NCBI RefSeq assembly: GCF_036563385.1
Contig: NZ_DATCML010000015.1
Location: 203,616 to 267,615 of the forward strand
Direction: 5' to 3'
DNA from: Phenylobacterium sp.
GTDB taxonomy: Bacteria; Pseudomonadota; Alphaproteobacteria; Caulobacterales; Caulobacteraceae
Length of the DNA: 64,000 nt
Under the pieces are notes generated by a model, which did not search any database, was not told where the DNA came from, and saw nothing but the letters and a program-made list of their open reading frames with translations. The first letter of the stretch is position 1, and every line of letters begins with the position of its first letter. Shown in pieces: positions 1-64,000 of the stretch. A program made the position numbers and the translations under genes.

Positions 1-167
1 ACTTCCGCATCGCCGCCTACTGGGAAGCCGGCAAGGGCAGCGTCACCTCCTCCGACAAGCGCACCACCGTTCCCGGTTCGGCCGCGCCCCGCAAGCAAGA
101 GACCGTGGAGAGCGTCGACGACGCCCTGCGCGTCATGGCCCAGTTCCTCGTCGACGAGACCCGCTGA
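1..167 (+). CDS. 3-prime end of an ORF of unknown function directly upstream of sufC (partial, runs off the window)
   Basis: Open frame from window edge (codons from nt 3) reads FRIAAYWEAGKGSV...MAQFLVDETR with strong GC3 bias. Its TGA (165-167) overlaps the sufC ATG (167-169). The tail does not look like the SufB C-terminus as I recall it, so no name is given. Confidence 0.5.
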   Translation, partial: FRIAAYWEAGKGSVTSSDKRTTVPGSAAPRKQETVESVDDALRVMAQFLVDETR

Positions 168-913
168 TGCTTTCCATCCAGAACCTGCGCGCCTCCGTCG
201 AGGACAAGGAAATCATCAAGGGCCTGACCCTCGATGTCCCGGCCGGCGAGGTGCACGCCATCATGGGGCCGAACGGGGCGGGCAAGTCGACGCTGTCCTA
301 CGTCCTCACCGGCCGCCAGGGCTACGCGGTCAGCGAGGGAACCGCCAACCTAGACGGGGAGGACCTGCTGGCGCTGGAGCCGCACGAACGCGCGGCCAGG
401 GGCGTCTTCCTGTCCTTCCAGTACCCGCTGGAAATTCCGGGTGTCCCGGCGCTCACCTTCATTCGCACGGCCCTCAACGCCCAGCGCAAGGCGCGCGGGG
501 AGCCGGAGGTCACGGCGCCCGAGTTCCTGAAGCTCGCCCGCGCCAAGGCCGCCGAGCTCAAGATCGACTTCGACATGCTGAAGCGCCCGCTCAACGTCGG
601 CTTCTCGGGCGGTGAGAAGAAGCGGATGGAAATCCTTCAGATGGCGATGCTTTCGCCCCGCTTCTTGATCCTCGACGAGACCGACTCCGGCCTCGACATC
701 GACGCGCTCAAGATCGTCGCCGACGGGGTCAATGCGCTCCGCTCGCCCGAGCGCTCCATGCTGGTCATCACCCACTACCAGCGCCTGCTCGACTACATCA
801 AACCCGACCGGGTTCACGTGCTGGCGGCGGGCCGCATCGTCGCCTCCGGCGGGCCGGAGCTGGCGCTTCAGCTCGAGGCCGAAGGCTACGACAAGTACGC
901 GAGGGCCGCTTGA
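167..913 (+). CDS. sufC: Fe-S cluster assembly ATPase SufC
   Basis: 248 aa. Walker A GPNGAGKST, ABC signature FSGGEKKR and Walker B ILDETDSGLD. N-terminus MLSIQNLRASVEDKEIIKG is typical of SufC. Sits in a suf operon. Confidence 0.93.
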   Translation: MLSIQNLRASVEDKEIIKGLTLDVPAGEVHAIMGPNGAGKSTLSYVLTGRQGYAVSEGTANLDGEDLLALEPHERAARGVFLSFQYPLEIPGVPALTFIRTALNAQRKARGEPEVTAPEFLKLARAKAAELKIDFDMLKRPLNVGFSGGEKKRMEILQMAMLSPRFLILDETDSGLDIDALKIVADGVNALRSPERSMLVITHYQRLLDYIKPDRVHVLAAGRIVASGGPELALQLEAEGYDKYARAA

Positions 914-1935
914 GCCTCGCACTGGCCCTGAAGACGCGTGACGTCGCCGACCTGCCTGGCAAGCGGCAGGAGGACTGGCGCTGGACCGACCTGCGCGGCC
1001 TGGTCCGGGTGCTGCCCGAGCCCTCTGCGCCCGTGGACCGCGATCTGGGCGCCGGTCCCTTTGACGCCCTGGCCGAGCGCGTGCTCGTCATCGCCAACGG
1101 CCGCGACGATCAGGTGATCGAGGTTGCGGCCGGAGAGACGGCCTCGCTCGCCCTCCGGATCGTTTCGCGCGGCGACGGCGCCCACGCGGCCGGGGTGCGC
1201 ATCACGGTGGCGACCGGCGGTCGCCTGCGGCTCTTCGAGAGCTATGAGGGGCAGGGGAGCTATCTCGCCCAGACCTCGATCTCCGTCGAACTCGCCGAAG
1301 GTGCGGCCATGGAGCGGATCGTCCTCGCGGACGAGGACGCCGAGGCCGTCGCCGTCAGCCACGCCGAGGTGAGGCTCTCGCCCCATTCCGAGTACGGCCA
1401 AACGGTGGTCGCCACCGGCGCCCGCCGCCAGCGGCTGGAGACCCGCGTCACCCATCCGGGCGGCCACGCCATCCTGCGCCTCGACGGCGCCTACCTCCTG
1501 GCGGGCAAGCGCCACGCCGACCTGACCACCGTGGTCGCCCACGAGGGTCTGGACGGCGCGACCCAGCAGCTCACCAAGGGCGTGGTCCGCGACCAGGCCC
1601 GCGGCGTCTTCCAGGGCAAGATCGTGGTCGCCGAGGGCGCCGACCGCACGGACGCGCGGATGGGCCACCATGCCCTGATCCTCTCCGACCGCGCCGAGGT
1701 GGACGCCAAGCCCGAGCTCGAGATCTACGCCGACGACGTCTCCTGCGCCCACGGCAACACGGTGGGCGCCCTCGACGAGGACGCCCTGTTCTACGCCGAG
1801 CAGCGCGGCATCCCGACCGATGAGGCCCGGGCCATGCTGACCCAAGCCTTCGTGGCCGAGGTGGCCGACCGCATCTGGAACGAGCCGGCCCGCGAGCTGG
1901 TCGCCGCCGCCATCGCTGCGCGGCTGAGGGGGTAA
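910..1935 (+). CDS. sufD: Fe-S cluster assembly protein SufD
   Basis: 341 aa directly after sufC, with a TTG start overlapping the sufC stop. SufB/SufD-family C-terminal motifs (PELEIYADDVSCAHG, GALDEDALFY). The exact start is uncertain. Confidence 0.85.
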   Translation: MSLALALKTRDVADLPGKRQEDWRWTDLRGLVRVLPEPSAPVDRDLGAGPFDALAERVLVIANGRDDQVIEVAAGETASLALRIVSRGDGAHAAGVRITVATGGRLRLFESYEGQGSYLAQTSISVELAEGAAMERIVLADEDAEAVAVSHAEVRLSPHSEYGQTVVATGARRQRLETRVTHPGGHAILRLDGAYLLAGKRHADLTTVVAHEGLDGATQQLTKGVVRDQARGVFQGKIVVAEGADRTDARMGHHALILSDRAEVDAKPELEIYADDVSCAHGNTVGALDEDALFYAEQRGIPTDEARAMLTQAFVAEVADRIWNEPARELVAAAIAARLRG

Positions 1936-1937
1936 GC

Positions 1938-3152
1938 ATGGCCTTCGACGCCGAGGCGGTCCGCGCCGAGTTCCCGATCCTCCAGCGCCAGGTGCACGGC
2001 AAGCCTCTGGTCTACCTCGACAGCGCCGCCTCGGCCCAGAAGCCGCGGGCGGTGATCGAGGCCATGACCCGGGCGATGGAGCACTCCTACGCCAACGTCC
2101 ACCGCGGCCTGCATACCCTGGCCAACGAGACCACCGACGCCTACGAGGCGGCCCGCCGCAAGGCCGCCGCCTTCATCGGGGCCTCCGAGAACGAGGTGGT
2201 CTTCACCAAGGGCGGCACCGAGGCCGTCAACCTGGTCGCCGCCGGCCTCGGCGCCGACCTGCACGCCGGCGACGAGGTGGTGATCTCCGAGATGGAGCAC
2301 CACGCCAACATCGTCCCCTGGCACTTCCTGCGCGAACGCAAGGGCGTGGTGCTGAAGTGGGTGCGGGTGACCGACCAGGGCGACCTCGACCTCGAGCACT
2401 TCCAGAGCCTGCTGGGCCCGCGAACCAAGGTCGTGGCCCTCAGCCACATGTCCAACGTGCTCGGGACCATCAACCCGGCCCAGGAGCTGGCGCGCATGGC
2501 CCATGAAGCGGGCGCCATCGTGCTGTTCGACGGCTGCCAGGCGATCGTCCACAAGCCGATCGACGTGAAGGCGATCGACGCCGACTTCTACGTCTTCTCC
2601 GGCCACAAACTCTATGGCCCCACCGGCATCGGCATTCTGTACGGCAAGGCCGACAGGCTCGCGGCCCTGCCGCCCTACCAGGGCGGCGGCGAGATGATCG
2701 GCACGGTCGCCATGGACGCCATCACCTACGCCGACCCGCCGCACCGCTTCGAGGCCGGCACCCCGCCGATCCTCGAGGCTATCGGCCTGGGCGCGGCCCT
2801 GGACTGGCTCTCCGGCCTCGACCGGGTGGCGGTCGCCGCGCACGAGAAGGCGCTCTACGACCGGGTCCGCGACGGCCTGGCCGGCGCCAACTGGCTGAAG
2901 ATCATCGGCGACACGCCCGACAAGGGCGCCATCCTCTCGTTCACGGTGGAGGGCGCTCACGCCCACGACGTGGCCCAGATCCTCGACCGCTACGGGGTGG
3001 CCGTCCGCGCCGGGACCCATTGCGCCGAGCCGCTGATGAAGCGCTTTGGCGTCACGTCGAGCGCTCGGGCCTCCTTCGCCCTATATAACACCCAGGACGA
3101 GGCGGACGCCTTCGTCCAGGCCCTGACCAAGGCTCAGGCCTTCTTCGCTTAA
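1938..3152 (+). CDS. sufS: Cysteine desulfurase SufS (class V aminotransferase, PLP-dependent)
   Basis: 404 aa. FSGHKLYGPTGIGILYG contains the PLP-lysine motif, RAGTHCAEP contains the catalytic Cys loop, and FPIL...VYLDSAA is a SufS-type N-terminus. Confidence 0.92.
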   Translation: MAFDAEAVRAEFPILQRQVHGKPLVYLDSAASAQKPRAVIEAMTRAMEHSYANVHRGLHTLANETTDAYEAARRKAAAFIGASENEVVFTKGGTEAVNLVAAGLGADLHAGDEVVISEMEHHANIVPWHFLRERKGVVLKWVRVTDQGDLDLEHFQSLLGPRTKVVALSHMSNVLGTINPAQELARMAHEAGAIVLFDGCQAIVHKPIDVKAIDADFYVFSGHKLYGPTGIGILYGKADRLAALPPYQGGGEMIGTVAMDAITYADPPHRFEAGTPPILEAIGLGAALDWLSGLDRVAVAAHEKALYDRVRDGLAGANWLKIIGDTPDKGAILSFTVEGAHAHDVAQILDRYGVAVRAGTHCAEPLMKRFGVTSSARASFALYNTQDEADAFVQALTKAQAFFA

Positions 3153-3524
3153 GTGATGGACATGGACGACGCCGCATCCCTGGATCCGAAGACGACGACC
3201 CCGCTGACCCAGGCGGAGCTCGACGTCCTGACGGACCAGCTCATCGACAAGCTCAAGACGGTGTACGACCCGGAGATCCCGGTCGACATCTACGAGCTCG
3301 GCCTGATCTATAAGGTCGACGTCTCCGACGACAAGGACGTGGTCATCGACATGACCCTGACGGCGCCCGGCTGCCCGGTGGCCGGCGACATGCCCGGCTG
3401 GGTCGAGGACGCGGTGAAGGAGATCCCCGAGATCCGCTCGTGCAAGGTCGAGCTGGTGTTCGATCCGCCGTGGGACCCGTCGCGGATGTCCGACGAGGCC
3501 AAGCTGCAGCTGAACATGTTCTGA
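3153..3524 (+). CDS. DUF59/MIP18-family Fe-S assembly protein (SufT-like)
   Basis: 123 aa. YDPEIPVDIYELGLIY and TLTAPGCPVAG are hallmark DUF59 motifs. Start is GTG 3153 or ATG 3156. Located inside the suf operon. Confidence 0.85.
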   Translation: MMDMDDAASLDPKTTTPLTQAELDVLTDQLIDKLKTVYDPEIPVDIYELGLIYKVDVSDDKDVVIDMTLTAPGCPVAGDMPGWVEDAVKEIPEIRSCKVELVFDPPWDPSRMSDEAKLQLNMF

Positions 3525-3919
3525 TGGCCGAGCTCTCCGTCACCCCCCAACCCCGCGCCCGCCGCCCCCGGCCCAAGGTGGTCAGCCTGACCGACCGCGC
3601 CGCCGAACGCGTCCGCGAGATCATGGCCAAGGCCGAGCAGCCGTACGTCGGCCTGCGCGTGGGCGTGAAGAACGGCGGCTGCGCCGGCCAGGAGTACGTC
3701 CTGCAGTACGCCGAGGCGGCCAACCCCATGGACGAAGTGGTCGAGGACAAGGGCGTCACCATCCTGGTGGAGCCCAAGGCCGTGCTGTTCCTGATCGGCA
3801 CGGAGATCGACTACGAGGTGAACAAGCTCTCGGCCAAGTTCGTGTTCCGGAACCCCAACGAAACCGACGCGTGCGGCTGCGGCGAGAGCGTCACCATCCA
3901 GCCCGCCACGGACATCTGA
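3524..3919 (+). CDS. Iron-sulfur cluster insertion protein, IscA/SufA/ErpA (HesB) family
   Basis: ATG 3524 overlaps the preceding TGA (TGATG). The C-terminal NPNETDACGCGESV is the HesB/IscA Cys motif, and GCAGQEY supplies the first Cys. The longer 3440 start lies inside the upstream gene and was rejected. Confidence 0.88.
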   Translation: MAELSVTPQPRARRPRPKVVSLTDRAAERVREIMAKAEQPYVGLRVGVKNGGCAGQEYVLQYAEAANPMDEVVEDKGVTILVEPKAVLFLIGTEIDYEVNKLSAKFVFRNPNETDACGCGESVTIQPATDI

Positions 3920-3931
3920 CGGAGCCCGGAG

Positions 3932-4201
3932 ATGGACGACGACCTCCTGACCATGAGCCGCGAAGCCCTCGTGGAGGAGGTCGGCAAGCTCCGCGCCGCC
4001 ATCCGCGCTCACCGGGACGCCACCCTCCACGAGCTCTGCTGGCATCATCCGCAGCTCTGGGGGCTGCTTCCCGAAAAGACGGACCCGCAGCCGGAGGTCC
4101 CCGCCTGGCCCCAGTTCATGCGCGGCTGCATCCGCTACCGTCAGTCGCTTGATGAGCAGGCCCCCGCGGCCCCGCGCACGGACGCCGAGTTCCAGGGCTG
4201 A
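3932..4201 (+). CDS. Hypothetical protein (89 aa)
   Basis: ORF with high GC3 and GGAG upstream of the ATG. No motif recognised. Confidence 0.5.
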   Translation: MDDDLLTMSREALVEEVGKLRAAIRAHRDATLHELCWHHPQLWGLLPEKTDPQPEVPAWPQFMRGCIRYRQSLDEQAPAAPRTDAEFQG

Positions 4202-4238
4202 AGACCCGTGTTATGTTGTCGGTCCGAGGGAGGGACCG

Positions 4239-4511
4239 ATGACCGACGATACGACCCTGCGCCGCCAGGCCGAGCGGCGCGCCGACATGAAGCTCGCGTT
4301 CCGCAGCCACCTGGCCGCCTATCTCATCGTCAACGCGGGGCTGTTCGCCATCGACTGGGCCACGTCGCCTGGCATCGATTGGGCGTTCTGGCCAGCCATC
4401 GGCTGGGGCATCGGGCTGGCGGCCCACGCCTCGGCGACGTTCGGCTACCTGGGCGACACCCGCGAGCGGCTGGTCCAGCAGGAGCTGCAGCGGCTGCGCG
4501 AGCGCCGCTGA
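4239..4511 (+). CDS. 2TM-domain membrane protein
   Basis: Internal ATG 4239 is preceded by GAGGGAGGGA. LAAYLIVNAGLFAIDW...WAFWPAIGWGIGLAAHA matches the 2TM-domain pattern as I recall it, with two predicted TM helices. Confidence 0.65.
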   Translation: MTDDTTLRRQAERRADMKLAFRSHLAAYLIVNAGLFAIDWATSPGIDWAFWPAIGWGIGLAAHASATFGYLGDTRERLVQQELQRLRERR

Positions 4512-4521
4512 GCCCCGGGGC

Positions 4522-5328
4522 CTAGCGGCCCTTGAACTCGGCCTGCCGCTTCTGGACGAAGGCCATGACGCCCTCGCGGGAGTCTTCCGTCCGGCCGGCC
4601 TCGCCCTGGCCGTAGGCCTCGGCTTCGAGTTGCAGGTGCCATGGCGCGTCCAGCGCGTCCCACACCAGGTTGCGCGTCAGGCCCAGCGAGGCGGGGCCGT
4701 CGGCCAGCGCGCGCGCGTAGGTCATGGCCGCGCCCATCAGCTCGGCGTCGGGCACGCACTTGTTGATCAGGCCCCATTCCTGAGCGGTCTTCGCCGGCAG
4801 CTTCTCGCCCAGCAGCATCAGCTCCATGGCGCGCGCCTTGCCGATGTGGCGCGGCAGCAGCCAGGTGGCGCCGCCGTCGGGCACCAGGCCGATGCGTCGG
4901 AAGGCCAGCAGGAAATAGGCGCTCTCGGCCGCCACGATCAGGTCGCCCATCAGAGCCAGCGACACGCCGACCCCGGCCGCCACGCCGTTCACCGCCGAGA
5001 CGATCGGCTTGGGCGACCTGCGGACCAGCGAGACGAACGGGTTGTAGGTGGAAAGCAGCGCCTCGTTCGGGCCGTTGACGCTGGCCTTCGACGGCGCGCG
5101 GCCGCCGCCGCTCGTCAGGTTGGCCCCCGAGCAGAAGCCGCGGCCTTCGCCGGTGATCACGATGGCGCGCACCTCGTCGCCGTAGGCGAACTCCTCGAAG
5201 GCCGCCCGCAGTTCCCCCATCAGGTCGAGCCCGGCCGCGTTGAGCGTGCCGGGATCGGAAAGCGTGATGACGCCGATCTTGTCCTCGACCGAGGTCTTCA
5301 CCTTGGCTTGCGCCTGCCCGCCGTCCAT
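4522..5328 (-). CDS. Enoyl-CoA hydratase/isomerase (crotonase) family protein
   Basis: Crotonase-fold motifs ITGEGRGFCSGANL and AVNGVAAGVGVSLAL. ATG at 5328 is preceded by AGGAGG. Confidence 0.85.
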   Translation of the reverse strand: MDGGQAQAKVKTSVEDKIGVITLSDPGTLNAAGLDLMGELRAAFEEFAYGDEVRAIVITGEGRGFCSGANLTSGGGRAPSKASVNGPNEALLSTYNPFVSLVRRSPKPIVSAVNGVAAGVGVSLALMGDLIVAAESAYFLLAFRRIGLVPDGGATWLLPRHIGKARAMELMLLGEKLPAKTAQEWGLINKCVPDAELMGAAMTYARALADGPASLGLTRNLVWDALDAPWHLQLEAEAYGQGEAGRTEDSREGVMAFVQKRQAEFKGR

Positions 5329-5503
5329 CGGGATCCTCCTGCCAGCTCGTCTGGGGATTGGAGGCACGATACCCCGGCGTCAGCCTAGCGGAAAATGGCC
5401 CGGGGGCGGGCGGGGGCTCCAAGGCGGCGTCAAACCCGTTGAGGCGGTTGGGGAAACTCGTTAAGCGCAGCCTCCGGGGGGTGCGAAGCTGGAGAGGCGA
5501 CGC

Positions 5504-8500
5504 ATGGGAACCCCTGTTCAGACCGAGCCTTCGGCCGAGTTCGAGCGGCGGGTGGACCAGTTACTGGACGGTCTGCCGTTCCCGGTGTTCCGCACGGACC
5601 TCCAGGGCGTCACCCGCCACGCCAATGCCGCGGCCGAGGCGCTGTTCCAGCTCGGCCGCTCCACCTTCGAGGGCCGACCCTACGACCAGCCGCCGATCGA
5701 GGTGAGCCAGGTGGACGGCTCGCCCATCGAGTTCGCCGACACCCCCGTGCCCAAAGCCCTGCGCGGGCAGGAAGTCCGCGACTTCGAGATCAATGTGCGG
5801 ATCGGCGGTGGCGAGCTGAAGCGGATCTGCTTCGACGGCTCGCCCCTTCGGGACCCCCAGGGACGAATCGCCGGCGCCCTTGTGGCGGCCCGGGACGTGA
5901 CCGCCCAGCGCGCCGCCGAGGACGCGCTGAAGATGAGCGAGCGGCGGCTGAACGCCGTCTTCGACAACACCCGCATGGCGGTCTTCCTGATGGATGAACG
6001 CCAGCATTGCGTCTACGCCAACTCCGCCGCCGAGGCCCTGACGGGTTACAGCTTCTCGGAGATGCAGGGGCGGCCCCTGCACGACGTGGTCCACCACACC
6101 CGGCCCGACGGGCGTCCATACCCGCTCGAGGAGTGCCCCATCGACCGGGCGTTCCCTGAGGACAACCAGACCGAAGGCGAGGAGATCTTCGTCCACGCGG
6201 ACGGCAGCTTCTATCCCGTGGCCTTCACCGCCTCGCCCCTGCGCGACGAGGCTTCCAAGACCGTCGGCACGGTGATCGAGGTGCGGCCGATCGCCGACGA
6301 GCGGACCCGCGAGCGCCAGCTGCGGGAGGGCCGCGAATTCCTGCGCGAGCTGCTCAACAGCACGGGCGAGGCCTTCTATGCGGTCGACCGGGACGGCGTC
6401 ACCACTCTGGTCAACCCCGCCTTCCTGCAGCTGCTGGGCTTCGCCGACGAGAGCCAGGCCCTGGGTCGAAAGCTCCACGGGATCATCCACCACACGCACG
6501 CCGACGGCCGCCACTACGAGGCCGAGGACTGCCCCATCTACAAGGCGGCCAACGAGGGCGTTCCGGCGCACGTCGAGGGCGAGCTGTTCTACCGTCTCGA
6601 CGGCTCGGCGGTCCCGGTGGAGTACCGCGCCCAGCCCATCGTGGTCGGCGGCGAGCTGCGCGGCGCGATCTGCACGTTCTTCGACATCTCCGACCGGCTG
6701 GCCGCCCAGCGCGAGATCGAGGAGAAGACCGCCGCGCTCGAGGAACAGACCCGCGCCCTGCGGGTCCTGAACGCCGCCTCGGCCGCCATCTCCGGCGACC
6801 TCGATCTCGAACGGGTCGTGCAGACCGTCACCGACGCGGCCGTGGAGCTGACGGGCGCCGAGTTCGGCGCCTTCTTCTACAATGTCCTCGACGAGGCCGG
6901 CGGGCGCTACACGCTCTATACGATCTCCGGGGTGCCCCGGGAGGCGTTCTCCAAGTTCCCCATGCCGCGCAACACCGCGGTCTTCCAGCCGACGTTCGAA
7001 GGCACGGGGGTCATGCGCTCGGACGACATCACCAAGGATCCCCGCTACGGCCACTCGGCGCCGCACCACGGCATGCCGGCCGGCCACCTGCCGGTGCGCA
7101 GCTACCTCGCCGTCCCGGTGAGGTCGCGCGACGGGGAGGTTCTGGGCGGCCTCTTCTTCGGCCACTCCCAGCCCGGCATGTTCAGCGCCCTCGACGAGGA
7201 ACGCATCGTCGGCCTGGCCGGCCAGGCGGCCATCGCCATCGACAACGCCCGGCTCTTCCAGGCCTCGCAGTGGGAGCTGGAGGCCCGTCGCCGCGCGGAG
7301 GCCGACCTGCAGGCCCTGAACGCCCGCCTCGAGGAGCGCGTCGCCTCGGAGGTGGCCGAGCGGACCAAGGCCGAGGCCGCCCTGCGCCAGGCCCAGAAGA
7401 TGGAAGCCATCGGCCAGCTCACCGGCGGGGTGGCGCACGACTTCAACAACCTGCTCACCGTGATCATGGGCGGCCTGGACACCATCCGCCGCAGCGCGCC
7501 CGAGGACGTGGCCCGCATCCGCCGCGCGGTGGACATGGCCACCAAGGGCGCCGAACGGGCCGCCAGCCTGACCAGCCGCCTGCTGGCCTTCTCCCGCCGC
7601 CAGCCGCTCGCGCCCAAGCCCCTCGAGCTGAACGCCGTCGTGCGCGACATGACCGACCTGCTGCACCGGACGCTCGGCGAGCAGATCGAGCTGGAGGGGG
7701 TGCTGGCGCCGCGCCTCTGGCAGGTGGAGGTGGACCAGAACCAGCTCGAAAGCGCGATCCTGAACCTGGCCGTCAACGCGCGCGACGCCATGCCGGATGG
7801 CGGCAAGCTGACGATCGAGACGGCCAACACCGCCCTCGACGAGACCTACGCCGCCTTGGACGCCGAGGTGGTGCCGGGCCAGTACGCCGTCATCAGCGTC
7901 AGCGACACCGGCTGTGGCATGGACAAGGCGACCCTCGCCAAGGTCTTCGAGCCGTTCTTCACCACCAAGGAGGTGGGCCGCGGCACCGGCCTGGGCCTCA
8001 GCATGGTCTACGGCTTCGTGAAGCAGTCCGGCGGCCACGTCACCCTCTACAGCGAGGAAGGGCAGGGGACGACCGTTAAGCTCTACTTCCCCCGCTTCAA
8101 GGGCGCCGCCGCCGTCGACGAGCGGCCGGCCGTCGCCGAGACGCCTCGGGCCAGCAAGGGGGAGGTCGTGCTGCTCGTCGAGGATAACGAGGACGTCCGC
8201 GCCTACAGCGCCCTGATCCTCACGGAGCTGGGCTACGTGGTGCGCGAAGCCGGCGACGCCGACGCCGCTCTGCAGGTCCTTAGGTCGCCGCAGCGCATCG
8301 ACCTGCTGTTCACCGACGTCGTGCTGCCGGGCGACAGCGGCCGGGTCCTCGCCGACGAGGCGAGCCGACTGCGGCCCGGCCTGAAGGTCCTCTACACCAC
8401 CGGCTACTCGCGCAACGCCATCGTCCATCACGGGCGGCTGGACGCCGGCGTCGAGCTGATCAGCAAGCCCTTCACCTTCGAGCAGCTGGCGGTGAGGGTC

Positions 8501-8545
8501 CGCGACCTCCTCGATCGCCCGGCGGCCGCGCGGCCGCCCAGCTAG
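5504..8545 (+). CDS. Hybrid sensor histidine kinase/response regulator with multiple PAS domains and a GAF domain
   Basis: 1013 aa. Three PAS-like repeats (for example [17 protein letters not shown] and [17 protein letters not shown]). A GAF-like segment. H-box [15 protein letters not shown]-box [12 protein letters not shown]-boxes DTGCGM and [12 protein letters not shown]-terminal receiver [10 protein letters not shown]...[11 protein letters not shown]...ISKPF. Confidence 0.9.
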
Positions 8546-9267
8546 GCGCCGTCCGCCGCGCGGCCCGCGGGCTGCGCGCCCAGCCAGCGGAAGGCGCTAC
8601 GCAGGAAGGCGGCGCCGTCCGCCTGCACGGGCGCCCCGTGGGCCATCACCACCTTCTCGGCGGGCCAGTCGAGGATACGCGCCAGCGAGTCCCGCGCCGC
8701 ACGCCGGCGCACGAAGCCGGTCCGGAATTTCCGCGGGACCTGCGGCTCCGCAGCGGTCATCAGGTCCAGCCCCGCGACCAACGCCCGCCAGCCGCGGAAC
8801 CAGCCGCCGGGGAAATGCTGGATCAGGTCGGTGAACAGCACCGTGCGGCTGCGCCGGTGGAAGAACACCACCTCCGTGGTGATCAGGTTGCCGTGCACCG
8901 GAGCCTGGTCGATCTCGTCCGCCCAGTCGGGCGGCGCCGTCTCCCCGAGGTCGCCGTCGAACGCGAGGTCCGGTCGCTTGCCGCGCAGCCCGGGCGCGGC
9001 CCACAGCGCCGCCGCGGGGTAGGCCGCCTTCCACTCGGCGAGGAACAGGTGGTGCAGCGAATTGGGGGCGGCGAGCCAGCGCACGTCGCCCAGCGCCTCC
9101 ACCTCAACCCGCAGCGCCGCGTCCAGCGCGACCGGCGACCAGACGAACAGCCGCCGCCCGCCGAGCCGGATCACCGCCATCCGGGTGGGATAGGCGAACC
9201 CCGCCACCGCCGCCTGCGGCCCGTCCGCCAGCCAGATTTCCTCGCCGAACGGCTGAAGCCTCGCCAT
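8542..9267 (-). CDS. DUF4336-like (metallo-beta-lactamase-fold-like) protein
   Basis: Starts at MARLQPFGEEIWLADGP (ATG 9267). LAAPNSLHHLF...YPAA..WAAPGL resembles the DUF4336 pattern from memory. The 387-aa extension in the ORF track is low-complexity Ala/Arg sequence and was rejected. Confidence 0.6.
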   Translation of the reverse strand: MARLQPFGEEIWLADGPQAAVAGFAYPTRMAVIRLGGRRLFVWSPVALDAALRVEVEALGDVRWLAAPNSLHHLFLAEWKAAYPAAALWAAPGLRGKRPDLAFDGDLGETAPPDWADEIDQAPVHGNLITTEVVFFHRRSRTVLFTDLIQHFPGGWFRGWRALVAGLDLMTAAEPQVPRKFRTGFVRRRAARDSLARILDWPAEKVVMAHGAPVQADGAAFLRSAFRWLGAQPAGRAADGA

Positions 9268-9421
9268 CTGCGCCCCCCAGAACCCGGCCAGCATGAGCGC
9301 GCCAGCCCCGCTTGGGAAGTCGGCCGGGGCCCGGCCCCACGCCCTCGCCCTTACCTCCGCGGTAATCGACCGGCCTCCGCCGCCGCCCGATGCTCGCGCC
9401 ATCAGCCACGGAGGACTTCCC

Positions 9422-9820
9422 ATGACCACCCCCGCCGACCTCGCCTTCGCCCGCCGCGTTCTGGCCGTCGACGCCCTGACGTGCGCCGCCGCCGGCGCCC
9501 TGATGGCCGGCGCCGCCGGACCGCTCTCCGGGATCACGGCGCTGCCCGCGCCGCTGCTGCTCGCCGCCGGCGCCAGCCTCTTCCCCGTGGCGGCCCTGTT
9601 CGCCTGGATGTCCCGCACGCGCCGGCTCGGCGCGTTCCATGTCCGGGTGGCGGTGCTCGGCAACGCCGCCTGGGTGGCCGCAAGCCTCGCCGTCCTGGCC
9701 CTCACGCAACCGAACCCGCTGGGCTACGCCTTCGTCCTGGGCCAGGCCGGAGCCGTCACGGTGCTCGCGCTCGTGGAGGCCGCCGCCCTGCGCCGCCCCC
9801 GCGCGCCGGCGCTCGCCTGA
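9422..9820 (+). CDS. Hypothetical integral membrane protein
   Basis: ATG 9422 is preceded by GGAGGA. Several hydrophobic helices. No family motif recognised. Confidence 0.5.
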   Translation: MTTPADLAFARRVLAVDALTCAAAGALMAGAAGPLSGITALPAPLLLAAGASLFPVAALFAWMSRTRRLGAFHVRVAVLGNAAWVAASLAVLALTQPNPLGYAFVLGQAGAVTVLALVEAAALRRPRAPALA

Positions 9821-9895
9821 CCTCCACGGCGCCGGCTGGACGGTGCGCTCCCCAGCGGCGCTCAAGCCTGGGCGCGCGGGCGCACCGGCCAGCCT

Positions 9896-11044
9896 TCAGC
9901 CGGCGGTGTTCTGGAAGGTGATCCGGACGGTGACGCCCGGCGCAGTTTCGATGGTCAGGACCCCGCCGATCTGGGTCACCAGGGAGCGGACGAGCCCGTA
10001 GCCGAGGGAGCCCTCGCGCAGCTGGCCCATCCCGACCCCGTCGTCCCGCACCAGAAGCTCCACCTGCCCGGCGCCCGTCCGCTGCGCCTGCGCAAGCACG
10101 AGGCCGGCCCGGCCGTCGGGGAAGGCGTACTTCAAGGCGTTCGTGATCAGCTCGGTCAGGATGATGCCGACCGGGAAGGCGGTGTCGGCGTCGAGCAGTA
10201 TCCCCGCGTCCGCCTCGGCCCGCACCCGAACGCGCCCGCGATCGGCGATGCCGCCCAAGGCGTCGCACAGCTGCGCCAGATAGGTGGCGAGGTCCACCCG
10301 CTGCCCCGTCTCGGACTTGCTGAGCAGGTCATGCACCTTGGCCATGGCGTGCAGCCGTTCCTGGGCGGCCTCGAATTCCGCGCGCACGGCCGGGTCCGAC
10401 TGCCGCCGCCCTTGGACGGCGAGCAGGCCGGTGGCGACGGTCAGACTGTTCTTGGCCCGGTGGTTCACCTCGGTCATCAGCAGATCCCGCTCGGCGAGCA
10501 GCTCGGTCAGGCGCGCGTTCGCCGCCTCCAGCGCCGCGGTGCGGTCCGCCACGCGCGACTCGAGCTCGCTCGTCAGGATCCGCAGGCCTTCCTCGGCCTC
10601 CCAGCGCCCGGTGATGTCCAGATACGAGAGGAAATGGCTGGTGATGACCCCTTGGCCGTCGTCGACCGGACTCGCGAACAGCATGGCGCGGAACGCCGAG
10701 CCGTCTTTCCGGTACTGGACGATCTCCAAGGTGCAATCCCGGCGTTCGTCCATGGCTTCGGTGTATTGCGCGATCGCCTCGGGGTCTGTGCCGGCCCCGT
10801 TCATGAAATGGGGGTCCTGGCCCAGCAGCTCCTCCAGGGAATAGCCGCTGAGCTCGGTGAACGCCGGGTTGGCGAAGGTGATCGGGTTCCCTGGCAGCGT
10901 CGCGTCGGTGACCAGCATCGGCATGCGGGTCCGGCGGACCGCTTCCACGAAGAGCCCGCCCTGCTGCTCTACCGCGTCGACATAGCGGCCCGCGCGGGTG
11001 CGGTCCGCGGTGTCCGGCATGTCGGTCTGGTACTGGTTATTCAT
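9896..11044 (-). CDS. LOV-like PAS sensor histidine kinase (HisKA_2 type) lacking the photoactive cysteine
   Basis: The N-terminal LOV-type core VTDATLPGNPITFANPAFTELSGYSLEELLGQDPHFMNG...YRKDGSAF aligns with the canonical GRNCRFLQG, but reads GQDPHFMNG. H-box HRAKNSLTVATGLL, N-box ELITNALKYAF and DDGVGM. ATG at 11044. Confidence 0.85.
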   Translation of the reverse strand: MNNQYQTDMPDTADRTRAGRYVDAVEQQGGLFVEAVRRTRMPMLVTDATLPGNPITFANPAFTELSGYSLEELLGQDPHFMNGAGTDPEAIAQYTEAMDERRDCTLEIVQYRKDGSAFRAMLFASPVDDGQGVITSHFLSYLDITGRWEAEEGLRILTSELESRVADRTAALEAANARLTELLAERDLLMTEVNHRAKNSLTVATGLLAVQGRRQSDPAVRAEFEAAQERLHAMAKVHDLLSKSETGQRVDLATYLAQLCDALGGIADRGRVRVRAEADAGILLDADTAFPVGIILTELITNALKYAFPDGRAGLVLAQAQRTGAGQVELLVRDDGVGMGQLREGSLGYGLVRSLVTQIGGVLTIETAPGVTVRITFQNTAG

Positions 11045-11260
11045 GGGCCTTGGTCGTGCCAGGGGCGAGCTCCGCATCAGCGGCGCTCGCTTCCGTGCGG
11101 TGGGAAGTACAGCTTATCCGAACGGCAGGCCGCGCGTCCGGTTTCTTGCGGAGGCGGCCCCGCTTGCGCCGACGTTCGGGAGGTCCGCGCGTCGGCAGTC
11201 GGGCGAAAGTCCGCTATCAGGCTCTGAGCTGGTGCCCGCTGTCGACCCGTTGCGCCCTCT

Positions 11261-11440
11261 TACCTCCCCCGCGAAGCGGCGGGAGGGGGACCGCCCGCCG
11301 ACGCCCGCGCCAGCGGGCGGAAGAGCGGGGGGTGGAGGGGGCGAGCTTCAGACGCCGCGTTCGGGCGGCTGCGGCAGGCGCTGAGCGTGGGCTTGCTCGG
11401 CGGTCCCCCTCCCGCCATCGCTACCGCGATGGGGGAGGTA
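11261..11440. repeat. Pair of inverted REP-like hairpin elements (11261-11295 and 11399-11440) in a 513-bp intergenic region
   Basis: Element 1 is tacctcccccgcgaagcggcgggagggggaccgcc. The reverse complement of element 2 is tacctcccccatcgcggtagcgatggcgggagggggaccgcc. They share the ends tacctccccc and ggcgggagggggaccgcc. Each copy is itself an imperfect hairpin. Confidence 0.6.
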
Positions 11441-11557
11441 GGTCGGCTTCCACCCCGAGCTGACCTTCCGATGGTCGCTGCCGGCGCTGCGGGTGGGAAT
11501 GTCCGCTTACTCACCCGGCGCTCACGTACGCGGGCCCTTGCGGGACTGCCCCGCCCG

Positions 11558-12613
11558 TCAGGCGGCCTGCGCCGCGACCTTGTCAGCCGCGGTCGTCCGG
11601 TTGCGGCCGCCGCGTTTCGAGGCGTAGAGCGCCGCGTCGGCGCGCTCCACGAGGCTCGACATGGCCTCGCCGGCCTTCCGCTCGGCTAGGCCCGCCGAGA
11701 TGGTGATAGCGCCCAGGTCTTCGTTGGTGGAGCGCCGCTTGAGCACGCGCGAGGAGACCTCTTCGCGGATCTCCTCCAGCACGGTCAGCGCGGTCTCGCC
11801 GGCCTCGCCGGGGAAGATCAGGGCGAACTCCTCGCCGCCGTAGCGGGCCGCGACGCGCGGCGCGGCGCCCGCGCGGCCGATCACCGAGGCCACATAGCGG
11901 ATCACCTGGTCGCCGGTCTGGTGGCCCCAGGTGTCGTTGAAGCTCTTGAAGTGGTCGATGTCGAGCACCGCCAGGGTCAGCGTCCGCCCCTCGGCCTCGG
12001 CCTCGGCGCAGGCCTTCTCCAGCGCCTCGTCGAAGGCCTTGCGGTTGGCCAGGTGCGTCAGCCCGTCGGTCATGGCGTCGCGGCGGACCAGCTCCAGGTG
12101 TTCGCGCAAACGGGTCACCTCGGCCGTCGTGTCGGCGAGCTGGGTCTCCAGGGTGCGGTTCTCGCGCTGCACGCGCTGGGTGGCGGTGGTCAGGGTCTCG
12201 ACCATCGTCTTGATGGCCGTGGCGTCCTCGTTCTCGAGCGACTTGGAGGCCGTGGCCAGCTGTTGGCCGTACGCCTCGCTGGTCTCGCGCGCGCTCTCGA
12301 TGGCCCGGGACACGCTGTCCAGCTCCTGGGCCAGGGCGTCGCCGGCCTCCAGGATCTCGCCGTTCAGCTTGGCCTTGGGCAGGTGCTTCTCGGCCAGCTG
12401 CTCGCCGACCGCGTCAGTGAACGCCTCGCCGGCCTCGATCAGCTGGTCGATTTCCACCGCCAGCGGGCTTTCCTTGTCGGCGACGTAGTGCAGCCAGATC
12501 TCGAAGTTGACCGGCGTCGGCCAGACCTTGTGCTGCTCCATGGCCGCGATCGCCTTGCGGGCGAGGGCGTAGGCCGTAGGCGCACGCAACAGGCTCTCGA
12601 CGTCCGTCGACAT
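11558..12613 (-). CDS. Diguanylate cyclase (GGDEF domain) with N-terminal coiled-coil region
   Basis: Active site RYGGEEFALIF, plus LAVLDIDHFKSFNDTWGH. ATG 12613 (MSTDVESLL). There is no RxxD inhibitory site at -9 to -6 from GGEEF (the sequence is AAPR). Confidence 0.9.
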   Translation of the reverse strand: MSTDVESLLRAPTAYALARKAIAAMEQHKVWPTPVNFEIWLHYVADKESPLAVEIDQLIEAGEAFTDAVGEQLAEKHLPKAKLNGEILEAGDALAQELDSVSRAIESARETSEAYGQQLATASKSLENEDATAIKTMVETLTTATQRVQRENRTLETQLADTTAEVTRLREHLELVRRDAMTDGLTHLANRKAFDEALEKACAEAEAEGRTLTLAVLDIDHFKSFNDTWGHQTGDQVIRYVASVIGRAGAAPRVAARYGGEEFALIFPGEAGETALTVLEEIREEVSSRVLKRRSTNEDLGAITISAGLAERKAGEAMSSLVERADAALYASKRGGRNRTTAADKVAAQAA

Positions 12614-12754
12614 GGGGCTCCAGCTTCCGTCAACCGGAACCTTCCCGTGCGTCACACGGCAGGTCCTCTCGTGCGAAGCAGCCTAGCTCCAGGGGCCAAA
12701 CGACCGGTTAAACCGGGTCGTTAAGAGGCCTTAAGCTCGCCTGCCGAAGGCGCC

Positions 12755-14488
12755 TCAGTCTTCGCTGACCGGGGGGAGCGCGGCGCTGCGCAGGAGGAAG
12801 GCCGGCACGTCGGAGCCGAAGCCGACCACCCGATCCTCGCGGTCGCGGTCGCGGTCGCGGCCGCGGTCACGCCGGTCGTCCCGCCGCCGACGCTCGTCCG
12901 GCTCGCGGTGCTCGTCGCGACGCTCGGGTCGAGCGGCCCGCTCGGGCCGGTCGCCGTACGCCGGCCGTTCGCCACGCTCGGGCCGATCGCCGTAGGCGGG
13001 GCGTTCGCTACGAGCGGCGCGCTCGCCACGCTCCTCGCGTTCCGGTCGCTCGCTGCGCGGCGGGCGCTCGTCGCGCGCGCGCCGGGGACGCGCCTCCTGC
13101 GCCTCCGCGGCGGCGGCTTCCACCTGCGGCGCGGGCTCCGCCGCCTTGCGGCTGCGGCTGCGCTTGGGGGGAGGGGCCTCTTCGCCCTCCGGCGCGGCGG
13201 TGGGCTGCAGCGGCTCCATGGCCGCCCGCTCGCCGTGCTCCTTGATGGCGCGTGGTCGGCGATCACGATCTCGGTCACGGTCGCGGCCGGAACGTTCGCC
13301 GCCGCGGCCCTTGCGGTCGCCGCGGCCGGCGCGCGGCTCGTCCTTCAGGCTGCCCCAGTCGAGATCGAGCGCGATCTCCTCGGGGGTCTTGCCGATCAGC
13401 TTGATGACCTTGTCGATGTTCTTGGCGTCGGCCGGGGTGACCAGCATGAACGCCTCGCCCTTGCGCCCGGCGCGGCCGGTCCGGCCGATCCGGTGGACGT
13501 AGTCGTCGGCATGGTGCGGCACGTCGTAGTTGAACACGTGGCCCACCGCCGGGATGTCCAGGCCGCGGGCCGCCACGTCGGAGGCCACCAGCAGCTTCAG
13601 CTCGCCGTTGCGGAAGCTCTCGAGGGTCCGCATCCGGGTCTGCTGGTCGAGGTCGCCGTGGATCGGGGCGGCGTCGAAGCCGTGGGTCTTCAGCGACTTG
13701 GCGACGATGTCCACTTCCGACTTGCGGTTGCAGAAGACGATGCCATTGGTGACGTCGCTGCGCTCGATCAGGGTGCGCAGGGCCGTGCGCTTCGCCTTCG
13801 GGTCCGAGACCGGCATCTTGACCATGTACTGGGTGATGGTCTCGGCCGTGGTCGCCGGCCGCGAGGCCTCAATCCGCACGGGGTCGTGCAGGAACTGCTT
13901 GGTCAGCCGGGTGATCTCGGGCGGCATGGTGGCCGAGAAGAACAGCGTCTGCTTCTTGGCCGGCGTGAGCTTGAAGATGCGCTCGAGGTCCGGGATGAAG
14001 CCCATGTCGAGCATCCGGTCGGCCTCGTCGACCACCATGATCTGGACGCCGGTCATCAGCAGCTTGCCGCGCTCGAAGTGGTCGAGCAGGCGGCCCGGGG
14101 TGGCGATCAGCACGTCCACGCCGCGGTCCAGCTTCTGCTCCTGGTCCGAGAACGAAACGCCGCCGATCAGCAGCGCCCACGAGAGCTTCTGGCCCTTGGC
14201 GTACTTCTCGAAGGAGGCGGCGACCTGGTCGGCCAGTTCGCGCGTCGGCGCGATCACCAGGGCCCGCGGCATGCGCGCCTTGGAGCGGCCCGCCTTCAGG
14301 CGGTCGACCATCGGCAGAGTGAAGGCGGCGGTCTTGCCGGTGCCGGTCTGGGCGATGCCCAGCACGTCGCGGCCCTGCAGCGCGACCGGAATGGCCTCGG
14401 CTTGGATCGGCGTGGCGGTGGTGTAGCCGGTGTCTGCGACGGCTTGGAGCGTCGCGGGCGAGAGGCCCAGTTCTGTGAATTCGGTCAT
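12755..14488 (-). CDS. DEAD-box ATP-dependent RNA helicase with long Arg/Asp/Glu-rich C-terminal tail
   Basis: Q-motif/motif I AQTGTGKTAAF, motif II VVDEADRM, SAT, motif VI HRIGRTGRAG. Start is ATG 14488 (MTEFTELGLSP). The tail carries RDRDRD runs and a duplicated ERPAYGDRPER unit. Confidence 0.92.
   Translation of the reverse strand: MTEFTELGLSPATLQAVADTGYTTATPIQAEAIPVALQGRDVLGIAQTGTGKTAAFTLPMVDRLKAGRSKARMPRALVIAPTRELADQVAASFEKYAKGQKLSWALLIGGVSFSDQEQKLDRGVDVLIATPGRLLDHFERGKLLMTGVQIMVVDEADRMLDMGFIPDLERIFKLTPAKKQTLFFSATMPPEITRLTKQFLHDPVRIEASRPATTAETITQYMVKMPVSDPKAKRTALRTLIERSDVTNGIVFCNRKSEVDIVAKSLKTHGFDAAPIHGDLDQQTRMRTLESFRNGELKLLVASDVAARGLDIPAVGHVFNYDVPHHADDYVHRIGRTGRAGRKGEAFMLVTPADAKNIDKVIKLIGKTPEEIALDLDWGSLKDEPRAGRGDRKGRGGERSGRDRDRDRDRRPRAIKEHGERAAMEPLQPTAAPEGEEAPPPKRSRSRKAAEPAPQVEAAAAEAQEARPRRARDERPPRSERPEREERGERAARSERPAYGDRPERGERPAYGDRPERAARPERRDEHREPDERRRRDDRRDRGRDRDRDREDRVVGFGSDVPAFLLRSAALPPVSED
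12939..13010. repeat. Tandem 36-bp duplication inside the helicase tail coding region
   Basis: cgctcgggccggtcgccgtacgccggccgttcgcca (12939-12974) is followed by cgctcgggccgatcgccgtaggcggggcgttcgcta (12975-13010). Nearby GCGGTC hexamer runs (about 12838-12868) encode RDRDRD. Confidence 0.8.
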
Positions 14489-14860
14489 CTGATACGAGTA
14501 AAGCGGCGGCCCGCCGATCCCTGGACGAGAACTTGGCTGGCGTACCGCGGCGGCGCGAACGGAGATCGACGCGCGCGCGGAAGATACGGGCAGCAACGCC
14601 CAAGTCAACGCACGGGCGGCCCCCGACGTTCACAGATCGTGCCGCCGGGCCCGAAGATCAATGGGGCCGGATCAGGTTTATCTGGATCAGGCCGCGGAAA
14701 ACCTGGCCGTTGGACCGCGCCAGGTCGGCCTGCGCCTGCCGCCGCCCGCGCCACTGGGCGATGCGGACCAGGCCGCGCGTGCTCACCGCCGCCAGCGTTC
14801 CGCTCAGCGTCGGACGCGGTCCGGCGTAGGGCAGGGCGGCGACCGACGCGGGCGGCGCGC

Positions 14861-15313
14861 TCAGAGCGGGCCGGCCTCGTACTTGGTCTCGCTTTTTTTT
14901 TCAGCGTCGCCCTCGGCGTAGGCGGGGGCCGGCTCCCAGTCGGGCTCGGCCGAGCGGCGGCTGCTGTCGGCCTGCGGGGCGCCCGAGCGCAGGGCGTCGG
15001 CGAACGAGCGGGCGGCCTCGCCCAGGGCGTAGGCCAGGGCCCCGCCGGCTGCGCCGGCCTCCACGCGGCCGTCGCCGCGGGCGCGCACATGTTCGGCGGC
15101 GTCATGCAGGAAGCTGCGGGCGCTCGGGCTCTGTCCCGCCTTCTTGGCCCCGCCGAGCGCGCCTACGGCCATGATCGCCTCGGCGATCAGCATCTGGCCG
15201 GTGCGCGAGGCGAGCAGCTCGGCGAAGCGGCCCTTGCGGACAGCCTTGGGCACCTTCACCCCGGCGATCCGCTTCGGCAGCAGGCTCTTCGTCTTGCGCT
15301 TCTTCTTGGCCAT
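14861..15313 (-). CDS. Hypothetical protein (150 aa, Lys-rich N-terminus)
   Basis: ATG 15313 is preceded by GAGGAG. Begins MAKKKRKTKSLLPKR. High GC3. No motif recognised. Confidence 0.55.
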   Translation of the reverse strand: MAKKKRKTKSLLPKRIAGVKVPKAVRKGRFAELLASRTGQMLIAEAIMAVGALGGAKKAGQSPSARSFLHDAAEHVRARGDGRVEAGAAGGALAYALGEAARSFADALRSGAPQADSSRRSAEPDWEPAPAYAEGDAEKKSETKYEAGPL

Positions 15314-15520
15314 CGAGGGCTCCTCGTCCGCCCCACAAACGAACGTCGCCTTGGCCCTGTTCCGGCCGCCGCCCTCCGCCCGCCTGAGCCGGAACATTTA
15401 TGGTGCAAAGTTTTGGCGTCCGGCTGGTCCCGTGAGACCTTGTCGGCGCCGGTCACCCGGCGCGTCCACTGGAGCCGCGTCATCGTCACGTGGACGCATA
15501 AATTCGGGCTCAGGCTGTGA

Positions 15521-15541
15521 TTGATCACGAACGCTGATCAA
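15521..15541. promoter_or_regulatory. Perfect 7-7-7 palindrome TTGATCA-N7-TGATCAA upstream of the MerR-family gene (candidate operator)
   Basis: ttgatcacgaacgctgatcaa is read directly. It lies in the divergent intergenic region, about 90 nt upstream of the MerR GTG. Function is inferred only. Confidence 0.3.
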
Positions 15542-15629
15542 TCCATTGCAGACATTGATTGGACGGCTGACAGGCGGCTCCGCACTCTCCAGCGTGGGGG
15601 AAACAACCACGCTCTAGGAGGAGCGCTCC

Positions 15630-16031
15630 GTGGAAAAGCTGCGTCGCCTTGCTCCGTTCCGCACCTATTCGATCACCCAGCTCTGCCGGGAGTTCGGATG
15701 CACCACCCGGGCCCTTCGGTTCTACGAGGAACAGGGCCTGCTCTACCCGCGCCGCCACCAGATGCAGCGGGTCTATTCCTACAAGGACCGCGCCCGTCTC
15801 CAGCTGATCGTCCGCGGCCGTAAGGTCGGGCTCACGCTGGCCGAGATCCGCGACATCCTCGAGGCCTATGAGGCCGAGGGCGAGGAGGCTCAGAACGCGC
15901 TCGCGCTGCGGATCTTCAAGCAGCGGCTCGCCGCCCTGGAGGCCGAGCGCCAGGAGCTCGACAACGCCATGCAGACCCTCTCCCAGGCCTGCGAGCGCCT
16001 CGGCGGCCCGACCTTGGGCAAGGCCGCCTAG
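15630..16031 (+). CDS. MerR family transcriptional regulator
   Basis: 133 aa. The N-terminal HTH YSITQLCREFGCTTRALRFYEEQGLL is classic MerR. GTG start is preceded by AGGAGG. C-terminal coiled coil. Confidence 0.88.
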   Translation: MEKLRRLAPFRTYSITQLCREFGCTTRALRFYEEQGLLYPRRHQMQRVYSYKDRARLQLIVRGRKVGLTLAEIRDILEAYEAEGEEAQNALALRIFKQRLAALEAERQELDNAMQTLSQACERLGGPTLGKAA

Positions 16032-17005
16032 TCGACGGTCGCCACGAGGCGCGCCTGCGGGAACTGCAGGCGCGCCTCCTGCCAGAACGGCTCCGCCGCC
16101 GGGTTGCTTCGGCCCGGCGAGCGGACCAGCACGAACTGCGTCGTGAGCTCCAGCCCCTCGAGCGGGCGGCGGACCATGTCGGGGTCGGTCTCGCCGCCGG
16201 TGTTGAACCAGCCGAGCGACACCGCCGGCATCCGGAACTGACGCCCGTACCGCTCGACGCCGATCGCGTGCGGCTCCGGCGGCACGACCAGGCGTGCGCC
16301 GGCCCGTCCCAGGGTGGCGCGCAGCGGCCCCAGGATCGGGCTGCCGTGGGTGCCTCCCACCATCGCCACCGTCGCGTCGCGCAACGCCTCGGGCGGGATC
16401 ACCTCATAGGCGGCCAGCGGCGATTCCTTGGGCACCAGCAGCTCCGTGCGCCGCTCGCTCAGCACCATCCGGGGCAGGGTCTCGGGGAACATGACCTCGG
16501 CGAGCGGCTCGGCCTGCCACTGCTCCAGCGGAACCGGCACGCCCAGCATCAGCGCCAGGTCAGCTTCCTCCCGCAGGAGGGCCCGTATCACCTCCCGCTG
16601 CCACAGGGGCGAGACCGTGAGCGGCTTGTCCGGATAGCGCCGGAAGAAGGCCTCCAGCACGGTCTGCCGCTCGCGGATCTCCAGGGTGTAGAGCGCCGCG
16701 CCGAAGACCACGCGCCGCTCGCGCCGGCCCTGCATCTGCGCCACCACATCGGAGAACCGGCCGCTCTCCGCCAGCAGCGCCTGGGCCGGCGCGATCAGCG
16801 CGGCGCCCTGAGCGGTCAGCGACACCCGGCGGGTGCTGCGCTCGAAGAGCGGGAAGCCGAGCCTCGTCTCCACCTGGCGTAACTGGGCCGACAGCGCCGG
16901 CTGGGTCACGTGCAGGCGCTCGGCCGCCCGGCCGAAGTTCAGCTCCTCGGCCAGCACCACGAAGGCGCGCAGCAGGCGCAGCTCGACCGCGTCTCTCCGG
17001 TCCAT
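16028..17005 (-). CDS. LysR family transcriptional regulator
   Basis: 325 aa. The N-terminal wHTH LRAFVVLAEELNFGRAAERLHVTQPALSAQLRQVE is typical LysR. Divergent from a monooxygenase operon. Confidence 0.9.
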   Translation of the reverse strand: MDRRDAVELRLLRAFVVLAEELNFGRAAERLHVTQPALSAQLRQVETRLGFPLFERSTRRVSLTAQGAALIAPAQALLAESGRFSDVVAQMQGRRERRVVFGAALYTLEIRERQTVLEAFFRRYPDKPLTVSPLWQREVIRALLREEADLALMLGVPVPLEQWQAEPLAEVMFPETLPRMVLSERRTELLVPKESPLAAYEVIPPEALRDATVAMVGGTHGSPILGPLRATLGRAGARLVVPPEPHAIGVERYGRQFRMPAVSLGWFNTGGETDPDMVRRPLEGLELTTQFVLVRSPGRSNPAAEPFWQEARLQFPQARLVATVD

Positions 17006-17014
17006 GCCGCATTG

Positions 17015-17029
17015 ATAAGACCCGGCTAT
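17015..17029. promoter_or_regulatory. Candidate LysR-type binding box ATA-N9-TAT (T-N11-A)
   Basis: ATAAGACCCGGCTAT lies in the 116-bp divergent region between the LysR gene and the FAD monooxygenase gene. It fits the generic T-N11-A rule only. Confidence 0.3.
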
Positions 17030-17121
17030 AGATCAACCAAGCCAATTGATTGGACCGGCTCGGGCTCCACGCCCAACCTGCCGTTGAACGGCGGCCCAAA
17101 GCCGCCTCAGCGAGGGCGCCG

Positions 17122-18369
17122 GTGGACGCTTACGACCTCATCATCGTCGGCGGCGGCATCGGCGGCTCGGCCCTGGCGACGGTCATGGCGCAGGCCGGGC
17201 GCTCGGTCCTGCTCCTCGAACAGTCGGAGGTCTACGAGGACCGGGTGCGGGGCGAGTGGATCGCGCCCTGGGGCGTCGCCGAGGTCCGGCGGCTGGGCCT
17301 GTACGACCTTCTGATGGGCGCCGGCGGCCATCACATCACGCGCCACGTCACCTGTGACGAGACCCTTGATCCCGCCGCGGCCGAGGCCTCGGCCCTGCCG
17401 TTGGGCATCTTCAAGGAAGGCGTCCCCGGGCCGCTCTGCCTCGGCCACCCGAGCCACTGCCAGACGCTCTTCGAAGCGGCCGTCGCGGCCGGGGCGGTGG
17501 GGCGGCGCGGGGTGCGCGTCGCCGAGGTGCGGGGCGGGGCCGCCCCGTCCGTGAGTTTCGAGCACGACGGCGTCCTGCGCGAGGCCCGCGCCCGCCTGCT
17601 CGTCGGCGCCGACGGTCGCACCTCGCAGGTGCGCGACGCCGTGGGCATCCCGCTCCACCAGGACACGCCGCACCACTGGTTCGCGGGTTTGCTGGTCGAC
17701 GGCGTGGACGGCTGGAACCCGGAGCTGCAGGCGATCGGCACCGAGGACGAGTTCGGCTTCCTCGCCTTCCCGCAGGGACAGGGGCGGGTGCGCGTCTACG
17801 GCGGATACCCGCTCCACCAAATGCGACGCTTCAAGGGGCCGGACGGGCCCCGCCGGTTCCTCGACGCTTTCGCCCTGAGCTGCAGCCCCAACAACCGCGC
17901 CCTCGTGGCCGGCCGACCGGCGGGCCCGCTGTTCGCCTACGTCAACGCCGACTCCTGGACGGAACGCCCCTACGCCGACGGGGTGGTTCTGGTGGGCGAC
18001 GCTGCGGGCTGGAACGATCCGATCCTCGGCCTGGGGCTCTCCATCACCTACCGCGACGTACGCATCGTCTCAGACATCCTGAAGGCCGAAGCCGAGTGGA
18101 CGGCGCTGGACTTCGAGCCCTACGCGGAGGAGCGGGCGGAGCGCCTGCGCCGACTGCGCTTCGTAGCCAAGATCCAGGCGGCCCTCGACATGGAATTCGG
18201 CGAGGCCGCCAAGGCCCGGCGCCGCAGCCTTTTCGAGCGCTCCGCGCGCGAACCAGGACTGAAGGCGCACGCCTTCGCAGTGATGGCGGGGCCCGAGACC
18301 CTGCCGCCCGAGCTCTTCACTGAACAACACCGCGCCCGCGTGCTGGGCGAGCAGGAGGAAGCGGCATGA
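17122..18369 (+). CDS. FAD-dependent monooxygenase (UbiH/PheA-like flavoprotein hydroxylase family)
   Basis: GxGxxG motif DLIIVGGGIGGSALA, DG motif VGADGRTSQVR, GD motif LVGDAAGWNDPILGLGLS. Start assigned to GTG 17122. The TTG 17050 start in the ORF track is possible. Confidence 0.85.
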   Translation: MDAYDLIIVGGGIGGSALATVMAQAGRSVLLLEQSEVYEDRVRGEWIAPWGVAEVRRLGLYDLLMGAGGHHITRHVTCDETLDPAAAEASALPLGIFKEGVPGPLCLGHPSHCQTLFEAAVAAGAVGRRGVRVAEVRGGAAPSVSFEHDGVLREARARLLVGADGRTSQVRDAVGIPLHQDTPHHWFAGLLVDGVDGWNPELQAIGTEDEFGFLAFPQGQGRVRVYGGYPLHQMRRFKGPDGPRRFLDAFALSCSPNNRALVAGRPAGPLFAYVNADSWTERPYADGVVLVGDAAGWNDPILGLGLSITYRDVRIVSDILKAEAEWTALDFEPYAEERAERLRRLRFVAKIQAALDMEFGEAAKARRRSLFERSAREPGLKAHAFAVMAGPETLPPELFTEQHRARVLGEQEEAA

Positions 18370-18728
18370 CGCTCGCGCAGCCCGTTCGGCTGGACATCTC
18401 CGACTTCAACGCCCGCTGGCTCAAGGCCTGGAGCGACAAGGACGTCGACCGCCTCGTTAGCTTCTACGCGGACGGCTGCACCTACAAGGACCCTCAGACG
18501 GCGCAGGGGCTCACGGGCCGCACGGCCCTGCGGACCTACTTGCTGGGCTTGTTCGCAGCTACGCCGCCGATGACCTACACGCCCGACCAAACCTGGCCGA
18601 TTCCCGGCGGCTTCTGCGGCCGCTGGTACTGCGACGTCCAAGGGGGCGGCCGCCTTCGCGGCTTCGATCTGGTCCTGCTCGAGGGCGAGGAGATCGTGCT
18701 CAACGAAGTGTACGTGCACACGTTGTGA
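18366..18728 (+). CDS. SnoaL-like / NTF2-fold protein
   Basis: 120 aa. ARWLKAWSDKDVDRLVSFYADGCTYKDP is typical of SnoaL-like polyketide-cyclase-fold proteins. The ATG overlaps the upstream stop (ATGA). Confidence 0.7.
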   Translation: MTLAQPVRLDISDFNARWLKAWSDKDVDRLVSFYADGCTYKDPQTAQGLTGRTALRTYLLGLFAATPPMTYTPDQTWPIPGGFCGRWYCDVQGGGRLRGFDLVLLEGEEIVLNEVYVHTL

Positions 18729-19804
18729 CTCTGCTCGCCCGTCCTGAAATCCGCCCGCCGGCCGCCGTGGACGGCCCCTGGCTGACGGCCGTGCTGCGCG
18801 AGGCCGGTCTCGACGCCGTCGTGTCCGGCGTGCGCGCCGAGCCGGTGGGCACCGGCCAGATCGGCGACAGCGTCCGCTTCCACCTGGACTACGGCCGGCG
18901 CGGCCCAGGCGCGCCGACGAGCGTCGTTGGCAAGTTCCCCGCTGCCGGCCCCGAGAGCCGCGCCACGGGCCACGCCCTTGGCAACTACCTGCGTGAGGTG
19001 CGCTTCTACCAGGAGCTGGCGCCTCGCGCCTTGGTGCGGACGCCGCGCTGCTACTTCGCCGACGTCGACGAAGCGACCAGCGACTTTGTCTTGATCATGG
19101 AAGACCTGGCGCCCGCCGAGCAGGGCGACCAGCTGGCCGGCGTGACCCTCGACCAGGCGCGGCTTGTGGTGGTCGAAGCGGCCCGCCTGCACGCCTCTCA
19201 TTGGGCCGACGATCGGCTGGACACGCTGCCGTGGGTCTCGGGCTCCAGGGCCGCGCCGCCGAGCATGGCCACCGACGAGACGGTGATCGCGCTCTGGGGT
19301 GCGTTCAAGGACCGCTACGGTCCTCGCCTGAAGGCTGACTGGGTAGAGGTCGGCGATTGGTTGTGTCGCGACTTCACGAGTTTTGGGGCGGCGCACGACG
19401 GTCCGCGCTGCCTGACGCACAATGATTTCCGGCCCGACAACATGATGTTCGGAACGGCGCGCGGAGGCCACGCGGTGACGGTGCTCGATTGGCAGTCGTT
19501 CGCCTACGGCGCTGGAGCCACGGACCTCGCCTATTTCCTCGCCGGCGCGCTGCCGCCAGAGGTGTTGAAGGCGCATGAACCCGAGCTTCTGGAGCTCTAC
19601 CTACGAACCCTGCAGAGCCTCGGGGTTTCGGATTACCCCTTGGCGGACCTGCAGCGGCACTACGGACGTGGGGCGTATCTGCTGTTCGGCACCGCCTTCT
19701 TCGCCGCGATGATCGTCACGCAGACCGAGCGTGGCGATCGGATGTTCCTCCAGATGCTGGGCTCGGCCGCCGACCACCTACACCGGCACGGCGTAAACGG
19801 CTGA
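18725..19804 (+). CDS. Phosphotransferase-family (APH/CHK kinase-like) protein
   Basis: 359 aa. Catalytic loop LTHNDFRPDNMMF and downstream VLDWQSF (HxDxxxxN ... D pattern of aminoglycoside/choline kinase-like enzymes). The GTG start overlaps the upstream stop. Confidence 0.75.
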   Translation: MTLLARPEIRPPAAVDGPWLTAVLREAGLDAVVSGVRAEPVGTGQIGDSVRFHLDYGRRGPGAPTSVVGKFPAAGPESRATGHALGNYLREVRFYQELAPRALVRTPRCYFADVDEATSDFVLIMEDLAPAEQGDQLAGVTLDQARLVVVEAARLHASHWADDRLDTLPWVSGSRAAPPSMATDETVIALWGAFKDRYGPRLKADWVEVGDWLCRDFTSFGAAHDGPRCLTHNDFRPDNMMFGTARGGHAVTVLDWQSFAYGAGATDLAYFLAGALPPEVLKAHEPELLELYLRTLQSLGVSDYPLADLQRHYGRGAYLLFGTAFFAAMIVTQTERGDRMFLQMLGSAADHLHRHGVNG

Positions 19805-19816
19805 GCCTGAACGGGA

Positions 19817-21877
19817 TCAGACGTCGAGGTCGGCGGCGGCGAACTCGGCGTTCTCCTGGATGAAGCGGAAGCGCAGCTCAGGCTTGCGGCCCATGAGCGC
19901 CTCCACCAAGCTTTCCACCGTCTCCTCGGCGCGGGGCAGGGTGACCTTGGCCAGGATCCGCTTGGCGGGATCCATGGTGGTCTCCTTCAGCTGCGCGGGC
20001 ATCATCTCGCCCAGGCCCTTGAACCGGCTGATCTCGGGCTTCTTGCCCTTGAACTCGGTCGCCAGCAGCTCGTCGCGGTGCGCATCGTCGCGCGCGTAGA
20101 GCGACTTGCCCCCGTGGCTGATCCGGTAGAGCGGCGGCAGGGCCAGGTAGAGGCGGCCGGCGCGGATCAAGCCTGGCATGGTCTTGTAGAAGAAGGTGAT
20201 CAGCAGGCTGGCGATGTGGGCGCCGTCAACGTCGGCGTCCGTCATGATGATGATCCGCTCGTAGCGGAGCTCTTCTTCCTTAAACTTCGAGCCGCCCTGC
20301 ACGCCCAGCGCCAGCAGCAGGTCGGCCAGCTCCTTGTTCTGTCCCAGCTTGTCGAGGGAGGCGGACGCGACGTTCAGGATCTTGCCGCGGAGCGGCAGGA
20401 TCGCTTGGGTGCGGCGGTCACGCGCCTGCTTCGCCGAACCGCCGGCCGAGTCGCCCTCGACCAGGAACAGCTCGGTGCCGTCGGTGGCCTGCCCCGAGCA
20501 GTCCGCGAGCTTCCCGGGCAGCCGAAGCTTGCGGGTGGCCGACGCGCGGGCGACCTCCTTATCGCGGCGGCGCTTGAGGCGTTCCTCGGCGCGTTCGATG
20601 ACGAACTGCAGGAGCGCGCTGGCGGATTTTGGCTGGCCGGTCAGCCAGTGGTCGAACGGATCAGCCAGCGCCTTCTCCACCAGCCGCTGGGCTTCAGAAG
20701 AGGAGAGCTTCTCCTTGGTCTGCCCCTGGAACTCGGGGTTGGCGATGAACACGCTGATCAGGCAGCCAGCCTGGGCCACGACGTCCTCGGCGGTGATCAG
20801 GCCGCCGCGCTTTTCGCCCACCAGCTCGGCGTACTGCTTCAGGCCGCGCGTCAGCGCCGCGCGCAGACCGGCCTCGTGCGTCCCGCCTTCAGGGGTCGGC
20901 ACGGTGTTGCAGTAGGACTGCATGAAGCCGTCGGCCTCGCCGAAGCCCTGCGGCGTCCAGGTGAGCGCCCATTCGACCTTGCCGGTCTCGCCCGGGCGCT
21001 CGTAGCGGCCGGCGAACGGCTCCGGCGTCACCGTCTCGACGCTCTTAACGCGCTCGGCGAGGAAGTCGGCCAGGCCGTTGGGGAATCGGAACACCGCTTC
21101 GGCCGGCGTCTGGTCCTGGATTCGCGAGGGATCGCACTTCCAGCGGATCTCGACGCCGCCGAACAGGTAGGCCTTGGACCGCGCCATCCGGTAGAGCCGG
21201 GCCGGCTTGAAGGCCGCCCCCTCGCCGAAGATGATCGGGTCGGGGATGAAGGCGATCTGGGTGCCCTTCTTCCGGGTCGGTCCCAGCTTCTCGATGGAGC
21301 CCAGCGGCTTGCCGCGGGTGAAGGTCTGGCGCCATTCGAACCCGTCCTTCCAGACGGTCACCTCGACCCGCTCCGACAGCGCATTCACGACTGAGACGCC
21401 GACGCCGTGCAGGCCGCCCGACGTCTCGTAGGCCTTGCCGGAGAACTTCCCGCCCGAGTGCAGGACGGTCATGATGACTTCCAGGGCCGACTTCCCGGGG
21501 TGCTTGGGGTGCGGGTCGACGGGGATGCCGCGTCCGTCGTCCTTCACCGTCAGCTGGCCCTCGGCGTCCAGGGACACTTCGATCACCTTGGCGTGGCCGG
21601 CGACGGCCTCGTCCATCGAGTTGTCCAGCACCTCGGCGAAGAGGTGGTGCAGCGCGCGTTCGTCGGTGCCGCCGATGTACATGCCCGGTCGCTTGCGGAC
21701 CGGCTCCAGGCCCTCGAGGACCTCGATGTCCTTGGCGGAATAGCCGGAGGTCTTCACGCCCACCACCGCAGGATCCGGCCGCGGCTCGTGACTCTCGGCG
21801 AGCGGAGCCGCGGGCGCCGGGTTCAGCGCGTCGTCGAACAGGTCGGGCAGGGCGGACTGGGCGGCGGAATTCGGCAT
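19817..21877 (-). CDS. parE: DNA topoisomerase IV subunit B
   Basis: GHKL ATPase motifs EVLDNSMDEA and GLHGVG, Toprim EGDSAGG and PLRGKILNV. The 686-aa length from ATG 21877 fits ParE rather than the longer alphaproteobacterial GyrB. Confidence 0.82.
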   Translation of the reverse strand: MPNSAAQSALPDLFDDALNPAPAAPLAESHEPRPDPAVVGVKTSGYSAKDIEVLEGLEPVRKRPGMYIGGTDERALHHLFAEVLDNSMDEAVAGHAKVIEVSLDAEGQLTVKDDGRGIPVDPHPKHPGKSALEVIMTVLHSGGKFSGKAYETSGGLHGVGVSVVNALSERVEVTVWKDGFEWRQTFTRGKPLGSIEKLGPTRKKGTQIAFIPDPIIFGEGAAFKPARLYRMARSKAYLFGGVEIRWKCDPSRIQDQTPAEAVFRFPNGLADFLAERVKSVETVTPEPFAGRYERPGETGKVEWALTWTPQGFGEADGFMQSYCNTVPTPEGGTHEAGLRAALTRGLKQYAELVGEKRGGLITAEDVVAQAGCLISVFIANPEFQGQTKEKLSSSEAQRLVEKALADPFDHWLTGQPKSASALLQFVIERAEERLKRRRDKEVARASATRKLRLPGKLADCSGQATDGTELFLVEGDSAGGSAKQARDRRTQAILPLRGKILNVASASLDKLGQNKELADLLLALGVQGGSKFKEEELRYERIIIMTDADVDGAHIASLLITFFYKTMPGLIRAGRLYLALPPLYRISHGGKSLYARDDAHRDELLATEFKGKKPEISRFKGLGEMMPAQLKETTMDPAKRILAKVTLPRAEETVESLVEALMGRKPELRFRFIQENAEFAAADLDV

Positions 21878-21993
21878 GACTCGGTGACGGTAAGGGGATT
21901 CTGGTCGGGTATGAATCGGCCGAGACCCGAACGCAATGCGGCCGCGCGACACCGGCGTCGCGCGGCCGCAGGTCTGCATGCTGACCGTCCTGC

Positions 21994-24456
21994 CTAGAAG
22001 TCGGCTTCCAGGGTGACGAAGGCCATCCTCGGCGCGATCGGGAAGGCCGTGTAGCCGCCTGAGTTGCTGGTCACGCCGGCGGTGGAGACGCCCTTCTCGT
22101 CGGTGACGTTGGTGATGTTGAGGCTAATCCGCCCGCGCTTCAGCCGGCTGTCGGCGGGCATGTCGAAGGCGTAGCTCGCCTGGAGACCGATCAGCAGGCT
22201 CGATTTCACCGACAGGTCGTTGAGGTAGGTGACGTAGCGCTTGCCCACGTAGTCGCCGCTGAGCTGCGCCTCGAAGTTCCCGTAGCTGGCGCGCAGGATC
22301 GTCTTGTTGAGCCACTTGGAGGTAAGCGGCACCTGCTTGCCGGCGGTGGCCACGGTCACGGGCACGGTGACGCCGTTCACCACCTGCACGCCGCTTTGGT
22401 AGTCGTCGTCGTACTCGGTGTCGTTGTACGAGAGCGCGTTGTAGACGCTGAAGTTCGGGCCGAAGTTGACCGTGCCCGAGATGTCCACGCCCTTCGACGT
22501 CACCCCGCCCACGTTGGCCAGGATGGCCGGCGCGGGGTTGATGAAGTTGTAGGGTGCGATGTTCAGCAGCCGGTTGCGGAACTCCACCAGGTAGACGCTG
22601 ACCTGGCCATCGACGCCGGAGATCAGCGAGCCGTCGAACGAGCGGCGGGTGCGCACGCCGCCCTCGTAGGTCCAGGACGTTTCCGGCTTCACCGTCTCCT
22701 TGAAGAGGTCGAAGGCCGCCTGGGTGCCGAGGCTCCAGGGCGAGAAGCCGTAGAAGCCGCTGCCGGCGCCATACGGGATGAACTGGCGCAGGTTCTTCTG
22801 GGCGTTGAAGAATACCTGCTCATTGTCGGTCGGCTCCCACAGCAGACCGACCTGCGGGAGGAACCACTCCTCGGTCTTGATGCTGCCGGTGGGATAGCGC
22901 ACCGGCACCGCGACGGTCGGCAGATTGCGCTGATTGATCGGGAACTTGCCGGTGGCGTCCTGGATCGAAGCCTTCACCCCGGCCTGCAGGAGGAGCCGCG
23001 GCACGATCCGCCACTGGTCCTGGATGTGCAGCTGGATGTCGTTGATGAAGAACTCGCCGGCGTACTGGGTAAGCGCCTTGGGGCCGCGGGGCACGTCGTA
23101 AGGCGACAGATTGTTGTTGGCTGCGGTCATCGGGTACCAGACCCGGTGCTGGGCGGGCTCGTTGTGCTCGAACCAGCCGCCCGCCTCGACCTGGTGGTCG
23201 CCGATCTCCCAGGTGAGGTTCGAAATCACCCCGCCGCGGTTGATCCGGTATTCGGTCGTGCGGACCGCGTTTCCACTGCCGCCGAACAGGTTGACGATGT
23301 TCTGCAGCGTGGCGGTGCTGGTGGCCGAGCCGACCACAAGGTTCGGGTAGTAGGTGGCGAAGAGGCCCGGCAGGCCTGCTGTGTTCACGGGGCCCGCCAC
23401 GATCCCGCGGCCGAAGTTATAGTGGTAGTAGGCTGTGTTGCTCCAGGTGAAGCCCCGGGCAGGCTCCCAGTCGTGGCGGACGTAGGACAGGATGTCCTCG
23501 CGCTGGGCGGCGCTGAAGCAGTTCGAGAAGTTGTTGCCCTGGCCCGGCGGCGGCGTGCCCGGGCCACCGGTCAGCGTCGCCGTGCAGGCCTGCAGGTTGG
23601 GGTAGAGGAAGGCGCGGGTGTAGGGGAAGTAGCCCTGGCCGAGCGCAGTCTGCTGGTTCCCGAAGGCGGTGGCGTCCTCGTTCGGCTCCACCTTCATCTG
23701 CCAGTCGGCATAGAAGGTGAGCGTGCCAGGACCCGGCTCGCTGACCAGTTTCAGGTTCACCTGGTGCCCACGCTGGTGGCCGTTGAAGTCCCACGCCTCC
23801 TGGTCCTGTCTCAGGTAGGAGAGGTAGCCGCGGGCGCCGCCGGCGAGTTCGCCGGAGTCGAGACGCACGAAGGTACGGTTGGCCTTGTAGCTGCCGAGCG
23901 TCAGGGCAGCGTGCAGGGTCCGCTCGTCGAGCGGATCGCGCGAGAAGGTCTCGATCGCTCCGCCCAGCATGCTTGTGGAAGGCACCCGCAGCGAGCCGGT
24001 GCCTGTGGACAGGGTCACCCGGCCGACGTTCTCACTCGAGATCGCTCGCGAGACGCTCAGGCCATTGTAGTTGCCGTACTGCTGGTCGCCCAGCGGGACG
24101 CCGTCCAGGGTGTAGCCGAGCTGCTGGGTCGAGAAGCCGTGCACGAACAGCGACAGGTTCTGCTCGTTGTTGCCCCAGGGGTCGGCGGTGCGGAACAGCA
24201 CGCCGGGCAGGGTCTGGACGGCCTTGAGCGGGCTCGCGCCCGGCAGGACCTTCTGGATTTCCTGCGCCTCGAGCGCCACGGCCGAGCGGGTCGTGCGCAG
24301 GCCGGTCACCACCACCTCCTGCACGCCCGTCGCCTCGGCCGCCGCGTCGGCGGCGTCGGCGGCGTCCGCGGCTTGGGCGGAGGTGGCGAGCAGGGCGGCG
24401 GCCGCGGCCGTCGCCCACAGGCGCGCGCCCCGCGCGCCCTTCATCATCGAATGCAT
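21994..24456 (-). CDS. TonB-dependent outer-membrane receptor
   Basis: 820 aa. Signal peptide ending SAQA. Plug region VVVTGLR...PGV. The beta-barrel ends in the aromatic terminus VTLEADF. Confidence 0.9.
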   Translation of the reverse strand: MHSMMKGARGARLWATAAAAALLATSAQAADAADAADAAAEATGVQEVVVTGLRTTRSAVALEAQEIQKVLPGASPLKAVQTLPGVLFRTADPWGNNEQNLSLFVHGFSTQQLGYTLDGVPLGDQQYGNYNGLSVSRAISSENVGRVTLSTGTGSLRVPSTSMLGGAIETFSRDPLDERTLHAALTLGSYKANRTFVRLDSGELAGGARGYLSYLRQDQEAWDFNGHQRGHQVNLKLVSEPGPGTLTFYADWQMKVEPNEDATAFGNQQTALGQGYFPYTRAFLYPNLQACTATLTGGPGTPPPGQGNNFSNCFSAAQREDILSYVRHDWEPARGFTWSNTAYYHYNFGRGIVAGPVNTAGLPGLFATYYPNLVVGSATSTATLQNIVNLFGGSGNAVRTTEYRINRGGVISNLTWEIGDHQVEAGGWFEHNEPAQHRVWYPMTAANNNLSPYDVPRGPKALTQYAGEFFINDIQLHIQDQWRIVPRLLLQAGVKASIQDATGKFPINQRNLPTVAVPVRYPTGSIKTEEWFLPQVGLLWEPTDNEQVFFNAQKNLRQFIPYGAGSGFYGFSPWSLGTQAAFDLFKETVKPETSWTYEGGVRTRRSFDGSLISGVDGQVSVYLVEFRNRLLNIAPYNFINPAPAILANVGGVTSKGVDISGTVNFGPNFSVYNALSYNDTEYDDDYQSGVQVVNGVTVPVTVATAGKQVPLTSKWLNKTILRASYGNFEAQLSGDYVGKRYVTYLNDLSVKSSLLIGLQASYAFDMPADSRLKRGRISLNITNVTDEKGVSTAGVTSNSGGYTAFPIAPRMAFVTLEADF

Positions 24457-24598
24457 GTCTGTCCCCTTCGCCGGCGTGGGTCGCCGGTCGGGGCGGGGCT
24501 TAGGCGGCGTCTATGACGGCGCCGCGAAAGGCAGGCTACGGAAGCATGACAATGCTCCGTGGGCGGCGGCCGGCCACCCGCACCCACTGCGCCCGCGG

Positions 24599-26539
24599 CT
24601 ACTTACGCGGCGCGTAGATGGCGCTCAGCCGGTCAGGCGCGCCCGGGATCCGCTCCAGGCGCGGGTAGCGGAGCCCGCCGCGGTAGTCGAGGGAGACGGT
24701 GCGGTAGTGGTCGCCGTCCTTGACCAGCAGACTTAGCGGCTGACCCCCCTTCGCCGCTGTGATCGCCTCCTTCAGCCGCTCGCTGTCGTAGGCGATGCCG
24801 TTCACCGCGATCAGCTTGTCGCCGACGGTGAGCCCCGCCTTGAAGGCCGGGCCGTTCCAGAGCACCGAGGTCAGGTTGGCGTCTCGGTTCACGGTGAAGC
24901 CGACGGAGTAGGTCAGGTCCACGATCTTGCGGGAGGCCTCGTTGTCCTTCCAGTAGTCGGTCGGGGCCTGAGTGTAGATCAGCCGGTAGCCCCCACGGGT
25001 GATCCCCTCCAGCGGATAGGTGGGCGCCACGTCGCGCAGGCGCTGGCTCAGGAAGCCGTTCCAGTCGTGGGGCACGACCTTGTTGAGGGCCGCCGCCACG
25101 TCCTCGAAGGTGTAGGTGACCGGCGTCCAGCTGCCGTCATTGATGCCGAAGAACACCCGGGCGAAGTCGTCCAGCGACTTCTTACCATTGGTCTTCTCGC
25201 GAATGAGGGTGTCGGCGTCGAGCCAGACCAGCTGGCCCTCGGAATAGTAGTCCTCGCTGCGTTGCCAGCTGGTCCAGGGGATGGGCCGGCGTCCGGCGAT
25301 GGTGGGATCGTGGCCGGTGTCCTCGACCGAGCGCCACTCGCGGCCGGGCCGGCCCGTCGAATAGGTCGCCGCCGTCATGGCGAGCGCGTCCAGCGTCTGC
25401 TGCTTGGTGACCAGGCCCGAGCGGGCCCCCAGCACAAAGCCCCAGTACTGGTCCTGCCCCTCGTAGACCCACAGCAGGTTGCCGCGCATGGGAACGTTGT
25501 AGTTGGGCGTCCAGAGGTCCGCCGGGCGGCGGAACTTGCCGTCCCAGGAGTGGCTGTACTCGTGCGGCAGCAGGTTCCGGGCCGGGGCGTTCTTGGTCCA
25601 CTCGGTGAAGTATTCCGGGTCGGTGCCGTTCTCGCTGGAGCGATGGTGCTCGAGCCCGATGCCGCCCATTCGGTCAGTCAGCGCCAGCAGGAACTCGTAG
25701 CGGTCGAAGTGGCGCGCGCCGAACAGCTTGTCGGCCTGGCGCACCAGCTCGCGATGCTTCTCGATCTGCTCGGGGGTGGCGGCCAGCAACTCGGGCCGGT
25801 CGGCGACGATGTTCAGGCGCACCGGCGACTTGCCGCTGGTGTCCAGGTCGTAGCGCTGGAAATAGCGCCCGGCGAACATCGGCGAGTCCATCAGGGTCTC
25901 GAAATCGGTGCGCTTGAAGCGCACCCAGCCGCCCTCGGTGCGGTCCACGTCGAGAGCCACGCCGTAGCCCCACCCGTCCGGCAGCTTGATCGCCGCCTCG
26001 ACGGGGATGCGCCGCACGAAGTAGCCGGCCGGGTACATGGCCAGCGAAATCCACTGGGCGTTCAGCATCTCTGGGGTCATGACCACCCGACCCTGGTCGG
26101 AGGCCGTCGGTGAGACGTACTGGAACTCCACCTCGACGCTAGTCGCGCCCGCGGGCGGCGTCACGTGGAAGGCGAACACCTGCACCGGGTCGCGCGTCCA
26201 CGGGATCGGCTGGCCGTTGGCGCGGACCACCAGCCCGGCCACCGCCCAGATGGCGTTGCGGGGCGAATGCCCGCCCGGCACCCACTGCGGATAGAGCAGG
26301 GTCAGCGGCCCGGGCCCGGTCACCGGCACCGTCTGGCGGACGCGGAAGATCCGCCGCTCCAGGTCGGTGGCGTCCACCTCCAGCTTGAGCACGCCAGGAT
26401 AGGCCACGTCCTGCGGCGCCGGGATCGGCGGCGGCAGGGCCGAGGGCTGCGGCCCCGGCGACGGCTGGGCGAAGACGGGGAGGGCGGCCGCGAAGGCCAG
26501 GGCGGCGGCGGAGGCGAGGGCGCGCTTGCGAAGGCTCAT
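24599..26539 (-). CDS. M61-family metallopeptidase with C-terminal PDZ domain
   Basis: 646 aa. Signal peptide. HEXXH zinc motif within LPHEYSHSWDGKF. PDZ-like segment GLTVGDKLIAVNG. Confidence 0.8.
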   Translation of the reverse strand: MSLRKRALASAAALAFAAALPVFAQPSPGPQPSALPPPIPAPQDVAYPGVLKLEVDATDLERRIFRVRQTVPVTGPGPLTLLYPQWVPGGHSPRNAIWAVAGLVVRANGQPIPWTRDPVQVFAFHVTPPAGATSVEVEFQYVSPTASDQGRVVMTPEMLNAQWISLAMYPAGYFVRRIPVEAAIKLPDGWGYGVALDVDRTEGGWVRFKRTDFETLMDSPMFAGRYFQRYDLDTSGKSPVRLNIVADRPELLAATPEQIEKHRELVRQADKLFGARHFDRYEFLLALTDRMGGIGLEHHRSSENGTDPEYFTEWTKNAPARNLLPHEYSHSWDGKFRRPADLWTPNYNVPMRGNLLWVYEGQDQYWGFVLGARSGLVTKQQTLDALAMTAATYSTGRPGREWRSVEDTGHDPTIAGRRPIPWTSWQRSEDYYSEGQLVWLDADTLIREKTNGKKSLDDFARVFFGINDGSWTPVTYTFEDVAAALNKVVPHDWNGFLSQRLRDVAPTYPLEGITRGGYRLIYTQAPTDYWKDNEASRKIVDLTYSVGFTVNRDANLTSVLWNGPAFKAGLTVGDKLIAVNGIAYDSERLKEAITAAKGGQPLSLLVKDGDHYRTVSLDYRGGLRYPRLERIPGAPDRLSAIYAPRK

Positions 26540-26599
26540 GCGTTGCGTTGTAGAGCCGTCGCCGCAAACGGCAATCGTTCGTCCCCGGAGGAGACGCCC

Positions 26600-26980
26600 A
26601 TGCTGCGCCCCGCTCTTTTCGTGCTGTCCCTGAGCGCCCTGATGCTGGCCGGCTGCCAGCAGTCGGCGGCCGAGGCGGGCCCCGGTCCCGCGCCGCCGCC
26701 GCGCAGCGAGGCGCCGGCCCCGGGCCGGGCGTCACAGACCGGCGGCATGTGCGGGGGCATCGCGGGGTTCGCCTGCGCCAGCGCCGAGGACTACTGCAAG
26801 CATCCGGAGGGCCAGTGCCGGGTGGCCGACGGCGCCGGCGTCTGCACGCCCAGGACGCCGATGTGCACGAAGATCTACGCCCCGGTGTGCGGCTGCGACG
26901 GCAAGACCTACGGCAACGCCTGCGAGGCCGGCGCGGCGGGCGTCGGCGTGGACCGCCAGGGCGAGTGCCGTCCCGCCTGA
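26600..26980 (+). CDS. Lipoprotein with Kazal-like protease-inhibitor domain
   Basis: ATG 26600 is preceded by GGAGGAG. Lipobox LMLAGC. C-terminal CTKIYAPVCGCDGKTYGNACEA...GEC fits the Kazal spacing C-x7-C-x6-Y-x3-C. The fifth classical Cys is replaced. Confidence 0.75.
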   Translation: MLRPALFVLSLSALMLAGCQQSAAEAGPGPAPPPRSEAPAPGRASQTGGMCGGIAGFACASAEDYCKHPEGQCRVADGAGVCTPRTPMCTKIYAPVCGCDGKTYGNACEAGAAGVGVDRQGECRPA

Positions 26981-26990
26981 GCGCCCACGG

Positions 26991-27018
26991 AAAAGGCCCG
27001 CGGATCGCTCCGCGGGCC
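26991..27018 (-). terminator. Rho-independent terminator downstream of glnA (shared with the convergent Kazal gene)
   Basis: 10-bp stem ggcccgcgga/tccgcgggcc. The loop is tcgc, which is GCGA on the minus strand. The minus-strand transcript then continues into a TTTT run. Confidence 0.75.
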
Positions 27019-27044
27019 TGATCTCGTCTCGTGTCGAGCTGCGC

Positions 27045-28454
27045 CTAGCAGGCGTAGTACATCGCGAACTCCACCGGGTGCGGGTGGAGCTGGAGGCGCA
27101 TGACCTCCTCCATCTTCAGCTCGATGTAGCTATCGATGAAATCGTCATCCATGACGCCGCCCTTCTTGAGGAAGGCCCGGTCCTTGTCGAGGCTCTCAAG
27201 GGCTTCGCGCAGCGAGCCGCAGACCTCGGGGACCTTCTTCTGCTCGCGCGGCGGGAGGTCGTAGAGGTTCTTGTCCATGGCCGGGCCTGGATCGATCTTG
27301 TTCTCGATCCCGTCGAGGCCGGCCATCAGCAGGGCCACGAACGTCAGGTAGGGGTTGCCCATGGGATCGGGGAAGCGGGCCTCGATGCGCTTGGCCTTCG
27401 GGCTGTCCACGTGCGGGATGCGGATGGACGCCGAGCGGTTGCGCGACGAGTAGGCCAGCTTCACCGGAGCTTCGTAGCCCGGCACCAGGCGCTTGTAGGA
27501 GTTGGTGGTCGAGTTCGAGAAGGCGTTGATCGCCTTGGCGTGCTTGATGATGCCGCCGATGTACCAGAGGCACATGTCGGACAGGCCCGCGTACTTGTCG
27601 CCGGCGAACAGCGGCTTGCCGTTCAGCCAGATCGACTGGTGCACGTGCATGCCCGAGCCGTTGTCACCGAACATCGGCTTGGCCATGAAGGTGGCCGTCT
27701 TGCCGTAGGCGTGGGCGACGTTCTGGATGACGTACTTATAGAGCTGCATCCGGTCGGCCATGGTCAGCAGATCGGAGAACTTCAGGCCGAGTTCGTGCTG
27801 GGCGGGCGCGACCTCGTGGTGGTGCTTCTCGGGCTGCATGCCGAGCTCGCCCATGACCGCCAGCATCTCGCCCCGCAGGTCCTGGCCGCTGTCCACCGGG
27901 TTGACCGGGAAGTAGCCGCCCTTCGGGCCCGGGCGGTGGCCCATGTTGCCCTCGGGGTAGACCTTGCTCGAGCTGACCGGCAGCTCGGTGGAGTCGAAGC
28001 TGTACGAGGTGTCGTGCGCGGCCGTGTTCCAGCGCACGTCGTCGAACACGAAGAACTCGGCCTCGGGGCCGAAGAACACGGTGTCGCCCACGCCGGCCGA
28101 CTTCACGTAGTTCAGGGCGGCCTTGGCGATCGAGCGCGGGTCGCGGTTGTACGGGGTGTTGGTGTCCGGGTTCAGGACGTCGCAGAACAGCACAAGGGTG
28201 GTCTGCTGATAGAAAGGGTCGATGTGGGCCGAGTTGAGGTCCGGCCGCAGCTTCATGTCGGACTCGTTGATCGCCTTCCAGCCAGCGATCGATGAGCCGT
28301 CGAACATGGTGCCGTCGGTGAGGAATTCCTCGTCCACCAGGTCGATGTCGAACGTGACGTGATGCATCTTGCCACGCACGTCGCTGAAGCGGACGTCCAC
28401 GTATTTGACGTCCTTCTCCTTGATCTGGTTCAGGATGTCCTGAGCGGAAGCCAT
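27045..28454 (-). CDS. glnA: Glutamine synthetase type I
   Basis: 469 aa. Motifs [22 protein letters not shown] and [13 protein letters not shown], including the adenylylation Tyr region. Downstream of glnB. Confidence 0.95.
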
Positions 28455-28499
28455 GTCGATGATCCCCTTGTTGGTCCGGTCTCGATGGTATCTTGAGGC

Positions 28500-28964
<465 letters not shown>

Positions 28965-29071
28965 CTAGGAATTGGGCGCCGGCGGATCAAAAAAGCATCA
29001 CGCCGGAAATCGACTTGTGAGGGCGCTTTCCGACCCTAGGATCGCGGGCGCCGAGCGTCGGGAGAGAGCCT

Positions 29072-30619
29072 GTGGGCAGCGAAAACACGCCAGTTCTGAT
29101 TGGAGCGGGTCAATTCACGTACAGGGGCGCTCCGGCTGATTCCCCGTCGCCCACGTCGTTGCTGAAGATTGCAGCGGAACGGGCGGCGCTGGATGCGGGC
29201 ATCGGGGCCCAGGGCCTTGCGGCGATCGATGCGCTGGCGGTGGTGGGCTACACCATCGACGCGCCCGGCTCGAAGCGAGGCATGATCCCGCACTCGACCA
29301 ACCCGCCCGCGAACCTTGCCCGCCAGATCGGCGCGCGGCCGGGCTGGAGCGTCTATTCCGAGATGGGCGGCAACACGCCCCAGTACCTGATCAACACCCT
29401 TTGCGCGCGCATCGCGCGCGGAGAGGCCGAGCTCGCCCTCACCGTAGGCTGCGAATTCCTCGGCTCGGCCATGAAGCGGGCGGGGCAGGGGCTCTCCTTC
29501 GACGACTGGTCCGCCGACGAGGACGAGGACCTGCCGGCCCCACAGCGGATCGGCGACCCGCGCAACGGCAGCACGCCCTACGAGATCCGCCACGGGCTTT
29601 CGCGGCCGATCAACATCTATCCGATCTTCGAGAACGCCCTGCGCGCCCGCGACGGCCGCTCCATCGCCGATCACCAGCGGCGAATGGGCGAGCTTTTCGC
29701 GCGGTTCTCTGAGGTGGCGGCCGACAATCCCGAAGCGTGGTTCCGCACCAAGCGCACGGCGGAGGAGATTGTCACCGTTTCGGACAAGAACCGGATGATC
29801 GGCTTCCCTTATCCGAAGCTCCTCAACGCCATCATGGAGGTGGACCAGTCGGCCGCCGTGATCGTGGCCAGTGAGAAGAAGGCCCGTGAACTCGGGGTGC
29901 CTGAGGACAGGTGGGTATATCTGCACGGGTGCGCCGACGCCGCCGACCTGTGGCATCCGCTGGACCGGCAGGACTTCCACTCCAGCCCCGCCATGCGGCG
30001 CACCGGGCAGAAGGCGCTGGAGATGGCCGGGATCGGCATCGACGACGTCGACCTGATCGACCTCTATTCCTGCTTCCCGATCGCCGTGGAGATCGGGGCG
30101 GAGGCTCTGGGCATCGCCCTCGACGACCCTCGCGGTCTGACCGTTACGGGCGGCCTGCCGTACGCGGGCGGCCCGGGGAACAATTACGTCATGCACTCGG
30201 TGGCGGTGATGCTGCAGCGGCTGCGTGACCGCCGCGGGGCCTATGGCCTCGTCACGGGCAACGGCTGGTACCTCACCAAGCAGTCCACCGGGGTCTATTC
30301 GACGAAGCGGCCGGACAGGCCCTTCGAGCGCGAGGACCCGGCCGTGCTCCAGCGCGAGATCGACGCCCTGCCGCATCCCGAGATTGTCGAGCGGCCAAGC
30401 GGGCGTGGCATGATCGAGACCTACACCGTCGTTCACAAGCGCGAGGGACCGTTCCTGGGCATCGTGGTGGGTCGTGACGAGGCCGGGCGGCGGTTCGTCG
30501 CCAACACCCCAGCCGATCCCGCCTTCCTCGCGGCCTTCGAGGCGCAGGAGCAGATCGGGCGCAGCGGGACCGTGCGCCAAGCCGACGACGGCCAGATCAA
30601 CCTCTTCACACCGGACTGA
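29072..30619 (+). CDS. Thiolase-like protein (acetyl-CoA acetyltransferase superfamily) with C-terminal OB-like extension
   Basis: 515 aa. Thiolase-fold C-terminal signatures (DLYSCFPIAV, GGLPYAGGPGNNY). GTG start is preceded by GGGAGAG. The specific function is not assignable. Confidence 0.65.
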   Translation: MGSENTPVLIGAGQFTYRGAPADSPSPTSLLKIAAERAALDAGIGAQGLAAIDALAVVGYTIDAPGSKRGMIPHSTNPPANLARQIGARPGWSVYSEMGGNTPQYLINTLCARIARGEAELALTVGCEFLGSAMKRAGQGLSFDDWSADEDEDLPAPQRIGDPRNGSTPYEIRHGLSRPINIYPIFENALRARDGRSIADHQRRMGELFARFSEVAADNPEAWFRTKRTAEEIVTVSDKNRMIGFPYPKLLNAIMEVDQSAAVIVASEKKARELGVPEDRWVYLHGCADAADLWHPLDRQDFHSSPAMRRTGQKALEMAGIGIDDVDLIDLYSCFPIAVEIGAEALGIALDDPRGLTVTGGLPYAGGPGNNYVMHSVAVMLQRLRDRRGAYGLVTGNGWYLTKQSTGVYSTKRPDRPFEREDPAVLQREIDALPHPEIVERPSGRGMIETYTVVHKREGPFLGIVVGRDEAGRRFVANTPADPAFLAAFEAQEQIGRSGTVRQADDGQINLFTPD

Positions 30620-30622
30620 CAC

Positions 30623-31192
30623 ATGCCGCGCCTCTATCTGATCCGACACGGGAAACCTGCGTCCACCTGGGGCGGCGCGGACGACGATCCAGGCCTCGAC
30701 GAGGCGGGGCGCAGCCAGGCGGAGGCCGCGCGCGACTGGCTGCTGGCGCTGCCGCCGGGCGAACGGCCGGAGCGGGTGGTGAGTTCGCCCCTTCGTCGCT
30801 GCCAGGAAACGGCGCAGCCGACGGCCCTCGCGCTTGGGGTCACGGTTGAGGTCGATTCCAGGGTGGGCGAGATCCCGACGCCGAAGGCCCTTGCCGCGGA
30901 GGAGCGGCCCGCGTGGCTGCGGCAGGCCTTCCAAGGCGCCTGGGGCGAGATCGACAGCGACCTCGACTATGACGCCTGGCGTCGCGAGATCGTGGCCTCC
31001 CTGCACGCGCGCGGAGGAACGGCGGTCTTCTCGCACTTCGTGGCCATCAACGCCGTGGTGTCCCGCCTGACCGGCGACGATCGGGTGGTCTGTTTCCGGC
31101 CGGACCACGCGTCCATCACCATCCTCGAAACCGACGGAGACCGCTTGACCTTGGTGGCCAAGGGGCGCGAAGCCACCACGGGAGTGCTCTAA
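30623..31192 (+). CDS. Histidine phosphatase (phosphoglycerate mutase) family protein
   Basis: 189 aa. The N-terminal LYLIRHGKP is the RHG catalytic motif. There is a later SPLRRC and a C-terminal H in FSHFV. Confidence 0.8.
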   Translation: MPRLYLIRHGKPASTWGGADDDPGLDEAGRSQAEAARDWLLALPPGERPERVVSSPLRRCQETAQPTALALGVTVEVDSRVGEIPTPKALAAEERPAWLRQAFQGAWGEIDSDLDYDAWRREIVASLHARGGTAVFSHFVAINAVVSRLTGDDRVVCFRPDHASITILETDGDRLTLVAKGREATTGVL

Positions 31193-31210
31193 CCCGGCAA
31201 GGAGACCTGA

Positions 31211-32668
31211 TTGGCGGCGCGGCAGATCCTTACCGTTGCGGAGACCGCAGCCGCCGACCAGGCCGCCATCGAGGCCGGAACCCCAGGGACCGTGCTCATG
31301 GAGCGCGCCGGCAGAGCGGTGGCGGACGCCGTCGTGGATCGCTTCGATCCCTGTCCGACCGTGGTGTTCTGCGGGCCTGGAAACAACGGTGGCGACGGCT
31401 ACGTGATCGCCCGCCTGCTCGCCGAGCGCGGCTGGGACGTTTGGGTGGAGCAGTTGGCCCCTCCCGCAACCGCCGACTCGCAGGCGGCAGCCGCCCTCTG
31501 GGCCGGCCGGACCATGGCCATCGGCGAAGGGGAGGGCGGCGATCGCCCCGAGCTGTTCGTCGACGCCTTGTTCGGCGCGGGTCTCTCCAAGCCCCTCGAG
31601 GGCGAAGCCGCGCGCTTGGCTCGCGTCTCGCAGCGGCTGCGTGACCGCTTCGTAGCCGTGGACCTGCCCAGCGGGATCACCGGCGACACGGGGCGGCAGG
31701 TGGGGGAGGCGGCGTTCTGCGCCGGGCTGACGGTCACCTTCCACGCCCGCAAGCCGGCGCACGCGCTCGAGCCCGGCCGAAGCCATTGCGGCGAAGTCCT
31801 GGTGGCCGACATCGGCTTGGGCGAGACGCAGGGCCGGATCTTTGAGAACGGCCCCGAACTCTGGCTGGACCGCTTCCCCTGGCCTGACAGCGCCTCGCAT
31901 AAGCACGCCCGTGGTCGGCTGATCGTCGTCAGCGGCGACGCCTGGAGCACGGGCGCGGCCCGGCTCGCCGCCCGCGCCGGCCTTCGGATCGGCTCAGGGC
32001 TCGTTACGATCCTGTCGCCGCCGGAGTCGCTCGCCTCGAACGCCGCCCACCTGGAGGCCGTGATGCTGCGGCCCTTCGAGACCGATCTGGAGCTGGAGCA
32101 GGCGGCCGGCAGCGTCGATGCGGCGGTCGTCGGGCCCGCCGCCGGAGTCGGCGAGACCACCCTGCTGAACGTCCTGGCGCTCGCCCGGACGGGCGCCGCC
32201 CTGGTTCTGGACGCCGACGCCATCACCGTTTTTCGCGACGACCCCGAAGAGCTGTTCTCGGTCCTCGATCGGGACGACGTGCTCACGCCGCATGCGGGCG
32301 AGTTCGAGAGGCTTTTCCCGGGCCTGCTTGCGACCTCGACGGACCGGATCAGCGCGGCCCGACGCGCCGCTGAGCGCGCCGGCGCGGTCGTCCTGCTGAA
32401 GGGCGCGGACACGGTTGTCGCCGCGCCGGATGGTCGGGCCGCGGTCAACCTGAACGGCTCGCCCTGGCTCGCCACCGCGGGCTCAGGCGACGTGCTGGCC
32501 GGCTTCATCGGTGGGCTCGTGGCTCAGGGAATGGAAAGCTTTGAGGCGGCGTGCGCCGCCGCCTGGATCCACGCGGAGGCCGCGGGACTGCACGGCCCAG
32601 GGCTGATCGCGGAGGACCTGCCCGGCTTGACGCCTCGGGTGCTCCGTCGGCTCTACGAGGAGCGCTGA
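31211..32668 (+). CDS. nnr: Bifunctional NAD(P)H-hydrate repair enzyme (epimerase/ADP-dependent dehydratase)
   Basis: 485 aa. YjeF-N motif CGPGNNGGDG. C-terminal carbohydrate-kinase-like motif GSGDVLAG. TTG start is preceded by AAGGAGA. Confidence 0.85.
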   Translation: MAARQILTVAETAAADQAAIEAGTPGTVLMERAGRAVADAVVDRFDPCPTVVFCGPGNNGGDGYVIARLLAERGWDVWVEQLAPPATADSQAAAALWAGRTMAIGEGEGGDRPELFVDALFGAGLSKPLEGEAARLARVSQRLRDRFVAVDLPSGITGDTGRQVGEAAFCAGLTVTFHARKPAHALEPGRSHCGEVLVADIGLGETQGRIFENGPELWLDRFPWPDSASHKHARGRLIVVSGDAWSTGAARLAARAGLRIGSGLVTILSPPESLASNAAHLEAVMLRPFETDLELEQAAGSVDAAVVGPAAGVGETTLLNVLALARTGAALVLDADAITVFRDDPEELFSVLDRDDVLTPHAGEFERLFPGLLATSTDRISAARRAAERAGAVVLLKGADTVVAAPDGRAAVNLNGSPWLATAGSGDVLAGFIGGLVAQGMESFEAACAAAWIHAEAAGLHGPGLIAEDLPGLTPRVLRRLYEER

Positions 32669-32671
32669 ACG

Positions 32672-32701
32672 AAAACGGCGCGGAGATCGCTCTCCGCGCC
32701 G
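32672..32701 (-). terminator. Rho-independent terminator downstream of rplI
   Basis: Stem cggcgcggaga/tctccgcgccg with loop tcgc (GCGA on minus). The minus-strand transcript continues GTTTTCGTT. Confidence 0.7.
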
Positions 32702-32725
32702 CCTTCGGAACTATGAGCCGGGAGC

Positions 32726-33310
32726 TCAGGCGTCGGCGTAGCCGCCCTCGAGCTGACCCGCGCCGCCTTCGAGAAGGTCGGCGGCGGCCTGCTCGGCAGC
32801 CATGCGCTCTTCTTCGAACTGAGCGTTGATCACGTTCTCGCCCCGGGCCTGACGATCGGCTTCGTCCTGGCTGCGGGCGATGTTGAGCGTCACGGTGACG
32901 GCGACTTCCGCGTGCAGGCGGATCTTCACCTCGTGCATGCCCAGGGTCTTGATCGGCTTGTCCAGGACCACCTGGGCGCGCTCGACCTTGCCGCCTTCGG
33001 CGTTGATCGCATCGGCCACGTCGCGGCCGGCGACGGAGCCGTACAGCTGGCCAGATTCGCCCGCCTGACGGATCAGGACGTAGGTCGAGCCGTCGAGCGC
33101 TTCGCCCGACTTCTCGGCCGCGGCCTTGGCCTTGGCGTTGCGCGCCTCGATCTCGGCGCGCTGGGCGTCGAAGACCTTCATGTTGGCGGCGTTGGCGCGG
33201 AGCGCCTTGTTGCGCGGCAGGAGGAAGTTGCGGGCGTAGCCGTCCTTGACGGTGACCACGTCGCCGAGACCGCCCCAGCCTTCCACGCGTTCGAGCAGAA
33301 TGACTTTCAT
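32726..33310 (-). CDS. rplI: 50S ribosomal protein L9
   Basis: 194 aa. MKVILLERVEGWGGLGDVVTVKDGYARNFLLP is the canonical L9 N-terminus. Confidence 0.95.
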   Translation of the reverse strand: MKVILLERVEGWGGLGDVVTVKDGYARNFLLPRNKALRANAANMKVFDAQRAEIEARNAKAKAAAEKSGEALDGSTYVLIRQAGESGQLYGSVAGRDVADAINAEGGKVERAQVVLDKPIKTLGMHEVKIRLHAEVAVTVTLNIARSQDEADRQARGENVINAQFEEERMAAEQAAADLLEGGAGQLEGGYADA

Positions 33311-33324
33311 GTGCGTCGTCTCCC

Positions 33325-33606
33325 TTACTTCACGACGTAGGGGAGCAGCGCCAGGAAGCGGGCGCGCTTGATGGCCTTGGCCAGTTCACGCTGCTTCTTG
33401 GCGGACACCGCGGTGATGCGCGACGGCACGATCTTGCCGCGCTCGGAAACGTAGCGCTGCAGGAGCTTGACGTCCTTGTAGTCGATCTTCGGGGCGTTGG
33501 CGCCGGAGAACGGGCACACCTTGCGGCGGCGGAAGAACGGACGGCGCGCGCCGCCCGAGGAAGCGGCCGCGGACGGAGCCGGGGCGGCGGAGGTTTCGTC
33601 GGTCAT
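33325..33606 (-). CDS. rpsR: 30S ribosomal protein S18
   Basis: 93 aa. The motifs [34 protein letters not shown] are canonical S18. Confidence 0.95.
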
Positions 33607-33624
33607 GCGATGAGCCTCCCTTTC

Positions 33625-33987
33625 TTAGAATTGCGGGGCGTCGTCGCGGCGTTCGCGGTCGCGATCGCGGCGGGCGAGAATCGGGGAGAGCTCGAGGTCC
33701 AGCTCTTCGACGCGGACGGTCATGTAGCGCAGCACGTCTTCGTTGATCGAAAGCTGGCGCTCCATCTCCTTCACGGCGTCGGCCGGGGCGTCGATGGCGA
33801 GCAGGGAGTAGTGACCCTTGCGGTTCTTCTTGATCCGGTAGGTCAGGTTGCGCAGACCCCAGTACTCGATCTTCGCGACGTTCCCGCCGCCTTGCTCGAT
33901 GAGGGCCTTGAGCTGGTCGTTGAGGGCTTCGGCCTGCTGCGGCGAGATATCCTGCCGCGAGATGACCACGTGTTCGTAGAGGGCCAT
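33625..33987 (-). CDS. rpsF: 30S ribosomal protein S6
   Basis: ATG 33987 gives [18 protein letters not shown]...[18 protein letters not shown], which is canonical S6. The longer upstream start in the ORF track was rejected. Confidence 0.93.
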
Positions 33988-34211
33988 TCTATCCTTCTTC
34001 CGCTGTGGAAGGCGGCGCGTCCGGCGGCGGAAGGTCCGCCGGATACGATGGCTCTCAGCGCGGCGGCCGGGAGTTTCCCGACCCATTCGCGTTCCGCGTG
34101 AGACCGCATTCCGTGAAGAGGCGCGCAAATAGGCGAAAACCTCTGGCGGAGCAAGGATTTTCGCCCCTTGCGCCTGTGGGGCGCATGCTGGAGGTTCAAC
34201 GGGGAGGGGCC

Positions 34212-34298
34212 ATGCGACGCAACCGGATCCTGGCCGCCGTGTTGTCGGCGGGCCTCGGGGCAGGGCTCTACCTGCTGATCAAGTCCCTGACGTCTTAG
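34212..34298 (+). CDS. Possible small membrane peptide (28 aa)
   Basis: ATG 34212 is preceded by [37 protein letters not shown] has one TM-like helix. There is no other support. Confidence 0.25.
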
Positions 34299-34312
34299 AG
34301 CCGAGGCTTTCC

Positions 34313-34813
34313 ATGTTCCTGAAGTCCCTGACCGCCGCGGCTGTGGCGTTGAGCCTCCTGGCCGGCCCGGCTGCGGCCCAGCAGCCGAGCGCCGCCCAGA
34401 TGACGCTTGTCCGTCGCTACATGGCGGCGATCGACATGCCTTCGATGATGAAGGCCATGATGGAGTCCATGACGCCGGCCATGCTGCAGGACATGGAGAA
34501 GCGGCTCGGTCAGTCGCTGCCCAGCGACGTTCGGGACGCCCTGGTGACCAGCACGACGGAAGCGGTGGTCGCGATGACGCCGCGAATGATGGACGCCATG
34601 GCGCCAGTCCTGGCGAGCGGCTTCACCGAGGCCGAGCTGCGCGCCGCGGTGGCCTACATGGAAAGCCCGGAAGGGCGCTCGTTCATGGCCAAGTCGCCGG
34701 CCATGATGTCGAAGGCCATGCCGGCTATGCAGCCGCTCATCCCGGAGATGCAGGCGGACATGCAAGCCCGCTTCTGCCGCAAGGTCGACTGCAGCAAGCT
34801 CGGATTGAAGTAG
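34313..34813 (+). CDS. Secreted Met-rich protein (DUF2059-like)
   Basis: 166 aa. Signal peptide ending PAAAQQ. 23 Met residues by my count, in motifs such as PSMMKAMMESMTPAM. The DUF2059 resemblance is from memory. Confidence 0.6.
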   Translation: MFLKSLTAAAVALSLLAGPAAAQQPSAAQMTLVRRYMAAIDMPSMMKAMMESMTPAMLQDMEKRLGQSLPSDVRDALVTSTTEAVVAMTPRMMDAMAPVLASGFTEAELRAAVAYMESPEGRSFMAKSPAMMSKAMPAMQPLIPEMQADMQARFCRKVDCSKLGLK

Positions 34814-34823
34814 CGCGGACGCG

Positions 34824-35360
34824 CTACTTCTTCTTCATCGACTGCACGGCGGCCAGTGTCTCGGACACGTGCTCGTTGGGGTCCATCTTGGAATAGGCGT
34901 GGACCACCTGGCCGGAGCGCGAAATCACGTAGGAGGTGCGGTCGGACCAATCGGGCTTGGCTGCCAGGATCGCGTCGTACTGCCGGGCGATCTTGGCGCC
35001 TGGATCGGCCGCCACCGGGAACTTGCCCGAGCACTTGTCGGTGTCCGCGGAGATCTGCTGCAGCTTGTCCAGGTTGCCGGCCGTGACGCCAATCACCGTC
35101 GCCCCGGCGGCGGTGAACTTCGGCATCGCGTCAGCGAACATCTTCGCCTCGAGATTGCAGCCCTTGGTGTCTGCGGCGGGGAAGAAGTACAGCACCACCG
35201 GCCCCTTTTTGCGCGCCTGGGCGAGCGAGAAGGTGAGGGACTTGCCGGCCTGGAAGCCCGGGGCGGTGAAGTCGGGAGCCTTGTCCCCGGCCTTCAAGGC
35301 GGCGAAGGCGGGCGTGGCGGCGAGCGCGGTCAGCGCGGCGAGGCAGGCAAGGCGTTTCAT
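34824..35360 (-). CDS. Secreted peroxiredoxin (AhpC/TSA, Bcp/PrxQ-like)
   Basis: 178 aa. Signal peptide ending PAFA. DKAPDFTAPG and the peroxidatic Cys context FFPAADTKGCNLE. Confidence 0.8.
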   Translation of the reverse strand: MKRLACLAALTALAATPAFAALKAGDKAPDFTAPGFQAGKSLTFSLAQARKKGPVVLYFFPAADTKGCNLEAKMFADAMPKFTAAGATVIGVTAGNLDKLQQISADTDKCSGKFPVAADPGAKIARQYDAILAAKPDWSDRTSYVISRSGQVVHAYSKMDPNEHVSETLAAVQSMKKK

Positions 35361-35430
35361 GGTGGGTCTCCAGAGGCTCCCCGATGTCTTTGAGCGACAG
35401 GTTAGCCCCGGGGACGACCGGAGGCGAGGC

Positions 35431-36735
35431 CTAGAAGAACAGGAAGTTGCCGTCGCTGAGGGCGGAGAGCTTCACGTTCTGCAAGGTGAGGGCATTCTGG
35501 GCGTCGAACGTGATCACCACGTTGGCGCCGACCTGCTGGGCGTGGGCCTTCAGGTCATCAAAGCTGCCGAACATCGCCGGCGACATCTGGATCACCTCGT
35601 TCTTCAGGTCGAAGTCGGTGATCGTGTCGCGGCCGAAGTCCTTGCCGAAGATGAAGTAGTCGGGGCTGCCGCCTCCGGTGATGCGGTCGTCGCCGGCGCC
35701 CCCCGCAAGGGTGTCAGGGCTGTTGCCGCCGTCGAGCGTGTCGTTGCCGGCCTCGCCGTCTAGCCAGTCGCTGCCGTTCCCGCCGATCAGCTTGTCCGCG
35801 CCGGCCCCGCCGCACAGCGAGTCCTTGCCATTGGCGCCGTCCACCGTGTCGGCGCCGCCGCCGCCACAAAGCGTGTCGCCGCTGTTCCCGCCCCAGATGC
35901 GTTCCCCGCGGGCGGTGCCCATGATGATCTGCGGGTGGTTTCCGCCGACGATGTCGGGACCGACGCCCACCGGGTTCAGCGTCACCGAGGCCGTCTTGGT
36001 CGCCGAATAGTCCGTCCCGTCGAAGGCGCGGTACTGGAACGACACGACCCGCGCCGCCGTGATGTCCTCGTCGCCGGCCAGCGGCTGGACGTAGAACTTG
36101 CCGTCGGCGTCGACGACCACTCCCGCAGGGAGAGTCCCGACAGGTTGGAAGGTGAGGGCTTGGCCGTCCGCGTCGGTGGCCAGCAGCTGGCCTGTGAACG
36201 TCTGCCCGGCCAGGATAGCGCCGCTGAACGGCTGCGCGACCGGCGCGGTGTTCAGGGTGAGCGCCAGGTTGTCGAACGCGCCCCAGCCCGTTCCGCCAAC
36301 CGTGAACCACTCAAGCCGCACCAGCCCGGCGCCGAAGCCCCCGGGCAGGTTCACCGTCTGGAACCCGTCGATGCTGTCGGTGGTGAACTCGTGGGTGACG
36401 ACGTTGCCGTCGGACTTCACGCCGGTGAAGTAATAGGTCAGCACGGAGGTGCCGGTCACCGGCGCCGTCCCGTTCCAGCCTTCGAAGCTGAAGCCGTTCA
36501 CCTGGACGGATGTTGCGCCGAACGCGCCGCCCGCCACAGGTTTCACCAGTACGGTGTCGCCGGTGTACTGGTTGATCAGATAGCCGCCGGTCCCGAGGTT
36601 GTTCACCTGCGCCCGGTTCCAGAACGCGTCGTTGAACCCGTTCTGCTGGGTCGTCAGGGTCGAGAACTGGAAGCCCTGCTCCGAATAGACCGGGAACAGG
36701 CCGGCCGGCACGCTCTCGAATTGGATGGTCGGCAT
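35431..36735 (-). CDS. RTX-type calcium-binding secreted protein with cadherin/Ig-like middle region
   Basis: 434 aa with no signal peptide. Five or more GGxGxD nonapeptide repeats (GGNSGDTLCGGGGADTVDGANGKDSLCGGAGADKLIGGNGSDWLDGEAGNDTLDGG). The C-terminal pattern VITFDAQNALTLQNV...FLFF is typical of type I secretion substrates. Confidence 0.8.
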   Translation of the reverse strand: MPTIQFESVPAGLFPVYSEQGFQFSTLTTQQNGFNDAFWNRAQVNNLGTGGYLINQYTGDTVLVKPVAGGAFGATSVQVNGFSFEGWNGTAPVTGTSVLTYYFTGVKSDGNVVTHEFTTDSIDGFQTVNLPGGFGAGLVRLEWFTVGGTGWGAFDNLALTLNTAPVAQPFSGAILAGQTFTGQLLATDADGQALTFQPVGTLPAGVVVDADGKFYVQPLAGDEDITAARVVSFQYRAFDGTDYSATKTASVTLNPVGVGPDIVGGNHPQIIMGTARGERIWGGNSGDTLCGGGGADTVDGANGKDSLCGGAGADKLIGGNGSDWLDGEAGNDTLDGGNSPDTLAGGAGDDRITGGGSPDYFIFGKDFGRDTITDFDLKNEVIQMSPAMFGSFDDLKAHAQQVGANVVITFDAQNALTLQNVKLSALSDGNFLFF

Positions 36736-36845
36736 CGTGTCGCCCCTCAGTGGCCCGTTCTGGTACAGCTTGACTATCCGGTCGGCAACCTTGTGGGCGG
36801 CGACGCGGTCATTTAGCGCAGCAAAAGCAAGAGCCGGGCCGCCTC

Positions 36846-37847
36846 CTAGTTGTAGGCGACAGTCACATTGAACGTGCCGGTATAGGCGCCGTTCTGGGTG
36901 CTGGCGGAGATCGGGAACGAGCCGCCGACAAAGAAGCTGTAGGTCCCGCTGTTGCCCAGGATCGAACTCAACAGCGGGCTGGCGACCAGGTTGTTGTTGG
37001 TCGTCACCGTCAAAGAGGAGGCGTTTGGACCCGTCATGGGGAAGGTGGCCGGGACGGTGATCGACAAGGTCTGACCGCCCTCGCCAGTGACGGTGTAGCT
37101 CGCACGTTTGGCGATCGGCAGGTTCAGCCAGGCCGTACCGGGCGGGAAGCTCTTGGAAGCGTCTGCGGCCGCCAGCGCGATCGTGCCGCTGCCGCTCGAC
37201 GGCTTTACGATGCGCCCGAACTCCAGGTCACTGTTCTTGGTCAGTGAGATCGAACGGAAGACGGTGGCCACCGCCTCGCCGCTGTCGCCCTGCGAGCCGT
37301 TCGGCGTGTTGGGGGCATCATCCGCCCAGACGTAGAACGACGATTGCGCCGCGCCGGTGGGCGACCCGGAGGTGTCCCCGCCGATCGGGAAGTCCATGCC
37401 CACGTAGAAGGTCTTCGAGCTGTTCTTGCCGATCGGTCCAATGCGGAAGTTGATCGGGTTCGTTCCGGTCGGGGAGACCGTCAACGACGCCGTGCCCATC
37501 GAGACGGTAAAGTTGGTCAGCGTCCCGCCCCGACCCGACGTCGTCCCGGAGCCGATGCGGATGTTGACGCTCTTGGTGTTGCACGCGCCCTCGTTGCCGC
37601 AGCTGATCGTCACCATGGGCCGGGTGCTCCCCGTGCTCACCCGCGCGCCGGAGCCGCTCAACTTGGTCACCGTTCCGGTGCTGGCCGAGATCCGGAAGGT
37701 CGTCGTACCAGAGGCGGCAGAGGCCACCTCGCCGAGGTTGGGACTGCTGGAGGGTACGCCGACGCCATAGGTCTGCGCCCCGGCGGCGCTCGCGGAAAAG
37801 GCGAGAAGCCCGGCAATCAAGAGTTGCGATATACTGGCGCGTCGCAT
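36846..37847 (-). CDS. Two-domain secreted fimbrial tip-like subunit (N-terminal unique domain plus C-terminal DUF4402-like pilin domain)
   Basis: ATG 37847. Signal peptide ending SAAGAQ. The C-terminal half (ISLTKNSDLEFGRIV...ASYTVTGEGGQTLSITVP...GAYTGTFNVTVAYN) parallels the two small subunits. The N-terminal half is unrelated and has a Cys pair (ISCGNEGAC). Confidence 0.65.
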   Translation of the reverse strand: MRRASISQLLIAGLLAFSASAAGAQTYGVGVPSSSPNLGEVASAASGTTTFRISASTGTVTKLSGSGARVSTGSTRPMVTISCGNEGACNTKSVNIRIGSGTTSGRGGTLTNFTVSMGTASLTVSPTGTNPINFRIGPIGKNSSKTFYVGMDFPIGGDTSGSPTGAAQSSFYVWADDAPNTPNGSQGDSGEAVATVFRSISLTKNSDLEFGRIVKPSSGSGTIALAAADASKSFPPGTAWLNLPIAKRASYTVTGEGGQTLSITVPATFPMTGPNASSLTVTTNNNLVASPLLSSILGNSGTYSFFVGGSFPISASTQNGAYTGTFNVTVAYN

Positions 37848-37905
37848 GGTCGTGCTCAATAACACTTTCGGCTGACCGATTGCACCGGAAGATACCGCGG
37901 CAAAG

Positions 37906-40728
37906 TTACTGAGAGTCTTCGCTCTTCTGCTGGCCTGCGGGCTCGGCCGTAGGAGGGGCGGGCATCTCTCCCTCGGACGCTGCGGCCGCGGGGCGGGGAG
38001 CGAACTTCACCTCGGCGTGCACGTCGGGTGCGAAGCCGCCATCGCCCTTGATCTCGATGGTGGGGGTCTCCACCAGCGTCATCCGGAGCCGCCTGGCCTG
38101 GTCGGGATCGAGTTCCAAACGGTACTTGCCGATCGGCAGGTTCTGGAAGTTGGCCGAGCCATCGAACTCGGTATTCGCTTCTGCGGTGTAGCCGTTGTCG
38201 CCGACGAGCCGGACCTGGGCGGCGGACAGCCCAACCAACGTCCCGTCCGGCCGGCGCAGGTTTATGCTGACCAGCACCTCGCCGGTCGGCTTCATGGGGT
38301 AGCGGACGGTGGTGAAGCTGCCGGCCCGGGGTGAGAACTGAATTGTGCTTGGCGGCGCCTGCACCTGGGTGTTTTCGACCTCGTCGAGACCGACGAGAAT
38401 GCGGCTGGTCGGGCCCGCGCCGACGCCGGTGACGAAGGCTCGGCCGTCGGGACCGGTGCGAATCTTGGTCTCGGCGCCTTCCAGCGTGACGTTGGGCACC
38501 GCCACGTCGTCGCTGTCGAAGATGCCGTTTCCGTTCTTGTCCAGGAACGCCTCGAACAACAGGCTGCCGCCGGAGCCGGGGCCGGGCCGCGTCACCTGAT
38601 AGCGCCCAAGGGCGGGGTTATAGCCCAGCCCGAAGTTCAGCTGGGCGCCAAGCCGCCAGCTCTGGTCGGCGTTGTTGTAGTCGCCGTTGATCGACAGGTC
38701 CGCGAACCGCAGTTTGAAGATGCTGGCGGCTGTCAGGTTGAAGCTCGAGACATCGTCCAGCGCCTGGCCCACCCCGAACCGCAGGGCCACGGTCTCGCTG
38801 ATGTCGCGATCCGCGGTGATGGCCAGCGAGCGGGCCCGCAGCTCGGGCAGGATCTCGAAGTCGAGGGTGGAGCGCAGCTGCCACTTGTAGCCCCTGAAGG
38901 TGGAGCCCGCGAAATAGCCGTTCAGCCGCTGGACGGTCTGCTGTGGGGTGATGTTGCGCTCGTACTCCACACCCGCCGAGATCAGGAAGCTCGACGCCGT
39001 CGTGGAGGCGCGCAGCGAGGAGGCGATGTCGATAAGCCCGTCGGCATACTCGTTGCGCAAGGTGCGGACCGACACGGGAACGACCTGGCCGCGGAACTGC
39101 AGGTTGCCGTCGAAGGTGAGTTCGCTACGACGCAGCATGGCGCGGCTGATGTCGGCGCCGGGGCCGTTCTCGTCGAGGAAGCCGCCCTGGAATTCGGCGT
39201 GCCGCAGCACTGTGGACAGGCCAAAGACATTGCCGGCCATGCCCAGCGACACGGCCGAACTGCCGCGGCTGTCGTAGGCGAGGTCGAGTTGGGTGGCGAA
39301 GCCGAAGAGGGAGGTCCGCGCGCCGAGGGTGTAGAGCTGCCGATAGTCGTCGTCGTCCAACGGCAGGTAGGCCGCGGCGCCGGCGATTGTCAGGGTGGAC
39401 GTCAGGCCATAGTTGGCCGAGACAACGGCGCGCAGCCCGCCGCGCCCCGGGTTCACCCGCTCCTCCGGCAGCGGCTTCTGGAGCAGCAGCAGCGGCTCCT
39501 CCTGCTGGACCACCCCCAGCTCGAACGTGGCCTCGCCGCGTCGCAGCACGCCGCCGCCGACGTTGATGATGCGCGTGTTCTCGCTGCGCTCGCCGCGCGG
39601 CCCGTAGGTCACCACCCGGACCACGTTGATGCCCTGGCTCAGCGGCACATTGAGGAATTCGTAGCGCCCCTTGGCGGGCGTGTTCTGGCCACTGCGCAGG
39701 ACGTCGTTGACGTACAGCTCCACGTCGTAGCCAAGCGGAAGTTCGCCGCGCAGGTCGATACGGTTGAAGATGTTCGTCTGGTCGAGCGGGACCGTGGACA
39801 GCATGAAGCCGCGGCCGCCGAGGCTGCGAGGGCCGAGCGACAGACCCGGCGTGAAGACGTCGCCAACGGCGATGGTGCGCGCCTTGAGCGGCCCGAGGAG
39901 CCCCCCGCCTACCGAGCGTCGCTCGAAGACGAAACGGGCGGTGGAGGGGTCCCCGCTCTCGTTCGAGCCGAGATAGCCCTGGAACCCGGTGTACAGCAGG
40001 TCGGCGCCGACGCGGATGTCGTAGCGCAACGGGAAGCGGTTATCGGACTCGATGCCGGCCCCGATGGCCATATCGAAAGCCGGCAGGCTCAACAGCCGGT
40101 AGGGCGTTTCGACCTTGAGAACCTCGTCCTTCTGCTGGAAGCCCTCGAAGTTGTCGCGCTTGCGCGCAAGACGCTGGATCCGGCCCTGGATCGGCAGCAG
40201 CTCCGTGGCGGTGATCTTCAACGCCAGGCTCTCGGGATCGACCTGCAGCGTCAGGGGCAGCAGCCTTTGGAGCGCCGAGGCCCGGATGTAGATCTCGGTG
40301 TCCGTGACCGCCACGTCGCTGGCCGCCAGCGGCACATTGCGCGGACCGTCCTTGGCGGTGCCGGTGGCGAGGTCGACGACCAGGGAGCGGCGGGCTTCGC
40401 CCAGGCGGCCGATGATGCGCCGCTCGCTGGGCAGCACCTCCACGTCCATCTCGAGCAACCGGGTCAGTTCGCCGACCGGGAGGAGTGGGTCTTCCGGCGC
40501 GTCGTAAGCGCTCAGACCATCTGTGAGCGTCAGCTCGTCGAGATCGACCGAGAACAGCAGCAGGGAGGCCGGATCGAGGACCGGCGAGGCGGCGGCAGGT
40601 TGTGCGGCTTCAGGCGGCGCGCTCGCGGCCGGTGCGAGCGGCTCGGCGGCCGCCCCGGGGGAGGCGCGGATGATGGCAAGCGCGGCGGTGGCAGACCACG
40701 CGGCGCACCTACGACGCCTGTTTCGCAA
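37906..40728 (-). CDS. Usher-like outer-membrane assembly protein (940 aa)
   Basis: Signal-like N-terminus. The segment GYDVELYVNDVLRSGQNTPAKGRYEFLNVPLSQGINVVRVVTYGPRGE resembles the usher plug/middle-domain pattern. Long amphipathic beta-strand region. Positioned directly after a PapD-like chaperone. The TTG start at 40728 overlaps the chaperone gene by 20 nt. Confidence 0.6.
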   Translation of the reverse strand: MRNRRRRCAAWSATAALAIIRASPGAAAEPLAPAASAPPEAAQPAAASPVLDPASLLLFSVDLDELTLTDGLSAYDAPEDPLLPVGELTRLLEMDVEVLPSERRIIGRLGEARRSLVVDLATGTAKDGPRNVPLAASDVAVTDTEIYIRASALQRLLPLTLQVDPESLALKITATELLPIQGRIQRLARKRDNFEGFQQKDEVLKVETPYRLLSLPAFDMAIGAGIESDNRFPLRYDIRVGADLLYTGFQGYLGSNESGDPSTARFVFERRSVGGGLLGPLKARTIAVGDVFTPGLSLGPRSLGGRGFMLSTVPLDQTNIFNRIDLRGELPLGYDVELYVNDVLRSGQNTPAKGRYEFLNVPLSQGINVVRVVTYGPRGERSENTRIINVGGGVLRRGEATFELGVVQQEEPLLLLQKPLPEERVNPGRGGLRAVVSANYGLTSTLTIAGAAAYLPLDDDDYRQLYTLGARTSLFGFATQLDLAYDSRGSSAVSLGMAGNVFGLSTVLRHAEFQGGFLDENGPGADISRAMLRRSELTFDGNLQFRGQVVPVSVRTLRNEYADGLIDIASSLRASTTASSFLISAGVEYERNITPQQTVQRLNGYFAGSTFRGYKWQLRSTLDFEILPELRARSLAITADRDISETVALRFGVGQALDDVSSFNLTAASIFKLRFADLSINGDYNNADQSWRLGAQLNFGLGYNPALGRYQVTRPGPGSGGSLLFEAFLDKNGNGIFDSDDVAVPNVTLEGAETKIRTGPDGRAFVTGVGAGPTSRILVGLDEVENTQVQAPPSTIQFSPRAGSFTTVRYPMKPTGEVLVSINLRRPDGTLVGLSAAQVRLVGDNGYTAEANTEFDGSANFQNLPIGKYRLELDPDQARRLRMTLVETPTIEIKGDGGFAPDVHAEVKFAPRPAAAASEGEMPAPPTAEPAGQQKSEDSQ

Positions 40729-41629
40729 GGAGTTTGCCCGGAGATGTGTCGTCGTCGGTGAACGTGACCTCGAGCTTCTCTCCGGCGGCCAGCGGCCTGT
40801 TCAGCGGGATCCGCAGGGTGCGCCGGCCGACCTCCGGGTACACGCCGACGCCGCGGGCGAGGCCGATCACCTCGCTGTTCTTTGCGCCGGTGGGGCGGAT
40901 CTCGATGTTGCCGAACAGCGAGTTGGTCCCAAGTCGGACGATGTCGAACACCGCCACGGCGGTGCGCCGCGGCGTGGTCTGGCCCTGCGGCGTGACTTCG
41001 GCGTACTCAAGGCGCACGTTCTCGATCCCGGCGCGCACGTCGGCGTCGCCGGTGCGGATGATGGCCGGGATGCTGAGGCCGAACACCGAATTGATCTGGA
41101 AGCGGAGCTCGTTGGGGCCGACGCCCGCTGCGGCCTCCGCCGTAAGGCCCGCGTCGCGCGGCGGGATCGTGGTGATGGTCAGGTGGCTGCGGTACTCGGC
41201 CGCCGCGGAGTCCTGCGGATTGGCGCGCAGGCGGATCGTCTGGCCCTGGCCGGGCGCAAGCGTCACCCGCCGGGGCGACACCAGCAGCATGGACGAGGCC
41301 GACTTTACCTGCTCGGCGTAAGGCTTGGCCTCAGGACGGCTCTCGGCGTCGGAGAGCGCGACGATCTGGCCGTCCGGCAGCATGGCGCGGTCCACGAGGC
41401 TGACGTCGAACGTCGCCGCCGCATTGCCCTGGTTATAGATGTAGACCGTCGCGCTCCGCCGGTTGCGGTCGAAGGTCACCCGCTTGGGGGAGATGTTCAG
41501 GTTGGCGCCGACGGTGGTGACATTGGCCGTCACGGCAGGCGTGGCGGGGGCGGCGGGCTGGGCCGGAGCCTGCGGCGCGGCGAGGACCGCAAGGGCGGCG
41601 ATCGCGACGGAGAGGGAGATCCGGCTCAA
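40709..41629 (-). CDS. PapD-like periplasmic fimbrial chaperone
   Basis: The TTG start (41629) overlaps the TGA of the upstream gene (aaTTGAgcc). Signal peptide SRISLSVAIAALAVLAAPQAPA. LNISPKRVTFDRNRRSATVYIYNQGNAAATFDVSLVD matches the PapD_N pattern (x-SP-x-R-V-x-F ... V-x-V-x-N). Two Ig-like halves. The 464-aa ORF in the track was rejected. Confidence 0.65.
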   Translation of the reverse strand: MSRISLSVAIAALAVLAAPQAPAQPAAPATPAVTANVTTVGANLNISPKRVTFDRNRRSATVYIYNQGNAAATFDVSLVDRAMLPDGQIVALSDAESRPEAKPYAEQVKSASSMLLVSPRRVTLAPGQGQTIRLRANPQDSAAAEYRSHLTITTIPPRDAGLTAEAAAGVGPNELRFQINSVFGLSIPAIIRTGDADVRAGIENVRLEYAEVTPQGQTTPRRTAVAVFDIVRLGTNSLFGNIEIRPTGAKNSEVIGLARGVGVYPEVGRRTLRIPLNRPLAAGEKLEVTFTDDDTSPGKLLAKQAS

Positions 41630-42150
41630 TTGTACTGGACCACGACTACCAGCAGGCCCTCGTAGGCGCCCGGCTCCAGCCGATCGGCCGAGGCCAGCGA
41701 CAGCGCGCCCCCGACGTTCACGCTCATGCTGTTGGAGCCCATGACGGCGCCGCCCAGGATCACGCCGCCGTCTTGGAGGCCGTATTCGGCGCGGGTGTTG
41801 GTTCTGACGGTCAAGGCTTCGGTCCCCCCGTTGCGGACGACCGTGAAGCTTTCGGGCACGGCCATCGACAATGCGTCGCCAACCTCGCTCCGAATGGTTA
41901 AGGTGGCGTTGCCTACACCAGCGGTTGTACCACCGGTTCCCGCGGAAGGCACGGTCCCAGCGAATGCGGCATTTGGCGACACCGCCGTGGCCGTAACGCT
42001 GGGGAGCACCATGGGCGTGATGACCTGGATGCTCGCGCTCTGAACGATGCGTCCGCCCACCTTGGCGTCGGCGCGGCTGAGCGCGAAGGCCTGGGCGCAG
42101 CACGCCAGGGCCGCCAGGCCGACACCGATCATGAGGGGGGCGCGGTTCAT
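41626..42150 (-). CDS. Secreted DUF4402-like fimbrial subunit (minor, 174 aa)
   Basis: Signal peptide ending AQAFA. Ser/Thr/Gly/Val-rich beta protein. The C-terminus GAYEGLLVVVVQYN shares the G-x-Y-x-G-x7-Y-N motif with the other two subunits. Confidence 0.65.
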   Translation of the reverse strand: MNRAPLMIGVGLAALACCAQAFALSRADAKVGGRIVQSASIQVITPMVLPSVTATAVSPNAAFAGTVPSAGTGGTTAGVGNATLTIRSEVGDALSMAVPESFTVVRNGGTEALTVRTNTRAEYGLQDGGVILGGAVMGSNSMSVNVGGALSLASADRLEPGAYEGLLVVVVQYN

Positions 42151-42223
42151 GCGTCGAACTTAGCGGTGACGGGTTTACCGAGGCTGAACGGCGCGCGCTC
42201 AGCCCCGGCGAGCCCGTCGTCGC

Positions 42224-42796
42224 TTAGTTGTAGGTGACCGTCAGCGACATGGTCCCGGTGTACGGACCCGGGGTGGTTTCGTTGGTGACGTTGAACGATC
42301 CGCCCGCGTACAGCAGCTGGGTGGCCGCCGTGAACTGGGTGCCCGGAAGGACGCCGGCGGTGCCCGAGAGGCTGCCGCTGTCGACCGAGAAGGCCGGCGT
42401 GAAGGAGATGTTCTGGCCGGAGGCGGAGCCCGAGCCCGTCAGGTTGAACGCCGTAGTCGAGCCGCTGAGGGTGTAGGCGCGGCCGCCGTCACCGGTGATG
42501 GTGAACTGACCGCGGCTGCCCTGGGCCTGCACGAGCGCCGTACCGCCGACAATCGACACCGGGGTGGTGGTGTTGGTCGTGCTCAGCACCACCTGCGAGG
42601 TGGTGGCGGTGTTCGGCCGAGTGATCGTGCCGAAGCTCACGTCGTTGTTCTTCGTGATGGCGATCGGCTGAATGATGCTGGCGCCCACGGTCGCGCTGGC
42701 CGAGGAGGTCGACTGCTGCGCGGCGGCGGTGGTGGCGAGGCTCGCCAGGACGGCGGCGCTGCCGGCGGCGATGAGGAGGTTCCGAAGGGTAGTCAT
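42224..42796 (-). CDS. Secreted DUF4402-like fimbrial subunit (first gene, candidate major subunit, 190 aa)
   Basis: ATG 42796. Signal peptide ending TTAAAQQ. IIQPIAITKNNDVSFGTI...GQFTITGDGGRAYTL...GPYTGTMSLTVTYN fits the DUF4402 pattern as I recall it. First gene of the operon. Confidence 0.7.
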   Translation of the reverse strand: MTTLRNLLIAAGSAAVLASLATTAAAQQSTSSASATVGASIIQPIAITKNNDVSFGTITRPNTATTSQVVLSTTNTTTPVSIVGGTALVQAQGSRGQFTITGDGGRAYTLSGSTTAFNLTGSGSASGQNISFTPAFSVDSGSLSGTAGVLPGTQFTAATQLLYAGGSFNVTNETTPGPYTGTMSLTVTYN

Positions 42797-43417
42797 GTTC
42801 GCCCCTGGCGTGAGAGTTGTCTGTTGAACGCGTGAACTTGTCTTGCTGGAGACTTGCAGGTGTTCGAGGGAGCGCCGCAGCGAGCGGCGAAAACCTTTGT
42901 AACCTTTGGTTGCAGGTCGCCCATTTAACCGACGATTATCCATGGCCCTCTACGGCGGCGGTTGCCCAGTGTCAAGAATGAAGCTCGGCAGTAACCACAA
43001 TAGTGGGGCGTCAAGGTCAAAGTCCCGATCTGGAACACTGTCCCGGACGCCCACCAGCTTTTGCAAGACACGTGCGCACAAGGAGAGGAAGAGCTTTGTC
43101 GCCCTCTTAGTGCCCGCATGTTTTGCGGGCCCGGACGAGAGCCGCCTAATACTTCTGCGCTCAGCTTCGAGTGGCGCCGGAATCGCGCTCGGCAACTCCC
43201 CGGTGTAGAAGTATAGTGAATGGCGTACCGAAGTTCGTCGAATCCTGCTCGCCGCCGACCCAGGGTTGACCGAGGTAGTATTCGGTCCGCGACAATCCGC
43301 CACGCGCAGTTGGATATTCTTGGTGAGCAGGTCAGATCGCGACCCAAATGTGGCGCCGACCTTCGCTGTAACGCCTCGTACGGCCGAGTTTGCTTAACGT
43401 AATGTGAAGCTTGATGG
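42797..43417 (-). promoter_or_regulatory. 620-bp lower-GC non-coding leader/promoter region upstream of the fimbrial operon
   Basis: No convincing ORF in any frame. Hand count of 42961-43160 gives 115/200 G+C, against 67/100 in a fabD sample. Tandem AACCTTTG repeats at 42892-42899 and 42901-42908. Hairpin gcccgca-tgttt-tgcgggc at about 43113-43131. Confidence 0.45.
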
Positions 43418-44497
43418 CTAGGCGGTGGGATCGACGACGATCTTTACGTGGGCTTCCGGATCGCCGAGCGCGTCGAATGCGCCGGCCACCTCGGAGAGGC
43501 TGACGCGACCGGTGACCAGGTGCGAGACATCGACAACGCCCTCGGCCAGCCTGCGCAGCGTCAGGGCGAACTCCTCCGGCGTGTAGCCGAAGACGAAGGT
43601 GAGCTCGATTTCCTTGGTGATGGCGATGGAGGGCTCGATGCGGTCGGTCTCCATGCAGACGCCGGCGACGACGATCTGCGCGCCAGCCGGGGCCGCCTCG
43701 ATCAGATTCTGCAGCACGCCCGGGGCGCCCACGCATTCAAAAACCACAGGACGGGCGAAGCCGCCGCCCATCATGCGGACCATCTGTTGCGCGGCGCGGG
43801 CCTTGGGCACGCCGAAAGCCTCCCAGCGGCCGTGCGGATCTTCCACCGCCGGATCGACGAGGACGTCGGCGCCGAGGCGCTCCGCCGCGGCTCGGCGGCG
43901 GGGCGAGAAGTCCGCGGCGATCACGGGGCCGTGGCCCTGGGCTTTCAGCGCGGCGATAACCGCGAGCCCCACGGGCCCGCAGCCCACCACCAGGCACACG
44001 GACTTGGGCTCGAGCCGCGCCTTGGCCACGGCGTGCAGTCCGACGGCGAAGGGCTCGGTCATCGCCGCGTGATCGGTGGGGAGCCCGTTTGGGACTTCCA
44101 GCAGCATGGCCTCAGAGAGCAGCATGCATTCTGAGAAGCCGCCGGGCAGCCGGTTCGAAAAGCCGAGCATCTCCACGCCCGAGGCGGTCATGGTCACGGG
44201 GATGCTCACCACCCGCGCGCCGGCCTTCAGCCTGCGCGGGGTCCCGGGTCCGAAGTCGAGCACCTCGGCGCAGAACTCATGGCCGAACACCGTGTCGGCC
44301 GAGGGGTCGAAGCCGTTGTCCCCGCCGCCGGCCCGACGGGTCAGCTCGATCATGTGCTCCATGTGGTGCAGCGCATGCAGGTCCGAGCCGCAGATGCCGC
44401 AGGCGAGGGTGCGGACCAGCGCCTGTCCCTCCGCGGGCTGCAGCTCCGGAATCTCGTCGCAGACCAGCCGCTTCTCGCGCCGCACGACCGCTCTCAT
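43418..44497 (-). CDS. Zinc-dependent alcohol dehydrogenase (MDR family)
   Basis: 359 aa. Zinc ligand motifs GICGSDLH and GHEFCAEV. Rossmann motif VVGCGPVGLAV. Confidence 0.88.
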   Translation of the reverse strand: MRAVVRREKRLVCDEIPELQPAEGQALVRTLACGICGSDLHALHHMEHMIELTRRAGGGDNGFDPSADTVFGHEFCAEVLDFGPGTPRRLKAGARVVSIPVTMTASGVEMLGFSNRLPGGFSECMLLSEAMLLEVPNGLPTDHAAMTEPFAVGLHAVAKARLEPKSVCLVVGCGPVGLAVIAALKAQGHGPVIAADFSPRRRAAAERLGADVLVDPAVEDPHGRWEAFGVPKARAAQQMVRMMGGGFARPVVFECVGAPGVLQNLIEAAPAGAQIVVAGVCMETDRIEPSIAITKEIELTFVFGYTPEEFALTLRRLAEGVVDVSHLVTGRVSLSEVAGAFDALGDPEAHVKIVVDPTA

Positions 44498-44580
44498 GGC
44501 GTCCTCCCCGTGTGCTTGCCCACATTAGCCTTATCCCCTAACCCTCGCCGCTCGGATTCTTCAGGCAGGAGCGGGACCCC

Positions 44581-45525
44581 ATGAGCCTTGCGTTCATCTT
44601 CCCCGGCCAGGGCAGTCAGGCCGTCGGCATGGGTTCGGAACTGGCCAACGCTTTCCCCGTCGCGCGCGAGGCGTTCCAGGAGGTGGACGATGCGCTGGGG
44701 CAGGGCCTCTTCCGGTTGATGAGGGAAGGTCCCGAGGACCAACTCACCCTCACCGAGAACGCCCAACCGGCTCTGATGGCGCTGAGCGTGGCGGTGGCTC
44801 GGGTTCTGGAGCGCGAGTTCGGCGTAGGCATGGACAAGGCGGCGTTCGTGGCGGGCCACAGCCTCGGCGAATACTCCGCGCTGGCCGCCGCCGGCGCGCT
44901 TGGCCTCGCTGACACTGCGCGACTGCTCAAGCTTCGTGGGCAGGCCATGCAGCGCGCGGTCCCGGTCGGCGCGGGCGCCATGGCCTCGCTGATCGGGCCG
45001 AAGACCGACGTTGCGCTGGCTGAGGAGGCCGCTGCGGCCGGCGCCGAGCTCGGGGTCTGTGTCGTGGCCAACGACAACAACCAGGGCAATGTGGTGATCT
45101 CCGGCGCCAAGGCCGCCGTCGACCGGGCGATCGAGAAAGCCAAGGAGCTCGGCGCGCGCGCCATCCCTCTGAACGTTTCGGCGCCCTTCCACTGCCCGCT
45201 GATGAAGCCGGCGGCCGACGAAATGGCCGAGGCTCTGGCCGGCGCCGCGATCGTTGCGCCCCGGGCGCCGGTGGTGGCGAACGTCACCGCTCGCCCGACC
45301 AATGATCCCGAGGCCATCCGTCGCCTGCTGGTCGAGCAGGTGACCGGCCGGGTGCGTTGGCGCGAGAGCGTGCTTTGGCTGGCCGGGGAGGGCGGGGTGA
45401 CGCGCTTCGCCGAAGCCGGCTCTGGCAAGGTGCTGTCCGGCATGGTCAAGCGCATCGCGCCTGACGCGGAGGCCGTGCCCCTGAACAGCCCGGCCGACAT
45501 CGAAGCCTTCGCCAAGACGCTCTAG
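44581..45525 (+). CDS. fabD: Malonyl CoA-ACP transacylase
   Basis: 314 aa. FIFPGQGSQ, active-site GHSLGEYSAL. First gene of a fab cluster. Confidence 0.95.
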   Translation: MSLAFIFPGQGSQAVGMGSELANAFPVAREAFQEVDDALGQGLFRLMREGPEDQLTLTENAQPALMALSVAVARVLEREFGVGMDKAAFVAGHSLGEYSALAAAGALGLADTARLLKLRGQAMQRAVPVGAGAMASLIGPKTDVALAEEAAAAGAELGVCVVANDNNQGNVVISGAKAAVDRAIEKAKELGARAIPLNVSAPFHCPLMKPAADEMAEALAGAAIVAPRAPVVANVTARPTNDPEAIRRLLVEQVTGRVRWRESVLWLAGEGGVTRFAEAGSGKVLSGMVKRIAPDAEAVPLNSPADIEAFAKTL

Positions 45526-45538
45526 AAGAGGACCGCCC

Positions 45539-46279
45539 ATGTTCGACCTCAGCGGCAAGACCGCGCTTGTCACCGGCGCCACTGGCGGCATCGGAGCCGA
45601 GATCGCCCGCGCCCTCCACGCCCAGGGCGCGCAAGTGGTGCTGTCCGGCACGCGCGAAGCGGTTCTGCAGGAGCTCGCCGGCCAGCTGGGCGATCGGGCG
45701 GCGGTGGCTGCCGCAAACCTCTCTGACCCCGCCGCCGTGGACGGCCTGATCGAGGCCGCCGAGAAGGCGGCCGGTGCGCCCCTCGACATACTTGTCGCCA
45801 ACGCCGGCATCACCCGCGACGGCTTGCTGATGCGGATGAAGGACGAGGACTGGGAGGCCGTCATCAAGGTCAACCTGGAGAGCTATTTCCGCCTCGCGCG
45901 GGCCAGCATGCGCGGGATGATGAAGCGTCGGCACGGCCGCATCATCGGCATCACGTCGGTGGTAGGGGTGACGGGCAACCCCGGACAGGCGAACTACGCC
46001 GCTTCGAAGGCCGGCATGATCGGGTTCTCCAAGGCGTTGGCCCAGGAAGTGGCGAGCCGCGGCATCACCGTGAACTGCGTCGCGCCCGGCTTCATCGAGA
46101 GCCCGATGACCGACGCGCTCAACGAGCAGCAGAAGGCGCAGATCATGGGGACGATCCCGGCCGGCCGCCTTGGTCAGGGCCAGGAAATCGCCAGCGCCTG
46201 CGTCTACCTCGCCAGTGACGAGGCCGCCTACGTCACCGGCCAGACGCTGCACGTGAACGGCGGCATGGTGATGATCTAG
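45539..46279 (+). CDS. fabG: 3-oxoacyl-ACP reductase
   Basis: 246 aa. SDR motifs TGATGGIG, NAG, YAASKAG. Ends LHVNGGMVMI. Confidence 0.95.
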   Translation: MFDLSGKTALVTGATGGIGAEIARALHAQGAQVVLSGTREAVLQELAGQLGDRAAVAAANLSDPAAVDGLIEAAEKAAGAPLDILVANAGITRDGLLMRMKDEDWEAVIKVNLESYFRLARASMRGMMKRRHGRIIGITSVVGVTGNPGQANYAASKAGMIGFSKALAQEVASRGITVNCVAPGFIESPMTDALNEQQKAQIMGTIPAGRLGQGQEIASACVYLASDEAAYVTGQTLHVNGGMVMI

Positions 46280-46401
46280 CCCTAGAGTCCGGGGAGCGAA
46301 CATGCTACCCGGCGGCCCGAACCAAACGGCGTCGGCGGCAGTTGACACCAGCGTCGCTGTCGCCGAATGCAAAGACTGACTAGCCCTGAGGGACCTACCT
46401 A

Positions 46402-46641
46402 ATGTCCGACGTCCTTGAACGCGTCCGTAAGATCGTCATCGAGCACCTCGACGCCGATCCCGAAAAGGTCACCGAGAAGGCGAGCTTCATCGACGACCTG
46501 GGCGCCGATAGCCTCGACAACGTCGAGCTGGTGATGGCCTTCGAAGAAGAGTTCGACATCGAGATCCCGGACGACGCCGCTGAGCACATTCAGACCGTCG
46601 GCGACGCCGTGAAGTTCATCCAGGAGCGCCTGGGCGCCTAA
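46402..46641 (+). CDS. acpP: Acyl carrier protein
   Basis: 79 aa. Phosphopantetheine attachment motif DLGADSLD. Confidence 0.97.
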
Positions 46642-46724
46642 GCGCCTGTCCATGCTCTGAAATTTGGCCGCCGCGTCGCCGAGGGACACCCCTTAGCCGC
46701 GGCGGTTCTCGTTTGAGGTCAGCC

Positions 46725-48014
46725 ATGCGTCGAGTCGTCGTCACCGGAATCGGCCTGGTCACCCCCCTGGGCGTGGGTGTCGAGCACACCTGGAAGCAGA
46801 TCCTCGCCGGCGCTTCCGGCGCGGGCCGGATCACCGCCTTCGACCCTGCGGCCTACGCCTGCCAGGTGGCCTGCGAGGTGCCTCGCGTAAATGGCCGCGG
46901 CGGCGGCGGGCCCGATGTGCCGGGCTCCTTCGACCCCGACCAGACCATGAGCGCCAAGGATCGGCGCCGCGTCGACGACTTCATCCTCTATGCCATCGCC
47001 GCCGCCGACGAGGCGGTGAAGGACTCCGGCTGGGCGCCAGGCGAGGACGACCCGGAAGGCCGCGAACGCACCGGCGTGATGATCGGCTCGGGCATCGGCG
47101 GCCTCGGTCCGATCGCCGAGACGGCCATCGAGCTGCACGAGAAGGGGCCCCGGCGGATCAGCCCCTTCTTCATCCCCTCGGCCCTGATCAACCTGGCCAG
47201 CGGCCAGGTCTCGATCCGCCACGGCTTCAAGGGGCCCAACCATGCGGTGGTCACCGCCTGCGCCACCGGCGCCCACGCCATCGGCGACGCAGCCCGGATG
47301 ATCAAGTACGGCGACGCCGACGTGATGGTCGCCGGCGGGGCTGAGAGCTCGGTGGTGCCGATCGGCATCGCCGGCTTCATCGCCTGTCGAGCGATGTCCA
47401 CCGGCTTCAACGACACGCCCACCAAGGCCAGCCGCCCCTACGACAAGGATCGCGACGGCTTCGTCATGGGCGAGGGCGCCGGCATCCTGGTGCTGGAGGA
47501 ATACGAGCACGCCAAGGCCCGCGGCGCGAAGATCTACGCCGAGGTGCTCGGCTACGGCATGGCCGGCGACGCCTACCACATCACGGCCCCGGCCGAGGAC
47601 GGCGACGGCGGCTTCCGCGCTATGAAGGCGGCCATCAAGGACGCCGGCATCGACCCGGCCGACCTCGACTATATCAACGCCCACGGCACCTCGACGCCGC
47701 TCGGCGACGAGATCGAGCTAGCCGCGGTCGAGCGCCTGCTCGGCAATGCGGCGTCCAAGGTGACCATGAGCTCGACCAAGTCGGCCACCGGGCACCTGCT
47801 CGGCGCCGCTGGCGCCATCGAGGCGGCGTTCACCGTCCTCGCGATCCGCGACCAGATCGCGCCGCCGACCATCAACCTCGACAACCCCTCGGTGGAGACG
47901 CCCATTGACCTCGCCCCGCACAAGGCCGTGCCGCGCGAGATCAACATCGCCATGTCCAACTCCTTCGGCTTTGGCGGCACGAACGCCTCGGTGGTCTTCA
48001 AGAAGGTCGCGTGA
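46725..48014 (+). CDS. fabF: Beta-ketoacyl-ACP synthase II
   Basis: MRRVVVTGIGLVTPLG start (ATG 46725, GAGG upstream). Active-site ACATGAH, HGTSTPLGD, NSFGFGGTNAS. Confidence 0.95.
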   Translation: MRRVVVTGIGLVTPLGVGVEHTWKQILAGASGAGRITAFDPAAYACQVACEVPRVNGRGGGGPDVPGSFDPDQTMSAKDRRRVDDFILYAIAAADEAVKDSGWAPGEDDPEGRERTGVMIGSGIGGLGPIAETAIELHEKGPRRISPFFIPSALINLASGQVSIRHGFKGPNHAVVTACATGAHAIGDAARMIKYGDADVMVAGGAESSVVPIGIAGFIACRAMSTGFNDTPTKASRPYDKDRDGFVMGEGAGILVLEEYEHAKARGAKIYAEVLGYGMAGDAYHITAPAEDGDGGFRAMKAAIKDAGIDPADLDYINAHGTSTPLGDEIELAAVERLLGNAASKVTMSSTKSATGHLLGAAGAIEAAFTVLAIRDQIAPPTINLDNPSVETPIDLAPHKAVPREINIAMSNSFGFGGTNASVVFKKVA

Positions 48015-49063
48015 GCCGGCGACCGCGCCCGCGCCGACGTCCCGTGCCGCGCAAGGCGCCGCCCGGACCCCTGCGGATGCTGGGCGGCGTGCTGTTCGCC
48101 CTGGGCGCCTTCGTGCTCGTCGCCGGCGGCTGGGTCCTGTGGACCTACAGCGGCCCAGGTCCTGAGGCGCGCGAGGGCAAGGTCACGACCGTGGTGCTGG
48201 AGCGCGGCTCCGGACTCGCTAGCATTGCCGGCGAACTGGCCGGCGCTGGGGTCATCCGCTCGCGCACGGTGTTCATGGCCGCCGCCCGGCTGAGCGGGGT
48301 GGCCGGAGCGTTGAAGGCCGGCGAGTACGAGGTGAAGAGCGGCGCCTCCATGGCGCGCATTCTCGACGACATCCGCGACGGCCGGGTCGTTCGCCACCTG
48401 GTCACCATCCCCGAGGGCTGGACCAGCGAGATGGCCTGGGAAGCGGTGCAGCGCCAGCCTGTGCTGGCGGGCGACGCCCCGGTCCCCGCCGAGGGCACGC
48501 TGCTGCCCGACACCTATCAAGTCCAGCGCGGCGACAGCCGCTCCGCGGTGCTCCAGCGGATGGCCCAGGCGCAGGACGAGCTCATGGCCGAGCTTTGGCC
48601 AAAGCGGCAGTCCGGCCTGCCGTTTGACACGCCTGACGAGGCGCTGACGCTCGCTTCGATTGTTGAAAAGGAGACCGGCGTCGCCGCGGAGCGCCCGCGG
48701 ATCGCCGCCGTCTTTGTCAACCGGCTGCGCCAGGGCATGCGTCTGGAGAGCGATCCCACCATCATCTACGGCGTATCGAAGGGGAGGCCGCTCGGCCGCG
48801 GGCTGGCGGTGACCGAGATCGCTACCGCAACGCCCTACAACACCTACCGCATCGACGGCCTGCCGCCGACGCCGATCGCCAATCCCGGGCGGGCCTCCAT
48901 CGAGGCGGTGCTGAACCCGCCGCAGAGCACGGAGCTGTTTTTCGTGGCCGACGGCACGGGCGGGCACGTGTTCGCCACCACCTATGCCGACCACCAGCGC
49001 AACGTAGCCCGCTGGCGCCAGCTGGAGCGGCAGCGCGCCGTGCAGGCGGGGGCGGGACGCTGA
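48011..49063 (+). CDS. mltG: Endolytic murein transglycosylase MltG (YceG-like)
   Basis: 350 aa. N-terminal TM helix. YceG motifs LASIVEKET and YNTYRIDGLPPTPIANPG. GTG overlaps the fabF stop. Confidence 0.9.
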   Translation: MSRRPRPRRRPVPRKAPPGPLRMLGGVLFALGAFVLVAGGWVLWTYSGPGPEAREGKVTTVVLERGSGLASIAGELAGAGVIRSRTVFMAAARLSGVAGALKAGEYEVKSGASMARILDDIRDGRVVRHLVTIPEGWTSEMAWEAVQRQPVLAGDAPVPAEGTLLPDTYQVQRGDSRSAVLQRMAQAQDELMAELWPKRQSGLPFDTPDEALTLASIVEKETGVAAERPRIAAVFVNRLRQGMRLESDPTIIYGVSKGRPLGRGLAVTEIATATPYNTYRIDGLPPTPIANPGRASIEAVLNPPQSTELFFVADGTGGHVFATTYADHQRNVARWRQLERQRAVQAGAGR

Positions 49064-49941
49064 TGGCGATATCCGGAATGACCGGCTTCGGCCGAGCGGA
49101 GGGGGCGCTGGGGCCGTGGAGCTGGGCCGTCGAGGCCCGCTCGGTGAACGGCCGCAACCTCGAGGTTCGTTTCCGCGGCCCGCCCGGGCTCGATGGCCTG
49201 GAGCGTACGGCCCGGGAAGGCGCCCAGGCCCGCTTCCAGCGCGGCCAACTCACGGTCGGCGTCCAGGCCAAGCGCGCCGAGGGCGGCGCCGCGGTGCGCA
49301 TCAACGTCGAACAGTTGGAGCGCTACCTCCAGGCCGGCGCGCCCTATGTCGCAACCGGCATGGTCGCGCCGCCGAGACTCGACGGCCTGCTGTCCCTCAG
49401 GGGCGTGATCGAGGCCGCCGATGCGGCCGAGGACGGGGAGGCCCAGGCCGAGCTTGAGGCGGCTGTGGCGGCTTCAGTGGCCGCCGCCTTCGACGGCCTT
49501 CTCGCCGCGCGGCGCGAAGAGGGCCGGGCGCTGCACGGCGTGCTGTCGAGCCTGCTCGACCGCATCGGCCATTTGGTCGCCGACGCCGAGAGCCACGCGG
49601 CGGCCCAGCCCGCCGCCATCAAGGACCGGTTCGCCCGCCGGATGGCCGAACTGGCCGGCGAGGCCGTTCCGGAGGATCGCGTCCTGCAGGAGGCCGCCGC
49701 CCTGGCCGTGAAGGCCGACGTGCGCGAGGAACTCGACCGCCTGGCCGGTCACGTCCAGGCGGCGCGCCAGCTAGTCGACGACAGCGCCGTGGGCCGCCGC
49801 CTGGACTTCCTGACCCAGGAGTTCATGCGCGAGGCCAACACCCTGTGCTCCAAGTCGGCGATCGCCGCGCTCACGACCGTGGGACTGGACCTGAAGGCCG
49901 TGATCGAGCAGTTCCGCGAACAGGTCCAGAACGTCGAGTAA
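49063..49941 (+). CDS. YicC family stress-induced protein
   Basis: 292 aa. N-terminal SGMTGFGRAEG and C-terminal EFMREANTLCSKS...EQFREQVQNVE are typical YicC N and DUF1732 regions. Confidence 0.88.
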   Translation: MAISGMTGFGRAEGALGPWSWAVEARSVNGRNLEVRFRGPPGLDGLERTAREGAQARFQRGQLTVGVQAKRAEGGAAVRINVEQLERYLQAGAPYVATGMVAPPRLDGLLSLRGVIEAADAAEDGEAQAELEAAVAASVAAAFDGLLAARREEGRALHGVLSSLLDRIGHLVADAESHAAAQPAAIKDRFARRMAELAGEAVPEDRVLQEAAALAVKADVREELDRLAGHVQAARQLVDDSAVGRRLDFLTQEFMREANTLCSKSAIAALTTVGLDLKAVIEQFREQVQNVE

Positions 49942-49955
49942 CAGCCGAGGCGCCC

Positions 49956-50621
49956 TTGTTCCCCCACGACGACCATCACGTTAAGCCTTGGGAGACCGTC
50001 CGGCGCGGCCTGTTGATGCTGGTTTCCAGCCCCGCGGGGGCCGGCAAGACGTCTCTGTCGCGCCGCCTGGTCGCCGACTACGGCAGCATGATCCTCTCCA
50101 TCTCGGCGACCACGCGCGCTCCGCGGCCGGGCGAGGAGGAGGGGCGCGAGTACTTCTTCAAGACCCGTCCCGAGTTCGAGGCGATGATCGAGGGTGGCGA
50201 GCTCCTGGAGTGGGCGGAGGTGAACGGCCACCTCTATGGCACGCCCAAGGGCCCGGTGCTGGCGGCGCTCGAGGCCGGCAAGGACGTGATGTTCGACATC
50301 GATTGGCAGGGCGCCCGGCAGATCGCCGAGAAGCAGCCGGACGACTCGGTGCGCATCTTCGTCCTGCCGCCATCCTGGGCCGACCTGTCGCGCCGTCTTC
50401 ACGCTCGCGCTCAGGACAGCATCCAGGTGATCAATCAGCGCCTGGCGCTGGGCAAGCGCGAGATCACCCACTGGAACGAGTACGACTACGTCATCGTCAA
50501 CAAGGACTTCGACCGCGCATACGCCGACCTGATCCACATCTACCGGTCGGAGCGGATGAAGCCGGTGCGCAACCCCTGGCTGCCGCCCTTCGTGCAGGAC
50601 CTCCTGGACGAGAAGATCTGA
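49956..50621 (+). CDS. gmk: Guanylate kinase
   Basis: P-loop SSPAGAGKTSL, EEEGREYFF, YGTPK. Start assigned to TTG 49956 (GAGG 5 nt upstream). ATG 50016 is an alternative. Confidence 0.88.
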   Translation: MFPHDDHHVKPWETVRRGLLMLVSSPAGAGKTSLSRRLVADYGSMILSISATTRAPRPGEEEGREYFFKTRPEFEAMIEGGELLEWAEVNGHLYGTPKGPVLAALEAGKDVMFDIDWQGARQIAEKQPDDSVRIFVLPPSWADLSRRLHARAQDSIQVINQRLALGKREITHWNEYDYVIVNKDFDRAYADLIHIYRSERMKPVRNPWLPPFVQDLLDEKI

Positions 50622-51136
50622 TCACGCCGCCGCCGCGCCCCTGCACAAATTTCAGGCTGCGGCCGCTTCGCGCGCAACGTTTCCCCTGCGCGAGTTAGAA
50701 ATTCCATCAAGCGCGACAGTTTTGTGTCCTTGCGGCGCCCTTACGTCAGCGCCCAAGCTGGCCGGGCTCTCGCGGGAGAGACCGGGCTTCGCGCCCGGCG
50801 CTGAAGGCGCAACCGCCCCGGAAACGCTCAAGCAGAAGGACCGCCAGAGCCTCTAAACGCTGGAAAGCAGGGCGGCCTGGCCGCCCTCGCCGAAGGAGCA
50901 AGGCGGGCGAGGCCCTCCGAAATCTCTCAGGCGCCAAGGACAGCGGGGGCGACGCCGGGGCCGGACGAGGCCTGCCGTCTCGCTGCGCCGTCGCCTCACC
51001 GTCGACAGGCCAGGACCGCCCAAGGGTGACCGCACGGACGGTCGCTCGGCGGTCGGCGGAGCACCCGGCGGATCTTGGGGGACCGCTCCGGCGGTCGTGC
51101 GACAGCAGCGCCGGGGGCCGGCGCGAGGGGGTTAGT
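50622..51136 (+). promoter_or_regulatory. 515-nt highly structured leader upstream of a TonB-dependent receptor (possible riboswitch or attenuator, class unresolved)
   Basis: No credible ORF. Perfect hairpins at 50782-50798 (ccgggc-ttcgc-gcccgg) and 50870-50886 (gggcggc-ctg-gccgccc). An alternative pairing, 50761-50787, overlaps the first hairpin. The segments gcgctgaaggcgcaaccg and ggccggacgaggcctgcc only loosely resemble cobalamin-riboswitch core and B12-box. Confidence 0.35.
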
Positions 51137-53605
<2,469 letters not shown>

Positions 53606-53620
53606 GGGCGGGGGAGGGGA

Positions 53621-55732
53621 GTGATGATGAAGCGCAGGACCCTCATCGCCCTGGCGGCGCTGGCGGGGGCCGGGGCTCTGCCCCTGTCTCCGGCGGCTGC
53701 GCAGGGAGCTGCCAGCGCCCCGGCCAAGGCTGTGCGGGGCGAGATCCTCTACGACACCTTCGGCGTGCCGCACGTCTACGGGAAGGACGAGGCGGCCGTG
53801 TTCTACGGCTTCGGCTACGCCACCGCACAGAACCATGGCGACGTGGTGCTGCGGCTCTACGGCCAGGCCCGCGGCCGGGCGGCGGAGTATTGGGGCGCCT
53901 CCGAGATCGAGTCAGATCGCTGGGTGATCTCCAACGACGTCTACGAGCGCGCCCGCCAGTGGTACCTGAAGGAGCCCGCCGCCTTCCGGCGGAACCTCGA
54001 CGCCTTCGCCGAGGGGATGAACGCCTACGCTCGGGCCCATCCGGACAAGCTGGATCCCTCGGTCCGCCAGGTGCTGCCGATCAGCGGCGTAGACGTCATG
54101 GCGCACGCCCACAAGCTGATGAACTACCAGTACGTCGCGCCCGCCCAGCGCACCCTGGGCGGCAACGCGGACGCGGGCTCCAACGCCTGGGCGGTGATGC
54201 CGAAGAAGTCCGCGAGCGGGAACACCCTGCTCCTGGCCAATCCGCACCTGCCCTGGGCGCCGAGCCAGCTCACCTACTTCGAGGCGGACCTGAACGGGCC
54301 CGGCTTCAAGATGTATGGCGCCACCCAGGTGGGCCTTCCGGTCCTGCGCTTCGCCTTCAACGAGCGGATGGGCTTCACCAATACGGTCAACAACATCCTG
54401 GGGGCCACCAACTACGAGCTGAAGCTCGCGCCCGGCGGCTATCTGTTCGACGGCAAGGTCCGTCCCTTCGCGGTGAAGACCAAGACCTTCAAGGTCCGCC
54501 AGCCCGACGGGAGCCTGAAGGCCGAGACGCTGGAGATCCGCAGCTCGGTCCACGGCCCAGCCTTTGCGCGGGCCGACGGCAAGACCGTGGCGGTGCGGGT
54601 GGCGGGCCTCGACCGGCCGGGCGGCCTTCGCCAGTACTGGGACATGGGCAAGTCGAAGAGCTTCGCCGAGTACCAGCAGGTCATGAAGCGGCTGCAGGTG
54701 CCGTCCTTCAACATCGTCTACGCCGACCGGGAAGGTCACGTCCAATATCTGCTGAACGGCATCCTGCCCAAGCGGAAGGACGGCGACGTCCGCACCTGGA
54801 GCGGCCTGGTCCCGGGAGACACCTCGGCCACCCTCTGGACGGACATCCACCCCTACGAGGACCTGCCCAAGGTGGTCGACCCGCCCACCGGCTACGTCCA
54901 GAACACCAACGATCCGCCGTGGGTCTCCACCTGGCCCCAGGCGATCCGCGCCCAGGACTACCCGGCCTATGTGGCGCCGCCCGGGCCCATGTCGCTGCGG
55001 GCCCAGCACTCGTCGCACCTGATGGCCGACCCGCCGAAGCTCACCTTCGACGATTTCGTGCGCAGCAAGGCGTCCACTCACGTGCTCATGGCCGACCGTG
55101 TGCTGGACGAGCTGCTCACCGCCGCCGCGGGCAGCGCGGACGCCGACGTCCAGCAGGCCGCCGCCGTGCTGCGCGCGTGGGACCGCAAGGTGGACGCCGG
55201 CTCGCGGGGAGCCCTGCTGTTCGAGACCTGGGCCCGCAAGTTCGCCGGCCCCAACTTCCAGAGCGACGCCAACTACAAGGTCCGGTGGGACCCGGCCCGG
55301 CCGATCGACACGCCCATCGGGATCAAGGATCCCGCCGGCGCGGTGGCCATGCTCAAGGAGGCTGCCATCGAGGCGCGGGCCCAGTACGGCGCCCTCGACC
55401 GCCCCTTCGGCGAGGTCTCCCGCTTCGCCTTGGGCCAAGTAGACCTGCCGGGGTCCGGCGGCTTCGGCAACATGGGGGTGTTCAACGTGATCACCTGGAG
55501 CGGGCTGAAGGACGGCCGCCGCATGCCCAACCACGGGGAGACCTGGGTCTCGATGGTGGAGTTCTCCACGCCGGTGAAGGCCAAGGGCCTGATGAGCTAC
55601 GGCAACTCCACCCAGCCGGGCTCGCCCCACCGCAGCGACCAGCTCGAGTTCCTGTCGCAGAAGACCTACCGCACGCTCTGGACCACCCGCGCCGAGGTCG
55701 AGAGCAATCTGGAATCTCGGGTCGCGTACTGA
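53621..55732 (+). CDS. Penicillin-amidase-family Ntn hydrolase, glutaryl-7-ACA (cephalosporin) acylase-like
   Basis: 703 aa. Tat-like signal KRRTLIALAALAGAGA. Predicted autoprocessing site G|SNAWAV, followed by LLLANPHLPW, VHGP, FNIVYADREG, HGETWV and LMSYGNS. These track the Brevundimonas/Pseudomonas glutaryl acylase sequence as I remember it. Start is 53621, 53624 or 53627. Confidence 0.85.
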   Translation: MMMKRRTLIALAALAGAGALPLSPAAAQGAASAPAKAVRGEILYDTFGVPHVYGKDEAAVFYGFGYATAQNHGDVVLRLYGQARGRAAEYWGASEIESDRWVISNDVYERARQWYLKEPAAFRRNLDAFAEGMNAYARAHPDKLDPSVRQVLPISGVDVMAHAHKLMNYQYVAPAQRTLGGNADAGSNAWAVMPKKSASGNTLLLANPHLPWAPSQLTYFEADLNGPGFKMYGATQVGLPVLRFAFNERMGFTNTVNNILGATNYELKLAPGGYLFDGKVRPFAVKTKTFKVRQPDGSLKAETLEIRSSVHGPAFARADGKTVAVRVAGLDRPGGLRQYWDMGKSKSFAEYQQVMKRLQVPSFNIVYADREGHVQYLLNGILPKRKDGDVRTWSGLVPGDTSATLWTDIHPYEDLPKVVDPPTGYVQNTNDPPWVSTWPQAIRAQDYPAYVAPPGPMSLRAQHSSHLMADPPKLTFDDFVRSKASTHVLMADRVLDELLTAAAGSADADVQQAAAVLRAWDRKVDAGSRGALLFETWARKFAGPNFQSDANYKVRWDPARPIDTPIGIKDPAGAVAMLKEAAIEARAQYGALDRPFGEVSRFALGQVDLPGSGGFGNMGVFNVITWSGLKDGRRMPNHGETWVSMVEFSTPVKAKGLMSYGNSTQPGSPHRSDQLEFLSQKTYRTLWTTRAEVESNLESRVAY

Positions 55733-55756
55733 CCCGCCGTTTGGAGGACGTCTGAG

Positions 55757-56275
55757 ATGAACATCCGCGCCATCGCCGCTGGCCTCGCGCTCAGCGCCGC
55801 GCTCGCCGCCCCGGTCTTCGCCCATCCGGTGGACGGAGCCTGGAAGGAACAGCACAACGATACGCCGGGGATCACCACCCCGGCCGGGTTCAAGCTGACG
55901 ATCTGGATGAAGGTGGAGGGCGACACGCTCCACTACTATTCCGAGAACACCACCAACGCCGAGAAGCCCTACATCAGCGAGCACGTGTCCAAGCTGGACG
56001 GGGCGGTGGCGCCGTTCCCGAACCAGACGCGGTTCAATCAGATCTCCACCCTGCTGACCGAGCCGCACGAGCTGCAGGTGCTCAAGATGAAGGACGGCGA
56101 CGTCATCGCTGGCGAGTTCTGGACCTTCAGCAAGGACGGCAAGACCGCCGTGCGCCGCGGCATCAGCAAGAGCCCGGAAGGCAAGTCCAAGGCCTACCAG
56201 GAACACTTCGTGAAGGTCACGGACAAGCCGCAGCACCGGAAGGGCGCCTGGCCGGACGCCGCATCGCCGCGCTGA
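55757..56275 (+). CDS. Secreted hypothetical protein (172 aa)
   Basis: Signal peptide ending PVFAHP. No motif recognised. 24 nt downstream of the acylase gene. Confidence 0.55.
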   Translation: MNIRAIAAGLALSAALAAPVFAHPVDGAWKEQHNDTPGITTPAGFKLTIWMKVEGDTLHYYSENTTNAEKPYISEHVSKLDGAVAPFPNQTRFNQISTLLTEPHELQVLKMKDGDVIAGEFWTFSKDGKTAVRRGISKSPEGKSKAYQEHFVKVTDKPQHRKGAWPDAASPR

Positions 56276-56296
56276 GGAGACGGGAGCCGCCGCGCT

Positions 56297-58126
56297 CTAG
56301 ACGCGTCGGCTCGCGATCCACCGGTCCACCCGGGCTTCCAGGATGTCGAGCGGCAGGGAGCCTGCGCCAAGCACAGCCTCGTGGAAGCCCTTCTGGTCGT
56401 ATCGGGGGCCCAGCGCCTGACGGGCCCGGGCGCGTAGCTCCAGGATCTTGACCATCCCCACCTTGTAGGAGGTCGCCTGGCCGGGGTTCACGAGGTAGCG
56501 GCGGATTTCGGAGCGGATCTTCGAGGCCGGCTGTGGAGAGTTGGCGGTGTAGAACTCCAGCGCCTGGGCCTCGCTCCAGCCCTTGTGATGCAGGCCGGTG
56601 TCGACCACCAGGCGGATCGCCCGCCAGATCTCGCGGCCCAGCCGGCCGAAGTCGCTGTAGGGGTCCTTGTAGAAGCCCATCTCCTTGGCCAGCAGCTCGG
56701 AGTAGAGGCCCCAGCCCTCGATGTAGGCGCCGTAGCCGTAGTGGCCGCGGAAGGCGGGCTGGCCGGTCATCTCCTGGGCCAGCATGATCTGCATGTGATG
56801 CCCCGGCCAACCCTCGTGGTAGGCGGTGCCCTCCAGCTCGAACGTCGGCGTGCCGCCCATGTCGGCCAGGTGGACATAGAAGATCCCCGGGCGCGAAGCC
56901 TCGGGGGCGCCGGAGTTGTAGTGCGCCGCGCCGCCGGCCTCCTCGCGGAAGGCTTCCACCCGCTTCACGATCAACGGCGCCTTCGGCAGCCGCCCGAACT
57001 GTTCCGGCAGGCGCGCGTGGATCCCCGCCAGGTAGTCCTCGGCCGCCTTGAGGTAGGTCGCGCGGCCGGCCTCCGTGTTCGGCAGGAAGAAGCTCTTTTC
57101 GGTCCGCATGTGGGCGAAGAATTCCTCGAGCGAACCTGTGAAGCCGATCTTTGCCTTCAGCGTCTCCATCTCGGCCCGGATCCGCTTCACCTCGGACAGG
57201 CCGAGTTCGTGGATCTGGTCCGGCGTCATGCCGGTGGTGGTCTGCAGGCGCACCAGGGCCTGGTAATAGTCGCGGCCGTTCGGCAGGGCGTGCGCCCCCT
57301 GCGGCTCGGCTGTGGTCTTCTCCCGCTCGGCCGTCAGCCAGGCGGCCACCCGCTCATAGGCGGGCTTCATCGAACCCGTCATCGCCTGGGCCTGGGAGCC
57401 CAGCAGCCGGTCGGCGCGCGCCTGGTCGATCTTTCCCGCCTTGCGCAGGGCGGCCACCTTGGCCTTGGCGTCCGCGAACAGGGCGGAGTCCCCGCCGCCG
57501 TCGAACGGCGCCCCGGTGGTCAGGCGCTTCACCTCCTCCAACGCCTGGTCGAAGGCGAAGCGGGGCGGCCGCACGCCTTCGGCGGCCGCCCGGCGCGCGC
57601 GGACCAGGGCCTGGTCCAGGGCCGGGCCGATCGCCCGGGTCCGGGCGACATAGGCCTCCATGTCGGCCGCGTCGGCGACAGCGTGCTCGTTGATCAGGAA
57701 GTTGGGCAGGCCGCTCTGCGGGCCGCCGCGCACGAAGATGTAGTTCCGCCGCCGCCAGCGGGCGTCCGTCTCGGCGCGCTCCAGCTCCAGGGCCCACATG
57801 TCGTACGAGGTGCGCGCCTCGTCGCTGAGCTTCGTCCCGGCGAACTGCGCCTTCATCTTGGCCACGCTCTGCCGGCGCCAGGCCAGCTGCCGATCGAGAA
57901 AGGCCTCGCTGCGGTCGGTGAGCTCCGAATAGCGCTCCTTGCGCCCCAGCCGGGTCAGCCACTCGGGGTCCATGCGGACCTCCTCCTCGAACTGAGCGTC
58001 GAGGAAGGCGGTCAGCCGCCGGTCCGCCTCGCTGGCGCCCTGCGCCAGGGCGGGGCCCGCCAGGGCGGTGGCGCCCAGCAGGGACAGGCTGAACTCGCGT
58101 CGGGAAATCGGCATCGGGGTCTCCAC
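56297..58126 (-). CDS. DUF885-family protein (putative metallopeptidase-like) with Tat-type signal
   Basis: 609 aa. SRREFSLSLLGATALAG is a Tat-like leader. HEGWPGHHMQ is the conserved DUF885 motif. Confidence 0.8.
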   Translation of the reverse strand: METPMPISRREFSLSLLGATALAGPALAQGASEADRRLTAFLDAQFEEEVRMDPEWLTRLGRKERYSELTDRSEAFLDRQLAWRRQSVAKMKAQFAGTKLSDEARTSYDMWALELERAETDARWRRRNYIFVRGGPQSGLPNFLINEHAVADAADMEAYVARTRAIGPALDQALVRARRAAAEGVRPPRFAFDQALEEVKRLTTGAPFDGGGDSALFADAKAKVAALRKAGKIDQARADRLLGSQAQAMTGSMKPAYERVAAWLTAEREKTTAEPQGAHALPNGRDYYQALVRLQTTTGMTPDQIHELGLSEVKRIRAEMETLKAKIGFTGSLEEFFAHMRTEKSFFLPNTEAGRATYLKAAEDYLAGIHARLPEQFGRLPKAPLIVKRVEAFREEAGGAAHYNSGAPEASRPGIFYVHLADMGGTPTFELEGTAYHEGWPGHHMQIMLAQEMTGQPAFRGHYGYGAYIEGWGLYSELLAKEMGFYKDPYSDFGRLGREIWRAIRLVVDTGLHHKGWSEAQALEFYTANSPQPASKIRSEIRRYLVNPGQATSYKVGMVKILELRARARQALGPRYDQKGFHEAVLGAGSLPLDILEARVDRWIASRRV

Positions 58127-58402
58127 TCTTGCGCCACGCCTAGCGGGCTTGGCTGGTGGAGGGAAGGGGAGGCCGGGGATCTCGCTCCCCGGCGGCGGCC
58201 GGCTCCCTGTCCGGGGGGACGTAGCCGACTGCGGGCGATGTCTTCGGCTCTGACCCGCTTACCGTTCGGCTACCCTTCGGAGGTGAAACCGAGGCGGCGA
58301 GACTCGCGCGCCGCGGGAACTCCTGCAACCTTCGCGGGGCTCGAAATGGGCTTAGCTTCCTAAGTCCCCAGTCGCGCGCTGCGCGCCATTGCGCAGCCGG
58401 GC

Positions 58403-58439
58403 GCGCCGCCTGCGCCAACCCGCTTGGCGCAGGCGGCGC
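58403..58439 (+). other. 16-bp perfect stem-loop 20 nt upstream of the corA start codon
   Basis: gcgccgcctgcgccaa-cccgc-ttggcgcaggcggcgc is read directly. No T-run on either strand. No recognisable Shine-Dalgarno between it and ATG 58460. Confidence 0.6.
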
Positions 58440-58459
58440 CGGCCTGCTAGGCCTCGCCC

Positions 58460-59428
58460 ATGAGCGTCGTCGCCGCCTACGCCTATCGAAACGGGGTCCC
58501 CGTCCGGAGCCTCTCGCTCGACGAGCCGGCCGGCCTGGCGCTCGCCCCGGACGAGTTCGCCTGGATCGGCCTCTTCGAGCCGTCCGCCGAGGAGCTCCGG
58601 GTGGTGGCCGACCGGTTCGGCCTGCACCCCCTGGCCGTGGAGGACGCCCTCAAGGCCCACCAGTTGCCGAAGGCCGAGGCCTATGACTCGCAACTCTTCG
58701 TTGTCGCCAAGACCGCTCGCATCGAGGACAACGAGATCCTCTACGGCGAGACCCATGTGTTCCTCGGCCCGCAGCACATCGTCACCGTCCGCCACGGCTC
58801 CGCCCGCGCCCACACCGACCTGCGCGTCCAGCTCGAGGCCGCGCCACGGCTGCTCGCCCACGGCGGCGACTATGTTCTTCACGCCATCCTGGACTTCGTG
58901 GTCGACGGCTACCTGCCGATCGTCGACCAGATCGAGGACGAGGTGCTGGCGATGGAACGCCAGACGCTGGACGCCTTCCTCACCCGCGACGAGATCACCC
59001 GCATTTTCGCGCTGAGGCGCGAACTGATGCGCTTCCGCCGGATCCTTGGGCCCACAGAGGAGATGGCCGCCCGGCTCGAGCACCTCGAGCTTCCTTGCAT
59101 CGACGCTGAGGCGCGGCCCTATTTCCGCGACGTCCTCGATCACGTCCGCCGCGTCGCCCTGCGGGTCGAGGGCCTGCGCGAGGTGCTCTCGTCAGTGTTC
59201 GAGGTGGCTAACCTGCTGGAGCAGCAGCGGCAGGGGGCCATCACCCGCAAGCTGGCCGCCTGGGCCGCGATCCTGGCCGTGCCCACCGCCATCGCCGGGA
59301 TCTACGGCATGAACTTCGAGAACATGCCCGAGCTGCGGGCCCGCTACGGCTACTACGCGGTCCTGGCGGCGATCGCCGTCGTCTGCGGCGTCCTCTATGC
59401 GCGGTTCAAGCAATCTCGCTGGCTTTGA
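58460..59428 (+). CDS. corA: Magnesium/cobalt transporter CorA
   Basis: 322 aa. Signature GIYGMNFENMPEL (GMN motif) followed by a C-terminal TM helix. Confidence 0.92.
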   Translation: MSVVAAYAYRNGVPVRSLSLDEPAGLALAPDEFAWIGLFEPSAEELRVVADRFGLHPLAVEDALKAHQLPKAEAYDSQLFVVAKTARIEDNEILYGETHVFLGPQHIVTVRHGSARAHTDLRVQLEAAPRLLAHGGDYVLHAILDFVVDGYLPIVDQIEDEVLAMERQTLDAFLTRDEITRIFALRRELMRFRRILGPTEEMAARLEHLELPCIDAEARPYFRDVLDHVRRVALRVEGLREVLSSVFEVANLLEQQRQGAITRKLAAWAAILAVPTAIAGIYGMNFENMPELRARYGYYAVLAAIAVVCGVLYARFKQSRWL

Positions 59429-59503
59429 GGAACCGGGGCCCGCACACGGCGCTTAGAACGGTGCAGCGGCAGGCGCTCCCCCCGAGCCGGTAAGCCGCAG
59501 CAA

Positions 59504-59545
59504 GACCCCGTCGCTCGTCAGGCGAGCGACGGGGTCTCGTTTTGT
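59504..59545 (+). terminator. Rho-independent terminator downstream of corA
   Basis: 14-bp perfect stem gaccccgtcgctcg/cgagcgacggggtc, followed by tcgttttgt. Confidence 0.8.
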
Positions 59546-59593
59546 GGGTGACGGGGTGCGGCGGGAGCCGCCGCGGGCGTAGGAGCCGTCAGC

Positions 59594-59953
59594 ATGGCCA
59601 GCATTCTCCTCGTGGAGGACGAGCCGTTCGTGGCCGAACTTGTGGAGGAGGCCCTCAGCGACGCTGGGCTCCAGGTGAAGGTGGCGCGGGATCACCGCTC
59701 CGCGGTGGCCGTGCTGGAGGGGGACGCGCGCAGCTTCGCCGCCGTGGTCACGGACATCAACCTCGGCCCTGGCGCCACCGGCTTCGAGGTGGCTCGAAAG
59801 GCGCGCGAGCTGAACGCCGGCATCAAGGTCGTCTACATCACCGGACACGCCGCCCATCTGGCCCGGCAGGGCGTGGAGGATGCGCTGATGTTCCCGAAGC
59901 CTTTCGACGCTCTGGAGCTCGCCCAGCGCGTGCGTCGCCTGCTGGACAGCTAG
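59594..59953 (+). CDS. Single-domain response regulator (receiver only)
   Basis: 119 aa. ILLVEDEPFV, phospho-acceptor context VVTDINLGPG, and KPF near the C-terminus. Confidence 0.85.
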   Translation: MASILLVEDEPFVAELVEEALSDAGLQVKVARDHRSAVAVLEGDARSFAAVVTDINLGPGATGFEVARKARELNAGIKVVYITGHAAHLARQGVEDALMFPKPFDALELAQRVRRLLDS

Positions 59954-60171
59954 AGCCGGGCTGCGCCGTCGTCACGGAAGGTTCGCGGGTCGCCCGGCAG
60001 CTTGACGGTCGCCCCCGCGGCGCGCAGCTCCGCGACACGGCGCTCGTCAAAACCCGGCACGCACGCCACCTCGCCCCAGCTGAGATAAGGACGCCAGAGG
60101 ATCAGGTCGTAGGCGCTTTCCAGCCCAACGAGCTTGGTCAGGCCGGCCAAGCTTGCCGTGTTTAGGTCCAT
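59950..60171 (-). CDS. Helix-hairpin-helix (ComEA-like) small protein
   Basis: 73 aa. MDLNTASLAGLTKLVGL resembles the LNTAS...L..LPGIG HhH motif. Confidence 0.5.
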   Translation of the reverse strand: MDLNTASLAGLTKLVGLESAYDLILWRPYLSWGEVACVPGFDERRVAELRAAGATVKLPGDPRTFRDDGAARL

Positions 60172-60238
60172 GCGCCGCCTCCCGCGGTCGTGGAGCCCGC
60201 CCCAGTGGGCCTACAACAAATGTGAACCTGACCAGTTC

Positions 60239-61273
60239 CTACGGCTCACCTCGCTCCGCCTGCGCACGGCGCAGGGTGTGTCCGGCTAGCGCCAGCACCG
60301 CCAGCAGCAGCGGCAACAGGAAGTAGGCGAGCCGGTAGCCCAGGAAGGCGGCGGCCAGGGCCGCGGCCGGAACCCTGGGAAGCAGCGCGGAGAGCGTGCC
60401 CTCGAACACGCCGGCGCCGGCCGGGACGGTGGAGATCAGGCCCGCCACGCAGGCGATGGCGTAGGCGCCGATGAACGCCAGATAATCCACCGCGCCGGGC
60501 GGCAGGAGGATCCAGATGATCGCGGCGGCCGTCGCGTTGTCGGCGGCCCCCACCACCAGCTGGACGAGCGCCTTGCCCGCGGAGGGCAGGACCAGGGTGC
60601 GGCCGAGCGCGTGCAGCGGCGTCCGGTGGAAGGCGCAGGTGGCGAGATAGGCCCCGACGCCACTGAGCAGAACGGCGCCGGTCGTTCGGGCGACCGGCGT
60701 CGCGATCGCGCTGGCGGCCAGCGCCTGGGGCGTCGCCAGCAGCAGGCCAACTCCCGCCAGGGTGGAGATGCCCACGGCGAACGAGAAACCCTGGAACAGC
60801 GTGGCGCCGGCCACCTGGGTCAGGCTGACCCCGTAACGTTCGTAGAGCCGGGCGCGCACGGCGCCCGAGACGAGGAGATTGGCGCCGAGAGAGTGCGCGA
60901 TGGCGTTGGCGATGAAGGCTGCGCCGAGCGTGGGCCGCCAGGGGAGGCGGGCGCCGGTCCAGGTGAGGCCGACCTTCTCGACGACACCCATGAGCAGGAA
61001 GCTCAACGCCGAGAACAGCAGGGCGGCCACGATGGACCCTGGTCCCCACCTGCGGACTTCGGTCAGCAGGTCCTGCAGCGCCAGGTGATGGTAGTCCCGC
61101 CACAGGACGTAACCCGCGGCTCCAAGCAGGATGAGCGGCACCAGCCGCAACACCCAGCGACGCAGAAGCGTCCCGAGCGTGGTGCCGCGGTCCGGCAGCG
61201 CTTCGGCAAGTTCGTCCTCCAGCGGGTGGTCCCGCGAGGGCGCACGGTCCGGCGGCGGAACGGAGGGCTGCAC
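60239..61273 (-). CDS. Lysylphosphatidylglycerol-synthase-TM-region (UPF0104/YbhN-like) membrane protein
   Basis: 344 aa with about 8 TM helices. The pattern [23 protein letters not shown]...[25 protein letters not shown] resembles the LPG_synthase_TM family. Confidence 0.6.
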
Positions 61274-61381
61274 GCGTCTGATGTCTCAGGAGTCGGGCGG
61301 GGCGTCACGCGGCGGCGGGAACCGAAGGTCATGGCGCAGGTTTTCGCCGCGGACCCCGTTTCAGCGAGGAGGAGACGAGCC

Positions 61382-62038
61382 ATGGCGCGCGACGATTGGC
61401 GGGACCGCGATGAGGGGCGCTGGGAGCGCCAGAGCCGGCCGCGCGAGCGCGACGACTTCGGACAGGCGGACTACTCCACGGACTACAGCTACGACCCACG
61501 CCGCCGCGCCGGTTATCGGGTCGAGGAGGACGCCAGCTTCCGTCGTGAGGACTTCGGGCAGGCGGACTACTCGACCGACTTCGCCTACGATCGGGAGCGC
61601 GGCGTCGGCTACCGCCGCTTTGCCGATGGCGATCGGACCGACCAAGCTGGGCCGACTGACAGCGGCGACTACCGTAGCGAGCGTCGGGACGATGCGCGGC
61701 GACATGGCCCGGAACGCCACGACGGTCGTTCCTGGCGAGAGCGGGCCGGGGGCCTGTTCGGCGGCCGCGGGCACGAGGATGAGCGTCAGGCGCGCCGCCG
61801 CGGCCCATCCGACCGGGTGCTATGGGCGGTGATCGTCGAGCGACTGGAGGACGAGCGACGGCTCGATCTGCGCGATGTCGACGTCCTGGTCGAGGACGGT
61901 GAGGTCACCTTGAACGGCACAGTCCGGCGCAAGGAGGACAAGCGCCGGATCGAGGACATCGCCGACATCGACGGGGTCCGCCACGTGCAGAACAACCTGC
62001 GCGTACGGGACCGCGACCGAGGCTGGACCTTCATCTAG
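61382..62038 (+). CDS. BON-domain protein with Arg/Asp-rich repeat-containing N-terminal half
   Basis: ATG 61382 is preceded by GAGGAGGAG. The C-terminal VDVLVEDGEVTLNGTVRRKEDKRRIEDIADIDGVRHVQNNLRV is a BON domain. Two copies of DFGQADYSTD[YF]xYD. Confidence 0.75.
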   Translation: MARDDWRDRDEGRWERQSRPRERDDFGQADYSTDYSYDPRRRAGYRVEEDASFRREDFGQADYSTDFAYDRERGVGYRRFADGDRTDQAGPTDSGDYRSERRDDARRHGPERHDGRSWRERAGGLFGGRGHEDERQARRRGPSDRVLWAVIVERLEDERRLDLRDVDVLVEDGEVTLNGTVRRKEDKRRIEDIADIDGVRHVQNNLRVRDRDRGWTFI

Positions 62039-62439
62039 CTCCGCGGAAATCGCCGGCGAAAGCGCTCGACCAGCACGGGCGCGACCGCCGCGGTCAGCCC
62101 GCCGAGATCGGCCACCCAGTTGTCGGACAACGGCCCCAGCGGCGCGCCGGCGGCGAGGTGCAGCGCCTCAAGGAAGGTGGCGAAGCCGCCTACCGCGAGC
62201 GTGACGCTGCGCAGCCGCATGCGCGGCATCGCAGCGAGGGCGCAGAGCATCAGCACGTAGAAGGCGGCGAAGTGCTGCAGGTTGGGTGACCGGACGAAGT
62301 CAGGCACCAGCTCGGGCGGCAGGAACTTGGCGATGATGATCGCCGCCGCAGCGGCAAGCACGGCGAGCCGGGCGAGCACCGCGAGGGGGCCCGACTCCGG
62401 GTAGCGCCCATCTCCAAACAGCGTGCGGTCTTCGCTCAC
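62035..62439 (-). CDS. Hypothetical membrane protein (134 aa)
   Basis: Three or four hydrophobic helices. High GC3. No family recognised. Confidence 0.45.
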   Translation of the reverse strand: MSEDRTLFGDGRYPESGPLAVLARLAVLAAAAAIIIAKFLPPELVPDFVRSPNLQHFAAFYVLMLCALAAMPRMRLRSVTLAVGGFATFLEALHLAAGAPLGPLSDNWVADLGGLTAAVAPVLVERFRRRFPRS

Positions 62440-62523
62440 GCGGCCTCCCTCCGTGCGGCGCCGAGCCTAGGGGCGAAGCTGGCGTGGCGGAACCCCCAAG
62501 CGGCGCCGACGCGTTTCAAGGAC

Positions 62524-62838
62524 ATGACCAAGGCCATCACCGTCAACATCCCCCATGAGCTCGGCCGCGCCGAGGCGCGCCGGCGGATCGAGGAGGGTTT
62601 CGAGCGATTCTCCGCCCAGATGGGCGGAGCCGCCGGGGCTTTCACGAAAAGCTGGGATGGAAACCGGCTGAGCTTCGCAGTCCAGGCCATGGGCCAGGCG
62701 ATCTCCGGCTCCATAGACGTCGAGGAAGCTTCCGTCCGGCTCGAGGTTCTGTTGCCGAACCTGCTCGCGCTGGTCGCCGGCAAGTTGAAGGGGCGGCTCC
62801 AGAAGGAGGGGCAGATCCTCCTCGACCACAAAAAATAG
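62524..62838 (+). CDS. Polyhydroxyalkanoic-acid-system family protein
   Basis: 104 aa. MTKAITVNIPHELGRAEARRRIEEGF...W.GN.L.F and the C-terminal KLKGRLQKEG match the small PHA-system protein family as I recall it. Confidence 0.65.
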   Translation: MTKAITVNIPHELGRAEARRRIEEGFERFSAQMGGAAGAFTKSWDGNRLSFAVQAMGQAISGSIDVEEASVRLEVLLPNLLALVAGKLKGRLQKEGQILLDHKK

Positions 62839-62922
62839 CCGGTCCAGCAGCGCTTTGTCGGCTGCCGTACAAAGGCCCGTGGCGTCGCTCCGCTAGCTTC
62901 CGCCCCTCGGAGGGGGCGAATC

Positions 62923-63108
62923 GTGGCGGCGTACCGGGTCCAGGTTCTGGACGACGACGGTGGGCTTGTGGTGGGCGCGACTTTGAACTGCGTCGACGAC
63001 GCCGCGGCGAAAGCCAAGTTCGCCCAGTTGCCGCTGCCGCCCGGCCGCGCGGAGCTCTGGCTCGGCAAGCGGCTTGTGACCCGCCGGCTCAGCGAGCCCG
63101 CCGCCTGA
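62923..63108 (+). CDS. Hypothetical small protein (61 aa)
   Basis: GTG-initiated ORF with high GC3. No motif. Weak support. Confidence 0.3.
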   Translation: MAAYRVQVLDDDGGLVVGATLNCVDDAAAKAKFAQLPLPPGRAELWLGKRLVTRRLSEPAA

Positions 63109-63121
63109 GCAACCTCGCCTG

Positions 63122-63152
63122 AAAAAAAGGGCGGTGGATCGCTCCACCGCCC
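63122..63152 (-). terminator. Rho-independent terminator downstream of the partial TonB-dependent receptor gene
   Basis: Stem gggcggtgga/tccaccgccc, loop tcgc (GCGA on minus), followed on the minus strand by T7. Confidence 0.85.
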
Positions 63153-63177
63153 CTTCCTGTCACCCGTCGGGGGCAGC

Positions 63178-64000
63178 CTAGAAGTCGGCCGACAGCCCGA
63201 TGAACACGTACCGGCCGAAGGCGTCGTACACCTGCGGCCAGGTGTTCCCGTTGCACGGCCCGGTCGGGCAGTTCGATGAACCGTTCAGCGGCGGATCCTT
63301 GTCGAACAGGTTGTTGACGCCCGCCCGGAAGTTGACCGAGTCCTTCACGGTCCAGGTGGCCGTCAGATCGAAGTAGTCCCGCGAGGCGAGCTTACGATCG
63401 GTCTCGAACTGCAGCGCCGGGTTGTTCAACTGCGGGTCGTCGGAATAGGCGTCGAGCGTGACGCTGGAGAAGTGGCGCCACTGCAGGGACACGCCCACGC
63501 TGTTGATCCAGTCACCCCAGGCGAACGGGGTGTTCCAGGTGACCCGCGCCTTGTGCCGCCATTCCGGGTTCGGTGACGACAGACCGCCCGAGACCGAGCA
63601 GATCGTGCCGTAGAGGCCCGTGCAGTCGAAGGGTTCCAGTTCGGGCAGGGACTGGGTCTCGAGCTTGTCGAGCCAGGTGCCGACGAAGGACAGCGACACG
63701 CCGCCCATGTCAGCCAGGCCGAACCGGTCGAGATCGGTGCGGTAGCCCGCGTTGATGTCGACGCCGCTGGTCCGCAGGGAGCCCGTGTTCAGGGTCTGGT
63801 TGATGATGAACCCCTGCGGCGACAGGTAGAGCGAGCCCTGCTGGTCGCGCACCACCTTGCCGCAGAAGAACGGGTCGAGCGTCTCCAGGCACCGGTTGAT
63901 GATCAGGTCGGCGCCGATGGGCGAGATGTAGTCCTTCACCTTGATGTCGAACCAGTCGACCGAGAGGTTGAGCCCCGGCAGGTAGGACGGCTGGTAGATG
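63178..64000 (-). CDS. TonB-dependent receptor, C-terminal part (partial, continues beyond window)
   Basis: The frame stays open to the window edge (…LNLSVDWFDIKVKDYISPIG…). Beta-barrel strand pattern. Ends FIGLSADF with a terminal aromatic. Confidence 0.85.
   Translation of the reverse strand, partial: IYQPSYLPGLNLSVDWFDIKVKDYISPIGADLIINRCLETLDPFFCGKVVRDQQGSLYLSPQGFIINQTLNTGSLRTSGVDINAGYRTDLDRFGLADMGGVSLSFVGTWLDKLETQSLPELEPFDCTGLYGTICSVSGGLSSPNPEWRHKARVTWNTPFAWGDWINSVGVSLQWRHFSSVTLDAYSDDPQLNNPALQFETDRKLASRDYFDLTATWTVKDSVNFRAGVNNLFDKDPPLNGSSNCPTGPCNGNTWPQVYDAFGRYVFIGLSADF

Follow-up and report, generated by a model that had tools for sequence, protein, structure and literature searches.

A very divergent chaperone–usher-type operon of Phenylobacterium, probably encoding fimbriae built from DUF4402 subunits

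DUF4402 (PF14352) is a protein family without an assigned function in Pfam; no paper mentioning either name was found in the literature searched, and broader searches returned known chaperone–usher work only. In Phenylobacterium sp., three DUF4402 proteins are encoded in a single operon together with a PapD-like chaperone and a 940-aa outer-membrane protein, within the window analyzed here (the whole stretch of 64,000 nucleotides). This raises the questions of whether the five genes specify a fimbrial system and, if so, how that system is related to the known chaperone–usher pili. The operon very probably encodes a complete and very divergent chaperone–usher fimbrial system in which the DUF4402 proteins are the fiber subunits. 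Its nearest recognizable relatives, as judged from profile comparisons, are the archaic (sigma; Csu/CupE/SCPU) pili, beside which it forms a deep branch that lies outside their sequence models.

Gene order and flanking sequence

The five genes lie on the minus strand between positions 36846 and 42796. The first gene encodes subunit 1 (42224–42796, 190 aa) and is followed by the genes for subunit 2 (41626–42150, 174 aa), the chaperone (40709–41629, 306 aa, TTG start), the 940-aa usher (37906–40728, TTG start at 40728), and a two-domain tip-adhesin-like subunit (36846–37847, 333 aa counted from the ATG, with an alternative GTG start possible 18 nt upstream). The TTG codon of the chaperone gene overlaps the TGA codon of the subunit 2 gene by 4 nt (AATTGAGC), and the usher gene, from its TTG codon on, shares 20 nt with the chaperone gene; gaps of 73 nt and approximately 58 nt separate the two small subunit genes and the usher and tip genes, respectively. 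The three subunit proteins end in GPYTGTMSLTVTYN, GAYEGLLVVVVQYN, and GAYTGTFNVTVAYN. The packed, co-oriented genes, with the sizes, overlaps, and C-terminal motifs described in the sequence-only reading of this DNA, were all present in an ORF check. The arrangement is far beyond chance; the same order recurs in essentially all of the 80 related loci that have sufficient flanking sequence.

A stable RNA hairpin is predicted in the gap between subunits 1 and 2 (42157–42229, minus strand, with a 14-bp core stem at approximately 42177–42209). Its folding energy is −47.3 kcal/mol (z = −5.6 against shuffled sequences), and it may serve as a differential-expression or mRNA-stability element. It is not clearly a conserved attenuator, since hairpins downstream of the subunit genes in related loci do not stand out from the genome background (median z = −0.4). 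The promoter or regulatory region of the operon presumably lies within the upstream non-coding region of approximately 620 nt (42797–43417, minus strand), the G+C content of which is lower, at approximately 0.62. The minus strand of this upstream region yielded no sigma-70-like site, and nothing relevant emerged when the operon and the upstream region were scanned for promoters, terminators, Rfam families, and repeats, the only repeats being short and at chance level.

Subunits, chaperone, usher, and tip protein

All three subunit proteins match the Pfam DUF4402 model above its gathering threshold of 25.2 bits (subunit 1, 54.2 bits; subunit 2, 31.9 bits; tip protein, 92.3 bits). In subunit 1, which ends in GPYTGTMSLTVTYN, the DUF4402 domain (residues 45–189) is preceded by a Sec signal peptide and an N-terminal extension rich in Ser, Thr, and Ala (..SASATVGASIIQ..). 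Its orthologs occupy the equivalent operon position in related loci, and it is the predicted major pilin. Subunit 2 is a distinct orthologous type that ends in ..GxYEGLLVVVVQYN and lacks the L-x-FG motif; this type is found in some related loci only, where it invariably directly precedes the chaperone, and would be a minor or adaptor subunit. Membership in DUF4402, above the gathering score, extends to all 40 of the diverse upstream subunits sampled, and a strand-like segment ahead of the Pfam domain is conserved in upstream subunits. The SCPU model (PF05229) matched none of the three subunits in the window and one of the 40 relatives (E = 0.26), and the Fimbrial model (PF00419) matched neither the window subunits nor the sampled relatives, so that Pfam bears out the initial assignment of the subunits to DUF4402 rather than to SCPU or Fimbrial. 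A search of the PDB with the DUF4402 subunit profile returned no matching chain. The glycine at position −14 and the penultimate tyrosine, to which attention had been drawn in the three window proteins, prove to be strongly conserved features of the family: an aromatic residue occupies position −2 in 233 of 234 DUF4402 sequences, with N, Q, E, or D after it, and the glycine occurs in 83 of the 114 upstream subunits and in 119 of the 120 tip proteins.

The 306-aa protein is predicted from its sequence to be a PapD-like periplasmic chaperone. It matches PapD_N with 28.1 bits (cut-off, 23 bits) over a partial stretch, residues 106–160; a PapD_N-like core had been proposed for this protein, and the domain itself was found above the cut-off, but at these residues and not at the N-terminal strings on which the proposal had been based. 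Homologs of the protein carry the names PapD or fimbrial chaperone in JGI and UniRef. Profile–profile comparison (hhalign) with sigma chaperones gave 96.4% in local mode (E = 1.1e-9) and 97.3% in global mode. In archaic systems, the subunit carboxylate is anchored by an arginine in domain 1 (CsuC Arg89) and a Tyr/Arg pair in domain 2 (Tyr196 and Arg174), and CsuC Arg89 and Tyr196 have been validated by mutation (PMC4654587). Arg147 and Tyr264 of the Phenylobacterium protein are invariant in 61 of 61 chaperones of this type, and Arg245 is present in 51 of the 61. Arg147 aligns with CsuC Arg89 inside the significant domain-1 alignment; the equivalences of Tyr264 with Tyr196 and of Arg245 with Arg174 appear only in a forced global alignment of low confidence, because the second domain of the chaperone has no family match.

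The 940-aa protein has no match to Usher (PF00577), PapC_N, or PapC_C in Pfam, even at E ≤ 1. Its only Pfam matches, all below the cut-offs, are weak ones to SdrD_B and CarboxypepD_reg at residues 832–875 and one to SpaA, and NCBIfam offers no usable match for any of the five proteins, the usher included. Its AlphaFold2 model (pLDDT 80.5) is predicted to contain a signal peptide, an N-terminal domain (approximately residues 55–175), a barrel (approximately 217–704), and C-terminal domains (approximately 722–910), the last of which is transthyretin/CarboxypepD_reg-like. According to DSSP, the barrel has 24 strands, arranged as six strands, a plug, and 18 strands, and the predicted plug, inserted between barrel strands 6 and 7, is itself six-stranded (residues 323–390, VELYVND..VVRVVTYGPRGE). 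In Foldseek, the best 18 PDB matches of the model are all FimD or PapC, over the full length and with E values from 8e-30 to 1e-11; FimD 3rfz_B is the best match (E = 8.4e-30, 912 columns), and PapC 7lhg_C matches with E = 5e-24. The next unrelated fold has an E value of about 1e-7, and TonB-dependent and LptD barrels are at least 20 orders of magnitude worse. The protein, initially described only as usher-like, is therefore, in its predicted structure, a complete outer-membrane usher. In hhalign, it matches a set of five sigma ushers at 93.7% (E = 1.9e-7, 456 columns), as opposed to 0.7% for FimD.

Clustered at 50% identity, the family to which this usher belongs falls into at least 1,826 groups, and a distantly related member (P0445) matches the Usher model below the threshold (E = 0.007). 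Long relatives of 1,150–1,470 aa were considered as chaperone–usher fusions, an idea that was dropped, as their extension is a Pro/Ala-rich low-complexity segment without a PapD match. The system is partly annotated already, in that the chaperone is named as PapD or a fimbrial chaperone and a few of the ushers are named usher in UniRef; the RefSeq products of the ushers read hypothetical, MSCRAMM family protein, or carboxypeptidase regulatory-like domain-containing protein, and the name collagen binding domain-containing protein is also in use.

The 333-aa protein, the gene for which lies directly 3′ of the usher gene in about 70 loci, consists of an N-terminal β-sandwich domain and a C-terminal DUF4402 pilin domain (residues 200–333; Pfam match, 200–332). 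The N-terminal domain contains a conserved cysteine pair, of which Cys89 is invariant and Cys83 is shared by 90% or more of the homologs aligned. The best Foldseek matches of the AlphaFold2 model (pLDDT 94.2) are CfaB–CfaB, FimH, CfaE–CfaB, CsuE, and PapG, all of them moderate (E 1e-5 to 1e-3, TM about 0.3). On the evidence of this model and its resemblance to chaperone–usher adhesins and pilins, the protein, which the sequence-only reading had listed as a two-domain secreted protein, is a two-domain tip-adhesin-like subunit. The segment EAVATVFRS, which resembles an N-terminal extension, immediately precedes its pilin domain. The CryoSeek pond fibrils TLP-1a/b were considered as a possible counterpart and dropped, the DUF4402 profile having no PDB match and TLP-1 being absent among the Foldseek matches listed. 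When the PDB was searched by sequence with single proteins and with HMM profiles of the usher, chaperone, tip, and subunits, no chaperone–usher protein came up; the only matches, to Bap, SdrD, and antibodies, were spurious.

Distribution and alternative explanations

About 80 alphaproteobacterial loci retain the gene order; one to three DUF4402 genes followed by a chaperone, an usher, and a two-domain tip protein are kept in approximately 70 loci of the Caulobacterales and Sphingomonadales. Culturable carriers include Phenylobacterium zucineum HLK1 (locus around PHZ_c1552), Sphingomonas sp. Root710, and Novosphingobium sp. ES2-1. The subunit–chaperone–usher core is also kept in a clade in which the usher identity is about 25% (L072–L080, including one gammaproteobacterium), and a plasmid of Polaromonas and a replicon of Pseudoalteromonas have this core as well. 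Some divergent loci (L072–L079, L087, and L088) have no tip gene. The expected association of DUF4402 genes with chaperone and usher partners was thus seen in a neighborhood survey across alpha-, beta-, and gammaproteobacteria. Some sub-lineages carry long Pro/Ala-rich or SPOR/LysM extensions. In Novosphingobium, one replicon has a true sigma (SCPU) operon (L083), and further replicons and genomes have a DUF4402-type operon (H26, L051, L053, and L068), so that both kinds of operon exist within one genus.

The closeness to sigma systems invites a simpler explanation, according to which the operon is an ordinary archaic member like Csu or CupE, and DUF4402 is a Pfam split of SCPU without any separate lineage. 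The gene order, the likeness of which to archaic systems had been pointed out from the outset, is identical to that of five sigma operons, including csuAB-A-B-C-D-E, and the putative archaic-type arginine and tyrosine anchors of the chaperone are conserved. In hhalign, the usher, the chaperone, and the subunits are all linked to sigma counterparts: DUF4402 and SCPU align over nearly their full length at 95.6% with signal peptides and at 80.8% (E = 1.3e-5) without them, pairing the N-terminal strand, the L-x-FG motif, the VGG/IYG motif, and the C-terminal GxYx[GD]t.vtv.Y motif, and reversed and column-shuffled controls all remained below 1%. The L-x-FG motif and a C-terminal GxYx[GD]..VTV.[YF] motif are common to both. 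The earlier view, which set the subunits apart from the Csu/SCPU type, needs correcting in the light of this remote homology, and the proposed distinct lineage holds as a very divergent branch but not as an independent pilus class, since all component types link to sigma (81–96%). Genuine sigma proteins, however, score strongly against the models that the Phenylobacterium proteins fail to match: the Usher model gives 131 bits for CsuD and 118 bits for the Novosphingobium L083 sigma usher, both of which also match PapC_C, CsuC scores 72 bits against PapD_N, and CsuA/B and CsuE score 79 and 103 bits against SCPU, whereas the Phenylobacterium, Polaromonas, and Pseudoalteromonas ushers match neither Usher nor PapC_C in Pfam and SCPU is touched by a single one of 40 subunits. 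Sigma ushers match FimD at 99.5% in hhalign, compared with the 0.7% of the Phenylobacterium usher, the last domain of which is CarboxypepD_reg/SdrD_B-like in place of PapC_C. The C-terminal aromatic residue, at −2 and followed by a polar residue in the DUF4402 sequences, stands at −1 in all 16 sigma sequences (a feature described in PMC4654587); the mature part lacks cysteine in 100 of 114 upstream DUF4402 subunits, whereas all 16 of the sigma subunits and tips examined contain it. Together with the presence of both operon types in Novosphingobium, these differences make an ordinary sigma operon an unlikely description of the locus.

Still less probable is that the DUF4402 proteins are exported as a non-fibrillar coat or as single adhesins, in the manner of the Myxococcus spore coat protein U layer. 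The founding member of the SCPU family is a spore-coat protein, and the divergent loci without a tip gene would suit such a coat; spore formation, however, is not known in the host genera. The strand-like N-terminal extension conserved in upstream subunits and the presence of a two-domain tip alongside major and minor types of subunit, a combination typical of fibers, also speak for a fiber, as do the structurally characterized sigma relatives Csu and CupE, which form pili (PMC9452303 and PMC10104325). That the 940-aa protein is an unrelated large β-barrel (a transporter, for example, or a protein with a carboxypeptidase regulatory domain) in a neighborhood without any meaning for assembly, would agree with its sub-threshold Pfam matches and its RefSeq product names, and can nevertheless be given almost no credence: its full-length Foldseek matches are exclusively ushers (E 1e-30 to 1e-11), far ahead of TonB-dependent and LptD barrels, the predicted barrel has 24 strands, with the plug inserted after the sixth, sigma ushers are matched by hhalign, the usher gene overlaps the chaperone gene, and synteny is invariant. 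The reading best supported by these comparisons is that of a divergent branch allied to the archaic systems.

Proposed assembly and relation to known systems

The operon reveals no new mechanism, and donor-strand exchange, the order of incorporation, the roles of the subunits, and adhesive function are assigned to it by analogy. All five proteins would be exported via Sec. In the periplasm, the two-Ig-domain chaperone would take each subunit by donor-strand complementation, the subunit C-terminal carboxylate being held by Arg147 and Tyr264 in an archaic-type two-domain anchor. The chaperone–subunit complexes would then dock on the N-terminal domain of the usher, and the plug would exit the 24-strand barrel. 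The two-domain tip protein would probably enter the usher first, followed by subunit 2 as an adaptor and then by many copies of subunit 1 forming the shaft, with the Ser/Thr/Ala-rich N-terminal strand of each incoming subunit displacing the chaperone strand at each addition.

Whether the branch deserves the rank of a seventh, unnamed major chaperone–usher clade beside the archaic sigma clade, with assembly details of its own, is evenly balanced. Such a clade would be large and found mainly in environmental Alphaproteobacteria, and also in beta- and gammaproteobacteria; its subunit fold and chaperone anchor would be sigma-like but its C-terminal register classical-like, and its usher would be longer and end in a transthyretin-like domain. 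The Pro/Ala-rich or SPOR/LysM extensions of some sub-lineages could tie the machine to peptidoglycan, and the fiber architecture could differ from both the Csu zigzag pili and the Fim/Pap helical rods.

Through this operon, DUF4402 gains a testable function as the pilin of a chaperone–usher-type fiber, and a large family of ushers comes to light that present annotation pipelines overlook or name wrongly. Chaperone–usher surveys based on PF00577 or COG models would omit DUF4402-type systems, and the adhesion repertoire of soil and freshwater Alphaproteobacteria (Phenylobacterium, Caulobacter, Sphingomonas, and Novosphingobium) may therefore be underestimated. With its mixture of archaic-like and classical-like features, the family should be useful for tracing the divergence of donor-strand systems.

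Compared with the classical Fim and Pap systems, the usher, as modeled, has the same architecture at the fold level (FimD 3rfz_B and PapC 7lhg_C), the tip protein has two domains as FimH or PapG does, and the subunit C-terminus has the glycine at −14 and the penultimate tyrosine of FimA (L081 sequence). The Phenylobacterium operon differs in its gene order, the fim order being fimA, fimI, fimC, the usher, and then the minor subunits and adhesin, and in subunits that lack the Fimbrial (PF00419) domain. FimD, FimC, FimA, and FimH match the operon proteins at no more than 5.4% in hhalign, a result that is informative for the usher only, as the chaperone and subunit comparisons used single templates and sigma chaperones and subunits also go undetected against single Fim sequences.

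With the archaic systems (Csu, CupE, and SCPU), the operon shares the order of subunits, chaperone, usher, and a two-domain tip of approximately 320–340 aa; subunits with an N-terminal strand, L-x-FG, and a C-terminal GxYx[D/G]..V.V.aromatic motif; a remote homology detectable by hhalign in the usher, chaperone, and subunit alike; and a chaperone arginine and tyrosine aligned with CsuC Arg89 and, at low confidence, Tyr196. Unlike CsuD, the Phenylobacterium usher matches neither Usher nor PapC_C, and it is approximately 100–150 aa longer, with its transthyretin/CarboxypepD_reg-like end. The chaperone is longer by approximately 30–60 aa and scores 28 bits against PapD_N, as opposed to 72–74 bits. 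The subunits belong to DUF4402 instead of SCPU and mostly lack the mature-part cysteines of sigma subunits, and they carry one extra C-terminal residue, which places the aromatic residue and the glycine at −2 and −14, in contrast to −1 and −13 in sigma. Where Pfam assigns no function, the DUF4402 family is here placed as the pilin of a chaperone–usher-type operon.

Operon layout and protein families

Five co-oriented genes of 190, 174, 306, 940 and 333 codons occupy positions 36846-42796 on the minus strand, encoding subunit 1 (42224-42796), subunit 2 (41626-42150), a chaperone (40709-41629), an usher (37906-40728) and a two-domain protein (36846-37847), and the ORFs and overlaps read in the window bear out the gene set and junctions proposed in the sequence-only reading. 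The stop codon of subunit 2 is overlapped by the TTG of the chaperone (AATTGAGC), the 940-aa ORF has its first in-frame start 20 nt within the chaperone gene, and the remaining two gaps measure 73 nt and approximately 58 nt. A signal-peptide-like segment, read directly from the sequence, is present at the start of all five products. The 73-nt spacer after subunit 1 (42157-42229, minus strand) forms a very stable hairpin without a U-tract (-47.3 kcal/mol, z=-5.6 versus shuffles); folding at the equivalent spacer positions in related loci is not exceptional relative to the genome background.

The three subunit-like proteins match DUF4402 (PF14352) in Pfam with 54.2, 31.9 and 92.3 bits, all above the gathering score of 25.2 bits, confirming the earlier suggestion that they resemble this family. 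The mature part lacks cysteine in 100 of 114 upstream DUF4402 subunits. The shared C-terminal motif noticed earlier, with Gly at -14 and a penultimate Tyr in the three small or C-terminal domains (GPYTGTMSLTVTYN, GAYEGLLVVVVQYN, GAYTGTFNVTVAYN), holds across the family: the residue at -2 is aromatic in 233/234 proteins and is followed by one N, Q, E or D, while Gly at -14 is found in 83/114 upstream subunits and 119/120 tips, with Gly at -10 as well. Subunit 1 is probably the shaft, because its gene is the first and is found in all loci, and for subunit 2 a minor or adaptor role is probable, because it is a distinct orthologous type that occurs in only some loci and always adjoins the chaperone.

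The 306-aa chaperone matches PapD_N at 28.1 bits (cut-off 23) over residues 106-160 only, and its homologues already carry the names 'P pilus assembly chaperone PapD' (JGI) and 'fimbrial biogenesis chaperone' (UniRef). Arg147 and Tyr264 are invariant (61/61) and Arg245 is present in 51/61 sequences; these residues align with CsuC Arg89, Tyr196 and Arg174, in an alignment whose domain-2 part is of low confidence. In archaic chaperones, Arg89, Tyr196 and Arg174 form the carboxylate anchor, as opposed to the classical Arg/Lys pair (Pakharukova et al., PMC4654587).

Predicted structures and a putative assembly pathway

The 940-aa protein has no match to Usher, PapC_N or PapC_C in Pfam even at E<=1, showing only sub-threshold matches to SdrD_B, CarboxypepD_reg and SpaA near residue 850, and NCBIfam gives no match. 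The protein is 100% identical to an NCBI 'hypothetical protein [Phenylobacterium sp.]', which assigns the window to a Phenylobacterium genome. Its relatives are named 'hypothetical', 'MSCRAMM family protein', 'collagen binding domain-containing protein' or 'carboxypeptidase regulatory-like domain-containing protein', and three UniRef entries among them are named 'fimbrial biogenesis outer membrane usher protein'. An AlphaFold2 model built on a 53-sequence alignment (mean pLDDT 80.5, pTM 0.62) shows, by DSSP, an N-terminal domain at approximately 55-175 followed by six long strands; next come a compact domain of six strands (323-390), where the previously flagged VELYVND...VVRVVTYGPRGE segment lies, another eighteen long strands, and two beta domains at approximately 722-910. 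This layout predicts a barrel of 24 strands that is interrupted by a plug between strands 6 and 7, the plan known from established PapC and FimD structures. Foldseek's top 18 PDB matches belong without exception to FimD or PapC, including 3rfz_B (E=8.4e-30, 912 aligned columns, 12% identity) and PapC 7lhg_C (E=4.6e-24), with barrel-only entries at approximately 1e-16; the next folds, TIE, LptD and TonB-dependent receptors, begin at E ~1e-7. The earlier usher call therefore stands at the level of the fold, where AlphaFold2 and Foldseek point to a full usher, but not at the level of sequence models, where the protein lies outside the Usher family.

One sub-lineage of the usher family, comprising P0409, P0416 and approximately 35 other representatives from the profile search, has ushers of 1,150-1,470 aa with an N-terminal extension of 260-590 aa ahead of the usher N-terminal domain. 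A chaperone fusion was rejected, the extension being Pro/Ala-rich low-complexity sequence that could serve as a tether across the periplasm or result from a miscalled start. Among P0445 (Kiloniellaceae MAG) and P0472, one usher relative has SPOR and LysM domains at its C-terminus and another is joined to POTRA_2/ShlB, a fusion that may stem from gene calling; two SPOR-domain genes (3413-3898 and 8715-9353 of locus L088) flank the Pseudoalteromonas operon. The SPOR/LysM occurrences hint at a recurrent tie to peptidoglycan binding.

In the 333-aa protein, DUF4402 (residues 200-332) is preceded by an N-terminal domain without a Pfam assignment, and a segment resembling an N-terminal extension is kept immediately ahead of the pilin domain. 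The best PDB matches of its AlphaFold2 model (76 homologues, pLDDT 94.2) are chaperone-usher pilins and two-domain adhesins, namely a CfaB-CfaB fusion (8.8e-6), FimH (1.4e-5), CfaE-CfaB (4.1e-5), CsuE (7.1e-5), PapG (1e-3) and AggA (1.6e-3); these Foldseek scores are moderate, and the matches also include Gram-positive pilins and integrin Ig domains. Taken together with its architecture of a receptor-like N-terminal domain and C-terminal pilin domain and with the location of its gene after the usher gene, the structure matches make the protein fit a tip adhesin.

By analogy with characterised chaperone-usher systems, all five proteins would be exported by Sec, and the chaperone would capture the subunits via donor-strand complementation and deliver them to the N-terminal domain of the usher. 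The plug would then be displaced, the tip protein would enter ahead of the others, and polymerisation would proceed by donor-strand exchange, with every incoming subunit contributing its Ser/Thr/Ala-rich N-terminal strand.

Distribution and genomic setting

A scan with the usher alignment, using one genome per species, yielded 80 loci in Phenylobacterium, Caulobacter, Sphingomonas, Novosphingobium, Rhizorhabdus, Sphingobium and others, including a clade at ~25% usher identity that contains the gammaproteobacterium Alkalilimnicola ehrlichii. When HMMs from operon-protein homologues were run on the six-frame ORFs of these loci, one to three DUF4402 genes followed by chaperone and usher were found in every locus with enough flank, so the partnership of DUF4402 with these proteins recurs beyond the window, and a two-domain DUF4402 gene comes next after the usher in approximately 70 loci. 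Three replicons from the plasmid collection (a Polaromonas plasmid, a Pseudoalteromonas replicon and a Novosphingobium plasmid) carry a core annotated as DUF4402, DUF4402, 'molecular chaperone' and 'carboxypeptidase-like regulatory domain-containing protein'. The usher family is large, as a profile search of 1.84 billion representative proteins returned at least 1,826 relatives at E<=1e-30 and 5,029 at E<=1e-3.

The chromosomal site of the operon is fixed in Phenylobacterium genomes, with a peroxiredoxin-like gene on one side and a Zn-dependent alcohol dehydrogenase-like gene on the other; in the window, the two flanking genes lie on the minus strand at 34824-35360 and 43418-44497. The gene 110 nt downstream of the tip gene, likewise on the minus strand (35431-36735), encodes a 434-aa protein that combines four RTX calcium-binding repeats with a Big_9/cadherin-like domain. 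In 13 of the closest loci, one or two homologues of it come directly after the tip gene; in other loci they are missing and the peroxiredoxin gene comes next. The protein may be a co-travelling adhesin. In a divergent Sphingomonadales clade (L072-L079), the DUF4402 gene lying further upstream (e.g., L073 4741-5259) encodes a variant that has a QCRLC motif directly after the signal peptide and the C-terminus GDFRGRIxIVADYQ/R, and a two-domain tip gene was not detected downstream of the usher. A tandem glycine riboswitch (50763-50945, plus strand), each of whose two aptamers (62.8 and 45.8 bits) exceeds the gathering score, is unrelated to the operon.

Relation to archaic and classical chaperone-usher pili

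Searching 8 million full texts found no mention of DUF4402 or PF14352, and broader searches found work on known chaperone-usher classes only. The operon is not invisible to annotation, because databases already recognise the chaperone and UniRef names a few of the ushers; the subunit family, however, lacks an assigned function, and the ushers are mostly unnamed or misnamed.

The proteins were compared by hhalign with five archaic (sigma) operons, including csuAB-A-B-C-D-E, and with the E. coli fim operon. The usher family matched sigma ushers over 456 columns (93.7%, E 1.9e-7), the chaperones matched sigma chaperones (96.4%, E 1.1e-9), and DUF4402 matched SCPU subunits (95.6%, E 1.1e-8; 80.8%, E 1.3e-5 after removal of signal peptides), whereas reversed and column-shuffled controls remained below 1%. 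The trimmed alignment spans the N-terminal strand, L-x-FG, VGG/IYG and the C-terminal GxYx[G/D]t.vtv.Y motif. The subunits had been regarded as not SCPU/Csu-type; the SCPU model indeed misses them, matching just 1/40 DUF4402 subunits (E=0.26), but the hhalign match reveals a remote relationship. Against Fim proteins, no signal was obtained for ushers, chaperones or subunits. Sigma ushers match FimD at 99.5%, in contrast to the usher family here, while the lack of a signal for chaperones and subunits says little, since sigma proteins likewise fail against single Fim sequences.

Several features set the operon apart from sigma systems. The positive controls CsuD (Usher 131 bits, with a PapC_C match), CsuC (PapD_N 72 bits) and CsuA/B (SCPU 79 bits) are readily recognised by these models, unlike the window proteins and their Polaromonas and Pseudoalteromonas relatives, and the last usher domain is CarboxypepD_reg/SdrD_B-like rather than PapC_C. 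Cysteine is present in the mature part of 16/16 sigma subunits and tips, in contrast to most upstream DUF4402 subunits. In sigma subunits the aromatic is the very last residue (16/16) and Gly is at -13 (15/16), whereas DUF4402 proteins have the classical register of -2 and -14; compared with classical subunits, CsuA/B has a strand F that is shorter by one residue (Pakharukova et al., PMC4654587). Both types coexist within Novosphingobium without mutual replacement, a true sigma/SCPU operon residing on N. pentaromativorans pLA3 and a DUF4402-type operon on Novosphingobium sp. ES2-1 p2. The distinct chaperone-usher class envisaged earlier is not a new class in the mechanistic sense, as hhalign ties usher, chaperone and subunits to sigma systems; the operon type is best read as a deep, populous branch allied to archaic chaperone-usher pili.
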